From: Epithemia pelagica
Lineage: Eukaryota > Protista > Bacillariophyta
DNA length: 64,000 nt
Reading direction: 5' to 3'
Assembly (NCBI GenBank): GCA_946965045.2
Contig: OX337229.1
Location: 2,852,001 to 2,916,000 of the forward strand
Positions 1-64,000 of the stretch are shown here, piece by piece (position 1 is the first letter of the stretch; each line of letters opens with the position of its first letter). Position numbers and translations under genes: made by a program. A model generated the notes under the pieces. It did not search any database. It was given only the letters and a program-made list of their open reading frames with translations, and was not told the DNA's origin.

Positions 1-2392
1 CGCGTTCCGTCTCCTGTAGGGATGTTTCCATGCGTGCAAAGTCGAGACATATTTGGGCAGCCTCTTGATCTTTTAAAACATCGATCGCCTCATGGAAGAT
101 ATCCCGAGTGGCCACGGCACCAAGGTACATGGTGGTTTTGGCAATGAAGAGTCTGTAAGCAACCAATTTTTCGGACTTGGTCAATTTCCGACACATTGCC
201 TGGTAAACGGACAAGGCCCGCTTCGCTAGACTGTATGCTTCTTCGAACTCCCCGTTCATTAGAAAGAACTCCGCACTATCTTCAGCTGGACAATCGTAAA
301 GACATCTTTGAAACAAGTCCCTTGTTCTCTCAACCTTGCTTCCCTTATACCGATTCGTGAACGATGTCAAGTATGCTTTCCATAATACTTTGGCACCCAC
401 GTGTGGAAAGGCGAATAGCTCAATCCCTTTCTCGTATGCGGCAAAGGATTCTTCAAAATACTGTCGATCGGTCAAAAAGGACGCAAAATTCAATACATGC
501 TGTACAGTCGCCGCCTTGATTTCCATAACTCGCCGATAAGCGTCTTTGGAGGTTTGTACGGTTCCCAGGCTTTCCTCTAAATCTAATAACAAATCCCACA
601 ACCGAACAGACTTCGTCAGGTTCAGCTTTTTCGGGCCCACACCTGGAGCGACGGACTGTCGTGCCAAGGACAAAGCTTCATCCCATTCTTCCTGTCGCAA
701 GGTCAACTCTATCCATGCCGCCCAGCATTCTGCCAAGCCGTCAGGTTTGGCAAAATTGTATTCAAGCTTCCGACATATGCGGTCAAACAAATTTTGAGCC
801 TTTTCTACATCACTCGAGGATTCTTCATATATGAGTGCCAACTTCAACACCATTTCGTAAGGTCGACCATTCACACAGCGATGAGCACTTTTTGAAGTAG
901 TCTGTAATGCATCTTCAAGTGCATTGGCTGCTTGTACTGGGAGGTCCAATTCTAAATAGAGGTCTGCTCTTTGCAGCCAATCACCGACACTCAGGGGATT
1001 TTGACGTAACACAACAGCATTGAGCAGCAGGGCTCGACGACTCGTTAAATGTTCCGCTCTTGCCAGAGCCAACTCCATATCGGAAACTTTGCTACTAGCT
1101 GCGTCACCCAACAGAATGTCCATATCATCGACATGCTCGGCACCCCCCTCCGTGCCATTGCCGTCCCCTTCGGCTTGTTCCAGCGCCAATGTGGCGGCCT
1201 CTAACAAACCCTCTTCAAATTCCAGATAGGCGTCATAAAGAACGGAAAAATCTCGGACAGTTTTTACAGTATGCAAGCCTTCTTCATAGACACTTCGAGC
1301 GATGTCGAATGATCCTCGTCGAATCCAGGAATCCGCGAGCTGTGTCCATAAGATTCCTTCCAACAGTGACGAGGAGGATGCCGTGGCAGAAGTGGCTGCA
1401 TCCTCCTTTTGACGCTCACGTCTAAGGACCGCACGAAGGATGGGTTCCCAAGTGACACCTGATTCCTCAACTTGTTCGGGATGTTGCGTGCACAATTCCG
1501 AAAAGGCTTGCCAATAGGCATCTCTTGTGTCCGAGGAGGACGCATCGGTAGTGTTGGAGGTGGCGGCAGTCGTCAAATTCAGCAGTTGCTGGTATTGTAC
1601 TGCCGCCTCTCCCCATTTCTCGTGACGAATCAAAAACTCGGCAAAATCACTTTTGTACAATGGATTGAATTGACAATAACTTCGCAGTACACGAACGCGA
1701 GATTCCAATGGTATCACCCATCTTGGTTCCTGCCTCGAGGCTTTGGTGGCCGCTGCCGTTATCAAGGACGATGGTCCTTGGTCCGTTGATTCTTGTAAAG
1801 ATGAGTCAGACTGTTGTGGTTCATCAGGTGAATGAATCCATTCTAAAATAGAGGGCCAAATCTTTTCGTGTTGCGTCACGGCCAAGGATTCCAACGCTCG
1901 GTTGATGCTTCGTCGGACCGTGGACAAGGATAAACAGCCAGGATGAGATTGGACAAAGGTAAAATAGGCAATCCAGACTCGTGGATATGCCGAAAGCGTC
2001 CATAGACAGCGTTCAAAACAATCCAAAACGGTTTGCTCGCTGAAGATGTGTGGGTGCTTGCCATGGCCATGAACAATAAATTCCCAGTGATGTTTCCACA
2101 ATTTGTATGAGCGAGGCATCAAGGCCACGGATCGGCGACCCATCCAATCGCGAATCTTGTAAAGTGATACTACCGAGTATTTTCGTTTTGTTGATGTAGA
2201 TCCTCGAGACGACGATGCTTTCTCTTGATTGTCCTCTTCAATCAGACTATCGATCGATTCTATACAACGAAGCCATGCCGGAACATCAAATGGGTGTTGC
2301 TTCAAATAATTTTCATGCTGTGATAGTTCTGATGACTCTTCAATCAACTTAACGCATATATCTTCCTCTTCTGCTGTAGTGTGGCTGGACAT
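1..2392 (-). CDS. SYF1: Pre-mRNA splicing factor SYF1/XAB2 (HAT/TPR repeats), 3'-partial, runs off the left edge
   Basis: Not in the ORF track because there is no stop in the window. Manual minus-strand translation from ATG 2392 gives one frame: MSSHTTAEEEDICVKL..HENYLKQHPFDVPAWLRCI..ALMPRSYKLWK..VRRSINRALESLAVTQHEKIW..LARAEHLTSRRALLLNAVVLRQNP..SVRLWDLLLDLEESLGTVQ..NFASFL..YFEESFAAYEKGIELF. These are SYF1 signature blocks. Frame checked at 2392, 1918 and 1198. Confidence 0.9.
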   Translation of the reverse strand, partial: MSSHTTAEEEDICVKLIEESSELSQHENYLKQHPFDVPAWLRCIESIDSLIEEDNQEKASSSRGSTSTKRKYSVVSLYKIRDWMGRRSVALMPRSYKLWKHHWEFIVHGHGKHPHIFSEQTVLDCFERCLWTLSAYPRVWIAYFTFVQSHPGCLSLSTVRRSINRALESLAVTQHEKIWPSILEWIHSPDEPQQSDSSLQESTDQGPSSLITAAATKASRQEPRWVIPLESRVRVLRSYCQFNPLYKSDFAEFLIRHEKWGEAAVQYQQLLNLTTAATSNTTDASSSDTRDAYWQAFSELCTQHPEQVEESGVTWEPILRAVLRRERQKEDAATSATASSSSLLEGILWTQLADSWIRRGSFDIARSVYEEGLHTVKTVRDFSVLYDAYLEFEEGLLEAATLALEQAEGDGNGTEGGAEHVDDMDILLGDAASSKVSDMELALARAEHLTSRRALLLNAVVLRQNPLSVGDWLQRADLYLELDLPVQAANALEDALQTTSKSAHRCVNGRPYEMVLKLALIYEESSSDVEKAQNLFDRICRKLEYNFAKPDGLAECWAAWIELTLRQEEWDEALSLARQSVAPGVGPKKLNLTKSVRLWDLLLDLEESLGTVQTSKDAYRRVMEIKAATVQHVLNFASFLTDRQYFEESFAAYEKGIELFAFPHVGAKVLWKAYLTSFTNRYKGSKVERTRDLFQRCLYDCPAEDSAEFFLMNGEFEEAYSLAKRALSVYQAMCRKLTKSEKLVAYRLFIAKTTMYLGAVATRDIFHEAIDVLKDQEAAQICLDFARMETSLQETER

Positions 2393-2955
2393 CGTACTAT
2401 ATTTTCTTCGGCGGCATCTGGCCAAATGAATGGACCATTGCAAACGATCATCAGAAATGTGTTTTGTATCCACTGAACATAATCCACAACAAAAACATAA
2501 ACGTAACGTTTTTCGGTAATGATATGATTTATTTTCGAGAAAGTTTGATTTTGCGAAGAAGACTCTGTTGGCATTTTGTACTCTTTACTTCACTCCACAC
2601 GTGCATGTTCCTCGACTGACGTCATTTGACGGCGTGGGAACGTGCGGGCGGCCGACCGTTCATTTTCTTTTCCTGTTTGGAGGGTGAGAACGTGTTGACC
2701 GTGACAACCGACCAAGAACAAATCTCGGGAAGATTGTGATGCAGTTCCCCCTCACTTTTCTCGTTACCACTGTCCATTGTTTGAAGCAAAGATATCTCAC
2801 GTCCCTGGAGCTCCTATTTGACATCTACCCAACCAAGCTCCAGCTCATTCATTGGATTTAATTGCATTGTGAAGCAGAAAACGTCCTTCTCGTAGACCTG
2901 CTGTAGCGTTTAGCGTTTGACTTGTTACCTAGAGAGGTTGAAAGTGCTTGGGAAA

Positions 2956-5900
2956 ATGAGCGAGGATCAACCTGTGAAACAGTACCCTCGAAAGAAGTTT
3001 GCGTACGACGATTTACCTCCCACACCCACAAAGGAGCCTCCGCTACCGTTGTGGTCGGATGCCGCCAGGGATCATGTGCCGAATCCGTACAAGAACAGCG
3101 CTTTGACGGCTCCTCGAATCCAAGCAATTCGTGATAAGAGCACCTTGTCGGCGGAGAAGCGTGCCAAGATCGATTACGAACAAGCAGCCGATCTCTATCC
3201 CGCTTCCTTTCCTCATTTTGTGAGAGGACGCGACAGCCTTCGTAGCTACATTACGGAATGGTTCAGCACTTCAATCGCCATTTACGATGGTGCCATGGGG
3301 ACTATGATTCAAAACTATTCCAAAAAGAACAAGCTTGAAGAGGAAGAGTATCGTGGAGAGAAGTTTAAGGACTGGAAATGCAACGTCAAGGGAAACAATG
3401 ACATGCTTAGTATTACTCAGCCTGAAATCATTGCTGGAATATATAAACAGTACTTGGAAGAAGGGGGATCCAACATCATTGGAACCAACACATTTTCGTC
3501 TACGACCATTGCCATGGCCGACTACGAAATGGAAGACTATGTCTATGAATTGAATTACGAAGGCGCTCGACTTGCTCGCGATGCATGCGATGAAGTCACT
3601 GCTCGTGATCCCACCAAACCCCGGTTTGTGGTAGGTGCTATTGGTCCCACCAACCGAACCGCATCCATTTCACCCTCTGTGGAGGATCCTTCGGCACGCA
3701 ATGTTACCTTTGACGAACTTGTTGAAACGTACTTTGAACAAGTGGTTGGACTTGTTGATGGTGGTTCCGATATCCTCATGGTCGAAACTGTTTTTGACAC
3801 TTTGAATGCCAAAGCAGCGTTGTATGCGATTCAGGAGTTTCTCGAGTTGAGTGGACTTGACATTCCTATTTTCATCTCCGGTACCTTGGTCGACCAGTCC
3901 GGTCGTACCTTGTCTGGTCAGACGGGGGAAGCCTTTTATGCTTCTATTCGTCACACGAAACCAATGTGCGTCGGTATCAACTGCGCCCTGGGTGCCAAAC
4001 ACATGGTACCATTTGTGGACCGTGTGTCAAAGGCGGCTGAGTGTTTTGTGCTTGTGTATTCTAATGCTGGTCTTCCCAACGTCATGGGAGGATATGATGA
4101 TACTCCCGAAGACATGGCCACTGACAATGAAGTTTTCTTCAAGAATGGCTGGATTAACTTGGTGGGAGGTTGCTGTGGTTCTACTCCTCCCCATATCAAG
4201 GCTATCCGCGAGATGGCGGCCAAGTACCCACCTAGGAAACTGCCCGATACAACACGTCCTAAGATGTGGCTGTCAGGTCTTGAAGATCTGAAGGTTGAAG
4301 ATGTGCACAATCATCTTGGACTTCCCTTCCTGAATGTAGGGGAGCGCTGTAACATTGCAGGGTCAATCAAATTCAAGAAACTCATGATGGCAGGTGATTA
4401 TGGGTCAGCCATGGACATCGCAAAGAAACAAGTAGTAGATGGTGCTCATGTCATTGATATCAATGTGGACGATGGTCTTTTGGATGGACTAGCTGCCATG
4501 CAAAAGTTTGTCAAGATTGCCGTGACTGAACCAGAAGTGTCGAAGGCCCCTTTTATGTTGGATGCATCCAAGTTTGAGATTGTATTGGCTGGTCTTAAGT
4601 GGTGCCAGGGCAAGTGTATTGTGAACTCGATTTCCCTCAAGGTTGGAGAGGAATTGTTTATTGAACATGCGACTTTGTTGAGGAAGCATGGGGCAGCTGT
4701 GGTAGTGATGGCGTTTGATGAAAAGGGTCAAGCGGCGACGGAAGAGGACAAGGTTCGTATTTGCAAGCGTTCATATGATATTTTGGTCGAGAAGGTTCGC
4801 TTCCCTCCTGAAGATATTATCTTTGATCCCAATGTGTTGACCATTGGAACGGGACTCGAGGAACACGCGAATTATGGGGTTGACTTCATCAACGCAACGA
4901 AGCGCATCAAGGAGGAATGTCCGTACGTGAAGATTAGTGGAGGAATTTCGAACCTTTCTTTCGGCTTCCGTGGTGTGACAAAGATTCGTGAATCGATCCA
5001 TGGCGTTTTCTTGCACTACGCAATTTTGGACTCGGGCATGGATGTGGGCATTGTAAACTCGAAAGAGTTGTTGGCCTTGGGTGACATTGAACCGGATCTA
5101 CGTGAATTATGCGAAAACTTGGTGTTCAACAAGACACCCGAAGCAACAGATGAAATGCTAGAACGGACTGCTTACGAACGAGCTGTGATTGATGCGCGCA
5201 AGAAAGGTCTCCCACCGCCTCGAAAGCCACGAGGAAAAATGCGGAAACTTCCTCGCCTTGCTTTTGAATACGATGAGGTTGCACCGACACCCTCCGCTGA
5301 GCCTCCCCTCCCTGTGTCGGATGCGGCTCGGAATCATGTCCCCAACCCGTACAAGAATAGCGCGATCACTCACGAGAAAATTAAAGCTATCCGCGAGAAA
5401 AGTACTCTCCCAGCCGCCAAGCGGGACCTGATCGATTATGAACAGCCGTCCGACAAGTACCCCGAATCATATCCTTACTTCGTTCGAGGTAGGGACAGTC
5501 TTCGGAAATATATTACTCAGCTTTTCAGCACTCGAATTGCGCTGTACGATGGTGCGATGGGTACAATGATTCAAAACTATGCGAAAAAAAATAGGCTGGA
5601 AGAAGAAGAATTTCGTGGAGAGAGATTCAAGGACTGGACATGCAATGTCAAGGGAAACAATGATATGTTGAGTATCACCCAGCCCCAAATCATTCAAGAT
5701 ATCTATCGCCAATATCTCGTGGAAGGAGGATCTGACTTAATCGGGACAAATACGTTTTCTTCCACGACGATCGCAATGGGCGACTACGAAATGGAGCCAT
5801 ATGCATACGAGCTAAACTACGAAGGCGCAAGATTAGCCCGAGAGGTATGCGACGAGTTGACGGAGCAGGACCCCACCAGGCCTCGATTCGTTGTTGGTGC

Positions 5901-8900
5901 CATTGGTCCGACTAACCGCACTGCTTCAATCTCACCTTCTGTGGAAGACCCATCCGCTCGCAATGTGACATTCGATGAACTTGTCGACACTTATTTTGAA
6001 GAGGTTGTTGGACTTGTTGACGGGGGATCCGATATCCTCATGGTGGAAACAATCTTTGATACATTGAATGCCAAAGCAGCGTTGTATGCAATCGACGAGT
6101 TTTTAGACTTCAGCGGGCTCGATATCCCTGTATTTGTGTCAGGAACACTTGTCGATCAGTCTGGACGTACGCTTTCTGGCCAAACGGGTGAAGCGTTTTA
6201 TGCCTCGATTCGACACTCTAGGCCCATGTGTGTTGGAATCAACTGCGCCCTAGGTGCCAAACACATGGTACCGTTCGTTAAACGTATGTCCGACGCAGCT
6301 GAATGCTTCGTGCTTGTTTACGCAAACGCAGGTCTCCCAAATGTAATGGGAGGATACGATGACACCCCTGAAATCATGGCTGAGGACAACAAAGTTTTCT
6401 TCGAAAACGGGTGGATTAACTTGGTGGGAGGTTGCTGTGGTTCTACTCCTGCCCATATCAAGGCTATCCGCGAGATTGCGGGAAAATTCAAACCAAGGCA
6501 ACTGCCCGATACAACACGTCCCAAGATGTGGCTGTCAGGTCTTGAAGATCTGAAGGTTGAAGATGTGCACAATCATCTTGGACTTCCCTTCCTGAATGTA
6601 GGGGAGCGCTGTAACATTGCAGGGTCAATCAAATTCAAGAAACTCATGATGGCAGGTGATTATGGGTCAGCCATGGACATCGCAGGGAAACAAGTAGAAG
6701 ATGGTGCTCATGTCATTGATATCAATGTGGACGATGGTCTTTTGGATGGACTAGCTGCCATGCAAAAGTTTGTCAAGATTGCCGTGACTGAACCAGAAGT
6801 GTCGAAGGCCCCTTTTATGTTGGATGCATCCAAGTTTGAGATTGTATTGGCTGGTCTTAAGTGGTGCCAGGGCAAGTGTATTGTGAACTCGATTTCCCTC
6901 AAGGTTGGAGAGGAATTGTTTATTGAACATGCGACTTTGTTGAGGAAGCATGGGGCAGCTGTGGTAGTGATGGCGTTTGATGAAAAGGGTCAAGCGGCGA
7001 CGGAAGAGGACAAGGTTCGTATTTGCAAGCGTTCATATGATATTTTGGTCGAGAAGGTTCGCTTCCCTCCTGAAGATATTATCTTTGATCCCAATGTGTT
7101 GACCATTGGAACGGGACTCGAGGAACACGCGAATTATGGGGTTGACTTCATCAACGCAACGAAGCGCATCAAGGAGGAATGTCCGTACGTGAAGATTAGT
7201 GGAGGAATTTCGAACCTTTCTTTCGGCTTCCGCGGGGTCATGAAGATTCGTGAATCCATTCATGCTGTATTCTTGCATCATGCCATTTTGGAGTCTGGAA
7301 TGGACGTAGGAATTGTCAATGCAAAGGAGATGTTGGCAATTGACGAAGTTGAGTCTGAGCTCAGGGAAGCCGCAGATTCCCTCATTTTCAACAAGAGTGC
7401 CGAGGCAACCGAAGTCATGTTAGAACTGACTAGAAAGGAGAAAGAAGCAATAGAGGCCCGGAAGAAAGGTGGCGGTTCAACTGAGGTTAAGAAGACGTCT
7501 TGGCGCGACCTTGAGCCAAAGATAAGGCTAGAACATGCTCTGGTTAACGGGATTTCTGAGTATGTCGATTGTGATGTTGAAGAGGCACGTCAAAATGTTT
7601 CACGTCCCCTTGAAGTCATTGAAGGTCCTCTTATGGACGGAATGAATGTGGTTGGTGATCTATTTGGTGCTGGTAAAATGTTCTTGCCGCAGGTGATCAA
7701 ATCAGCTCGCGTTATGAAGAAGGCCGTTGCCTATTTGCTGCCGTTCATGGAGAAAGAGAAGCGAGAGAAAATGATTGCAGAGGATAAGAATCCTGAGGAC
7801 TTTGATGAGAACGACGAGTCCAACTTTGCTGGAAAGGTCCTCATGGCGACAGTGAAAGGTGATGTTCACGACATTGGAAAGAACATTGTGGCCGTCGTAC
7901 TTGGTTGCAACAACTTCAAGGTGTATGACATCGGAGTGATGTGTTCGTGCGAACTGATCCTTGAAAAAGCCAAAGAGTACAACGTAGACGTAATCGGTTT
8001 GTCAGGACTCATTACCCCTTCGCTTGACGAGATGGTTGTGGTAGCAAAGGAGCTGTCAAAGGGCGGTTTCAAGCAACCCCTCTTAATCGGAGGGGCCACA
8101 ACATCAAAGATGCACACAGCTGTGAAGATTGCTCCGAATTTCACTACCCTGGAACATCCTGTCATCCATGTGTTGGATGCCTCGAGATCTGTTACTGTCG
8201 TTTCTTCATTGCTCGGTGAAGGCAAGACTGACTTTGTAGAGGAAATTATGGAAGAGTACGAAGAGATGAGGGAAGATTACTATGCTGGATTGGAAGACCG
8301 CTATTTCCTCACCCACGAAAAGGCGAAGGAGCAGAAGCTTTCAATCAATTTTGACGAGTCCCCACCTCCCAGCACTCCGAAGAAGATGGGAGTTACACTC
8401 ATTGACTCTGTGTCCATCGAGGACATCGTGCCGTACATCGACTGGGTAAGTACAGAAGGGACCATTGGGCAGTATGTTTTAGATTCGGTTTTGATAGCAC
8501 TAACATTGTGTTTTCGTGTGAAGAATCCATTCTTCCAAACTTGGGAGCTTCGTGGGCGCTACCCCAATAGAGGATACCCTAAGATTTTCAACGACGAAAC
8601 AGTGGGAACTGAAGCCAAGAAACTTTTTGACGACGCACAGAAAATGATGAAGCAAATCATCGCAGACAAGAGCATGTGGTTGAAAGGGGTGGTTGGCCTC
8701 TTTGCGGCCAACAGAAGTGAAGATGGAGAGGATGTTCACATTTACGAGAACGAAGAAGATAGAGCTGCAGGCAAGGTCTGGAAGACATTCTGTATGCTTC
8801 GACAACAGGCAGAGAAAGAGTCTGAGGACCCCTATCTGTCTTTGGCTGACTTTGTGGCTCCAGCTGGTTACAATGATCACTTGGGAATGTTCGCTGTGGC

Positions 8901-9390
8901 TTCTTTTGGTTGCGATGCTCTGGTGAAGAAGTACGAAGCTGAGCACGACGATTATTCGAAGATTATGGCACAGGCTTTGGCGGACCGCTTTGTGGAAGCT
9001 TTTGCGGAGTACCTTCACCGCGAAATCCGGATTTCCTTGTGGGGTTACGCACCTGACGAACAGCTCAACGAAGAAGATCTTCTTAAGATCAAATACGACG
9101 GTATCCGTCCTGCTCCTGGTTATCCGTCGCAACCAGACCACACTGAGAAAAGTACCATGTGGAGTGCAATCCAAGCCAAGGAACTTGCAGGGATTGAACT
9201 CTCGGAGTCCTTGAGTATGATGCCTGCAAGTTCTGTCTCAGCTCTTGTGTTCGCCCATCCTCAGTCGGAGTATTTTGCTGTTGGCCAGGTTGGCAAAGAC
9301 CAGGTTGACAATTATGCAGAGCGTAAGAAGATGGAAATCTCTCTTTGCGAAAGATGGCTCTCTCCTATCCTGAATTATGAGAGAGACTAG
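2956..9390 (+). CDS. METH: Cobalamin-dependent methionine synthase with a duplicated Hcy+pterin module; one in-frame intron at 8446-8523; about 2118 aa
   Basis: YDGAMGT, GINCALG, GGCCG, NVGERCN and [10 protein letters not shown] motifs each occur twice, followed by a single B12 cap (GPLMDGM), B12-binding domain ([18 protein letters not shown]) and activation domain ([14 protein letters not shown]). The track start at 2917 is TTG; the first ATG is 2956. The insert VSTEG...CFRVK between DW and NPFF is bounded by gtaagt...gaag (78 nt). Confidence 0.97.
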
Positions 9391-10009
9391 TCACGCAGTG
9401 CAGACGACTGGAAAGAGGCAAGAGTCATTCTTACCACTTGGGTGGTAGCTTGAGCAACGTCGACAAGACACTATTGCGTAAAGAAAGATAACATTGAATG
9501 TCAATTGGAACTTTCCGACCCAAGTTCCCTGTCTGCAATTTTACTAGCTCTCTAGAATAGCTTGCTGTCAAAGAGGGATGGGGATCGAATAGAACAAGAC
9601 CAGAACAATACTAAATAGTAGTGCATGCACAGCAGACAGCAGATTGACTGACTATATTAGCAGAGCGGCCAAAGAAGATTAACACCATCTCCTACAACTA
9701 GGAGTACAACTCCTAACCACTAACCATGAATCTTTGCAAGAAATCCTAGAATTCGAGGTCTGTGTCTGTGCTTCCGAGCAGATGGTGGGAGAGAGTTGAC
9801 GGATGGCTTCTGCGAATGTTGTCAGAAGATCCGACACAAGAACGACATATTTTTGTAAATATTGTTGTCGTATGAGCAGCAATCCGGTTCTCCATATTTA
9901 AGCCGTCTCATGTTGCGACATCGACTTCGCTCCAAACGAGAACATGCAATCCCAACAGAACATCGTCCTCTCACAATCGCGAACACACCACATACATCAT
10001 GTTGAGGCT

Positions 10010-10444
10010 GACCCTTAAGCCTCTACGAAACGAAAGTTGAGAGCTGACACGTCATCATTTTACCTCTTATATCCGGGTATTCTTGCTTTTCAGCTTTCGG
10101 GGCTACGAAAGTTGGCGCCAACTTTCGTAGGCCAACGAAAGTAGAAGGCGTTTCAGATGTGCAAAGCGTTTAGACAATGTATGAATGTGAAGTTGTTCAT
10201 AACGCTCAAGAGTATTGATCGACTGGCGTTCAGCTCCAACGGTCGGTGCGTCCTGTGTACGTCACAATTCTATGAGAATTATTTTAGTACTCAATTTATT
10301 GAAGTGAAAATGGGGGGGGGAATGGGGGATGAATGGGGGAAAAGGCGCGGTTCTAGTTTTCGTTTCGCAGACGCGTAAGGAAGCAAAATCCCGCCAAAAC
10401 GAAATGTCAGCTCTCAACTTTCGTTTCGTAGAGGCTTAAGGGTC
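10010..10444. mobile_element. MITE-like non-autonomous DNA element, 435 bp
   Basis: Perfect 40-bp terminal inverted repeat GACCCTTAAGCCTCTACGAAACGAAAGTTGAGAGCTGACA (10010-10049 / 10405-10444), an internal 28-bp palindrome (10103-10130), repeated ACGAAAGT(T/A)G motif and no credible coding content. TSD not resolved. Confidence 0.75.
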
Positions 10445-10609
10445 GGCCTGATCTTCTTCGCACACACATCAAAATCCATAAAAAATCCGATGATGGGTGG
10501 TGGGGCAGGAAGCTGAATTAGGACGACGGATGTGACTCCTTCTTTCATAAAATTTTGGTTCGTGCATAGCGATTGGATAGCTTTCCCCCCACACGCAAAA
10601 CATTTTGCA

Positions 10610-11485
10610 ATGGGTATGATGGGTGGCAAATGGTTCGATTGGGGAAACCTGTCGATAAACAACCGCAAGTCTGCGACGACACAAGCAAGCCAAACAAAAA
10701 CTGTGTCCGATTACAGCCTGGATGCAGAACCGGACGATTATGAAATGAGCTCAGTCGTAGGCGTTGGTGATTCCGAATTTTTTGACACTCTTCAAAACCT
10801 GGCAGAATACGACGAGGAGGAAGATGGGTCTGACTTGGATCATGCTCACCACCACATCGACCCCAGTAAGAAGGAGGTGGATGAGAGTCTGGAAGCCTCG
10901 TTGATTGCAACGTCCAACTCACACAGTTCAGCCACCGTTTCGGCCCACCGGAAATTGGTACGATTTCATCGTATCGAGATTCGGGAATACGGAGTGACTC
11001 TTGGAGACCATCCCGGAACGCGAACGGGTCCTCCCGTGACAATTGAATGGCAACATCAAGCCGAGTTAGTGGTGGATGTGGATCAATACGAACGCATCTT
11101 TAGTGGTGTAGGTAGTAGCGCAAAGTTTCGGCGCCGGAAAGGTGAAGAACTGCGTATGCCGCCCGATGTCCGTGAACACATTCTTCTCGCCAGTCACGGT
11201 GGTGAGCAGGGTATGCAACAGGAAGCCGAACTGATGCTCCAGCAGCAACAAGAACAAGAAGGAAGAGTGGTGAGAAGTTGCCGGGCAAGTGCTATCCTTG
11301 TATTACGTCGACTCGGTGCCCGGTGCTTGTTGGGATTCATTTGCTGGAACGAACGTCTAGAAGAAGCATGGCAGTCGACAGTCCGAAAGTTCAAACGGTG
11401 GCGAAGACGTCGGAAAGGCGAAAGACCGGAACCGGCAGAATTGTGGATCGAAACCTGCATACCTACTGAGATCATCTTTTTCTAG
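10610..11485 (+). CDS. Hypothetical protein with a V-x-F...I-R-E-Y...LGDHP...GPP...W motif
   Basis: Track ORF 10532-11485; first ATG at 10610. Acidic N-terminal half, then LVRFHRIEIREYGVTLGDHPGTRTGPPVTIEW, a motif I recall from many uncharacterised diatom proteins. Confidence 0.7.
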   Translation: MGMMGGKWFDWGNLSINNRKSATTQASQTKTVSDYSLDAEPDDYEMSSVVGVGDSEFFDTLQNLAEYDEEEDGSDLDHAHHHIDPSKKEVDESLEASLIATSNSHSSATVSAHRKLVRFHRIEIREYGVTLGDHPGTRTGPPVTIEWQHQAELVVDVDQYERIFSGVGSSAKFRRRKGEELRMPPDVREHILLASHGGEQGMQQEAELMLQQQQEQEGRVVRSCRASAILVLRRLGARCLLGFICWNERLEEAWQSTVRKFKRWRRRRKGERPEPAELWIETCIPTEIIFF

Positions 11486-12004
11486 CTGCAGAGGACCATG
11501 AAAACATAGAGGTTGCATAAAGTAAATTGTACATTTTCAAAATAACATCGCATGACTTTCAGTTCCTCAATACGATATTTTATAAACACAAACAATGGAG
11601 TTACTTGTGGATATTCCGTAACTAAAGTCTCTTGACATGTTTTTTCTTGCTATGTGCAAGGTCTCGTTCTCAATTCTCAACACATACAATACACCACCAC
11701 ACCCCTGCACAAGTACGTGCGTCTGTGAGAATTCTGCTTGGTCATTGGTGATAGGACAAGACTGAGCGTCCTTCTTACATAGTTTTTACACATCATTATG
11801 AGGTTAAATAAAGACATCTGATAGGAGTTCCTGTGGGTTGTTCCGAGTAAAAGCCCGACCGGGAAGCCATTTGTACTTTTTCCTCCACCCTCCGGCATAC
11901 AATAGAGCATGGGGGTTCATCAATCGGTTAAGAAACTCGGACGACGGGGACAGTAAGCAATACGTTGTGAGACCAAGGCATATTTCACAGGTGAACCCAC
12001 AATC

Positions 12005-13495
12005 ATGTCATCGATGGGTTTGACGGAAAGTGCGGAGACTGGGCGACAAGACTACGCTTCGCGACCACAGCAGATGGCCGTCTTGTTTGTACAAGCCCTC
12101 TCGTCTATACTGTCAACAGCTGGATCCATCAGTATCATTTACATTATTGTTCGGAACCGGAAGTGGGAGAAGAGCCTTTTTCACCGACTCATGCTTGGCC
12201 TTTCGGTTGGAGATTGCATTGTTTCATTGGGAACGTTAATGGGACCATATTTGCAACCACCTGATGAACTTCTTTTGGCGGCATCGGGCACCACCGCTTC
12301 GTGCTCATTTGCAGCAGTTTTGCAATACGCTCTTGTTTCAAACGTCTATTACAATGGTTTCATCGCGGTTTATTATTATCGGACCATTCGGCTTGGTGAG
12401 CGAGAAGAAAGATTGTCAAAGGCTTACGAAAAATGGATGCATGCTGTATCCATTAGTTTGTCTGTCGTAACAAGTGTTGTTGCCTTGTCGTTGGGTGCCT
12501 ACAATCCTGAAGAATCGGCTCGTCTATGTGGGTTCGCCTTTTACCCGACTAACTGCGATCGCAATACAGACTTGGAGTGCACTCGTGGACAATACACCAA
12601 AGAAATCACACTTTCAGTCCTTTGTCTCATTACTATCCCAGCTGTGAGTGGGATTGTCCTGACTATTCTTGTCTACAGACATGTCAAGCGCGTTTATAAC
12701 AAGAGTCGAAAGTACCGATACAATGCTGAGGAACGAGAATCGCAACGCAAACAACGACTCGCTCAACAAGCTGTCATGTATTGTTGGGCATACATCAACG
12801 CTTTTGTCTGGGGTGTATCGTCATTCACATTTGAAAGTCTTGTACATGGAGAAACCAGAGCAAACCTTGGGAGACCAGGTATCTTTGCGTACCTTTTGAT
12901 GCATGCCTTTTGTTTTCCGTTGCAAGGCTTTATCAATTACTTGGTCTACACTCGACCTCGGTATCGGAAAAGTCGAGAGATGCACCCAGATCGCAGTAGT
13001 ATATATGCGTTGTCACAAGTCTACAAAATGTCGGAGCATCGATACCGATCAAACAATCGCAACCGGGCGAGTTCCACGATGTTGGGACATTCCACGGTCA
13101 CCAGCCAGTGTTCTTCCGCTCATCCCAAACAATCAACGGTTACAACAAAAGCCGAGATGAATACCAATCCTAGAATTCAGCAATCGACTCAGCAATCGAC
13201 ACCTGATTTGACGCCAAACGATGTATGTGGGGATCGCAACACAACTTTGATATCACCAACGCCTTCGGTTCAAGAGGCGGAAACAGAGGAGAAGGAAGAA
13301 GTAGAGGAGCAAACTGGAGAACACCAATCACCATCAGGTTGCCAAACTTCAATGGAAGAAGGCGTGACCGAGGGGCCACCCTCTTCCCAAGACAATCATG
13401 CACTTCCAAAACCATCTTCTTATTCTCCACCCGAGGAGGAGTCCTCGGCTCAAGAGGAATGCGAGCCATACGACGACGAAAATTTTGACACCTAG
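12005..13495 (+). CDS. Seven-transmembrane GPCR-like receptor (cAMP-receptor/Git3-like) with a long polar C-terminal tail
   Basis: 496-aa ORF with about 7 hydrophobic segments: LFHRLMLGLSVGD (TM2), Cys in extracellular loop 1, RLCGF in extracellular loop 2, FPLQGFINYLVY (TM7), then a Ser/Thr/Glu-rich tail. Confidence 0.8.
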   Translation: MSSMGLTESAETGRQDYASRPQQMAVLFVQALSSILSTAGSISIIYIIVRNRKWEKSLFHRLMLGLSVGDCIVSLGTLMGPYLQPPDELLLAASGTTASCSFAAVLQYALVSNVYYNGFIAVYYYRTIRLGEREERLSKAYEKWMHAVSISLSVVTSVVALSLGAYNPEESARLCGFAFYPTNCDRNTDLECTRGQYTKEITLSVLCLITIPAVSGIVLTILVYRHVKRVYNKSRKYRYNAEERESQRKQRLAQQAVMYCWAYINAFVWGVSSFTFESLVHGETRANLGRPGIFAYLLMHAFCFPLQGFINYLVYTRPRYRKSREMHPDRSSIYALSQVYKMSEHRYRSNNRNRASSTMLGHSTVTSQCSSAHPKQSTVTTKAEMNTNPRIQQSTQQSTPDLTPNDVCGDRNTTLISPTPSVQEAETEEKEEVEEQTGEHQSPSGCQTSMEEGVTEGPPSSQDNHALPKPSSYSPPEEESSAQEECEPYDDENFDT

Positions 13496-14245
13496 TCCAG
13501 ATTTTTAAGCAATTTTCCCTGTTTGTAAGAGAAGCCCTGTGGTTTTTGTCTTTGCTGACTTCATAGCTATTAGCTTGACCACAACGTTGTCCGCTGCTCA
13601 TCACTCAAGCATTTTTTGGACGAAAAACTTTCTTGCACCGGAAGACTTGTGTTGGACGGAGGTTGGCTTATACTGTCGTTGAAAGAAGCGAATTACTAGA
13701 AGGAGATCATCTACGAGGATGGCTTTTGTGGCATCCAGCCGGCCGAGACGGTCAAGCGCGGCTATCGACTGATGGAGCACACGATGTGATCGCGGGACAG
13801 TTTCTGTCTTTCTAAGAAGGGTTGCTTTTGATTACTTCGAAATGTCTTGACAGAATAGGTGTGCCTAATTCGGTGACTATTCATTGAAAAGCATTTACTG
13901 CCGAAGCCGTCTAGAGTTTTCAATGAAGCGCAGCTCAATGGGAATTCCGGCGATACCACAACAAAACTTGTCAAGATTCTTATCCCATCAATTGAGTCAA
14001 AATCACTGTTTGCCTAAGTTGACTTATAGCTATAATCGTATTACAAAGTGAAAATAGATACTTTTCATGGAGTTGCGCGTTGCCAAACATGAATGCGCTT
14101 CCTAGGATTGAACTTCGAGATGGCGAGAAGAACCAAAGTCCTCGAGACTTTCGATCATTTGATCTGCCCTGGTAATTTGAAGATTTGTGACAAAGGTCAA
14201 CTCAAAAGCCGTCTCAGTATCAGAATTCAACAAATATAATTCAAG

Positions 14246-16279
14246 TCATTTTCGGGTGGACTTTTCCAATTCACTTTGAATTTGTTGTACATCAATCGGT
14301 CGAATCATCCAGTTCGCCACAAGACTAATACCCATTAGTGCTGCAGCAGCGTAGCACGTTGTATCGTAGAGGAACGGTGTGGGATCAACGGTTCCAACGG
14401 GAACCACCTCCATCAATCGTGCAATAGTTATTGTCTTGGCATCTATGAGCGTTTCAATGGCAGAGGTGTCTTGTAATGAACATCCAAAGGCATGTTCAAA
14501 TGCCGACTCATCTCGCACCTTTGAAAGTAACTCTATTGTGGCGCCGTGGGCGGATTCTTGTCGCAAATAGGTCAAGCCCATGGGACCTGCCACTGCGCTT
14601 GCTGCCCAAGCCGTCAAGAGTTTTCCGTGGAGCGCACCCGAATGTTTGGGACCAAACAAATCGGCAATATAAGCTGGAAGTACCGACAAGACTCCACCAT
14701 AGAATGTAATGGCCAAGACTGAGCCACCACAAAACACAGCAACCATTGGCGTCAACAATGCTGAGGCGACATCCACGTTGCCTGCTGCGACTGCAGAAGC
14801 ATGAAGAGCATACTGGGTGAACGTTGGGCAGAGAGCGACAATGGGCAACGAAACCATCCCAAATAAGGTATATGTGTTACGCCGGCCAAGCGAATCGGAG
14901 ATAGCGCTCCAACCAAAGCGCCCCGCCGCCATGCCAAAGCCCAAAGCAGAGACGTACGCGGTGGCGAACGCAGGTGTCACGAGACTGGGGACCAAATTGG
15001 CCCAGAGATCCGTTAACATGACCTTGGAAGATGATACGAGTGCCAAACCTCCTGTGGCATTTCCAAATACGGAGAGCCATAACAATGGGAACTGAGAAGT
15101 CTTTTGCGTAACGTAATCGACCGGGAGTCCGTAATCATTTGGAGCTACTTGAGACGTTTCCTCTGAGGATGTTGAAGGATTCGTATTTTCGTCGGCTCCT
15201 GTGCTTACGTTGGGCGACCATGCAACATGAGGAATGCGCATAAAACGAGCCCCCAAAAGTCCCAGGCTTCCATAGAAGACTGACAATGTCGCAAGCGCTT
15301 TGGCGGTTCCCGAATCACCAGTTCCCAAAACGTATGCTCCAGGTCCAGGAAGACTGAACGCATGCTTTGCAATGTCCACATCAGTTGCCACAACTACCGG
15401 CGTCCCAGGAGTTCCCAGTTGCGAGGTCTTGGCAACCACCTGTGTTCCATCCTCCAGGGTGGTCAAGGTTACATGATCCGTGGCACAACCCGACGAGGCT
15501 GCACCGTCTGTCAGCACATGCAACGGGCCAATGTAATCCGGTGCAACAGCGTAGTAGTCTATACAACCCTGGATCATTGCTGGTGCAATGGCGGCACCTG
15601 CCCCAAAGGCTGACAAGGCTAACCCAGTGGCCAGACCACGTCGATCCGGAAACCACTTCATGACAGCGGAGACGGGGCTCAAGTACAAGAGACCCCAACC
15701 CATACCACCCAATACCCCCCATCCCAGGTAAACCAACGGAAGTGAATGACAGAGGACACCTGCGGCGGTAGTTAGGAGGGCCGAAGACCAGAGGACGGAT
15801 CCCACCAACGCTGCACGGCGTGGACCAACCGACTCGACCCAGGTGCCTAATGTGGCAGTGGTGATTCCCAGCACCACGGCAGAAGCCGACCATACAGGGA
15901 CAACATCTGCTTGAGTCCAATCTAAGGAACATGAAGATACGACTCCCAGAGCATGCGTCATTCCAGGAGTCCACATACTATAACAATAGACGGAACCTAT
16001 GGCCAAATGAACCGCGTTCGCCGGAGGGAGTGCCCACCAACGCTTCTCCACGGGAGTATCCACATCGGCAGTCGCCGCTTCCAGCGAGAAAGATGACAGA
16101 GACTTATTCTTTGATGCTTGAGAGGATGAGAACCGTACACAACCAGGTTCCGTAGCACCCCCAACTCCAAGGAACAAGGGAGGAGAAGCTTCTCCAAGTA
16201 TCATATACCTCAAACGTGATGATCCTAACCTCCGTTTCCAACTTAATTGAAGCATGCTGTGCATTCCCTTTACGCCCAT
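14246..16279 (-). CDS. MFS transporter, oxalate/formate antiporter (OFA) family
   Basis: 677 aa; AVHLAIGSVYCYS, WFPDRRGLATG, GRFGWSAISDSLGRR and PAYIADLFGPKHSGALHG are typical OFA/YhjX motifs. Confidence 0.88.
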   Translation of the reverse strand: MGVKGMHSMLQLSWKRRLGSSRLRYMILGEASPPLFLGVGGATEPGCVRFSSSQASKNKSLSSFSLEAATADVDTPVEKRWWALPPANAVHLAIGSVYCYSMWTPGMTHALGVVSSCSLDWTQADVVPVWSASAVVLGITTATLGTWVESVGPRRAALVGSVLWSSALLTTAAGVLCHSLPLVYLGWGVLGGMGWGLLYLSPVSAVMKWFPDRRGLATGLALSAFGAGAAIAPAMIQGCIDYYAVAPDYIGPLHVLTDGAASSGCATDHVTLTTLEDGTQVVAKTSQLGTPGTPVVVATDVDIAKHAFSLPGPGAYVLGTGDSGTAKALATLSVFYGSLGLLGARFMRIPHVAWSPNVSTGADENTNPSTSSEETSQVAPNDYGLPVDYVTQKTSQFPLLWLSVFGNATGGLALVSSSKVMLTDLWANLVPSLVTPAFATAYVSALGFGMAAGRFGWSAISDSLGRRNTYTLFGMVSLPIVALCPTFTQYALHASAVAAGNVDVASALLTPMVAVFCGGSVLAITFYGGVLSVLPAYIADLFGPKHSGALHGKLLTAWAASAVAGPMGLTYLRQESAHGATIELLSKVRDESAFEHAFGCSLQDTSAIETLIDAKTITIARLMEVVPVGTVDPTPFLYDTTCYAAAALMGISLVANWMIRPIDVQQIQSELEKSTRK

Positions 16280-16801
16280 GATTCAAGCTATCCAAATCCA
16301 ATTGATTGTGGTTTTACGATGGGGTCTCAATCCAATAGCTTGAAAACCGTCTATCATCATGGTGAATGGTGAGTTGATTTTTTTGTGCGATTATGATCAT
16401 CGATACAAAAAATTCCAAAATCTCTAGCTTTGTAAGTTTTAGTTTGTATGACCGTGGAAGCAATTTTACCAATTATCTCGCTTGAAATTTCTGCTTATTT
16501 GCGGATGGAAATGAAAAAAAGTAAAAAATAAGTGTGCCGTTGTCGTCATCGAAAAGCCGCAGATCACAATTGCGATCGTCTCAACAGCATCAACACCGAG
16601 GAAACGCCGCTGAGCTTTCAACGAACGTAAGTTGTTTGAGCATGTCCACAATATCTCATCGCTTTCACATTGTCTAACAGTGGATCATGTTCTCACCGCC
16701 TGCGTTCATTATGTCAAAACGCTGGTGTCGCTTGCACACTGACTGACTGACTGACCCACACGTGTTTGGCATGTCCTTTGGTTTGGCAGTTTCTTGTTAC
16801 C

Positions 16802-17434
16802 ATGTTTTCTCTTACGACCCATGCTTGCAAAATCGCTCGGGCGAGTCAATTGACGGCAGGTAGAGCCCTGTCGACGGAGGCTGAGCATCGTCCCCTTATT
16901 CAGCTTCATGGTTTGCACGCTCGCTATGCCAACGCTACGTACGTAGCAGCTTCCAAAGCGGGGAAACTGGACAAGGTCGAGGTCGATTTGAATAGTCTTT
17001 TGGCAGCCTCGGAATCCTCGAAATCATTTGGTGCATTCCTTGCGAATCCTATGATTAGTCGAGAGACCAAGACTGCCTTTGTCAACTCCTTGGACAAGGT
17101 CTCCGACATTACACGTAGTCTCTTGGTGACCATGGCAGGTAATGCTCGCTTGGGTGAATTGCCCAAGGTTGCTTCGTCCTTCTCGGAACTCATGAAGGCC
17201 AAGCGAGGTGAAGTTGCGGCCAAAATCATTAGTGCCGAAAAGTTGACCGCTGCCGAACTCAAGGAGGTCAAGACTGCTATGCAAAACCAAGTTCCTGCTG
17301 GCAAGTCTGTCACGATCGAAGCTGTGGTGGACCCGTCTATCATTGGTGGATTACAAGTCCAAATTGGTGACCAGTTTTTGGATCTCTCGACCCGAAGCCG
17401 CATTGATCAAATCGCCCGAACACCCGTTTCGTAA
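16802..17434 (+). CDS. ATP5: Mitochondrial ATP synthase OSCP (delta) subunit
   Basis: HARYANATY, FLANPMI, LLVTMAGNARL and VDPSIIGGLQVQIGDQFLDLS. Probable start ATG 16802 gives a basic N-terminus resembling a mitochondrial presequence; the exact 5' end is uncertain. Confidence 0.92.
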   Translation: MFSLTTHACKIARASQLTAGRALSTEAEHRPLIQLHGLHARYANATYVAASKAGKLDKVEVDLNSLLAASESSKSFGAFLANPMISRETKTAFVNSLDKVSDITRSLLVTMAGNARLGELPKVASSFSELMKAKRGEVAAKIISAEKLTAAELKEVKTAMQNQVPAGKSVTIEAVVDPSIIGGLQVQIGDQFLDLSTRSRIDQIARTPVS

Positions 17435-18046
17435 GGCCGTTGATCAATCGTTTTACAAGTACACACATGTTCGCAAAATCTTAAGCTAAGATTTAGCCCT
17501 TTTAGGTCTTTTGAAACGAACCAGAGAATATCGTAGAAAGGCGCGTTTGTCGTCATCACATTTGACAACATTCAGTCAATGAGAGTTTATATATTTCGAG
17601 TGTCCGAGGGCGTATGGAGCGCAGAATACGAAACATCAAGGAAAGAGTGAGGGCGTCATACAACATGCTTCCCTTTCACTCATCTTTTTGCTTTCTGCGA
17701 AGGATTCACGAGTCCTAAATATACAACATTGTGCGCTGTTTAATGGGCTTAGCAACCTCAAAGCTCTGCGACTTACGAATGTAGCGATGTTCCGTCCGGT
17801 TTATGCAGTCCACGACCGATCAATGGTTCTTGTCAAGGAAACTCATCGTTGCCCTTGATCAGAGCTACCTAGCAGCATCCGTTGCTGACAATCGTGGAAC
17901 AACTAATTCAGAGGCTACTGTAAGGTTTGCAAGATGTGATGAGGACTGCGTTCTGATTCGAGGTGCGATTGCAGCTGAATAATGCCCTTTTCTAGAAATG
18001 ACAGTTATTCGTTACTTCTTAGTTTTCTTGATCAAATGCGTTGTGT

Positions 18047-19513
18047 TCATTCGCTTGAGGACATGCTGGCGAGGTCCCATCCTTCTCCTCGGTCAATTAC
18101 ATCTTTCCTGTTGGGTCCAACCCCGATCCATCGTATCGGGATGCCAAGCAGTTCTTGTACGCGCAAGATGTACTTCTGGCAATTCTCTGGGAGTTCCTCA
18201 AAGGTTTTACATGTACTAATGTCCTCTGTCCAGCCAGGTAGAACTTCGTATTCGACTTCCACATTACTCAACATCTCCAAAGAGGCTGGCATACTAGACA
18301 GGTATTCGCCTTTGTATTTGTACGCCTTTCCAAGCTTGACTTCTGGGATACCTGTGAGGACATCCACTTTGGTCAAATTGATGCTTGTGAATCCATTGAT
18401 TATGGCAGAATACTTCATTTGTGGAATGTCAAGCCAACCACATCGACGTGAACGTCCAGTCGTTGTGCCGTACTCGACTCCGACTTTGGAGAAATGCAAA
18501 CCAGGTCCTTCGCTAATGTCCAACTCGGTCGGAAATGGACCTTCGCCGACTCTTGTACAGTAGGCTTTAACAGTTCCGTAGATGCCTCTCAACTTCCGAG
18601 GACTCACACCTAATCCAGTTAATACACTTCCGACTGATGGATTGCTGCTCGTCACATAGGGGTAGGTCCCAAAGTCAATGTCAAGCATTGTCGCGTTAGC
18701 ACCCTCGACAAGAATTCTTTTTCCATCGGCAAACTGTCTGTTGGTATAATCGATAGTATCAATTGTCATTGCACCGACTCTTTGCGCAATCGATTTGTAA
18801 AATTCTAGTTGTGCGTCAACATCAATCTCCAAATCCGAAAAATGCCGCATGTGCTGCTCTGCCAATGCTCGGAAACGGCGCTCGAAAAACTCCCAATCCT
18901 GCAGATCGCCCACTCGCAGTCCATTTCGACTTATTTTGGATGCATAAGCCGGGCCGATCCCCTTCTTTGTGGTACCAATTTTGTGGCGACCTAGTTTCGC
19001 TTCTTGTCGCCCGTCTACTTCCTGGTGAAAGTCAAACACCAAATGTGCCCGGTCCGAGATAAAAACTCGCCCAGCGTAGTCGACCCCCGACTCTGTCAAG
19101 GAATCTAGTTCATTCAAGAAAGATGGAAGATGAACTACGACACCATTGCCAATAACACATGTTGCCTTTGGATTCAACACGCCTGACGGGAGCAGGTGAA
19201 ACTTGTATTTCTTTCCATCCACGACGATTGTGTGACCAGCGTTGGATCCACCGGCGACACGAGCACAAACATCGTAATCCTGGGACAACATGTCTACTAG
19301 TTTGCCCTTGCCCTCGTCACCCCACTGCGCGCCAAGAACAATGTCGATTCCATGCGGTTTTGCAGAAGAGGTGGTCTGCGAAGAAGAGTTCTGGTAGGGT
19401 CCGGCAATCAAGCCCTCAATACGATGGACACTTCGAGAGATGTCGAATAGCATGTCCAAAATGGTTTTCGGTGGGGAATCGCAGCTAGTTCTTCCTTGTT
19501 GTTCGTTGTTCAT
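18047..19513 (-). CDS. purA: Adenylosuccinate synthetase
   Basis: GAQWGDEGKGK, GGSNAGHT, IGTTKKGIGPAY, EGANATMLDIDFGTYPYVTSS and GTTTGRSRRCGWLD. Confidence 0.98.
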   Translation of the reverse strand: MNNEQQGRTSCDSPPKTILDMLFDISRSVHRIEGLIAGPYQNSSSQTTSSAKPHGIDIVLGAQWGDEGKGKLVDMLSQDYDVCARVAGGSNAGHTIVVDGKKYKFHLLPSGVLNPKATCVIGNGVVVHLPSFLNELDSLTESGVDYAGRVFISDRAHLVFDFHQEVDGRQEAKLGRHKIGTTKKGIGPAYASKISRNGLRVGDLQDWEFFERRFRALAEQHMRHFSDLEIDVDAQLEFYKSIAQRVGAMTIDTIDYTNRQFADGKRILVEGANATMLDIDFGTYPYVTSSNPSVGSVLTGLGVSPRKLRGIYGTVKAYCTRVGEGPFPTELDISEGPGLHFSKVGVEYGTTTGRSRRCGWLDIPQMKYSAIINGFTSINLTKVDVLTGIPEVKLGKAYKYKGEYLSSMPASLEMLSNVEVEYEVLPGWTEDISTCKTFEELPENCQKYILRVQELLGIPIRWIGVGPNRKDVIDRGEGWDLASMSSSE

Positions 19514-20028
19514 CCACAGCTAGTGAAGAGCAAAAGAAAGAGCATCCATCATGCTGATTAGTGTCGGCATCATCATTTGATCGAGATGCAATAGTGACGA
19601 AAAACCTACCGCACTACCAATGGCACCACCTATGGCCCCGGCACCAACCATGACGGCCGGGGATGATCTACTGAATGCTTGACGAAACATCGATGAAGCA
19701 GGATCTCCAACAGCCGGATATATTCCGACTTTGTATCACTGTAGATGAAATAATAAAGTTGCGAGGTGTGTCAAAAAAAACATCACCGCACCCACCAAAA
19801 AAGGAGAGAATTCCCACCAACCACGTACCAAATCAAAAATTGCGAGGTTCAAAACATATGACGTCATGTCTTTGGTGCCCTTGAGGGCCCATGGGCGCAC
19901 CCGCACCGTGCCTTTTGTCCAGCATCTGCCACCGCGTGATGTGCGCGATCCAAAGCTTCAATGTCCGGGTACGCAAAGGATTGTTCGCCTGTTGACCCCA
20001 ATATCTCCTTCATCCTAACAGGTTCACC

Positions 20029-20780
20029 ATGAAGTCCGCCATCTTCGCCGCTCTCCTCTCCAGCGCTGCTGCGTTCGCGCCCTCCCAAAAGGTGCGTTTA
20101 AACTGTGTGCATGGGACGCCTTGATTTCGCATGTTTGTTAGGACGACACTGCTTGGAGGTTGCACAATAGAGGCCACGAGCAATGTAATTGGCTGTCTTT
20201 GTCCTTCTCACCTCAACATGTTTGATGTTGTAACAATTTGTAGGTGGTCTCCTCGACTGCTTTGAACGCCGAAATGTCGAAGTCAGTGCCGTTTTTGGTC
20301 GCACCGGCTAACACAAAGGGATGGGTTGGCGATGACGAATTTGACCCCCTTGGCTTCTCGGACTACTTCGACATGAAGTGGTTGCGAGAAGCAGAAATCA
20401 AGCACGGACGTGTCTCCATGCTTGCCACTGTTGGATTTGTCGCCCAGCAATACTACACTCTTCCTGGAATGACTCCCGTTGAAAATTCCAACCTTGCCCC
20501 TGAAACTGCCGGAGTCTCCTCCATGTTGCAAATTGTGTTCTACGTTGGTATTTTGGAGTTCTGGATGAACAAAGGAAAGGTCACCATGGAGACTATGTTC
20601 GAGGACTCCGACCGTGTTCCAGGAGACTTTGGATTTGACCCAATGGGCTTGTCTGTTGGCAAGACTGAGGAACAAAAGGCAGATATGCAATTGAAGGAAA
20701 TCCGAAACGGCAGACTTGCAATGCTTGCCATTGGTGGTATGATCCACCACAACATTGTCACAGGCGATGCTCTTTTCTAA
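20029..20780 (+). CDS. Fucoxanthin-chlorophyll a/c light-harvesting protein, Lhcr type; exons 20029-20091 and 20244-20780
   Basis: Exon 1 MKSAIFAALLSSAAAFAPSQK is a signal peptide plus ASAFAP-type motif; GT-AG intron 20092-20243; FDPLGFS, WLREAEIKHGRVSMLA, GDFGFDPMGL and KEIRNGRLAMLA. Confidence 0.95.
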
Positions 20781-21432
20781 GCCGTTTTTGCCACGTAATA
20801 GGGGAATGTCACTTTAGAGAAGGTGGTAGCTCCGCTTGAGACTGGACCAAGAGTATAGCTAATGAAGACATAGGTTTATTGATCTCGATCGCAATGATCA
20901 TATGTCATTCAGGAAACATGTACTATATAGTGTCTGCTACACAACTTGGTCGGAAGTATGGTTGTTGGGATCGTAGAGTCAGTTTGATAGTGGAGGACGG
21001 TTGTTCCATCTCCCACTGACCGCGAAATGATTTTCTAAACGTGGAAAGCATTCCTTCTCCATGGATGCATCCAAGCACCGTTGTCCGAAACATTTTACTA
21101 AAACATAGGAGTACTCCAATGAGACTTTCATTTGTCTCCTCAATTGTCTTCGATCTTCTCCTAGAAGAACCTACCTAGGTAGGTCCAGAGCTAGGAGTAG
21201 TTAATTGGGCGCGTAGCGCGTAGCGCCTGGGGTAACCTGTAACCTTATTGGAGTTGGAGTTGGAATGATCCATGCGCGCCGGGTGAGTACAGATAGCCGC
21301 CAAAGTAAAAGATACGAAACACGAAGCAAACGTCATTTTGCATCTTTTGGCACAGATCCAATAGACACCGACCATCAACACACAACTTGGAACAACCAGG
21401 TATCCAGAACGTGGATAATTGTTGCGACAATT

Positions 21433-22441
21433 ATGACCTCTTTCAGTCTCTGCATTATTATTGCTCTTTACCTCACGAGTTCCGCCAGTGCTCTCTCGTC
21501 ATCGGGTGGCTATTTGGCTTCTTTGTTTCGGTCTCACGCGACGGCGGACACGCTGGTTCCACAGCCTCCCTCTACTCCACCAAGTAATGGTAGGTTTTCC
21601 CGAAACTGGGACCCTTGATCATATCAATAAATCCGTTTCTCATATCACTCTTCTTTGTATCCCTACAGAGGTAATCAACGGATATAACGTGGCAGATGGA
21701 AGTGATGATGAGATTGTCACGTTTTCCCACGCCCCTTTTTCTTATTTTGCGCTTGATCGACTCACACCAAAAGGCCCTCGAAAAAATCCGGATGTTGGAC
21801 AGCCGCACGATGCGACACGTAAGTTGGTCCAAAACGGCGCCGTATCGTGTGGATCTTGGTGGTGCGCCGATGGTGGTTGGCCGTCTCCAGCCTTACGGAC
21901 GACAACGGAAATTTTCATTGTCTTGTCTGGCAATGGGTGTCTCACAGACATGGATGGAACCAAGCACTACTTTGGACCTGGAGACACCGTCATCTTGCCA
22001 AAGGGTTGGTCAGGCCGATGGGATGTATTGCAACCCATTCATAAAGTATGGGTCGTTCACAATCATGAGAACATTGAAGAAAGCTCCAATCCAATTCGCG
22101 CTCGTGTTACGCCCTATCAAAGTTCGGCCCCACATTGCCTTGGACCACTGACGACTCGAACGAATCCCCTCCACGGCAACCCGAGCTCGGCTCATCATAC
22201 ATTCTACAGTGTGGGGCCCACAGACGTTGGGTTTTGGATGTGTACACCGGGATCATTCCATGTAATTGAGCAACAATCCACAGAGTGCTTCCATGTTCTG
22301 GAAGGTGTATTTTTCCTTTCAAACGCTGATGGAAGTGCCACGCGTTGCGTCGCAGGTGATACTGTCATGTTGCCAAAAGGGTGGAAAGGATACTGGGATG
22401 TAATCGAAACTGTAAAGAAACTATGGGTCATAGTAGAGTAA
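21433..22441 (+). CDS. Signal-peptide protein with two cupin_3 (DUF861/EutQ-like) domains; intron 21590-21668
   Basis: Exon 1 MTSFSLCIIIALYLTSSASALSS... splices in phase 1 (gtaggt...ctacag) to the track ORF frame. Two cupin repeats: GSWWC..EIFIVLSG..GPGDTVILPKGWSGRWDV and GFWMC..ECFHVLEG..AGDTVMLPKGWKGYWDV. Confidence 0.8.
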
Positions 22442-22522
22442 TAATGGTGGGATAGAAAAAGCTCGCAGATAGGTTAATCCTTTTCGTTGCTATTACTAAC
22501 CGGGGATGAATCCACTACTTAC

Positions 22523-23584
22523 CTATTTTGCGTATAGTTTAGCACCAGTGGTCGGTTCTTTCACGATCCATGTTTCTGCAGCTCCGACAGATTTCAAAGC
22601 TTCAGCAACGGATAACGCAGTGTCTTCACTTGTCCAGGCTACGCCGCATCCTCCTCCACCTGAACCAACCACCTTAAAACCCCATGCTCCTGCTTTGCGG
22701 GCTGCCTGATTCATAGCCTCGAGTCTAGGCGAGCTCAGGTGTAATCCATCTCGCAGCGCTTCATGATGCCTTTGCATCAATGAGGCAAGTTCAGGTCCAC
22801 TTGCTGTTTCCCAAATAGTCCATGCCTGAATCTCAGTATTGCGATTAATCTGTGTTGCATCCAGAAGCTCTTGTTCATCCATTGACAATGTTGAAACGTC
22901 ACAATGGTCCCAAGTTCCACCCAGTTTATCAAGAAGTGCGAGACGCACACTCTTACAGCGATGCAGGTGTTTCAGGGTATCTTTGGGCTCGCCAGAATAT
23001 GCCAAAACCCATACTCCCCGACTGGGCTGCACATTGAGTCTCTGTACATCCCAGAGACCTGGGCCGATTCGTAACATACCTCCGACGGCGGATGATACAT
23101 GGTCCATTGTCCCTCCAGGTGCTTGGAAGTGAGACACTTCTGCCCGATGAGCAAGTTTAGCAACGTTCATTGGGTCCATTGGAGTCTTGCCTGCAATTTG
23201 TGCCAAAGCGTGGCAGAATGCCACACAAAAGGCTGATGACGAGGATATTCCTGCGTTCATGGGAAAATGGGTTCTCGAAGTACATTCGGCCCCACATAGA
23301 TCCCATCCATCGTCCAGCGTCTCATGGATGGCCGCCAATGCAAAGTCGGGACTTTGAGTGGTGGACTTTTGTCTTGGAGGCAATGCGTCAAGATTATATG
23401 CCCGAACGTCGTTCAGCTGAGGTATGGTCAGTGTGATGATTCGAGAAGCCTTGGCTACGTTTACGTCAATTCGGCAATGCAGAGGAACTGCACAAGAAAT
23501 CACGGGAAGGCCGAGATAGTCCTGATGCTCTCCGAAGAAGCAAATGCGTGCGGGTGCCTCTGACACAAATGATTCATTCATCAT
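22523..23584 (-). CDS. GHMP-family kinase, galactokinase-like
   Basis: APARICFFGEHQDYLG, P-x-x-AGISSSSA ATP-binding motif, GTMDH and GFKVVGSGGGGC. Confidence 0.85.
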   Translation of the reverse strand: MMNESFVSEAPARICFFGEHQDYLGLPVISCAVPLHCRIDVNVAKASRIITLTIPQLNDVRAYNLDALPPRQKSTTQSPDFALAAIHETLDDGWDLCGAECTSRTHFPMNAGISSSSAFCVAFCHALAQIAGKTPMDPMNVAKLAHRAEVSHFQAPGGTMDHVSSAVGGMLRIGPGLWDVQRLNVQPSRGVWVLAYSGEPKDTLKHLHRCKSVRLALLDKLGGTWDHCDVSTLSMDEQELLDATQINRNTEIQAWTIWETASGPELASLMQRHHEALRDGLHLSSPRLEAMNQAARKAGAWGFKVVGSGGGGCGVAWTSEDTALSVAEALKSVGAAETWIVKEPTTGAKLYAK

Positions 23585-24415
23585 GGATCGATCTTTTGGC
23601 CGACGATCAAATCCATCAAAAGGATATGTCGCTTTTGGGTCGCGGTACTATGGGTGCGATTGGGGGGGTACCTTTGCTCGTCCGTCATCCGAAAGGAAAA
23701 AAATTGTCTCGTATTTTTTCCCAAAGCGCCAGCCGGGTGATATCGCCAGCCTCCCTTCGATCGTTCGAAATAGACGCGCCGGTCACGCCTTGTATTGCTG
23801 GCACAAGGGCCAGGAATCGTCTCACTTTTCGAGCAACACCACAAAAGACGACCATGAGCACACCAAAAACCAAAAGAAAACCATCCAGCCGTACGAACGA
23901 CCACAGTGACAACTTTATGGCTAGATCACAAGTGAAGGCGGAATACATCAAAGGAAGGATGACAACATGAAACATGACAATCAACCACTGCAATGAACAA
24001 TCAACCTCTGCAATGATGAAGCAAAGGTTTGACAGCGTCATCATGGGGTATGTAAGCCCAGGAAGCAGGAAGCCTAAACTAGTAGTGGACTATGCTTTTA
24101 TCTTTCCCATAGACAAAGTGGGACTCTACTGCAATACTTATACCTAAAATCTTAAACTAAAAACGCACTTAAAGGTGCCCTCATAACCCACTCAATTTTA
24201 GGTTTGAGATCGAAAAGTGCTAAAATTTGTCCGAGCCAACCCCCCGTCTCACGAACAATTCTCGTAAACACAAACGTAGTCGTAGAATATATATGTATAT
24301 ATACACGTATACGATATACGCGTCCTCCCCCCTATGAAACCGTGTGTTCGACTGCCATGCTCGTTTGAAATTTCAATGGAACCCTCCCCCCCCCCAACAC
24401 GAACAACATCCCACC

Positions 24416-25683
24416 ATGACGAACTCCTCCGCGACGAAGGATCTTTCGAAGGCATTCGAGAAACACAAACCGACCGTCATGGAGTCGCAAATCCCAACAC
24501 AGCGTCCAAGTCAGCCGTTCCCAGGGCTCGACCAAATCCAACCCGAAGAAGAGGAACAGCATTCGGACGAAGACGATTGGGAACCAGTCAATGAAATGGA
24601 GGACGAAGAAAACACAATCGAAGAGTTGGGCGACGACGACAAACCTACGGTTGGTGAACAGAGTCGCCAACAACAGAAGAAGGTTTCCAAAAAAACGACT
24701 GGTATCAATACAGTCGCTCCCTTCGAACGGCGTGAATCGCCTCGCCTGAAGAAGCAGAGAAAGGAACAAGCGGTCAAGGAGAAAACAAACAAAAAAACAA
24801 CACTTGTGAAAAAGAAACAAGACCAGCCGAACAACAATACCTCATCCAAGCCACCGAAACCTCCAACCACAAAAGCCGGGAAAGGAAATGGCGGTATTGG
24901 GCGAGCACGCGGAAAAAATTTCACCACCGACGAAACTATGTATCTTTTGAAGCTCGTCAAAGACAAGCTTCCCAGTGGAGGGGAGGATTGGGACTGGGTG
25001 ACGCAACAATACAACAACGTTTTCAGTGACAAGGGGAGGTCCCGTGACAAGGAATCACTGAAGCGTCGATTCGCCGCTTTACACAACCGAAGAACCCCTA
25101 CAGGTGACCCGGACTGTCCGGATGAGGTAAAGGAAGCCAAGCACCTGATGATCGCCATTCAACAGAAATGCGATGCAGGTGAACTGTCAGGAAGCAAGGA
25201 TATTGGTTTTTCTTCGTCATCTTCATCATCATCAGATGAAGATGAAGATGAAGACGAAGAGGATGATGACGACAAGAAACCTGCTGCGGAAGCAAAGACC
25301 CCCAAGGCAAAGGAAGAAATCGGTATGGCTACAACCACTCTTCGTTCGTCAACGAAGAAACGCAAGAAAAAAGACCGCAAACATGACAGTGACATCCTTG
25401 AATATATGCTTGTGTCTCAAGCTAAGAGACAGGAGAACGAGGAGATCGTAAGAGCTGAGCGTCGTGAGCGCGAACAGGAACGTCGAGACCGCGAACAGCG
25501 ACGGTACGAGGAGTTGCAGGCGACAAGGCATCGAACAGGTTGCGAGCTGACCAGATGCAGCAGCAGATGATCCAGATGCAACATCAAATGATGATGCAAC
25601 AACAGACCTTCATGATGCTGCTGATGCCCGACCGTTTCCCCAAGACTAAAGACTCCAAGGATGAAGAAAGCAAGGAGTCCTAA
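24416..25683 (+). CDS. Harbinger accessory Myb/SANT-like DNA-binding protein; probable frameshift near 25522
   Basis: RARGKNFTTDETMYLLKLVKDKLPSGGEDWDWVTQQYN...RDKESLKRRFAAL..PTGDPDCPDEVKEAK is a Myb-like, DUF6818-type domain. The track ORF stops at 25570, but a coherent Q/M-rich tail (RADQMQQQMIQMQHQMMMQQQTFMMLL...) continues in another frame to TAA 25681-25683. Confidence 0.75.
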
Positions 25684-26833
25684 AAAATTAAGATCAGATC
25701 GTACGAACAAATAATTATTAGTAACTACAAATCTTGCAATGTAAATCCATTCTTTCGAGTCGCATTGAGGGAAGGGTAGAAGGTTGTGGAGATCTGGTTG
25801 AACCCAACGTTGGTGGCACGGAAATTGTAAAGGAGGACGATCAGAGACATGACCATCTTCCGCTCTCCTTGTTCTTCGTACCGCAATCGGTCTTTAAGAC
25901 GGGGGAATGACGCTTGCAGTCCATTCATCCCCCATTCAGAGAGCTGCCTCACTGAAGTGGCGGCTCGGAACAACTCACTCTTCTGTCGAATGCGACCCTC
26001 TTGATCCGTGTTGCTTTGATATGACTTCAAAAGGGACTGTCGCCGTTCCGAGCCGAATGCAGAATCAACGACAACTTGCGCGCCTCCTCGATTACGTTCA
26101 CGGGCATGAATGGAATCTATCTTGTTGTAGGTATCCGAATAGATAGCGAGCGTCGAGTCATGCCAGGATCCAGGCGCGTTAATATACGACGCCCGGATCC
26201 GCCCATCAGGAGAGAACAAGAAGAGGTTTGAAATAAAGTGGTCACACTTCCACCCGTTGTAGAACAGGTTTTGGTGCTTCGCACTGGCCTCTATAGGAAC
26301 CTTTAAACCATCCATGGCCCCCCAAACATTTCATAGCACTGGATACTTGCGTCGTATGGCTTTCTTGAATCGTCTGACTTCCTTCTTCGTAGGGAGCTTT
26401 ACTTCGGCATCTGGATGCCGATGTAGGACCTTGACCAGAATTCTTCGACCAAACCGCAGCCAAACAGACAAGGGGTTAGCAGTTAGGCCAAAGACCAGTT
26501 GGAGCAACATTGTGGATCCACGCGTACGTGTCCAAGCCAATACTAGTGCAAGGCATATTTTCGCATCAATGAACCTTCGACCTCTCCTCTTCCCTTTCGG
26601 ACTCAATCGACGCATGGAGGTGCGATTCTTGGCCGATTGAGGGTATGGCGTCCAATTATCAAAATAAGGCGCAAACAGATGAAGCAGCTTTTGGAAAGAA
26701 GCGTGGTTGAATCCACACAAGGCTATGAGGGACGCATCTTCTCCACTGTTGTAAAGTTTCATAAAAGCGGAGTGCTTAGGATGGTGGAGAGACCCTCTAC
26801 CGATTCCACCAGAACGCAAATGACGACGAAGAC

Positions 26834-27616
26834 TGTTACAATTCTCTTGGAATTGCAGAGGCATTGATGCTCGGTAGAGCAGACAATCAGGTAGGTCACC
26901 AACCGATACAAGCTTCTCAGGGTCAGAGAAGCAAGCAAGTCAAAGTCTATCAGAAGGATAGTCGGGACACAAAAGAAGATGTGATAAATGGTGATATTGT
27001 TAGATTGTGTGTTGATTACTACGATAGGTCTACGTGAAATGTTCGGTCCTGCCAAGGGTCATGTGTCATAGGTTCTTGGCGGCAACAGGTTTGGAATAGT
27101 TGGAGTCGATTCATGTGATGTATATGACATGTATATGTGGACGGATAACATATACAGGGTCAACAGCTCTTGCTTTGGGTTGGCATAGTTGTTTTCATGG
27201 CGCGCAGCTTGTTGACAATTTGGAGATTGTGGGAATGGAAATATGGTCTCGCGTGATCGTGTGTCGTGCTTGGGATACTTAGACCGTTGGGTCGGATAGA
27301 TGCCGACAGCGCTCGGATGTCGCTTGGGCGCGCTCGATGATTTCGGGCGTGTACGCTTAGGGCGTTAGTATAATGTCCGAGCAACGGCCAAATTTACGTC
27401 CGTTGTAATACCGCACGACCCAGTTTAGTCTTGAGAGTGAGTTCGTCAATCTATTCTCACTTTTCATGATTTGCGAAGAAATATAGGTCGATATAGCGCG
27501 AAGCTAGGGAACATAGCTCGAAGCTAGATGGCATGATGCGATAGCACGAGGCTATGTGACATGGGGAATCGATGAGATGTAGAATCTAACCACCATAGAC
27601 GGTGAGAATTCTAACA
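26834..27616 (-). repeat. 3' LTR of the Copia element
   Basis: Direct repeat of 34434-35216 at offset 7600; two mismatches seen, at 27293/34893 and 27576/35176. Confidence 0.97.
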
Positions 27617-30600
27617 CTCCCCACAACTCGTCGTTTCAGCCTTGTCATCATTGGAATTGTTGAGGTCTTGAACTTCTCCTTTCCAAAACAACAATGGCTT
27701 GAGCATGGGCCAAATAGATACGAAATCCCAATGTTTGCTAAGGATATCGGCAGGGTTGGTCTTTCCATCTTTCCAGTAGAATGCAACATACTTTGCTGCG
27801 ATGGCTTCACGAACTCGGTGGTATGACAGAAGATGGTGTCTCTTGGATAGTATGGAATGAGGAACGGTTGCATTGAGCACAACAGATCTGTTATCTCCGT
27901 ACATGTAACTTCGCTCTCGGATAGGTACTCCAAGGTAGCGGAGAGAATGTCGTAATTCTGTAATCTGATCTATTGCTGTCCTTGCAGCCACAAACTTGGA
28001 TCCATAGGTAGCAGTTTCCACCGTGCTCTGTCTCTTGCTGTACCAGTCAATAGGTGTTCCGTTCAACAAATGTAGAACAGCAGTGACGGATTTACCAGTG
28101 ACTATGTCATGCATGAGATTGGCATCAACATAATGAGTTGTGGTAACATAGCGGCCAAGAGGTGTTGGGCAGTCTTCAGGAATACGTTCACTTGCATTCG
28201 AATAGACAGTGCGAGTCCAATCAAATTCTTGGGTAGGAAGACTTGAATAATCAGGCTCTCCAATCCTAAATCTGATTGCGCCTTCTGGGAGATGTGCAAG
28301 GTATCCATAGATACGCTTGGCTCTATCAAGATGTCCTTTCCTTGGAGCAGCACGAAAGCGTGATAGCGTCATTGTAGCGGTGAAGACGTCGAAACGACCA
28401 ATAGTGATCACCCATTGGACTTGTCCAATCAGAGTTTGGAAATGGCTAGTACCTTCTTCATCAAGGAGCTCAGAATCATCCAATTCAGGATGGTCTCCAC
28501 CAATAAGAGGTGTTTTGGCTTTCTTGAGTTTCTCCTTGAAGATTCGTTCGAAAGTGTCCATCATCTTACCAATGTAGCGTCTTGGGTCTGCTACTAATGT
28601 TCCATCAGAATCCTTGGTGTAACAACATCCCAAGTGGAAATCAATAGGTCCATCTCCTTTGAGTTTGAAGTTGTATTTCTCCTTCAGGATCTTGCAGAAA
28701 TTCCCAGGATCAGTAGAAATAATGGCTAAGTCATCAACGTATACGGCAATGTATTCGTAACAGTCTTCTCCAGGTGCTTTCCTCATCCAGATATCCGGAT
28801 CTGCTTTGCTTGGTGAAAATCCCATGTCTGTCAAAACATCGAATAAGACATCATGCCAGCGTGCGCCTGATGACTTCAATCCATAAAGTGCCTTGTATAT
28901 AATCAGGATGTGACCTTCTAATTCCTTGAATTCAGGTCCTGCGACAATGAAAATTTTCTCCCCTGTCAAGGCTTCCAGGTATGCGTTTCCAATATCTGCT
29001 CCCCATATTTCCAAGTCATTCAAAGTACCCAGGAATGAGGCAATGCGGAGGTTGCGAATGGAAACAACATCTGAATAGATTGTCTCAACAGGTTCTTTTG
29101 TGAGATGTCCATCTGCGACAAGTCTTGCTTTATGTCGTCCATCATGTTTTACGTCAAAGACAAGATGTACAGGTATCTTATGATATCCTTCAGGTGTATT
29201 GGATACTTTCCCTTTAATGAAGATGGCTTTCCCAAAATCCTTGAATGTCTTGTAGGACTGGATCTGTGACAATTCTAATTCTGTTGCATCCTGCCACTTT
29301 GTGTTGCCATGTTGTTTATCAAGAGCAACAGCTTCCTCATAATTGCGTGGTACTTGGAATCCAAACTTATACTTGACGGAATGGTGAACTTGTTTAATCC
29401 TTGACTGTTTGGCTGCTCGAATGAGACGTTTGCTTGTTTTGACATAACGTTTCAAATGCTTCCATCCAGGTTCGTTGAGTAAACCATGTTTCTTTCCATA
29501 AATTGCTACAGTGATCGGATCATCATTGGCGATGAGTGATAAAGGTTCATAGGTAGTCTCCCCAGTTTCCCAATCAACAAGCAAATTATATTTGCTCCCC
29601 TTGTAATCTGGATCAGTTGTGTTCAGTGGGCCTTGATGGGCAATGACGTCCCTGAACCTGAAAAGATTATCTCCAGAGGTTTGAGCTTGGTTATCTCGTT
29701 CGATATACTCCATGAGTTGATTATAGGATATCATCTCATCAACATCAGAATTTGTCTTTTGGTAGATGTACTTGACACGTTCCTCCTGTTTCGTTGCTTC
29801 TTCATTAAGATCAATGACTCGTTTGATGACACGTGCACGGTGTCGCTCCCCATTTTCTTCTGTGTCGCATAGGAATGTGCGTCCTATCATGTCGTCAAAA
29901 TCGATCGTGGGCATTGGTTTGGATGGATCTTCACTATCACTGCGAATGAAGACAGTGTCAGCTTTCTTATCATTGTCATCCTTCTCAGAAGAATCCTCCC
30001 CTGAAGGTCGATCCACACGTAGGTTAGGTGTAGTGGATTCAACACGGCGAACGGCAGAACGGTAGATGATCTGGTTATCCTGGGTGAGAATCTTCCAAGT
30101 AAAAGAATCACCAACGTTGTGAGCAAAACCAACCCAGTGGCCAAGTTTCTCATCAGAAGAAGATGGATATGAACCAGAATTGGGTTCAGCGGGGTCGACA
30201 CGGTAGTAAACCTCATCCCAGAAAGGAAAGAACAAGAGATGAGTAATGTCGGGTGGGCGTCCGGAGAGAGCCTCAAGAGGAGTGCGACCGGAATGGGTGG
30301 GTGATGATGTATGGTTCAATAAGTCACAGACATACTCAAGACAAAGAAGCCAGGTGTTGGCAGGGCAACCAGTGGCATTCATAAGAGCGTTGGTCATACG
30401 TTTAACGGTCTGGTAACGGTTTTCAGCCTTATTCTGGTGTTGATGATAAGGTTCGGATCGATACTCCCCAATAAGCAAAGTGCGAAGGATGTCTTTGACC
30501 TTTTGAGAGATGAGAGATGAACCACCATCACTGATAAGAGTCTCCATGGCACCACGAAACCGGATGTTGTCCTGAAGAGTATTGACAAACTGTTTGGTTG

Positions 30601-33298
30601 ACTTGATCCCATAGATATCAGTAACCAGAGTATCTCGACCAACAAAGATTTGTGCGACTTTACCGCCATGGTCAACAGCAGGGGTGTCGGAGGAAACCGA
30701 GTCAGTAGCAACGGGTTCATGGCGTCGAGGTATATTAAGGACCGGATTGCGAGCCTTGAAATGTTTCTTGAGGTTGTCGTGGTCAAAAGTAATGCTACCA
30801 TTACGTGTAGTGTGCTTGAACGTATCGGCAATAACATCTTCAGATTGCCAACCAAAGAATGGACGGAACTTCTTCCAGTCATACGCTTCCTGGTAACGAC
30901 GGTGGACAGAGGCATGAAGTGTAGGATCATTACCTTCTGCGTCAGCATAGATAGAAAAGAAGGGTGCGTCGTCAGGTCCATGATCGTATGGGAGATCCAA
31001 AAGGAGATTGAGGTTACAAACAACACGATCAGTGTACTCCCCATAGTTGTCATATGGATGGTTCGACATACTACCATCAGTCTTGACGTGTTTCCAATCA
31101 GGATCATTGTCAGAGGGTGTGGGAGAATACGAATGGTCCAGAACACCAGGATCCCATGTGTCGGGTGACGTGAAGATGATCTGAGGTAAGGTATTCATGT
31201 CATCGTCGCTGGGGATACCCAAGGAGTGGATGTAGGCTAACCCATCCTTGATGTGAAGGGGTATAGCACGACCATCAAGTGTAGTGATGCGTTGTTTACC
31301 ATCAACTTTAACAGATCGTTCATCAACAGCAAGTCCGAAATGCTCGAATTGACCAGGAGCATGGATAGATAAGCCCTTTCCATAGTAAGCATATTCATTG
31401 AAGATGCCGACAATAGGTCCATCATTGGTCTCAAACTTTGCGGCACATGTGACGACAGGAAGTCCAGTAAGTTCATGGTTATCAATACCCACAATAGTGA
31501 TATGGCGGCCAGTCTTAGAAAGGATGCGCATGTCAGAACCAGCAAGTCCTCCATTAGCACCACGGTCAATCAATTGATTTCCTGGTAAAGTAGATTTCCT
31601 GGAAAACAAATAGCGTGGAACACGTCCTGCTTGTTTATGCATGTTGGCTTTGAAAGTAACCTTCTTGCTCGTCTTGGACTTGGCGTTAGAAAGAACACTA
31701 GTCAGGTCAGTTGCCGGGTGATTGATATCAGTCGTCATGGCTTGGTTGATAAATTGTGTAACCGGATCTGAATCATCTGGATGCTCAGGGACTACGCCAG
31801 GTGAGTCGTCATCAGATGCAACTTGGTTGGGGTCAGGATCAGGTTCCGGATCAATGTCGAGGGCATGTGTTTGCACTTTCCTTGGTGTTGTTGATGAAGG
31901 TGCTTGAATCATCTTGTTATACTCAATGATCAACTTGCGATCTTCTTCAGAAAGTTTGAACCATAGGTCAGGCGGTAGACTAACCTTGGACGAAGAGGAT
32001 GGAGACTCAGATGTCGCTTTGGTGTTGTGGACATGATACTCCATATCATCTTGTGAGGTTATGTCAGCATCTGTATCTTGGCCATATAGTGATTCATGTT
32101 GTTTGACATGTCCACGGCGACTATGAACAGATGACTGGGTTGCTTGATCATGGTCATAAACTGCGTCTAGAAGGAGACGGAAGTATGATTGATAGCAAAG
32201 GGATTTTGCACCGGATTTGGTGTTCACCACATTATCCAAGATCTTGACTTGGCGGAGATCAGGTACCTTTTCTACAGCTTGCATGAGGAAGGTCATCCTG
32301 GTATGATCAGGGATGCGATCAGACAATGTCACTAGATTGTCTAGCAAACGTAGCTGCTCTTGAAAGTGTAGAAGAAATTGACGTGTTGTTCCGCGCCATG
32401 TATCGTCAAGACGTAGATTGGAAATGTAGTTGGTTAAACGGAGGACTTCTCGTTTTGCTAGGTCGGATTCGGTATGCAAAGAGTGTACCTTCTGCAATAC
32501 GGCACGCGCATCTTCATCATGTTCATGTTCACGTACATAGGCTCGACCTTGGTCAGTCTGAATGATACGGACAAGAACGGAGTAAAGAAATACTTGTTGC
32601 TCTTGAAAAAGTTCTTCGGCATACTCATCATCATGGGGTGGTGTGTATTTGAAATTCAGAACGTCGGATAGGCCTTGAGCCTTAGCTGTAGTCTTGAATA
32701 CACGCCAGAATGAATCGTAGTATCGTTCATCCTTGAATACCTCATATGCAGTTGCGTTGCGCTTAGTTCCCTTTCTGAATGCTGTAAGGTCTTGTTGAGA
32801 TTGGGATGCGGCAGTAACTGTGCTGACAGATTTCACAGATGACGGTGACTTCATTGGCGAGACTGGAACTTGGCTAGGTGGTCCCTTAGAGAAATCTGTG
32901 TTGATCCTCCAAGTGTTGAACTCTTTCCTCGTTAGGTTCGTCCAGTCGCTATTGGATAGCTCGTCTTGAATTTCATTGGTCTTGTATATGGCCCAATAAG
33001 CCAAGAGCTTGATCTGCTGTCTTGTGGGGCCTTGTAGATCATGTGTCTGTTTGTTGACCTTGTATTGTGTCAGTTCGTTCATGGATTCCTCGGTATTAGT
33101 TTGCATATACGAGATAACATGGGTAATGTTCTCAAAACCATGGTATTTCATCCACTTCATTAAGTAGTCGGCCCTTTCTTTGGTAAAGAATTGGCAGACA
33201 GTAAATATGATGTGGTCGAATAGGTCTGTGTTCGAGACATTGTCTTGGTTATCTTCTCCCTTAGGAGTCGTAGGTGTCTTGGGTGATTGAGGATCCAT
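27611..33298 (-). CDS. Copia Gag-Pol polyprotein, 1895 aa
   Basis: Gag (AFRKGTKRNATAY..F.DERYYDSFW), protease LIDRGANGGLAG, integrase (EPVATD..LISDGG..EPYHQHQNKAENR), RT (HLVFDVKHDGRHKARLVA..LYGLKSSG..YIAVYVDDL) and RNase H (YVDANLMHD..GDNRSV..NPADILSK). The stop falls in the first bases of the 3' LTR. Confidence 0.98.
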   Translation of the reverse strand: MDPQSPKTPTTPKGEDNQDNVSNTDLFDHIIFTVCQFFTKERADYLMKWMKYHGFENITHVISYMQTNTEESMNELTQYKVNKQTHDLQGPTRQQIKLLAYWAIYKTNEIQDELSNSDWTNLTRKEFNTWRINTDFSKGPPSQVPVSPMKSPSSVKSVSTVTAASQSQQDLTAFRKGTKRNATAYEVFKDERYYDSFWRVFKTTAKAQGLSDVLNFKYTPPHDDEYAEELFQEQQVFLYSVLVRIIQTDQGRAYVREHEHDEDARAVLQKVHSLHTESDLAKREVLRLTNYISNLRLDDTWRGTTRQFLLHFQEQLRLLDNLVTLSDRIPDHTRMTFLMQAVEKVPDLRQVKILDNVVNTKSGAKSLCYQSYFRLLLDAVYDHDQATQSSVHSRRGHVKQHESLYGQDTDADITSQDDMEYHVHNTKATSESPSSSSKVSLPPDLWFKLSEEDRKLIIEYNKMIQAPSSTTPRKVQTHALDIDPEPDPDPNQVASDDDSPGVVPEHPDDSDPVTQFINQAMTTDINHPATDLTSVLSNAKSKTSKKVTFKANMHKQAGRVPRYLFSRKSTLPGNQLIDRGANGGLAGSDMRILSKTGRHITIVGIDNHELTGLPVVTCAAKFETNDGPIVGIFNEYAYYGKGLSIHAPGQFEHFGLAVDERSVKVDGKQRITTLDGRAIPLHIKDGLAYIHSLGIPSDDDMNTLPQIIFTSPDTWDPGVLDHSYSPTPSDNDPDWKHVKTDGSMSNHPYDNYGEYTDRVVCNLNLLLDLPYDHGPDDAPFFSIYADAEGNDPTLHASVHRRYQEAYDWKKFRPFFGWQSEDVIADTFKHTTRNGSITFDHDNLKKHFKARNPVLNIPRRHEPVATDSVSSDTPAVDHGGKVAQIFVGRDTLVTDIYGIKSTKQFVNTLQDNIRFRGAMETLISDGGSSLISQKVKDILRTLLIGEYRSEPYHQHQNKAENRYQTVKRMTNALMNATGCPANTWLLCLEYVCDLLNHTSSPTHSGRTPLEALSGRPPDITHLLFFPFWDEVYYRVDPAEPNSGSYPSSSDEKLGHWVGFAHNVGDSFTWKILTQDNQIIYRSAVRRVESTTPNLRVDRPSGEDSSEKDDNDKKADTVFIRSDSEDPSKPMPTIDFDDMIGRTFLCDTEENGERHRARVIKRVIDLNEEATKQEERVKYIYQKTNSDVDEMISYNQLMEYIERDNQAQTSGDNLFRFRDVIAHQGPLNTTDPDYKGSKYNLLVDWETGETTYEPLSLIANDDPITVAIYGKKHGLLNEPGWKHLKRYVKTSKRLIRAAKQSRIKQVHHSVKYKFGFQVPRNYEEAVALDKQHGNTKWQDATELELSQIQSYKTFKDFGKAIFIKGKVSNTPEGYHKIPVHLVFDVKHDGRHKARLVADGHLTKEPVETIYSDVVSIRNLRIASFLGTLNDLEIWGADIGNAYLEALTGEKIFIVAGPEFKELEGHILIIYKALYGLKSSGARWHDVLFDVLTDMGFSPSKADPDIWMRKAPGEDCYEYIAVYVDDLAIISTDPGNFCKILKEKYNFKLKGDGPIDFHLGCCYTKDSDGTLVADPRRYIGKMMDTFERIFKEKLKKAKTPLIGGDHPELDDSELLDEEGTSHFQTLIGQVQWVITIGRFDVFTATMTLSRFRAAPRKGHLDRAKRIYGYLAHLPEGAIRFRIGEPDYSSLPTQEFDWTRTVYSNASERIPEDCPTPLGRYVTTTHYVDANLMHDIVTGKSVTAVLHLLNGTPIDWYSKRQSTVETATYGSKFVAARTAIDQITELRHSLRYLGVPIRERSYMYGDNRSVVLNATVPHSILSKRHHLLSYHRVREAIAAKYVAFYWKDGKTNPADILSKHWDFVSIWPMLKPLLFWKGEVQDLNNSNDDKAETTSCGEC

Positions 33299-33618
33299 GG
33301 TGTTATTTGGTTGGTTCGATGTTTATTTAATGTGCGGTGTGATGTGGTTTATTTAATGTGTGATGTGATGTGAACCCGGATGTACCACGTGTGCCACGTA
33401 TGTACCACGTATGTGATACCCGGATGTGTGTTGTGATGTGCGACTCCTGGAAATTTCCGTTGATTCCGACAAATTTTCGCCGAGTTTCAACAAATTTTCA
33501 CCGAATTTTCGCGATTTGACGGGAATGTGTGGCGTGTTGTGCGACCAAGGGTACCCGGATGTGCGTTGATTTTAAGTCTTGGAAAGGTTTTGAGAGGACG
33601 GGAGTTAACTATGAGTAA

Positions 33619-34398
33619 TTAAGCTTCGGTCTCCGAATCCCCACTCTCTTCCGAATAATCAGAGTCGTTTCCAGGCTCAGATGGGGCAGCACAAGCAACA
33701 GAAGAAGGGGTATCACCTTCAGCCAAGTGGTTCTCGACCTCGGTACGCAAAGGGAAGATAGTTGCACGATGGTCCTCGATGGTATGGACCTCGTGGATGT
33801 AGGCAACGTAGTTATCTAGGCGTACAACGTTAGGAGGCAGAGGGCAAGTCGTCGCGTTCACGACGTAGATGGTATTGTAGTATCCAGTTGGGCGCTCGAA
33901 GGTTAGGAAGCGGAGGTGGACAGTACGGATGGGGTTGCCCGAGAGGGCGGCCAAGATGAGGCGACGCCTCGGAGAGCGATGAAGTTGGTCGTTCAGACGT
34001 TCAATGTCTTCTTGGTCGACGATGTGGGTCACCGATTGGAACTGGCGTTCGATCTGGGTCTCCCCACGGATGATCTCGGGATCGAAGGTCGAACAAGTTG
34101 GTTGACGGAAGTACTTGATATGATCAGCAATCAACCGGGTGGTACGACGGGATCGAGAAGGGACGAGCCGACGAGGCGGACTCGGGGGCCGAAGCAACGG
34201 CGCAGGGATCGGAGCGTGAGGCTGGGTTGGAGTCTCGAATGGGTTGCTGTTGGAACTGTCGACGGAGATGTTGACCGATGTGTTGGCTGCCTTCGGCATC
34301 GGCACCAGTTCCTGCTGCACCAGGGTATCGGGCTGCCCGGGATGCAGGTTGGCTCGATAGATCTGTCGTACAGGAGTGATAAGCTCGTTAGTATCCAT
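33619..34398 (-). CDS. Extra ORF (ORF0, 259 aa, unknown function) between the 5' LTR and gag
   Basis: Stop-free, same sense as gag-pol. First ATG after the PBS is at 34398; the frame is also open from an LTR ATG at 34464. Pro/Arg-rich N-terminal half, mixed-composition core, acidic tail. Confidence 0.65.
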   Translation of the reverse strand: MDTNELITPVRQIYRANLHPGQPDTLVQQELVPMPKAANTSVNISVDSSNSNPFETPTQPHAPIPAPLLRPPSPPRRLVPSRSRRTTRLIADHIKYFRQPTCSTFDPEIIRGETQIERQFQSVTHIVDQEDIERLNDQLHRSPRRRLILAALSGNPIRTVHLRFLTFERPTGYYNTIYVVNATTCPLPPNVVRLDNYVAYIHEVHTIEDHRATIFPLRTEVENHLAEGDTPSSVACAAPSEPGNDSDYSEESGDSETEA

Positions 34399-34419
34399 GA
34401 AACCACAAGGAAATAGCTT

Positions 34420-34433
34420 TGAGACTGTTAATC
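34420..34433 (-). promoter_or_regulatory. Putative primer-binding site complementary to a tRNA-Asn(GUU) anticodon arm
   Basis: Directly internal to the 5' LTR. The + strand reads TGAGA-CTGTTAA-TC, i.e. anticodon stem, GTT loop and start of the 3' stem. There is no TGG (CCA complement). Confidence 0.6.
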
Positions 34434-35216
34434 TGTTACAATTCTCTTGGAATTGCAGAGGCATTGATGCTCGGTAGAGCAGACAATCAGGTAGGTCACC
34501 AACCGATACAAGCTTCTCAGGGTCAGAGAAGCAAGCAAGTCAAAGTCTATCAGAAGGATAGTCGGGACACAAAAGAAGATGTGATAAATGGTGATATTGT
34601 TAGATTGTGTGTTGATTACTACGATAGGTCTACGTGAAATGTTCGGTCCTGCCAAGGGTCATGTGTCATAGGTTCTTGGCGGCAACAGGTTTGGAATAGT
34701 TGGAGTCGATTCATGTGATGTATATGACATGTATATGTGGACGGATAACATATACAGGGTCAACAGCTCTTGCTTTGGGTTGGCATAGTTGTTTTCATGG
34801 CGCGCAGCTTGTTGACAATTTGGAGATTGTGGGAATGGAAATATGGTCTCGCGTGATCGTGTGTCGTGCTTGGGATACTTAGACCGTTGGGTTGGATAGA
34901 TGCCGACAGCGCTCGGATGTCGCTTGGGCGCGCTCGATGATTTCGGGCGTGTACGCTTAGGGCGTTAGTATAATGTCCGAGCAACGGCCAAATTTACGTC
35001 CGTTGTAATACCGCACGACCCAGTTTAGTCTTGAGAGTGAGTTCGTCAATCTATTCTCACTTTTCATGATTTGCGAAGAAATATAGGTCGATATAGCGCG
35101 AAGCTAGGGAACATAGCTCGAAGCTAGATGGCATGATGCGATAGCACGAGGCTATGTGACATGGGGAATCGATGATATGTAGAATCTAACCACCATAGAC
35201 GGTGAGAATTCTAACA
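34434..35216 (-). repeat. 5' LTR of the Copia element
   Basis: Direct repeat of 26834-27616 with TG...CA termini. Confidence 0.97.
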
Positions 35217-36207
35217 AAGACGCTCTAATTCTGATTGACGGTCATCCTCTTGCTGCCTTCTACGATGGAGCAATAAAAACAACAAGTCTTCCTCTTCGTC
35301 GTTCATGGTTATTACAAACTACTCTACGCTCTAACGAAGCTACGAAAGGAGATGAACGAAACGACGACGCCCTGTCTTACGCATGGAGAGAGCTACGTGC
35401 AACGTCCGCGGTGGAGGTGGAAACAATTTGGCTTCCTGGGGGAACGGGGGTCCAAAAGGCGCGAAATTGCATATAGAGATATCGCGAGTTGAATACTCTA
35501 TATCGTGCGTTGAGTGCGGCGTGCGCTGTAATTTTGGTCTCACTGGTTAGGTGTTGGGAATTCAGTAGTGTTCACCGTCTTAAACATATTTTCAAATTTT
35601 GGTTCAATTATGTTTAAGAGTCCGCTCTCGATAAGTTTGTGTATTGCAGTAGAGTCCCAGTGCCAGGAGCTTGTGTTGATACTCCTAGAGGTGCATTGCA
35701 CCATGTGTGTGTATTTCATGGTGTGTGTGTGATGATTCCGTGAAGCTTGATCCACTACTACGTAAAGAGTAAAGAGTACTCGCTTCTGAAACAGTATCGA
35801 CTTTAGAGTACAAAATGGGCTTGTAGATTTCTCTGTGCATGTCTCGTCAAGTCTCACGGCTCACGGTTCCTGTTTCCCATTCATGAGCGCAAGCGGCTAC
35901 ACAATAGGGCGAAGCCAGTTATTACAGTTGGCTTGGACGTTATAATAATGTGCTAAATCAAAAGAAATTTCAAAGAAATAATTTTTACATTTTTTAGGAA
36001 AATTTGGGAATAACCGTATGGACAGCAGACGGGAGGTACCCCCGCAATCGGAGGGCTTGGGTCCATTCCAACAATCGGTAGTTATGTTGTGGGATGATAA
36101 GAGATATGAGTAGAATGGTTATTACTACTAAGGCCATGTTCAGAAACAAGAGGACATTACATCGAGAGTTAGAGGTTGGAGCAGTTGGCAGGGTCTCGTA
36201 TCTTGTA

Positions 36208-38802
36208 CTAGAATCGTTCGAAGATCTTCTTCTCGGAATTCTTAAGAGGTGGATACTTTTCAGAAAGCTTATCATCCATTGAACTCCAATCCTCGAAGTT
36301 AGAGGAGTCCAGAGGATCGGTAATGTCCGGAACAAAGGGAGCACGAATTTCTTTGTGTCGAAGCTTACCAAAGTCAATGTGCTTAAACCAAGGGTGCCAG
36401 AAAATTTCTTCCAACCCATGTGCGCGGGAACCCAAGCGCTTGCGGGGATTCTTCTCCAAGAAACCTGTGATGATGGAACTGGCATCATGAGACATGGACC
36501 TCGTCAGGTGTACTTTATCTTGCACGATTGCACGGAACAGATCCATCTGGTCCATGTGTTCCTCATAAAAGGGAGTGTAACCCGTAAGCATCTCGAAGAT
36601 CAAGATACCCAGACTCCAGTGGTCCACAGCCCAGTTATGACCACGATTAAGAATGATTTCTGGAGCTAGGTAAAGAGGTGTACCACAGAAGGTAAATGTC
36701 CTGATTGTCACATGCTTTGCGAAACCAAAGTCCGCAATCTGTGGGAAAGATCCATTTCTGAGCAATTTTTACGTGTGCCGAGAAAGTCACAACAAATCTC
36801 CGGTGCACTTACAATTGGGTATCCTTCGTTGCTGATCAAGACATTTTGAGGTTTCAAATCGCGGTAGACGTAGCCATTGCGATGCATGTAGCACAAGCCC
36901 TCAGCTATCCCGGCAGCGTAGAAACACGCTTCTTTGTCTGAGAGACAGTCTCTCTTTTCGTTATGCATGATACCTTCCAGTTCACCTCCTTGAACTAATT
37001 CCATCAACATATAGACGAACCGATCATCCTGATCAAGATAGGGAAGAGTCATATTAGCGACCAGATTCGTGAATACCAAGAGAATCTTCTTTCTCCTCTT
37101 TTCGGCTTACCTTAAAGGCTGCAACAAGACTGCAAACCAAGGGATGATGAAGCTCCGTCATGATCTGTTTCTCATGCACCACACCTTTGGCCTGGTGATT
37201 ACGAACCAATTCGTACATGGACTGAATCTTGAGAGCATAAACGCGTTGTTTTCCAGTTGAAGTCTTTCGTGACACTAACCAAACTTGACCAAAAGTCCCC
37301 GCTCCAAGAATTGTGTGTCTTTGAAAATCTTCAACGGATAGAGTCGACATTGACTTTATGCTGTCAGCTTTCGACGGTAGACCTTTTCCAAGATAGGTAG
37401 TATCGAAGACCATCCGACAGTCGGCCAACGTCAGCCTCCCCAAGATGACATCAGATGTAGCCTGTACAGTGTATGGGGCTTTCACAGTAGTGGGCTGATT
37501 GGGTGAGTTCTTACCCGTTTTGGCATCGAGCACCAACATTTCATCACCAAACAATCCAACCTCGTCCATGCTAACATCTTTTGTCACCGACTTTAAGTGA
37601 ACCGAACCCTTTCTAACAAAGTACATGGCTGCTTCAGTGATCTCTCCAGTTCTCATGACATATTCTCCCTTCTTGAAGTCGACAGCTTTAATATACTTGA
37701 CAAGAGAATCCAACATCTTGTTGTTTAAGTTGGTGTCATGGATTACCTTCACCGCGGCCTGTTCACAAAAGAAGGGATTAGTTCCTATAGACTATACATG
37801 CAACACATACATGAGCATTAACTTTCAACGCACCAACCCTTTCCTTCCCAAGCTGCGAGCGGCAGCATCTTTCATGTTTCCTACAGCTTCAACAAGACTC
37901 TCTTTATCAATAACGAACGCTCGTCCATCGGCCAGAGCAGTGCAGTTTGCAAACACCGGTGTACCTCTCAAAATTGCTTGTTCACCGAAATAATCGCCAG
38001 CCTCCACTTTGATGTCTTCCAGCTTTTTCCCGGAAACCTCTATATTAGTAATCTTTAGTTCGCCATCTTCGATGATCCAGAACAACTCAGCTTTCTGGCC
38101 CTTCGTCATGACATGATCTCCTTTCTTGAACACCTTGAGGGTCATATTGTCAACCAATTTCATTTTATCTTCCTCCGACAAACTTGTGAGGAACGACACA
38201 TTTTCCAATCGCTCACGCTTTCGTAGTTCAGCTGTATGAACTTGATGTTGATAAATCATTCGGAACGTTTTTTGATCAACACGGAAAAGAACAACAGGTT
38301 CAAGGGCCGTAACAGTTGCAGCGCGTGGAGAGCTGTACATAAGAGCAAGTTCACCGAACGAATCTCCCTTTCCCATGGTTGCGACAGACTTGCCATCCAC
38401 AGCTATACCACATTTCCCTTCGGCAACAACGTAGAAGTAATCACCCAGGTCACCTTGTTGGATAATTACATCGCCCTTTGGACACTCTGACTTTTCCATC
38501 GCATCAACCAAAGGCATCAGTTCACGAGAGCTCAGATCAGTGAACACGAAATTGTGTTTTAGAGCTTCAAGCAGAAACTTTGTTTCCTCCTCTGACTTTA
38601 GATAGACGGGTGCTTTGTAGCTGGAACCGGTAAATTCTAGAGGGGCAGCAAACACATTGACCAATCGGCGCCCCCCATGTTTCACAGGTGCGCCAATCTT
38701 GCCAGCAAGGGCCTTGACGCCCTTGAACGGTCGATTGAGGAGCTTGGCAGTTTCCGTTCGTAGTTTCGAGAGCCCCGGTCCGTGCTGTTGATGTTGAGTC
38801 AT
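36208..38802 (-). CDS. Cyclic-nucleotide-dependent protein kinase (PKG-like: cNMP-binding domains fused to an AGC kinase); introns 37759-37833, 37029-37110 and 36739-36812; about 787 aa
   Basis: Four track ORFs join at GT-AG junctions with consistent phase. GDSFGELALMYSSPRAAT, GDYFGEQAI, LFGDEML, LGAGTFGQVWLV, YRDLKPQN, IADFGFAK and FCGTPLYLAPE. Confidence 0.92.
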
Positions 38803-39570
38803 TTTTTCTTCGGAACCTGACGAAACACGCGAAATGTGTGAGCACTGAGCACAGAAACTAGCTTGATGAAGCACAATTCGACACCGATGGAAACAATGAT
38901 ACCTTCACGCGAGTTTCGTTATACAGCTATTGTGAATCTTCGGATCCTTCCTTCAGGCGTAAAGCAAGATACGTTCGGTCGTTCAATGTGGACCTTGCCG
39001 AAAAATCTTTCGTCGATCATTGTTGATCACGGATATGAATACTCCCCATTGTTGGTTGTCATCCGATTTCTGATAGCAATAGTTGCATTTCCAGAATCAA
39101 AATGCTGGAGAAATCTATGGATTTTGAAGACAGTCTCAAGACTTATCTCAGACATATATACGACAAGAAGACCGTATACTACTTAGGTCATTGTACTTTT
39201 ATCCACTGTACTCGTGCTCTGGATACCAGAAGGGAAAGTGCTAGAGTGCTAGCCCCGGAAGCTGGGGCTTATGTGGTCGACAGCTGCCAGCTGCTTTTTG
39301 GTACTCGTCCTCGTACTCTTGAATTGGGTGCACGTGAAGTGTGAAGCTGTGTCCGAGGCGGACAATGTCGATTGTCGATTGTCGATTCTGTTGCAAGAAG
39401 ATTTTCAATCGCCGTTCAGCGCGCTGTCCCACCTTGCCGTGCTTACGGCAAAAGCTCGTGTAGTCTTGGGATACCCCACCGCTCTGTTGCTTGTGCGAAA
39501 GGAAACAAACGAAAAGGGAAGAACGGTATCGGTGGTCTTGAAGAAGACAACGAGAAAGAAGTAATAGAAA

Positions 39571-41068
39571 ATGGGTGGTTGCGGATCCAAAAGTGACACA
39601 CCGGCGACGACCACAGGAGGCGGCGCCAGCCATGGGGTAAGATTGTTAGACTATGAAAGGGGTATTTACGACTTACGACAAGATCTCTAATGTGTAGTGT
39701 CTTTCTCTGTTCTCCTCGAATCACGATCCTGCGTTTATTTTGCAGCCTGCCTCAAGTGGTGCCACACAAGAAAATGGCGGTGGTTCCAAACCGAAATTTA
39801 GTGACCAGTACAGGCTTGGAAAGGAGGTGAGTTATTTTTTGTCATACCATAGAGGACGGCCATCTTGGAGGTGCTGGATACGGCCCCCGTTTGACGAACC
39901 TGACAGCGTTCATTCTTTTCGCTCTTTCTTTCAAATGCCACGTACTCCTGGAATCAATATTAAACCATCTATTAGCTTGGATCAGGAGCTTTTTCAGTTG
40001 TCAAGGAGGGGTCAAGTAAGACCACTGGAGAATCGTACGCTATTAAGATCGTCACGAAGAGCAAACTCACTCATGAGGACGAGGCCGCTCTCAAAGATGA
40101 AATAGCTGTCTTGCAAGAAATGAAACATCCAAATATCATTCGGCTGTACGATGTATTCAACGAAAAGGAGTATTATTACCTTGTGACAGAAAAAATGAGT
40201 GGAGGAGAATTGTTTGATCGCATTGTTCAAAAGTCCTATTACAATGAAAAGGAAGCAAGAGATACGTGTGTGATTCTTTTCCGGGCGATGTCGTATTGCC
40301 ACAGTAAAAAGGTTGCTCATCGTGACCTGAAGCCAGAGAATCTCCTGTTGTTGGTGGGTGAAAATTTTGAAGGGCTTTCGTGTCTATTTCCTGGTCTCTC
40401 ACTTTTGAACTCTGTTCTTTTTGCAGTCCACTGACAGTGATTCAAACATCAAGATTGCTGATTTCGGCTTTGCCAAGCGATGTTTGAAACCTGCGTCGTT
40501 AACAACACAATGTGGGACACCTGGGTATGTCGCGCCTGAAATTTTGGAAGGTACTCCATACGATACCCAGGTGGACCTTTGGTCTCTCGGCGTAATTGTG
40601 TACATTTTGCTTGGTGGTTATCCACCATTCATTGAACAAAATCAGCGCGATTTGTTTCGCAAAATCCGGAAAGGACAATATGAATTCCACGAAGGTGCGT
40701 GTGAATCTTTTCAAAGCTTCATCTCCCTCAGGGATATCGCTAACACCGTTTCTTTTCCTTGTACTTTCCCTCTCTCATCTTTCATATAATTAGAATACTG
40801 GGGACAAGTCTCAAAGGATGCGAAGGATTTGATTTCGGCTCTTCTCACTGTTAGTCCATCCAGTCGACTTACCGCTGATCAAGCACTGAAACACCAATGG
40901 GTCGTACAGAGTGATGACTACCTCATGTCGCAGGACTTAGGTGTCAACTTGGAAGCTTTCAAGAAGTTCAACGCGAAGCGCAAATTCAAGGCAGCCGTAA
41001 AAACCGTCATGGCGGCGAATAAGCTGACCTCTTTAGGAATCAATTTCAGAAAGGATTTGGAAGAGTAA
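39571..41068 (+). CDS. Ca2+/calmodulin-dependent protein kinase (CaMKI-like); exons 39571-39636, 39746-39826, 39976-40353, 40427-40694 and 40794-41068
   Basis: Spliced product MGGCGSKS...LGSGAFSVV..YAIKIV..HRDLKPENLLL..IKIADFGFAK..CGTPGYVAPE..FKKFNAKRKFKAAV (CaM-binding tail). All junctions are GT-AG and in phase. Confidence 0.92.
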
Positions 41069-41335
41069 AGAGGAGGGGAAGTGGAAACTAAAACAGCATC
41101 GCAATGTTGATGGAAGGCCCCTCGTAGACTATTCGTTTTTTGTCGCACAAAAGGCGACTCTCATGGAAATGTGCAACAATGAAGTAGATTTCTTAAAGGA
41201 CCCCGCGGGTTATTTGTTCAGTATCTACATGGTGAAAATTCAGCATGTATCGCCTTTGTGTTTGTGTAGGATTGGAAAGAGGGTGTTCTCTGTAGACAAC
41301 ACACATTTTTTCTTTGATATTTGCTCTTGTATGTT

Positions 41336-42151
41336 TCATCTACCCTCATCTGTAGCTTCCAAATCAAGGATCTTGGCGGCAGTTATTTGCAATCCAAAAA
41401 ATGAGAACACAACCAATTTGTCATCCACGTACAGAATAGGGAAGAATGACAAGGGTTCGATAAAGCCAATCATTCCCAATTCTTGAATCCATGTGGCAAA
41501 ATCACCCTTTTCGGGAACTGTGGGCCGTTCCGTATTCCCAATGTTCCACCAGCACTTGTCCCATACGATTCTCACCAAGGGTGGTTGTTGATTGTTCAGG
41601 TCGCCGTTGTTTTCTTCGTCGAGTCGGTAGGTTCCGGATGTGCACAACCAGCCTTGATAATCGCCCAAGAAACTTTGGTAACGCACATATGATGCCATGG
41701 TTCCATCAGCCGTCAAACAATACTCGATGGGCCGGAATTTGGCCAAGGCAAACTTGGCCAAAAACCAAAGGTGGGGAGCATGGACGACCCGCCATGTTCC
41801 GGCGACTTGGACTGGCTCAAAGGACCGAAAGTTGTTCGATGCGAAAGCTCCTGAGTTCGCGTTCTGGTTGCTCTCTTCCTCTTGTAAGCAAATCGACAAT
41901 AGATTACTGATATAGCTTCCAAGTTCGCTATCGTTTAATTCAATGCGACTGTTCTGATCGGCTCTTTGGTCATCTTGTAATAACCGATCCGCAATTTGCT
42001 TCCGAGCTTGGACAACTTTTGGATTGATGACTGCACTGCTTGGACCGAAAGCGTCACAGAAGTACCACTTTCCCGGCGATAAAAACGTAGGGACAGCAAC
42101 GATCAAGATGACAAACCGCAAGGTGAGCATCGGTAATGGAAATGGAAGCAT
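41336..42151 (-). CDS. Probably plastid-targeted protein, possibly PAP/fibrillin-like
   Basis: Hydrophobic signal peptide ending CDA-FGP (ASAFAP-like); VAGTWRVVH resembles the lipocalin/fibrillin GxW motif. The family call is weak. Confidence 0.5.
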   Translation of the reverse strand: MLPFPLPMLTLRFVILIVAVPTFLSPGKWYFCDAFGPSSAVINPKVVQARKQIADRLLQDDQRADQNSRIELNDSELGSYISNLLSICLQEEESNQNANSGAFASNNFRSFEPVQVAGTWRVVHAPHLWFLAKFALAKFRPIEYCLTADGTMASYVRYQSFLGDYQGWLCTSGTYRLDEENNGDLNNQQPPLVRIVWDKCWWNIGNTERPTVPEKGDFATWIQELGMIGFIEPLSFFPILYVDDKLVVFSFFGLQITAAKILDLEATDEGR

Positions 42152-42486
42152 CGTTATTATATTGGTTTCTTTATTTCTTTAAACTCTGGGAGTTTGGGGA
42201 GTCCGAATCATGTCGATGTCGTGGTCAGAACGATGATGTCGTGCTCTTTCCGTTCGTCTGGAAGGAGGGGACGACACGCGCGAGCGCCTGAATGGTTCCC
42301 ATTATGATGAGTGTGCGAGGGATACGCGTGCATGTCCTCGCGCGCGATGCGTGCCGAGAAGGTATGGAAGTAGAAGCTCGCTCCACAAAAGCCAGATCCC
42401 GCCATTTGGCACAATGCACAATGGATTGAACGAATTCTGATTTTGTGCGCTTTCGTTTGACAGAAAGGACTTCCAAGTTCTAGATC

Positions 42487-44913
42487 ATGAGCTCGTCGTT
42501 TTCGTCTACAACGAACAGAAGAAAAGGCTCCAAAAAGACGGGAAGGAGAGAACTAACTGAACAACAGCGCTTGTCATTGTGTCAAGTGATGGAAGAATCG
42601 GATAGTGAGGAGGATGACGAATTGCTCAGCGGTCCTCTTACAACATTGGTGTTTTCTCAACAATCCGCTAATTCGTCGGTGGGAAATGGACAGACCTCCC
42701 CGTCTTCCACCGCAACGAATCATTCTACAAAGAAATCGGCCCTATCATCTTGCGCCAACTTGTCGCCTAGGCAAGAGGCAATAAAAATGACGAGACATGC
42801 TACGACAACACAAGTAGAGGACATTGTAGATCCCTCTCTGTTGCGTTGGCATAAGATCAAGTCAGGACATTTTCCGTGTTGCATTCGGACGAATAAAGAC
42901 GAAGGGAAAGATATCGTGAAGTTTAATAAACGCGACGACACCTTAATTCGGTATCTTGGCTTTCGAGTACCCAATGCAGGTCGACTCGCAGCTGCTTCAT
43001 TGACATCCTTGCTTCCCTTTGATTACGAGACCCCGGGCTGCAAAACGGACGGCGAGAATGATGATGTAGGGCATCCTCTTGATGAATCAGGATCGGCGAA
43101 AATGAAAACGAGTAGCGAAGTATGTAAAACACAAAAGCATGAAGGCAAAAAGGAGGACACAAAACCTGACAAAGATAGCGAGAACATACTAACGAACCAG
43201 CCTCCCTCGGAAAATAATCAAAATGAAGTTACATTGCCGGCAAAGGATAGAGAAAACATGGATACAATTGATCGAGATGAGGGCGAAAAGGGTGTCGAGT
43301 CCACCAAGGAAAATGCCAAGACTGCAACAGCAAACAAACTCGAAAGAGAAGAATGGTCTCCCGTACTCATGGAACAATACAAGAAATCTTTGCAGCGTCG
43401 GAAGAACATGACCTCCTCCATGGTGTTGGCCGAAGAGCTGGTTTTGCAACGTTTCTTGTCATTCGTGATTGATCGCCCCAGAAAGCAAGAGACAGAAGCA
43501 AAGAGATCCGTCGAAGATGATTTAGCGGAGGAGACAGACCCACTTTCTCTCAACACGGAAGAGAATGATGATGAAATGAAGAAAACGGAAACTTTTTCGG
43601 AGTCAGTTCCTGATTGCACTCATACTAAAGATGAGAACCAAAAAGTAGGAGGAGGCATTGTGACAATATCAAAGTCGGTTCCTGACTCCACTAATACCCA
43701 CGATGAGAAACCAAAATCAGGAGTATGCATTGCGGTCACATCAAAGGACCGAAAGGGAAAAATTAAAATACGTGCCGGCGATGTAATTGAGTATTATTCT
43801 CTGGAAGCTGTAGCCTGTCTTGACAGTATACGACGGGCCAAAGTTATCAAAGTCAATACTCGAAACGAAATCGCGTTGGAGCTTAGCGACATGTCTTTGT
43901 TGGAACGGGACACTCAGATTCGACTGGTTGAACGCGTGCTTCGGGGACAGTCGATACCAACCGGATTTACCCAATTCGTTTCTCTGTCAACTTATGCCCT
44001 TGATACAAGCCACAATGGCAAAGCAGCCAAACAACAAACGCTAGCAAGCGTTCTTGGAGAACGATACAAAGAAGCCGCCAAAGACTTGGAAACTGAACAA
44101 GAAGCTTTTTGGAAGAAAACTGATTTCAAAAACAGCACTTCTAAGAATGAAGAAAATCAGTGCAATGGTACTGTCAGACCTGATGCAATGGATTGTGTTC
44201 AGCCCAGATTTGAGGTTGAGCCAGAGACTGAGGGCGGTTCAAATCCGAAGACAGCACCTAAATCGAAAGACGAGAAAGATAGCACTCTAAAGAAAGGATA
44301 TGGTTCTGGGAAACGCAAGCGCTATTCCCTCATGGACAACACTAAAACAGCAAACAAAGCTTCGTACAATGTGACATCCAGAACGGGGAAACTGAGACAC
44401 TCTTTACCACATACTCTTTCCGGGAAAACAACTTTGTCGAGTGCTCCGAAAACGAGAAAGAGGCCACGGACAACGTTGGAGGCGAGCGCTTTGCTCAAAG
44501 AACCTGTTGTAGTTCATCATCCTAGAATACCACGGAAGAAGTATCTTGAACAAGAGCTTGAAAAGTTGAACAAAAAGAAACGACGAGTGGATGCAGCCAG
44601 TTTCGCCATTCAAAAAGACCACCTCAAATTGGTTATGGAATGCTGGGGCGCTATAATGGAAGTCGCAAGATCACGAGAGGAGTACGTTAGAGATCTGGAT
44701 TCACTCTTGGATGAAATTGCGAATGGATTTGACCGGTCGTTAGAAAGCGTTTGGAACTTTCTAGATGGAAACCAAAATAACATTCTCACCATTGAAAAAC
44801 TTGGGAAAATGATAACTGAATGGAATACTTGGCTTTCTGAACACAAAAAAGCCAAGACAGTGGAATCCTCGAAAGATGAGGTTTCTGTGACCAAGATTGA
44901 ATCGGACCGATAG
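42487..44913 (+). CDS. Hypothetical 808-aa charged, low-complexity, probably nuclear protein
   Basis: Long intact ORF with basic NLS-like tracts. Two ordered-looking patches: LRWHKIKSGHFPCCI..IRYLG (loosely PWWP-like) and IRAGDVIEYY. Confidence 0.7.
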   Translation: MSSSFSSTTNRRKGSKKTGRRELTEQQRLSLCQVMEESDSEEDDELLSGPLTTLVFSQQSANSSVGNGQTSPSSTATNHSTKKSALSSCANLSPRQEAIKMTRHATTTQVEDIVDPSLLRWHKIKSGHFPCCIRTNKDEGKDIVKFNKRDDTLIRYLGFRVPNAGRLAAASLTSLLPFDYETPGCKTDGENDDVGHPLDESGSAKMKTSSEVCKTQKHEGKKEDTKPDKDSENILTNQPPSENNQNEVTLPAKDRENMDTIDRDEGEKGVESTKENAKTATANKLEREEWSPVLMEQYKKSLQRRKNMTSSMVLAEELVLQRFLSFVIDRPRKQETEAKRSVEDDLAEETDPLSLNTEENDDEMKKTETFSESVPDCTHTKDENQKVGGGIVTISKSVPDSTNTHDEKPKSGVCIAVTSKDRKGKIKIRAGDVIEYYSLEAVACLDSIRRAKVIKVNTRNEIALELSDMSLLERDTQIRLVERVLRGQSIPTGFTQFVSLSTYALDTSHNGKAAKQQTLASVLGERYKEAAKDLETEQEAFWKKTDFKNSTSKNEENQCNGTVRPDAMDCVQPRFEVEPETEGGSNPKTAPKSKDEKDSTLKKGYGSGKRKRYSLMDNTKTANKASYNVTSRTGKLRHSLPHTLSGKTTLSSAPKTRKRPRTTLEASALLKEPVVVHHPRIPRKKYLEQELEKLNKKKRRVDAASFAIQKDHLKLVMECWGAIMEVARSREEYVRDLDSLLDEIANGFDRSLESVWNFLDGNQNNILTIEKLGKMITEWNTWLSEHKKAKTVESSKDEVSVTKIESDR

Positions 44914-45294
44914 TGCGATGAAATCATTCGGAATGATGAACATGTAAAATTTCCAGAAGGCCAAAGTGCAAGTGACATGGACATGAGCTCGTCAGTCTCT
45001 TTTGCTCAGAAGTCTTCCTCCGTATGGGACGGAGTCCAGACGAACGAGTCAAGCTCACGAGGTCATATTCAAACCCAAACTCTTTCGACTAGCACTGACT
45101 TTGATGGAAAAAATCAATATGACAAGCTCCAGTGAAGTATTGCGATCGTTGAACAAGCGTCGGGGACCTTTCTTGTGTACAGGTTCCTCACCGGCTTTTG
45201 TAATTGAACAAATTGCCATTTCTTGGATAGCTGAAATTAACCGACTCTTCTTCATTCTGCCAAGAACGTTTTATCATAGTTTACACATATCTTA

Positions 45295-46950
45295 CTAGCA
45301 TTCTTGTGGATTATTTAACGTTGATACCCGATACAGACTTTCTGTAAGGGCCTGGCTCTGAATCCTCATGGTACGTTCCATTGCTTCATCAACAAAGGCT
45401 GCGAAGCATAGAAACAAGGCAGGATCAACGCCCCTGGACACAGACAAACGGAAGTACAGATCGTCCTCGCTGACTTCCTCATCTCTGCTCAAACAAAGAA
45501 CAGCACATCCTGTATATTCGGTCTCTCTTTCTGTCCTCCCAAGGACTCTGATTTCTGGTGAACCCACAGAAGCATGTTCGGCAATATAGCTTGGAAACTC
45601 TTCAAATCGGCCATCGTTGCCAGTTGCCTGAAAAATCGAGTAGCGCACCTTGTTGGGGTATCTGCCTTGAGTGACAATTTCAGCCCACGCATACAGGGGT
45701 AAGGACTCGGTCCAATCGAGTCCAAGTTTTCGGGTGGTTGATACGGGGCGTTGCTGAACAAACGTTCTTGGTTTAGTTGCATATATTCTTACCACAGGAT
45801 CACCCGATTCTCCTGTTCGAAGAGCCGAAACCGCCAAGGGCACACCAGAACGTCTGTTCATCAGGACTGAGTAGTGCGATGGTGGTCTCATGAATTTCCT
45901 TCGTCCATCCGAATAATGGGAATCTGGTCTATGACGCTCGATTAGACCCAATGAACCAGTTATCCCCAGATCAAGGAAAGATGAATCATCCACCAGTAAC
46001 GTCACAGGTGAGGACGGCGGTCCGGCACCAAAATCAATATCTGCCGATCTTGAAGAGGCCGAATCAGAATCGTTACGCAAGAGATCGGGTATCAGAATAC
46101 ACCTTCTTGACGATCGGCGAGCTGGTGTCAATGCCGAGGATGAAATACCATTAGAAACTGCCCTCACAAACGGGTCGTCCGGTAGAAACCGTGAAAGGTG
46201 TGATTCATAAAATTCAGCACAACGGGGAGTCAGTCTTAGGTGAATGACACCCATGTGCATGGCTGTTCGATTTGTGGATAAGGCAACTTGAGATCTCGAA
46301 GTTTCTATTGGAGGAGGAAGTAATGCACATCCTGGTTGCTGACAGGTGGGTGGCTCATGAATAGATATGGAGGGCAAGCTAAATTTCCTTTCTTTGTCCA
46401 TGTCGAGCCCCTCAATGACTTTCATAAGATCCCGATGAAGCGTGTTGTGCAGATCAAATTCACTTCCGAGAACTCTTGGTGGTGTATAAGAGGGCTCTTT
46501 GGGGTTCTGCCTTCGAGGAGAATACCGGTCGAAGTTCCCCGCTATTCTTGTCGAGGCGGAGCAAGATGTCATATTAGTTGTAGTTGATGGTGCCATAGAC
46601 GACATTGCACCAGTGAAATCCGTCTTCGGATAGATCTCAGATAGGGTGGAAACGGAAGAATCCCTAGAGCGCTTTCCTGCACTTTCGATGTCATACGGCT
46701 GAGACAAGGGTGGGGGTTCGTCTTCCAGCTCCCTGCGAATAAGTTCTTCTGCTTGACGGGCCAAAGCCTCGGTCACTAGCTTTGGATCAAGCAGACACTT
46801 TCCTGGTCTATCGTGGAGGTGCGTCTTGAGAAATTCGCCCTGGAGGTCCGAAACTTCGAACTCAAAGGATTGCGCCGAAGGACCACGGTAGGACGACACG
46901 TTCTCATCACTACTGTTCCCTTCCACAGCCAAACACTGAGTATTCCCCAT
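45295..46950 (-). CDS. Hypothetical protein with an N-myristoylation-like start and a possible tubby/LURP-one-like C-terminal domain
   Basis: In-frame ATG 46950 gives MGNTQC. The C-terminus FRLSVSRGVDPALFLCFAAFVDE resembles the last strand and helix of LURP-one/scramblase folds. Confidence 0.6.
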   Translation of the reverse strand: MGNTQCLAVEGNSSDENVSSYRGPSAQSFEFEVSDLQGEFLKTHLHDRPGKCLLDPKLVTEALARQAEELIRRELEDEPPPLSQPYDIESAGKRSRDSSVSTLSEIYPKTDFTGAMSSMAPSTTTNMTSCSASTRIAGNFDRYSPRRQNPKEPSYTPPRVLGSEFDLHNTLHRDLMKVIEGLDMDKERKFSLPSISIHEPPTCQQPGCALLPPPIETSRSQVALSTNRTAMHMGVIHLRLTPRCAEFYESHLSRFLPDDPFVRAVSNGISSSALTPARRSSRRCILIPDLLRNDSDSASSRSADIDFGAGPPSSPVTLLVDDSSFLDLGITGSLGLIERHRPDSHYSDGRRKFMRPPSHYSVLMNRRSGVPLAVSALRTGESGDPVVRIYATKPRTFVQQRPVSTTRKLGLDWTESLPLYAWAEIVTQGRYPNKVRYSIFQATGNDGRFEEFPSYIAEHASVGSPEIRVLGRTERETEYTGCAVLCLSRDEEVSEDDLYFRLSVSRGVDPALFLCFAAFVDEAMERTMRIQSQALTESLYRVSTLNNPQEC

Positions 46951-47829
46951 GGTTAGTGCCCAAACCGTTCCTCCTCGCCTCAAAAGGCTCTCTCCCTTCT
47001 TTGCAAACCACCGCCAACAACGAACTAAAGTTCAAATCCCAACAATTTGTGTCCTGCCTTGCTTTACTTCTTGAAGAATCAGGTCGTACATGGTACACAT
47101 CTCCGCAAAAAACCAAAAGTCTGCTGTTGTTGCCGTTCGAACGGACCCATGCTCTTTATGTGCCGTCCACCACGCGCGCTTACATATAATGAATGTTAGG
47201 GGCAATATAAAGTCATGAGGCTGAGATAGTTTAAGACATATGCTGCTTCTCAATCTCAAGCTTGGTCTTGCGTGAATTCTCACCTCTCACGCTAAAGAGT
47301 GGATCTGGCCCGAACCTCGAACCTTTACACGACACGCATCCTGCTCATCAATCCACACGACTGAGAAAAATGTTTAAGGATCTCAAATATTACGTTTGCT
47401 AAGTAACCCAATCAGTTGGATCCCTTACAGACAATATTTAACAGTAGAACCACCGCGAACAGAAGATGGCCATGATCAAGACTAAGCATTCGTCCTCTGA
47501 TTTTTCAAATTTGAAAATACAGGGCATAAGTTTTATTTATGACCCCGTGACCCAAGAAAAGAAATGCTTTGGTCGTGTAATGGACGCAGAAGAGACGCGT
47601 CAAACGCATCAACGACTGCCAAGCGTTCCGCTTCGACATTTCTCTCGAAGTCGAATGAGCTCTTTCCTGTTCCGAGCCCTGTGGGTATTGGCCATGCGTT
47701 GATCAGTGATCTTCATCGATCGTCGCATCGATTCTTGCAACGGTGCGATGTATCTTTGATCTCATCACAACTCCTTATCACATAAAAAGTTGAGTAAAAT
47801 AACAATTCTCAGAGGCACTTGGAAAAGCC

Positions 47830-48540
47830 ATGGTGAAGAAACTTGTGTTGACGTATTTCAACATCGGAGCTCGAGCAGAACCTATCCGCCTTGCTTGTGC
47901 AATTGGAAAGGTTCCCTTTACCAACAAGGTGGTAGCGTTCAAAGATTGGTCGACTGTGAGATCTAAGTACCCTCTTGGACAGCTTCCGTTACTCGAGGTG
48001 CAGGAAGATGGCAAAGAAGTAGTTTCTGTTGGGCAATCCAACGCCATTTTACGCTATGTCGGCAAGTTAGGAAATCTCTATCCCACCGCGGACCCAGTCA
48101 AGGCCATGAAGATTGATGCCTTTATTGATGCCGTTGTTGATTCTGGAAAAGGCATCGATCTTTCTTTACAAGGCCCACGTGGTTCGCTCATGTTAACGAA
48201 AGACTGGACAGGGGAAGAGAAGCTTGCGATGCGAAACCGACTGAGCACGGATGAGAACAAAGGACTTCCCTTCTACTTGAACTACTTTGAAAATGCCTTG
48301 AAGGAAAATGGGTCCGGGTGGCTTGTGGGCAGTTCAATCACTATTGCTGACCTTGCTATGCACAGAGTTGTTGCCTGGATTATCAGTGGCATTTTGGATG
48401 GAATTTCCAAGGACTTGGTGGATGGTTATCCTCAAGTGAAGAAGCATTACGAAGCAATTGAGGCATTGCCAGAAGTTGTGGCTTTTCGCAAGAACCATCC
48501 TTTGCCCTTTAAGGAGGAAGAATTTGACTATGTCCCGTAA
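47830..48540 (+). CDS. Glutathione S-transferase (sigma-like)
   Basis: LTYFNIGARAEPIRL, PLGQLPLLEV, GQSNAILRYVGK and LVGSSITIADL. Confidence 0.93.
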   Translation: MVKKLVLTYFNIGARAEPIRLACAIGKVPFTNKVVAFKDWSTVRSKYPLGQLPLLEVQEDGKEVVSVGQSNAILRYVGKLGNLYPTADPVKAMKIDAFIDAVVDSGKGIDLSLQGPRGSLMLTKDWTGEEKLAMRNRLSTDENKGLPFYLNYFENALKENGSGWLVGSSITIADLAMHRVVAWIISGILDGISKDLVDGYPQVKKHYEAIEALPEVVAFRKNHPLPFKEEEFDYVP

Positions 48541-48784
48541 AACCACACTTTAAACAACATAGCATGTCATTCACTTACCTAAACCTTAGCAAGGTTGTAG
48601 AACCATTCTTAACTCGCATACAACCCAAGGTGTACCATGAAAGGTATGAATACATCTTTCCAATAATATCTCATAGGTTGGGTCACGTTAAACCTTCTTA
48701 ACGGAAAAAGGGCAACCATCCCAAACTTCTATAAATTTCCGGTGCCCTGTGCTCAGTACGGACGACATCCAATGAGTTTGTCTC

Positions 48785-49795
48785 TCAGAAAAGATAGTCA
48801 GCAACAAGAAGGCGATCACGGCCATTTTGACCACGCACGAGCAACTGCCCGTCGTATTGAATCCCAACAGAAACAACTTCCTCTCCTTGATAGGCACCCT
48901 CATTCTCTTCCTCCACATTTCCTCGAAGCTCGTATGTCTTTCCAAACTCGGCAAATGACTTCCATTTCTCCACGACTTCTCTCTCACGTTGTGTTTTCGA
49001 TAAACTGACGTTTGTGATCCACTCCACCAATCTCTGTGCCAAATTGACGCCAAAGTCGTATGCACCCGTCTTCGATTGGTCCTTGCCAGTGACTGATTTC
49101 CCATCCTCCATTTTCGTTGTTGGGCAGTGCTCCTGAATACAGGTAGCCGCTCGAGCGCTCTTCCCTGGAGAGTCTTCCAAACCTGGGGCGAATGCAATAT
49201 TGGTTCCAATACCAACCATAAGCCAAGTGGTGGCCCCGACAGTTTCGCTTTCAATTAAAATACCGGCCAGCTTTCGTTCGTTGATTAAGACATCGTTGGG
49301 CCATTTGACTCGAACTCTAGCTTCGTCTAAACCTTCCGGCAAGGTTCCCTCACGGCAGTTTGATAAAGCTCGTTCGGTTTCTTCGGCTACCAAAACAGCT
49401 ACCTGGAGAGGAAGAAGCGTTGGCATTACTGGAATCATTTCAAGCGGAATGCAAATGGTCGCAAACAAATTTCCGGTCTTATATCCACCTTCCCACGTCC
49501 TTCCCTTGGTGCCTCGACCGCTCGTTTGCTGGTCTGCGATGGCAACCAGAAAGGGCACGTTGGGACTTGGTTTGTTCTCCAGCAAGAGATGACGAGCTTC
49601 GTCTTGGGTTGATTCAACCGGGTCTCGGAAGTGATGAATTATCAGGTTTTCAGACGAAACATTATCCACACGACAAGTTCCCGGACTTTCGGACCCAGCG
49701 TTTGACATGAGACCTCGAGCGAAATTTCTTATGGTCGATGATCTTCCGGAAGTTAGAACAGCTACGACAGCGATCCTGCGCCAGTAAAGTCCCAT
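48785..49795 (-). CDS. Biotin-protein ligase (BirA/BPL family)
   Basis: VESTQDEA, ADQQTSGRGTKGRTW and VKWPNDVLINERKLAGILIE. Confidence 0.92.
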   Translation of the reverse strand: MGLYWRRIAVVAVLTSGRSSTIRNFARGLMSNAGSESPGTCRVDNVSSENLIIHHFRDPVESTQDEARHLLLENKPSPNVPFLVAIADQQTSGRGTKGRTWEGGYKTGNLFATICIPLEMIPVMPTLLPLQVAVLVAEETERALSNCREGTLPEGLDEARVRVKWPNDVLINERKLAGILIESETVGATTWLMVGIGTNIAFAPGLEDSPGKSARAATCIQEHCPTTKMEDGKSVTGKDQSKTGAYDFGVNLAQRLVEWITNVSLSKTQREREVVEKWKSFAEFGKTYELRGNVEEENEGAYQGEEVVSVGIQYDGQLLVRGQNGRDRLLVADYLF

Positions 49796-50437
49796 CGGCG
49801 AACTTTCCCTAGGACAGATGACCGGTTGAAAGATTCTTAGAGCGAAAGCTTCGACCCTCCCGTCGCCATCATCTGATCATTGTCGAAAAAGAGAAATTCC
49901 CCCAATTGAAATTGAGAGCCCCTTGAACTTTGAATTCGTGGGGGAGATCTGAGGGGGATGCCCCGAATCTTTTTCAGTCGCATATGTTGCACCCAACTTC
50001 CCCCGGGAATCTGAAATGACTTGGCAGTATGCGATTGACTCACAGGCGACACTCGCACAAAACGCAACTATCGTCATTCGTCAGTTACACTTTAGCGGCA
50101 GATCTTTTTCAAACTTCGACATTCGAAGTAGTCTTTCAATTATTGGGGGAAGTGCGCAAAAATGATGAGCGCTAGAGCGTTTTTGTTTGGAGTGACTGCC
50201 ATCCAAACTTGCGTACGTGTTGAGAAATTCTTGCCGTTGCCTGTCCCAGACCACAGCCATTGAGGTATCTACATTCACCTATCTTTCCAAAGCATTCCAA
50301 TTTCCAATCGGCGCATACCAGCACAACATCGCTTTCTCCGGCATTGCGTCATTTTCAGATCTGGAAACCAGACCCTGACCATCTGTCATCATAACTTGCA
50401 AACAAGTCCATTGGCAAATAGTTTGATTCAGTCAACC

Positions 50438-51658
50438 ATGTCATCCTTTCACGACGAAAAGCTCCCTGTTGTCGACGTCTCTTCCGACTCGTCCACGGTT
50501 GCCGATGCTTCCGAAACAGAGAGTGAAACTTGTGCCACTTGGGAATGCATTACTCCACTTCAGCCTAACACAGATTACAAAAAGGTTTTGGTCACAGGAG
50601 GTGCCGGGTTCATCGGAAGTCATGTCGCGGCCTTTCTACTCGAACGTGGTGACGATGTCGTCATTGTCGACGAAATGAATGACTATTACGACGTTAAGAT
50701 CAAGTTGCAAAATTTGCAGATCCTCAGAGAACAATACGGACATGAACGACTGAAGATTTACAAGGGTGATATTTGCGATGTGGAACTTGTTACTTCGATT
50801 TTCGAAACCGAAAAGCCCGAATGGGTTTGTCACATGGCTGCCCGAGCTGGCGTACGACCGTCCATCCAAGATCCCTATGTCTACATTCACTCGAACATTG
50901 AAGGCACAACTCGCCTCATGGAGTTGTCCGCCAAGTACGGAGTCAAGAACTTTGTGTTTGCGAGTTCGTCGTCCGTATATGGTGGATCCAAGTCAACGCT
51001 GTTTTCCGAGGAAGAGGTCGTCGACAATCCAGTTTCTCCTTATGCTGCGTCCAAGAAAGCGTGTGAACTCCTCGCCTACACCTATCATCACCTTTACAAG
51101 TTAAATGTCACAGGTCTTCGTTTCTTCACTGTGTATGGCCCTCGAGGACGACCCGATATGGCGCCGTTCAAGTTCATTGACCGAGTTAGCCGAGGACAGG
51201 TAATCGAACAGTTTGGAGATGGTTCAAGTAGTCGCGATTACACATACATTGACGATATTGTCAATGGAGTGGTACGTGCAATTGATCGACCTTACCCCTA
51301 CCAGATCTTTAACCTTGGTAAGGGAAGTGGTACCTCTCTTCGAGAATTCATCAGCCTTGTGCAGAAGTACGTCGAAAAGAAAGCCCACATCAAGATTCTC
51401 CCTGACCAACCTGGTGATGTCCCTTACACATGTGCCGACGTTGGCAAGGCTGCGCACTTGCTTGGCTACAAGAGCTCCATTTCTTTCGAAGAGGGAATCA
51501 AGAGAACCGCTGAATGGTACAAGCAAGCCTATGATCGCGAAGACGAAATCCCTGAGGCAACAGCTTTTGTGGATTCGGACGGATACTTTGTGGTTGGCGA
51601 GATTTCCAAGCAGCCTACCAGGTTAGCGTGGGAAGATTCATCAGGATATGGAAGTTAG
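50438..51658 (+). CDS. UDP-glucuronate 4-epimerase (NAD-dependent epimerase, GAE/CapI type)
   Basis: LVTGGAGFIGSH, HMAARAGVRPS, ASSSSVYG, SPYAASKKACE, LRFFTVYGPRGRPDMA and DQPGDVPYTCAD. First ATG at 50438. Confidence 0.93.
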   Translation: MSSFHDEKLPVVDVSSDSSTVADASETESETCATWECITPLQPNTDYKKVLVTGGAGFIGSHVAAFLLERGDDVVIVDEMNDYYDVKIKLQNLQILREQYGHERLKIYKGDICDVELVTSIFETEKPEWVCHMAARAGVRPSIQDPYVYIHSNIEGTTRLMELSAKYGVKNFVFASSSSVYGGSKSTLFSEEEVVDNPVSPYAASKKACELLAYTYHHLYKLNVTGLRFFTVYGPRGRPDMAPFKFIDRVSRGQVIEQFGDGSSSRDYTYIDDIVNGVVRAIDRPYPYQIFNLGKGSGTSLREFISLVQKYVEKKAHIKILPDQPGDVPYTCADVGKAAHLLGYKSSISFEEGIKRTAEWYKQAYDREDEIPEATAFVDSDGYFVVGEISKQPTRLAWEDSSGYGS

Positions 51659-52200
51659 GATGGAACTTAGTCGAAATTCGATATTGCACATAGGCACCTT
51701 CATTCATGATCATATATTTCTGTGAATCCTTCCAACATTCACAGACAACTTGTCCGATTCAGTCGACCACGCAGACCAGACGCTATCAAGGGATTATGAT
51801 TATGGGGTCCGGAGTCTGGAAACGAAATCTCACGAGCCCTGTAACCCACTTAACATGGTTATGGTTTCACGGACATTCTGAAGTCTTCTCCTTGTCCAGG
51901 TTAGCCGATGGAAGATATGTCATTTGAAAGAAGGCGAAACAATCCTGGTCAGGCGTATACTTAATGAACAGTTTCACATGTCGAACTCCCCTGGATGCCT
52001 TGACTTTCTCTCTTCTGACCAGACGTTGCTACACGATCTGGTACATCTTTTGACTAGCTGGGGACAGAGCTTGAGGAGTCGTGCTTTCTCTTGAATCCTG
52101 GACGTATATGCAGCTCAGTGGTTATCATTGGAAGAAAACCAAACGTTTCACGCGCCAAACCACAGGTTTAATAAACAGGTTTGATTCATATTATCATACA

Positions 52201-53323
52201 CTAATCTGTACCCTTTGCTTTAGTGCTCGAAGATGCCCCAGTGCCGGCTTCGACCGCAGATTCTTCCTTGAGTTTCACAGGGATTTGGCGCCCCCTGGAT
52301 GCCCCAAACGACGGTTGACTGGATTTGGATTCATATGTCGTCTTGGAACCAGTACCGCCACCAGCAGATGGCGGAGCTGGGTACTTTATTGACGTCCGCA
52401 GAGCCGTTACAGCCCCACTTACAACATCAAAGGTACGGGCCGTTAATTGATGTTCGGGTGCTGGGAGGAGAATGCCCGAGTAACAGTTTGCAGGAATTGG
52501 CGGCAGAGGTCGGCGATTCAATTTGTCTGCCAGTGCATTCAGCATTGGTAATTGGGCGTGTACTGTAACTGGATTGTCTTGCCTGAATTCTGATGCCAGC
52601 ATGAGATCAGAGGGGGTGACTTCTGGCCGATTCACCATGTCCGCGTAGTCTGTGGCATCGCGAAGGAGGTCTGTGGTGAAACGGCGTGAATATTCCAGCA
52701 GGCATGCCATAGCCTGAGGAGTTACGTCCGATCTTGTCATTCCATTGTGTGCCAAGGAACGTTCTAGGATACGGACCTGCTCTTCCATCGAGGGAACAAT
52801 GCTAGAAGATGTGGTTGTAGATTTCTTACTCGATGCCGTCCCAAACTTCGATGCCATTTCACTTTCATGCTCGGATTGTAAAACAGCAGGGACAACATCT
52901 TCGATGCGATACCAAAGTGGATCAGCTTTGCGTGCTGCAGCATTTGCTCTCTGTTGGGCCAAATCAGAGGCTGCAGCTCTTGCATCCTGAAGGATAGCTT
53001 GATTTGAGGCACTACTACTGACTTTCGGTGCCGGTTTCTTCTTACGGACAGTCTTTTTAACCTTTGCTTGTGTCCCCGCACCTGCTGCTTTTGTCACGGT
53101 TTTCTTTTTAGTTGTCTTAGTCGTTGTACTCTGTTTGTCCCCGACATACAAAAGATGGTAAGTGCTTAATGTGCAACAACAAAGGATCGTTTCCTGAACA
53201 TGCATAACAGAGCTATTTCGGTGTGTGATGCGCACAACGCACCTTCTTAGTCGCAGCCTTTGTTGCCGGTGCTGCTCCGGAAGCACTAGCTGCCAGATCG
53301 GTAGGCTTTGGAGCACTCGACAT
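52201..53323 (-). CDS. TAF9: TFIID subunit 9 (histone fold); intron 53131-53242
   Basis: QVRILERSL..PQAMACLLEYSRRFTTDLLRDATDYAD..EVTPSDLMLA..KLNRRPLP..GILLP matches the TAF9 core. Exon 1 MSSAPKPT...ATKK splices in phase 0. Confidence 0.8.
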
Positions 53324-53491
53324 CGTTGTTGCTGCGATAGGTAAGGACCTTATCGACGGGGTGATTTATTAGTCTCCGCCATTGCCCTGCCTGTGAGTCA
53401 TGGAACGAATGAAATGTAGATTGACCTACGTCGGACGGACGTCGGAGGTCGCCCATTGTCATCTCCAGAAATCCGAAGTGCTGTTGTGAAA

Positions 53492-54499
53492 ATGGAAAAC
53501 GACGAAGAGGACGAAGAAGAGACCGAAGAACGCTTGACGGCGGACTCTTACGGAGCTCTCGATACATCGGAAGTTACAGATGAATGTTGGCTGATTCGAA
53601 TTCCACAAAAGCTGGCGCAAGCCTGGGACAGCTTACCGGAGGGAACCGAGTTGGGTGAACTTGTTTTTACCAAAGGCGGAACACGGGCAAACGCTGCAAA
53701 ATCTGCTCCTGGGACGGGAACATCGGTAAAACCGTCCTTGACAGTTCATGTGGCGGAGCATGTGGCAGAAAGCTTTCGAAAATCGACATCCAATGCAAGT
53801 GCCTCTTCCTCGCGCAGTAGCGCTATTCAGGCAACGAACGCGCTTCCTTTGAACTACTCGCTTCAAGCCATGACGAAGAAAATCCCCGTTTTGCACCCTT
53901 TCTCTCGCAATCCTCGTACTGGATCTATCAAACTGTGGGGTACAGTCAGTCGAACAGCCAATCTACAAGTTGAACGAGGAGATGGACAGTATCGGGCCAT
54001 GCTCAAGGACCGACTATTGGCTTCCAACATCAAGAACAATCGCTTTGTGAAACCAGTGGAGGCTACAGAATCCGTTATGAGCAAACAGCGACCGACATCA
54101 GGAGGTGGGTCTGCATCGTTTTCAAACAAGAAGAAAACGTTTGGAGATGCTGTGTTGCAGTTTGGCAAAAGGAAAAATGAGGCATTAGAAAACAATTCCC
54201 AGGGACAGCATGGACATGGTGGTGGAGCGGGAACGAGCTCAGCAGGCAACAAGAAAGCGCGACAGTTTTCACCTGATCAATCCATGCGATCGGTTATTTT
54301 TGAATTGTTTGCTCAGTCGCCATTTTGGGCCGTCAAGGATTTGAAATCTGCTGCCGTTGCAGGAGGTGCTCCTCATGCTGGAACGAGGAAGGGTGAATCA
54401 GAAATTCGCGACATTTTGAGAGAGATTGGGGAATACCACCGATCAGGTGACCATAAAAATATGTGGGAGCTGCGGAAAGAGTTTCAACAACAGAGCTAA
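53492..54499 (+). CDS. Transcription initiation factor IIF beta subunit (RAP30/Tfg2)
   Basis: N-terminal CWLIRIPQKLAQAW and C-terminal winged helix IFELFAQSPFWAVKDL..IRDILREIGEYHRSGDHKNMWELRKEF. The track start at 53456 is TTG; the first ATG is 53492. Confidence 0.88.
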   Translation: MENDEEDEEETEERLTADSYGALDTSEVTDECWLIRIPQKLAQAWDSLPEGTELGELVFTKGGTRANAAKSAPGTGTSVKPSLTVHVAEHVAESFRKSTSNASASSSRSSAIQATNALPLNYSLQAMTKKIPVLHPFSRNPRTGSIKLWGTVSRTANLQVERGDGQYRAMLKDRLLASNIKNNRFVKPVEATESVMSKQRPTSGGGSASFSNKKKTFGDAVLQFGKRKNEALENNSQGQHGHGGGAGTSSAGNKKARQFSPDQSMRSVIFELFAQSPFWAVKDLKSAAVAGGAPHAGTRKGESEIRDILREIGEYHRSGDHKNMWELRKEFQQQS

Positions 54500-54671
54500 C
54501 TGTGAAGATCGCTAACGACGCTATTCTGAAACAGTCGCACTACGTTGTGCATAGAAATAAATACACTCTTAGTTGAATGACATGAATTAGATCCGAAGAA
54601 TAGTCTGTCTGGAATATATCTCCATATCACAGTCGATTCCTTGAACATAGACCAAGATGCTTCATGATGTA

Positions 54672-55549
54672 TCAAGAGGATTCCTTGTTTGACTCATTTG
54701 CCGCTTCATTCTCGGCATGAACCTCGACAACGTCATCTTCTTCTGCTTGAACTGTCTGCGATGCAGCATCGGCTGCAACACGAGCTTCTTCCACTCTTTG
54801 CTTTTCTTCTGCATCTATATTGGACGAAGTTTGACCTTCACCAAAGATGGCGAGCTTTTTTTGGACATCAGGCCATAAGGTTTTCTTGTCCGGGGGGAAA
54901 CTCACTTTACCTGCAATAATGTCACCAGGTGTCACCTTTGCTCCATAAAAGGAGTTGTTGAGCTTCCGTCGAGGGGTAATAAAGCCACCTTCTAGCGATA
55001 CCGAGACGAAAGCTCCCTTTGTGAACGCCATTGAGAACACAGGTTTCGTTGCACGAGATGCAGCACCACCACCAAAACCAAATCCAGCACCAACTTCACG
55101 CCCTAGACCGACAGTTAAGCCTTCGTTCCCCCCGAGCTTGAGACTCGATGAAAAAAAAAGTATCAACAGAATGCTTGTCGGGCAAGAAGATAAGCAATTC
55201 TTTGGCTTCAAGACCAAGCACTAAACCAAACCCAACTCCAGAAAGACTGCAAGCTACCGGATTACTCCACGAACCATCCTCAATTTTCGCTGTCATTATT
55301 CCGGTACCGACACATCCACGAAACATTAATCCAACATCAACTACGGACATAATAGCAATCCCTGCACAACTTTGATAAAGAGCCGTGGGCGCACCTCTAA
55401 TGCCTGGAAGCAAAGCACATTGGAGAATATGATTCGCTGAACATGGGCAACATGCAGAAGAATGAGCTGATGGAGCGATAAAGTCCCGGCGGAATGATAG
55501 ACGTCATGCCCTCCATCGAAGTACGGGGTGGACGAGAATCTCCTGTCAT
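54672..55549 (-). pseudogene. Ysc84/SYLF-domain protein copy A, apparently disrupted
   Basis: Homologous to copies B and C (GTGIM..DGSWSNPVACSLSGVGFG..KELLIFL), but split over two frames at a 9-T run (55151-55159) and lacking the intron-1 donor present in B and C. Confidence 0.7.
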
Positions 55550-55840
55550 GGTTGTTCGCTTTCAAAGATCAGATTACAGATGAATAGTGCGACGATCAAA
55601 AATCTTTTGTGATTAGAACTGAACTTCATCCTTCTTGTAATTTTGAGAGAAGTGAAGCGTACGAGGGGCTTGGGGTCGGTGAGCGAGCTAAATAAAAAGA
55701 GTATACAAATCACAGTAGGCCCCAAATCGCCGGCATCTTGTAGGACGCCGCTCATAGTCATACTATGGGATAGGAGTAGTATCTACCTATTCCCGTTGGT
55801 TGTCTCGTTGTCATTGATGATCTAGGAGTAATATCTAATA

Positions 55841-57771
55841 CTCCCTCCTGCCCAAAATTATCGCAACAAGTTACTAAAAATGACGTAACTTCTCACGCGC
55901 AAGCCCGTTGGCGCTAAAAATTATATAGATCGATAGCTTATTACACGACTCAAATTTCCATGTATAATTTATATGTTCCATCTCACAATCCTGGAGAGTT
56001 ACAGGGAACTAAACGAGGTGAAAAAAGAAACTCAGACTTTGGCGTACCGGTTCTGGCCCTACAGGCATACCCAAGCCATGCCACCTTCAGGGGAGGCCCG
56101 CAAGGGGGTAAAGTACAAGGAATTGCGGAGAGAAGACCGCGGACGTGCCATGGCGATCCTTCTAACCTTCCATCTGAATGGCACCTTGCCCAGAGGTGTT
56201 TTGTCAGGCGTCGCTGAAATGTTTGGTGTGCATCGATCCACCATAAGCCGACTTTGGGAGCGCGCGCAGAAATCGCGCGTGGAGAACGTAATTAACTCTC
56301 CTGAAATTTCATCCAACGCACGCGCGCGCGGAAGACTCCCTATTTGTTCTTCACCAGACGTTAGAGAAGCTGTTAAAAATGTCCCATTGATGAAGAGACG
56401 AACCCAGGAACAACTCTCTACCGTTCTGGGTATGTCAAGAAGCACAGTGCAGCGATTCGTGAAGAAAGGCACTCTACGATGCCATACCAACACCCTAAAA
56501 CCCTTCCTCACTGAAACCAACATGATGGCAAGATACCTGATGGCACAATCCTTTGTAAACCCCTTGAAACCCGGTGAGTACCAAGACATGATGGACATGA
56601 TCCATGTCGATGAAAAGTGGTTTTTTGTGACGAAAGATGCACAGCGCTTTATCTTGACCGACGATGAAGAGGATCCACAGAGGACATGCAAACACAAGAG
56701 CCACATCACAAAGGTAATGTTCTTTTGTGCTGTGGCTCGTCCTCGCTTTATTCCAGCTATGAATCAATGGTGGGATGGTAAACTGGGCATCTGGCCCATT
56801 GGTGAGTGGGTCCCTGCGAAGAGGAGCAGCGTCAACAGGGAAAAGGGGACTATGGTATGGAAGAACATTACTGTTAACAGAGAGGTCTACAGGGATTTAC
56901 TTGTGGAAAAACTAATGCCAGCAATATTGGAGAAGTGGCCACAAGCAGACAGAAACAAGAGAACCATAAGGATTCAACAGGATGGCGCCAAGTCCCATAT
57001 CAAGGATGGAGACATGTACTTTGTGGAGTTCCTGAGATCCATGAAAGAGTTGGGAGTGAGGGCAGAGTTCTTTACACAAGCTCCCAACAGCCCAGACACA
57101 AACATTTGTGATCTGGGCTTTTTCAGGGCTATCCAGAGTCATGGTTTGATTGTTGGGTCGAGCGAGGCACAGCTGCTTGAATCTGTACAGAATGCTTTTG
57201 ATTCCTATCCAAGAGACAGACTAAACCACACATGGCTCACCCTCCAATCTTGCTTCAATGAAATCATTAAAGCAGGAGGAGGGAATGACTACAAAATACC
57301 CCACATGAATAAACAGGGGCTGGAGAGGAGAGGGGAGCTTCCCCATGTGCTGCAAGTCACAGACGCTCTCTCCAGCCCTACAAGCAGCAATCTGCAAGAG
57401 TAGAAACTAATCCTATTAGTCCTACAGAATACCTGGTTGACCTCCAATTGAGCAAGGAGGCAACCAGGGGCTACGGCCAATGATTGTACCCATAGGATAG
57501 ATCATTGTGTATTGCGTTGTTGTTGCTGCTGCTATTCGTGATTTTTCAGTGTTGGTGGTGGGAGATGAGTGAGGTCTTGTACCGTTGGGGAGTGACGATT
57601 GAAGGGCTGGATAGATTTTTTAGCACGTGTCACAGTGAATGTTCATCTCCAAAATTCGACTCCGAATGAGCCGGCCATCCTCCTGTAGAAATGTACCAGG
57701 GCCTACGAGAGCTTTTTGTGCGACTACTATGACTAAAAAAACTTGTTGCAATAATTTTGGGCAGGAGGGAG
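55841..57771 (+). mobile_element. Tc1/mariner DNA transposon of the DD39D (Stowaway-partner) group, 1931 bp, structurally intact
   Basis: 32-bp TIR CTCCCTCCTGCCCAAAATTAT(C/T)GCAACAAGTT with one mismatch, TA target duplication at 55839-55840 and 57772-57773, and one transposase ORF. Confidence 0.96.
55973..57403 (+). CDS. Mariner-type transposase
   Basis: N-terminal HTH (VAEMFGVHRSTISRLW), IHVDEKWFF, KVMFFCAVARP, IQQDGAKSH and QAPNSPDTNICDLGFF. The true start may be ATG 55973 or a later ATG (MPPSG). Confidence 0.95.
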   Translation: MFHLTILESYRELNEVKKETQTLAYRFWPYRHTQAMPPSGEARKGVKYKELRREDRGRAMAILLTFHLNGTLPRGVLSGVAEMFGVHRSTISRLWERAQKSRVENVINSPEISSNARARGRLPICSSPDVREAVKNVPLMKRRTQEQLSTVLGMSRSTVQRFVKKGTLRCHTNTLKPFLTETNMMARYLMAQSFVNPLKPGEYQDMMDMIHVDEKWFFVTKDAQRFILTDDEEDPQRTCKHKSHITKVMFFCAVARPRFIPAMNQWWDGKLGIWPIGEWVPAKRSSVNREKGTMVWKNITVNREVYRDLLVEKLMPAILEKWPQADRNKRTIRIQQDGAKSHIKDGDMYFVEFLRSMKELGVRAEFFTQAPNSPDTNICDLGFFRAIQSHGLIVGSSEAQLLESVQNAFDSYPRDRLNHTWLTLQSCFNEIIKAGGGNDYKIPHMNKQGLERRGELPHVLQVTDALSSPTSSNLQE

Positions 57772-58339
57772 TACGAGAGTATATGTGAAATGGTCTATGC
57801 TCTCCTCTCTGTACTACATTACGCTTCTCGAGCCTTTAGAAGCTCGTTCAAAACAACTATCCCGTACCATGCCATATCATGCCTTCCATGGACGTTCGGT
57901 GAGGTCGGGCTATCGCTTCAGTCATCCTTTAAAAATAGAAGTAGTATAGATCTGCAAGAGCTGGCGAGGCTATTGGTGTTGACTTTTGAGAACAAAACAA
58001 ACCCAAGGAAGCAAAAGTATCTTTTCCTTACGGTCAATGGGTGCCCCAATCCCGTACCTTCCTAGCGGGGGTGAGTCATGAGAATTAGTGATAGAAATTT
58101 GCTCTAAGAGTTTGGACACCAAAAGCACGACACACATGCGACCCGACTACTCACCCCTGCTTGGGGGTACCCAATCCCGTAAAAATGACCAAACGCCCCG
58201 GCGCCGCGGTCGTGTCAACCGGTCGCCTTTCGCATGTCGTGGGGCTTGGGAGAATCTTTCCCATGATGTCAATGTCGCGTAGAATCTTTTCTAAGTCTTC
58301 AATACAACCGAATACCAACGAGGAGATCGACATTTGACA

Positions 58340-59247
58340 ATGTCAACTGAGGAAAAGAGACCACACTGCACGTCTATGGAAGGCATGATCTGGAATGGTA
58401 AGGAGTGCTTGTCGTGGGAGGTCTGTTTTTCACCGATAATTGTCTGAAGTACCCATCGCGTCGTTCTTTAGCCAACCACATTCTGAGCTATGCCTTGCGC
58501 CCTGGCATTCGAGGAGTTCCTAAGGATCTTTTCATGGAATGTGCCGGCATCGCAATCATGTCGGTGGTAGATGCTGGTATTGTTTTCAGTGGCTCTGTAG
58601 GCACAGGAATCCTAATCGCCCACCATACAGACGGTTCCTGGAGTGCACCTGTTGCATGTGGTCTTACTGGGGTAGGCTTTGGTCTTCTACTTGGGATGGC
58701 GGCCAAGGAGCTTATTATTTTCTTGCCCGATAAAGCATCGATAGCAACGTTTCTTTCGACTGGACTGCACCTCTCTGGGAAGTCGGATGTAACAGTTGGT
58801 GTTGGACGAGAGTTTGAAGGAACGTATGGTGCTAGTAAGACAGGTTTCTCCTCGACTCTTACCTACGCTTACACGAAAGGCGCCTTTCTTGCAGCTTCAT
58901 TGGAAACAGCTGTGGTAGCTCCTCGTAACAAGGTGAACACGCACTTTTACGAAGACAATGTGGAGTTGATGGATATTATTGAAAGGAAGGTGAAATTTCC
59001 AGCTGGCAAGAACACGTTATGGGCCGACGTTCTTGATAAACTTCGAAAGCTTGCAGATGGTGTCAGCGAACTACCAACAGAGGAAGACAAGGATAAGGTA
59101 GACGCTGCCCTCAATGCGGCGAACGAAGCTGCAGACAAAATTCATCTTACTGAGCCGGATGAGTTCGTTGAGATTGACGCCAAAACAGAGGCTGAACGGG
59201 AAAAGGTTGCAAAAGGAGAGGGTTCTTGGATCGAACCAATGGGATAG
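58340..59247 (+). CDS. Ysc84/SYLF-domain protein copy B; intron 58398-58471
   Basis: MSTEEKRPHCTSMEGMIWN|ANHILSYAL..GIVFSGSVGTGILIAH..GSWSAP..GLLLG..YAYTKGAF..RNKVNTHFY are Ysc84 actin/lipid-binding domain motifs. Confidence 0.85.
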
Positions 59248-59563
59248 TTAGTGGTCAAGGTAGTCGTTTGACATAATCTGTAAATATAGATTATGATAGA
59301 ATTGGTCTTCGGTAGAATCGTCTGGCATTGGCATGGACGATAAATCAACTTTTACCACTTCTTTGTTGACAAAAAAGGGAGAGACATACGGTAACCTCAC
59401 TTGAGAGAAACGTTGCACAAACGTATCGTTTATGAAAATCACCATTTTCCGACTTCGTGCATTAACTAACTTTCTTTATGAAATATATTTCTGCATGCGA
59501 ATGGCTCTATAGAGACATGAAACACAGTAAGGTAGCCCAGGCAATTCCCCTCCACATCAGTAT

Positions 59564-60431
59564 CTAAGACGACTCTTTGGCCGCTTCTGTTTCGGCGTTA
59601 ACTTCAACAACCTCTTCTTCCTCGGTTTTATGATAGCTCTCAGCGGCTTCGTTAGCAGCATCAAGAGCAGCCGCAACTTTATCCTTCTCAGCATCGGACG
59701 GAGACTCACTGACGCCATCGGCCAGCTTCTGCAGTTTATCGAGAACCTCGGGCCACAGCGTGTTCTTGCTTGCTGGAATTTTCACCTTCCCTTCCAAGAC
59801 ATCCATCAGCTCCACACGGTCTTCATAAAAGTACATATTCACCTTCTTGCGGGGAGCTACCACAGCTGTTTCCAATGAAGCCGCGATAAAGGCGCCTTTC
59901 GTGTAAGCGTAGGTAAGAGTCGAGGAGAAACCTGTCTTACTAGCACCGAATGTGCCCTCAAACTCTCGTCCAACACCAATCGTTACGTCTGATTTCCCCG
60001 TGAGCTGCAGTCCAGTCGAAAGAAATGTTGTAATCGATGCTTTATCAGGCAAGAAAATGATAAGCTCCTTGGCCGCAATCCCGAGCAAAATACCAAAGCC
60101 GACCCCAGTAAGACCACATGCAACAGGTGCACTCCAGGAACCGTCTGTATGGCGGGCCATTAGGATTCCTGTGCCCACAGAGCCACTAAAAACAAAGCCA
60201 GCATCTACCACCGACATGATCGCAATGCCGGCACATTCCATGAAAAGACCCTTAGGAACTCCTCGAATGCCAGGGCGTAAGGCATAGCTCAGAATGTGGT
60301 TGGCTAAGAAGAGAGAAACGTCGACGGGTGAAATGAAAATAGACATTCGATGGTGACTGAACATCGAGAAACGTACCATTCCAGATCATGCCTTCCATAG
60401 ACGTGCGGTGGGGCCTCTTTTCATCAGACAT
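59564..60431 (-). CDS. Ysc84/SYLF-domain protein copy C; intron 60304-60376
   Basis: Close paralogue of copy B with the intron at the same position (MEGMIWN|ANHIL), in inverted, convergent orientation. Confidence 0.85.
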
Positions 60432-60953
60432 CCTTTCTTGCAGACTGGTCACTGGTTGCTGTTGTCGAATCGATCTCTTCCGAGATATATGAATGAAAGT
60501 TCTCGCTATGACTTTTTTGGGTTGCACATTATTTTTTGCAGTTATCTTTTTTGCAGAAAGGACTTTCTAAGTAAATCATGTGCGACTGTCGGAGGTGAGT
60601 GCCCCAACGGACACAATGAGCAAAAAGGACATCATCATCGTCTGCCTTGGACTTCAGAGATCTCGTTTCAAGAAGAGGTAATACACCTAAACGGAAAGGG
60701 AAAGACAGTATTGACTAAGCAATATGGGCATTGTGGCAAGGTTCATGAAGTGGAGAGCGAAACGCAAAGCACGACAAACAAGGCGCTCTATTGGCAAGAA
60801 AGTTCGAAAGTCCTTTGATATGGGAAAATAGCTTCCCATCAGCGATGGGAACATTTCATCTCTTACAACTGGTCCCAGAGTCTAAGGTTGTCCTTCGAAC
60901 AAAAATCATCAATGGCAAATCGGACGAACAACAGTGTTAAAAGTTCAGCTACT

Positions 60954-62917
60954 TTAAATACCATCAGTCAAGGACTGGAATTCACGCTTCATCTCGTCAA
61001 TAATGTCGGCATAGGCCTTGTTCATGTTGGCAGGCGAATCCTTGGGATCAACATACTTGGTATCAACGACCTTTTGGATGATAGGCGCAAGGGCTGTTTT
61101 GATGTGTGCGTACGTGAGCTTTTCGTCCGACGGGGAATCGGCAATGGCCTTTTGGCAAAGATCGTAGAAGTTCACGATAACCTTGAGCATTCCTACTGTC
61201 TTGGGAAGGGGACATGTGTAGTCGTAGTCAGTAAAGGCATTCTGGGCCAAGAAATCTTCACGGATGAGTTTTGCAACTTCCATCACAACCTTTTGATCTT
61301 CGGACAAAGATTCCTTTCCGACAAGCTGAACAATTTCGGAAAGGTTATCTTCTTGCTGAAGAATTGTACGGGCCTGGTTACGGAGGTAGGAATATTGTTC
61401 ATCCATCGTGTTGAAGTAGGGTTCGAGGACCTGCATGTACTTGGTGTAAGAGATGAGCCAGTTAAGACTTGGGAAATGCTTACGTTGGGCAAGTTTCTTG
61501 TCCAGACCCCAAAACACTTGCACAATGGAAAGGGTCGCGGCCGTAACAGGATCGGAGAAGTCACCACCTGGAGGAGAGACTGCTCCGACGACAGTCACTG
61601 TACCCTCACGGTTGGGAGATCCCAAACAGCTAACGCGTCCAGCACGTTCATAAAAGGCAGCAAGACGGGCACCCAAATAGGCAGGGTAACCGGAATCGGC
61701 GGGCATCTCTCCCAAACGTCCAGAAATCTCACGAAGAGCCTCGGCCCATCGAGAAGTAGAGTCACCCATCATGGACACATTCATACCTTGATCACGGAAG
61801 TATTCTGCCAAAGTGATACCGGTGTAAATAGAAGCCTCACGAGCAGCCACGGGCATGTTAGATGTGTTGGCAATCAAGGTTGTACGCTTCATGATACCAA
61901 CTTCCTTGTCATTTCCACGCTCGTCCTTGATGGTCATCGTCAGTTCAGGGAAATCACACAACACTTCAGCCATCTCGTTTCCACGCTCTCCACATCCGAC
62001 ATAAACAATGGCATCACTATTGGAGAATTTAGAAAGGGATTGCGAAATCACAGTCTTTCCGCAACCAAAAGCTCCAGGTACAGCACAGGTACCACCCAAC
62101 ACAGAAGGGAAAAGTCCGTCAATCACACGCAGGCCTGTAATCAAAGGTTGGTTACCGGGAAGCTTTTCCGTGATAGGACGAGGGCGACGCACAGGCCAGA
62201 AGTGGCTCAAAGTGAGCTTGTGTGTCTTGTTTTGGGTTTCGTTGAAAACTTCCATAACGACATCATCGACCAAAAAAGTCTCCTTGCCATCCGTGCCGGT
62301 CGTGTGGATCTTGGTCACTGTACCAAAAACATTGGGAGGACATAGGATTTTGTGCGAATCGATGATTTCGTTTTCAAAGACAACTCCAATGACATCTCCT
62401 CCAGCAACTGGCATGCCTTCCTTGAAGTCACCTGGCGTGAAAGTCCAGCGCTTTTCACGAGTCAAGCAGGGAACATCCACACCTTTAGGGACGTAGACAT
62501 CGCCAGATTCTTGGAAAATGTGTTCCAATGGACGTTGGATACCATCAAAGATAGTCTCCATGATACCAGGACCAAGTTCCACGGACAGGGGTTGCTTACG
62601 GCGGAGGACGGGGTCACCGACAGTCAAACCTGAGGTATCTTCGTAAACTTGAATAGAGGCGGTGTCACCTTCCAACTTAATAATTTCCCCAACCAACTTG
62701 GAGTGGCCCACACGGACCAATTCGTACATAGCAGCTGTGTAGCATCAAATAGAACCACATAACGTAGACATCGTAAGTCAATTTCCTGGAAGTTGATTGC
62801 GTCATTGCCCATAAAATTGCTCAGAAACTTACATCCACTCATACCATCGGCAACCACAAGAGGTCCCGAGACCTTGAAGATGAACCCATAATCAGACTCT
62901 TTTTCTTCGATACTCAT
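60954..62917 (-). CDS. VHA-A: V-type H+-ATPase catalytic subunit A; intron 62735-62832
   Basis: Exon 1 [28 protein letters not shown]; P-loop [49 protein letters not shown] and RKHFPS. No intein seen. Confidence 0.98.
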
Positions 62918-63388
62918 TTTGATATTAACTACCGCCAAACTTCTTTCATTGGTTGGAACAAAGGTCACGAAGACAAAGGTTAGATAGGGCAAAGAGAGAT
63001 ACGACGTTCATGATGCTCCTGTGAAGTTATCTCAAGCATAGAGGAGTCTTCCTCGAGCCATAGCTTCGACCACAGCGAATCACAATCTATCATGTACGCC
63101 TCGCCCATAATCGCCGTTGCGGACCGTTGGATCCAACTTTCTCTCAACAAGAAATCAAAGAATATACATCGTCGGGACCGGAAGTCTCTTCTCTAGCAAC
63201 AGGATCGAGACGTATGCATATCAAGTACCAGCCAATCGCATGTCAATTCAGATTTGCTTGTTCGACAATCGAACTTACCGATATACCAACACAAAGTCAA
63301 TGGACTTGTGATTGAGTCTGTAATGCGTTTGCGACGAAACCAAAGACGAAAAGAAGCAAAGACGAAGTTGTGTAAATAATGGGTCCTT

Positions 63389-63995
63389 ACTGAAATGTTT
63401 TTATCATAAACATAACATAAAACATAAACACAACGCAAATTTTTGTAGGGCTCATAACCCGCTCATAACCTATTGGTTATGTTTAAGTTTATGATTCGTC
63501 GCTTGGTTATGAGGCATGAATTCATGCCTCATAACCGTTGTGTTCAAACATAACACAAAACACATCCGAAAATTTCTCAACGCATGCCCAACACCGGGCA
63601 TGCGCATGAAAATGGACACGAGTTCCCCACCAGATTCATGGGACTCTCTGGTTACACTGGTACGCTGGGTATGTCACTTCCGCTCAAAGCTTGATGAGGA
63701 AGGAAGAAGGAAGAAGGAAGAAGGAAGAAAGAAGAAAGAAGAAAGAAGAAAGAAGAAAGAAGAAAGAAGAAAGAAGAAAGAAGAAAGAAGAAAGAAGAAA
63801 GAAGAAAGAAGAAGGAAGAAGAATCATCAAGCTTGACCATCACACCAGCACCTCTTTTTTGATGCCAAAGAAAAGCAAGGCAAAAGCATAGAGATGCGTC
63901 GGATTGAGGTGGGGGGAAACTTTGGAGAATTTTTGTGTTCCCGCTGTTATGTTTTATGTTTCGCTATTATGTTTTATGTTTCAAAGAGTTTCAGT
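63389..63995. mobile_element. Possible MITE-like element with imperfect terminal and subterminal inverted repeats
   Basis: ACTGAAA (63389-63395) and TTTCAGT (63989-63995), AAACATAAAACATA-type arrays inverted at the two ends, and a 32-bp perfect palindrome at 63505-63536. The TSD cannot be tested at the window edge. Confidence 0.4.
63698..63823 (+). repeat. Pure-purine 7-bp tandem repeat (GAAGAAA/GAAGAAG)n
   Basis: About 17-18 units read directly from the sequence; they generate spurious low-complexity ORFs on both strands. Confidence 0.97.
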
Positions 63996-64000
63996 GGCAT

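What the first reader, a model, noticed from the sequence alone, without database searches (positions are those of the whole stretch)
2956..7460. Methionine synthase with two complete Hcy+pterin modules feeding one cobalamin domain
Seen: roughly 2998-5200 and 5263-7460 are a tandem in-frame duplication (offset about 2262 nt, 754 aa). Both copies keep the Zn-ligand motifs GINCALG and GGCCG and the pterin-barrel motifs, while the cap, B12-binding and activation domains are single. Known: canonical MetH has one Hcy, one pterin, one B12 and one AdoMet module, and the B12 domain shuttles between them. Inference: one cobalamin serving two substrate modules could change turnover per B12 in a B12-scarce habitat, or let the modules specialise. 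The Hcy halves differ at many codon third positions, so this is not a trivial assembly duplication. I cannot tell from here whether other diatoms share the architecture.
Basis: partly seen in the sequence, partly recalled or inferred. Interest (0 to 1): 0.8.

Follow-up and report, generated by a model that had tools for sequence, protein, structure and literature searches.

The report
Methionine synthase with doubled substrate half
This diatom's only intact vitamin-B12-dependent methionine synthase really does carry two complete homocysteine-plus-folate modules ahead of a single B12 domain. The same 2- to 4-module layout turns out to be common in algae and related protists, yet I found no paper describing it.

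Summary
Window 2956-9390 (+) is one gene with a 78-nt in-frame intron. It encodes a 2118-aa (about 236 kDa) cobalamin-dependent methionine synthase. A 754-aa unit (N-terminal arm, Hcy barrel, pterin barrel) occurs twice, offset 2262 nt, ahead of one cap, one B12 and one activation domain.

Contigs of three sequencing runs carry the unique junction and break at the borders of the identical tract, so it is not a mis-join. Both modules keep the zinc motifs and 179-181 of 185 (Hcy) and 164-165 of 165 (pterin) residues invariant in single-module diatom enzymes. Where the copies have diverged, synonymous sites are saturated and replacements are few (omega about 0.08).

The pterin parts are identical over 4261-4970 and 6523-7232, which indicates gene conversion.

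The layout is not special to this diatom. Two, three or four modules occur in other diatoms, labyrinthulomycetes, pelagophytes, dinoflagellates and green algae, including transcript-derived sequences. Stramenopiles share one junction motif, so their duplication is old and kept alike by conversion.

Seven literature searches found no description. How one B12 domain uses several modules is inferred, not shown.

The parts
2956..9390 (+). METH gene: exon 1 at 2956-8445, intron at 8446-8523, exon 2 at 8524-9390 including the stop
   Evidence: ORF and translation; Pfam; the spliced product of 2118 aa matches homologues at YIDW|NPFFQ
2956..3279 (+). N-terminal arm 1 ('Next', about 108 aa), a stramenopile-specific extension with motifs EPPLP and FVRGRDSLR
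   Evidence: No Pfam hit. Present in single- and multi-module stramenopile METH. Absent from human MTR, whose alignment starts at residue 94 of the module
3280..4215 (+). Homocysteine-binding barrel 1, with Zn motifs GINCALG at 3973-3993 and GGCCG at 4165-4179
   Evidence: Pfam PF02574; motifs; 181 of 185 columns invariant in single-module diatom METH are kept
4339..5058 (+). Pterin (methyltetrahydrofolate) barrel 1
   Evidence: Pfam PF00809, two stretches; 165 of 165 invariant columns kept
5059..5250 (+). Tail 1 and inter-module linker; the duplication junction ARKKG|[14 protein letters not shown] lies at 5194-5250
   Evidence: Compared with tail 2 and the N-terminus. The motif is shared with other diatoms, Mucochytrium, Hondaea, Chrysophaeum and P0001. 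Contigs of three runs cross it
5251..5541 (+). N-terminal arm 2 (Next2)
   Evidence: In-register copy of arm 1. Predicted ordered: pLDDT 88-97 in model m5490dbfe33dc
5542..6477 (+). Homocysteine-binding barrel 2, with GINCALG at 6235-6255 and GGCCG at 6427-6441
   Evidence: Pfam; motifs; 179 of 185 invariant columns kept
6601..7320 (+). Pterin barrel 2
   Evidence: Pfam PF00809, best stretch; 164 of 165 invariant columns kept
7321..7524 (+). Tail 2, of the terminal type (ARKKGGG...SWRD), leading into the cap
   Evidence: Terminal tails of diatoms, labyrinthulomycetes and Chrysophaeum form one clade, SH-aLRT 98
7525..7737 (+). B12-binding cap domain, single copy
   Evidence: Pfam PF02607
7831..8115 (+). 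Cobalamin-binding domain, single copy, with the motif GDVHDIGKN (DxHxxG) at 7858-7884
   Evidence: Pfam PF02310; motif
8446..8523 (+). 78-nt phase-0 intron (GTAAGT...CTAAC...AG), in frame and free of stops
   Evidence: Sequence. Removing it gives [15 protein letters not shown] as in Epithemia, Nitzschia, Hondaea and Volvox. The Epithemia and Nitzschia gene models are 77 and 81 nt longer than their coding sequences
8524..9330 (+). AdoMet-binding reactivation domain, single copy; it begins just upstream of the intron
   Evidence: Pfam PF02965
4261..4970 (+). Gene-conversion tract, copy 1: identical to 6523-7232 except at 4423, 4424 and 4436
   Evidence: The contigs of the runs break at its borders
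6523..7232 (+). Gene-conversion tract, copy 2
   Evidence: One X4 contig joins 6412-6499 directly to 4238-4970

Best explanation
Shown: window 2956-9390 encodes a cobalamin-dependent methionine synthase (METH, EC 2.1.1.13 by homology). Its substrate half (N-terminal arm, Zn-dependent homocysteine barrel, methyltetrahydrofolate barrel; 754 aa) is present twice in tandem before one cap, one B12-binding and one reactivation domain. It is the only uninterrupted METH in this genome, and no METE was detected. Both modules look catalytically competent, and each is under purifying selection on its own. The duplication is old: stramenopiles share the same junction, and module position is orthologous with Epithemia in the arm and tail. 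The cores are repeatedly homogenised by gene conversion. In this species conversion now covers only the pterin barrel, so the Hcy barrels have drifted apart at silent sites. The same 2- to 4-module design occurs across algal and protist lineages. Inferred (about 45%): the single B12 domain sits on its flexible tether, and module 1 hangs on a roughly 20-residue Pro/Arg/Lys linker. The B12 domain therefore visits the folate and homocysteine sites of both modules. Cob(I)alamin would then meet a loaded methyl donor sooner, and methylcobalamin a loaded acceptor sooner. That would raise flux per cobalamin and shorten the oxidation-prone cob(I) state.
For: Architecture: Pfam. Module 1 aligns to the N-half of human MTR (4ccz) at E 1e-227. 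Reality: contigs of runs X1, X2 and X4 cover 2956-4179, 4150-4970 and 4941-6441. They break exactly at the borders of the identical tract, and the contig holding the junction and Hcy2 is present in all three. The other METH locus in the genome is only 72-80% identical, so it cannot be the source of either module. Competence: motifs and invariant columns. Selection: pS 0.56-0.77 against pN 0.075-0.10 between the copies. Conversion: zero synonymous differences over 630 nt beside saturated flanks. Epithemia, Nitzschia and the three-module protein P0001 show the same mosaic with different tract borders. Age: shared junction motif, tail tree and positional orthology with Epithemia. Spread: including transcript-derived sequences P0025, P0040 and P0140. 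Essentiality: no PF01717 match in the genome, and the second locus is split by a transposon. Tether: the linker has pLDDT near 70 and arm 2 has 88-97.
Against: No tool here shows that the B12 domain reaches module 1. The model gave no inter-domain contacts, and pTM 0.71 is compatible with module 2 alone being well placed. No labelled RNA run of this organism was available; X4 looks like a transcriptome only by its size. The DNA runs may be the assembly's own data. The layout also occurs in freshwater and terrestrial algae, and animals that also scavenge B12 have one module, so B12 economy is not singled out. In some relatives one Hcy barrel has decayed, so full duplication of both activities is not always needed.
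Confidence: 0.72

Rival explanations
1. Assembly artefact: two alleles, haplotypes or the genome's two METH loci were wrongly joined into one tandem gene.
For: A second METH locus exists on contig C10. The runs that hold the stretch may be the assembly's own data.
Against: The junction-bearing contig 4941-6441 is present in three runs, and contigs break only at the identical tract. The C10 modules are 72-80% identical to the window's, so neither window module comes from there. The frame stays open through 2262 nt of diverged copy, with omega about 0.08. The same junction motif occurs in many independent assemblies and transcriptomes.
Confidence: 0.02
2. The upstream module does not serve the in-cis B12 domain. 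It works apart: in trans on another METH chain or on free cobalamin, or as a substrate-binding or regulatory appendage.
For: Own knowledge: isolated E. coli MetH N-terminal fragments exchange methyl groups with free cobalamin (Goulding, Postigo and Matthews 1997). Modules are joined by a flexible basic linker. The C10 locus, split by a transposon, separates a two-module N-half from a C-half.
Against: Nothing favours trans over cis use. Conservation of both active sites fits either reading.
Confidence: 0.18
3. Sub-functionalisation: one module mainly provides the folate half-reaction and the other the homocysteine half-reaction.
For: One-sided decay is seen elsewhere. Module 1 of the C10 paralogue has lost the Cys-Cys pair and altered the first motif while its pterin barrel is kept. 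Module 1 Hcy of P0031 and P0085 carries deletions, and module 2 of P0027 reads GGCSG. A cluster of three replacement changes (K to G, V to E) sits inside the otherwise identical pterin tract at 4423-4436 against 6685-6698.
Against: In the window gene all four barrels keep their motifs and nearly all invariant residues. The two position-specific changes shared with Epithemia (E109D in module 1, E68V in module 2, by alignment column) lie at sites that vary in human MTR.
Confidence: 0.06
4. Neutral copy-number drift: unequal crossing-over adds and removes modules without functional consequence.
For: Copy number varies from 1 to 4 among relatives. A two-module transcript (P0025) sits next to single-module Thalassiosirales in the trees. 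Identical cores favour unequal exchange.
Against: The junction has been retained across deep stramenopile lineages. There is strong purifying selection on both diverged copies here. About 700 extra residues would be costly if useless.
Confidence: 0.05

Closest known systems
Canonical cobalamin-dependent methionine synthase (E. coli MetH, human MTR; PDB 4ccz, 9ssp, 8ssc)
   Same: All five domain families occur in the same order. Module 1 aligns to human MTR residues 4-635 at E 1e-227. The three zinc-ligand cysteines, the DxHxxG cobalamin motif and the reactivation domain are present.
   Different: The Hcy+folate half is present twice, with an extra arm of about 100 aa before each Hcy barrel. 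The product is about 236 kDa rather than about 140 kDa.
Multi-module METH entries already in sequence databases (e.g. Nitzschia inconspicua P0011, Epithemia clementina P0004, Hondaea P0055, Volvox carteri P0131, Chlorella sorokiniana P0135, Polarella P0109)
   Same: Tandem Hcy+pterin modules precede one cobalamin half. Within stramenopiles the junction motif and the arm are the same.
   Different: In most of them the modules are 95-100% identical. Here the Hcy barrels are only 86.5% identical with saturated silent sites, so selection on each copy can be read. These entries are annotated simply as methionine synthase or hypothetical protein.
MetE, the cobalamin-independent methionine synthase (double barrel that arose by intragenic duplication; PMC539065)
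   Same: A methionine synthase enlarged by tandem duplication of a barrel module.
   Different: It is an unrelated fold family. By the abstract of PMC539065 it needs no intermediate methyl carrier. From my own knowledge, its N-terminal barrel has lost catalysis, whereas both modules look active here.
Split or modular corrinoid methyltransferase systems (MtgB/C/D/E and split MetH1/MetH2, as described in bioRxiv 10.64898/2025.12.19.695462)
   Same: It works like them in principle: one corrinoid-binding unit exchanges methyl groups with more than one methyltransferase module.
   Different: There the modules are separate proteins with different substrates. Here they are near-identical copies fused in one chain.

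Membership tests
Cobalamin-dependent methionine synthase (MetH/METH) | Homocysteine S-methyltransferase barrel with three zinc-ligand cysteines | tested here: met
   PF02574, E 4e-171, two stretches. GINCALG and GGCCG occur in both.
Cobalamin-dependent methionine synthase (MetH/METH) | Pterin-binding (methyltetrahydrofolate) barrel | tested here: met
   PF00809, E 8e-98, two stretches. 165 and 164 of 165 invariant columns are kept.
Cobalamin-dependent methionine synthase (MetH/METH) | Cap plus Rossmann-type B12-binding domain with DxHxxG | tested here: met
   PF02607 and PF02310, one each. GDVHDIGKN lies at 7858-7884.
Cobalamin-dependent methionine synthase (MetH/METH) | AdoMet-dependent reactivation domain | tested here: met
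   PF02965, E 3e-105.
Cobalamin-dependent methionine synthase (MetH/METH) | One copy of each of the four functional modules (canonical layout) | tested here: not met
   Hcy and pterin occur twice. This makes it a variant layout, not a different family.
Cobalamin-dependent methionine synthase (MetH/METH) | [quoted passage not shown] | not testable with these tools
   Needs an enzyme assay.
Stramenopile multi-module METH (informal class defined here) | Internal junction A(R/K)KKG-LPPP(R/K)KPR... followed by a second N-terminal arm (PRxxFxYD, EPPLP, FVRGRDS) | tested here: met
   The window has ARKKG|[14 protein letters not shown]|PRLAFEYDE at 5194-5277. The same pattern is in P0004, P0011, P0005, P0016, P0025, P0040, P0055, P0002 and P0001.
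Stramenopile multi-module METH (informal class defined here) | Module cores kept alike by gene conversion while arm and tail stay diverged | tested here: met
   In-register nucleotide profiles of the window, Epithemia, Nitzschia and P0001. pS is 0.00 in the window's pterin part.
Stand-alone homocysteine methyltransferases (BHMT and HMT type, PF02574 only) | Hcy barrel without pterin and cobalamin domains | tested here: not met
   Each Hcy barrel here is followed by a pterin barrel within one reading frame. BHMT matches only at E 8e-4.

The most novel reading that the evidence does not exclude
Multiplying the Hcy+folate half (2 to 4 copies) per cobalamin domain may be a general, so far undescribed design of methionine synthase in B12-scavenging algae and protists. 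One B12 domain would shuttle among 4 to 8 active sites, raising flux per cobalamin or protecting cob(I)alamin from oxidation. In this diatom gene the two Hcy barrels have escaped homogenisation. That makes it a natural handle for module-specific peptides, mutations and kinetics.
Probability: 0.35. Interest if true: 0.8.

Novelty: new variant of a known kind. Interest (0 to 1): 0.62.

Why it matters
Methionine synthase is the enzyme through which vitamin B12 limits algal growth. It is also a textbook case of a domain that swings between active sites. An enzyme with two to four substrate halves per B12 domain changes the geometry of that cycle and possibly the yield per cofactor. It would affect how METH abundance in proteomic and transcriptomic surveys is read as B12 demand. 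It also shows that tandem near-identical modules can be collapsed or broken in short-read assemblies, so published single-module algal METH models may under-count modules. The diverged copies in this genome allow each module to be tracked separately.

Tried and rejected
- **Mis-join:** rejected on the contig layout and on the distinctness of the C10 locus.
- **Independent recent duplications in each species:** considered as the reason why modules cluster by species. Rejected for stramenopiles because arm, tail and junction are old and shared.
- **Faster evolution of the window's Hcy copies:** suggested by long branches. Against Nitzschia the difference from Epithemia is small (pN 0.11 against 0.087-0.088), so I dropped the claim.
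- **First window-versus-Epithemia dN/dS:** the run was out of register (the colinearity check gave 7%) and is void. One search repeats it on a codon alignment.
- **Pfam on the two N-terminal arms and on the ORFs inside the C10 insert:** nothing found.
- **RNA evidence:** the metatranscriptome X5 laid no contig on the stretch, and no labelled RNA run of this organism was offered.
- **Structure model:** it gave confidence values but no coordinates to a script, so contacts between module 1 and module 2 could not be measured.
- **Literature:** seven searches and eight papers read found no description of multi-module METH. That is absence in the held library only.
- **Single-module diatom METH as collapsed assemblies:** not resolved. 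The Cyclotella atomus gene has no gap, but that does not exclude collapse.
- **Spliced protein:** never sent to a search tool. Searches used the unspliced frame by reference or the exons apart. The exons were joined only inside a script, for length and mass.
Full report
**1. Is it there?**

A single open frame runs from 2917 to 9390 on the + strand, with the first ATG at 2956. Pfam finds two homocysteine S-methyltransferase stretches and two pterin-binding stretches. It finds one each of the B12 cap, the B12-binding domain and the reactivation domain.

Direct repeats lie exactly 2262 nt apart. In a scan of offsets from 1800 to 2700, only 2262 gives high in-register identity, 0.77 against about 0.30. 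The zinc-ligand motifs GINCALG and GGCCG each occur twice, and the cobalamin motif GDVHDIGKN occurs once.

A 78-nt GT...AG intron at 8446-8523 happens to be in frame and free of stops. Removing it gives [15 protein letters not shown], as in Epithemia, Nitzschia, Hondaea and Volvox. The product is then 2118 aa and 235.8 kDa. The exons were joined only inside a script for these two figures. Every search used the unspliced frame by reference or the exons apart.

**2. Is it real DNA?**

I laid the contigs of three runs of the same organism on window 2956-6500, a stretch chosen to hold only one copy of the identical part. In each run the contigs cover:
- 2956-4179 (arm 1 and Hcy1);
- about 4150-4970 (the shared pterin part);
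- 4941-6441 (end of module 1, junction, arm 2 and Hcy2), in one piece in X1 and in two pieces in X2 and X4.

The breaks fall at the borders of the identical tract, as expected when a graph assembler meets a two-copy repeat. One X4 contig joins 6412-6499 directly to 4238-4970, which is Hcy2 running into the shared pterin sequence.

The shared contig's word depth in X1 and X2 is about twice that of its neighbours (241-249 against 129-134). The tool warns that contig depth should not be leaned on, and that these runs may be the assembly's own data.

X4 totals 39 Mb with a longest contig of 19.6 kb, and its contig ends 90 nt upstream of the ATG. It looks like a transcriptome but carries no label. 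Transcription of both modules in this organism is therefore likely, not shown.

The genome has a second METH locus on contig C10. Its modules are only 72-80% identical to the window's, so neither window module can be a mis-placed copy of it.

**3. Are both modules working parts?**

I used the columns that are invariant in 17 single-module diatom enzymes. Module 1 keeps 181 of 185 Hcy columns and 165 of 165 pterin columns. Module 2 keeps 179 of 185 and 164 of 165. The departures are mostly conservative.

Between the two copies, the 5' part of the Hcy barrel has pS 0.77 (saturated) and pN 0.10. The 3' part has dS 1.04 and dN 0.079, giving omega 0.08. Each copy has thus been held by selection over a long time, independently of homogenisation.

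Module 1 aligns to the catalytic N-half of human MTR (4ccz, residues 4-635) at E 1e-227. No METE domain was found anywhere in the 60.5-Mb assembly, and the C10 locus is interrupted. The window gene is therefore probably the cell's only intact methionine synthase.

**4. A mosaic of old and young sequence**

Window 4261-4422 and 4437-4970 are identical to the stretches 2262 nt downstream. The only differences in the tract are at 4423, 4424 and 4436, and the first mismatch outside it is at 4260. Its flanks differ by about 25%.

The same mosaic, with different borders, appears in three other loci:
- In Epithemia clementina, unit nt 900-1980 are nearly identical.
- In Nitzschia inconspicua, unit nt 91-1980 are about 100% identical.
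- In P0001, a three-module protein from an environmental contig, identity is patchy at 84-99%.

In all of them the arm (the first 90 to 270 nt of the unit) and the last 280 nt or so (the tail after the pterin barrel) are diverged, at 54-77% identity. In Nitzschia only the first 90 nt of the arm are diverged. The simplest reading is an old duplication whose core is repeatedly overwritten by gene conversion.

In the arm and tail, replacement distances pair the window's module 1 with Epithemia's module 1, and module 2 with module 2. Same-position distances are 0.09-0.16 and cross distances 0.22-0.25. The duplication therefore predates the split of those two diatoms, whose silent sites are themselves saturated.

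**5. How far does it reach?**

Among the 120 best word-search hits to the window protein, most are two-module proteins of about 2000-2140 aa.
- Two modules: Epithemia clementina, Nitzschia inconspicua, a diatom transcript from MMETSP, and the labyrinthulomycetes Mucochytrium and Hondaea.
- Three modules: Chrysophaeum taylorii and P0001.
- Single-module proteins of about 1360 aa: Cyclotella, Skeletonema, Mediolabrus and Nitzschia sp. Nitz4.

A second search used the three-module Polarella protein as query. Its length filter excludes single-module enzymes. It brought in the following:
- Dinoflagellates with two or three modules: Symbiodinium natans, Effrenium and Prorocentrum.
- Green algae with three modules: Volvox carteri, Chlamydomonas incerta and C. 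eustigma, Chlorella sorokiniana, Dunaliella, Botryococcus, Ostreobium and Trebouxia.
- Green algae with four modules: Haematococcus and Bryopsis.
- Green algae with two modules: Chlorokybus, Mesostigma, Pedinophyceae and Chlorella vulgaris.

Of the 195 proteins held, 39 have one module, 135 have two, 18 have three and 3 have four. The second search was biased to long proteins, so these are not frequencies.

Within a protein the modules are usually 95-100% identical. The window, at 86.5% in Hcy, is an outlier, which is what makes selection readable here.

**6. One origin or many?**

In stramenopiles the internal junction reads A(R/K)KKG-LPPP(R/K)KPR..., followed by a second arm. The motif is seen in diatoms, Mucochytrium, Hondaea, Chrysophaeum and P0001. 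The terminal tail instead reads ...KKGGG...SWRD.

In a tree of the 52 residues after each pterin barrel, 19 of 23 terminal tails from all these lineages form one clade (SH-aLRT 98) and the internal tails lie outside it. The internal/terminal label needs 4 changes against 14.5 under shuffling, and none of 500 shuffles was as low. The alignment is short, and constraint from the neighbouring cap could add to the signal. Together with the shared junction, though, it favours one old duplication in stramenopiles.

Green algae share a different conserved linker (LDPKSKPTAV...DPLAPD..LPPVP.Y), and dinoflagellates a third. Whether the three go back to one event is open. Copy number read from short-read assemblies may be wrong in either direction.

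**7. How it probably works**

Known MetH has a rigid Hcy-folate half and a B12 domain on a flexible linker. The B12 domain alternates between the folate site, the homocysteine site and the reactivation domain (PMC10293825, PMC10567725).

Here a second such half hangs on a Pro/Arg/Lys-rich linker of about 20 residues. In an AlphaFold model of residues 450-1520 (mean pLDDT 82, pTM 0.71) the second arm is confidently placed (pLDDT 88-97) although it is mostly coil. The linker scores about 70.

My best reading, at about 45%, is that the one B12 domain uses the sites of both modules. That would raise the chance that cob(I)alamin meets a loaded methyl donor and methylcobalamin a loaded acceptor. More flux per cofactor and a shorter oxidation-prone state would follow. 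The rivals are use in trans or apart from the cis B12 domain, division of labour between modules, and neutral copy-number drift.

Decay of one Hcy barrel with the pterin barrel kept occurs in the C10 paralogue and in P0031 and P0085. In P0027 one cysteine is lost in module 2. This hints that the extra folate barrel may be the more valuable part. It is only a hint.

**8. The second locus (noticed in passing)**

The locus lies at C10 about 123.7-144.6 kb. It holds three pieces:
- a 100% identical copy of the gene's first 1500 nt or so, which is a recent 3.3-kb segmental duplication;
- a 1560-aa frame with two modules, identical to database protein P0086;
- cap/B12 and reactivation exons, 10.9 kb further on, 81-84% identical to the window's.

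The 10.9 kb is bounded by 12-nt inverted ends (CACTGCAAGTCA and its reverse complement). Without it the reading would be SWR|DFECKKRLEHAL, which parallels the window's [15 protein letters not shown]. This is a terminal-inverted-repeat transposon inserted into the coding sequence. All pieces are still open, so the insertion is probably recent.

**9. Known or new?**

Such sequences sit in public databases, labelled methionine synthase or hypothetical protein. Seven full-text searches and eight papers read found no mention of repeated Hcy or pterin modules. The papers included surveys that scanned algal METH for these very Pfam domains (PMC11439496, PMC11197592, PMC10828217) and structural papers on MetH.

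This is absence in the held library, not proof. I rate it a new variant of a known kind: a genuine METH by every testable feature except the single-copy layout. The window gene is one member of a wide class.

Noticed in passing
G000:C10:123709-144551 (loci L009, L010, L011, L016, L017): A second METH locus in the same genome. It has a recent 3.3-kb 5' segmental duplication and a two-module N-half (1560-aa frame, identical to P0086). Cap/B12/activation exons lie 10.9 kb downstream. The gap is an insert bounded by 12-nt inverted ends (CACTGCAAGTCA / TGACTTGCAGTG), i.e. a TIR transposon inside the coding sequence. All pieces are still open.
   Followed up: partly
L011:4045-8724 (C10 paralogue, module 1): The Hcy barrel of module 1 reads GLYCGYG for GINCALG and VGGF--STP for VGGCCGSTP, so the Cys-Cys zinc ligands are lost. 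Its pterin barrel stays conserved.
   Followed up: partly
window 4423-4436 versus 6685-6698: Three replacement changes (K to G, V to E; [10 protein letters not shown] against [10 protein letters not shown]) cluster inside the otherwise identical conversion tract. The K to G change falls in a column invariant in single-module enzymes. The X1 and X2 contigs follow the window's copy 1 at 4423-4424, while the X4 contig reads G,G, the copy-2 letters, so both versions occur in the runs.
   Followed up: partly
window 8446-8523: A 78-nt intron that is in frame and free of stops, so the unspliced frame reads through it. Naive ORF translation adds 26 false residues to the activation domain.
   Followed up: yes
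proteins P0027, P0031, P0085: Relatives with one damaged Hcy barrel. P0027 (88% identical to the window) has GGCSG in module 2. Module 1 of P0031 and P0085 has deletions and loses the Cys motifs, while its pterin barrel is kept.
   Followed up: partly
protein P0148 (Mesostigma viride): The N-terminal arm holds a domain with a precomputed PF16561 hit, of the glycogen-binding CBM type by my reading. The domain is repeated along with the module.
   Followed up: no
protein P0123 (Symbiodinium sp. CCMP2592, 4119 aa): Two successive sets of three Hcy+pterin modules plus a cap in one gene model. This is probably two tandem genes fused by annotation.
   Followed up: no
whole genome G000: No match to the METE catalytic domain PF01717 anywhere in the 60.5-Mb assembly, which suggests B12 auxotrophy.
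   Followed up: partly
window 12005-13492 (+), 14249-16279 (-), 18050-19513 (-): Neighbouring frames: a weak 7TM-receptor-like frame (below the Pfam cut-off), an MFS transporter, and adenylosuccinate synthetase. The genes that flank METH in Epithemia clementina (a Syf1-like HAT-repeat gene and a strictosidine-synthase-like gene) were not among the frames scanned.
   Followed up: no
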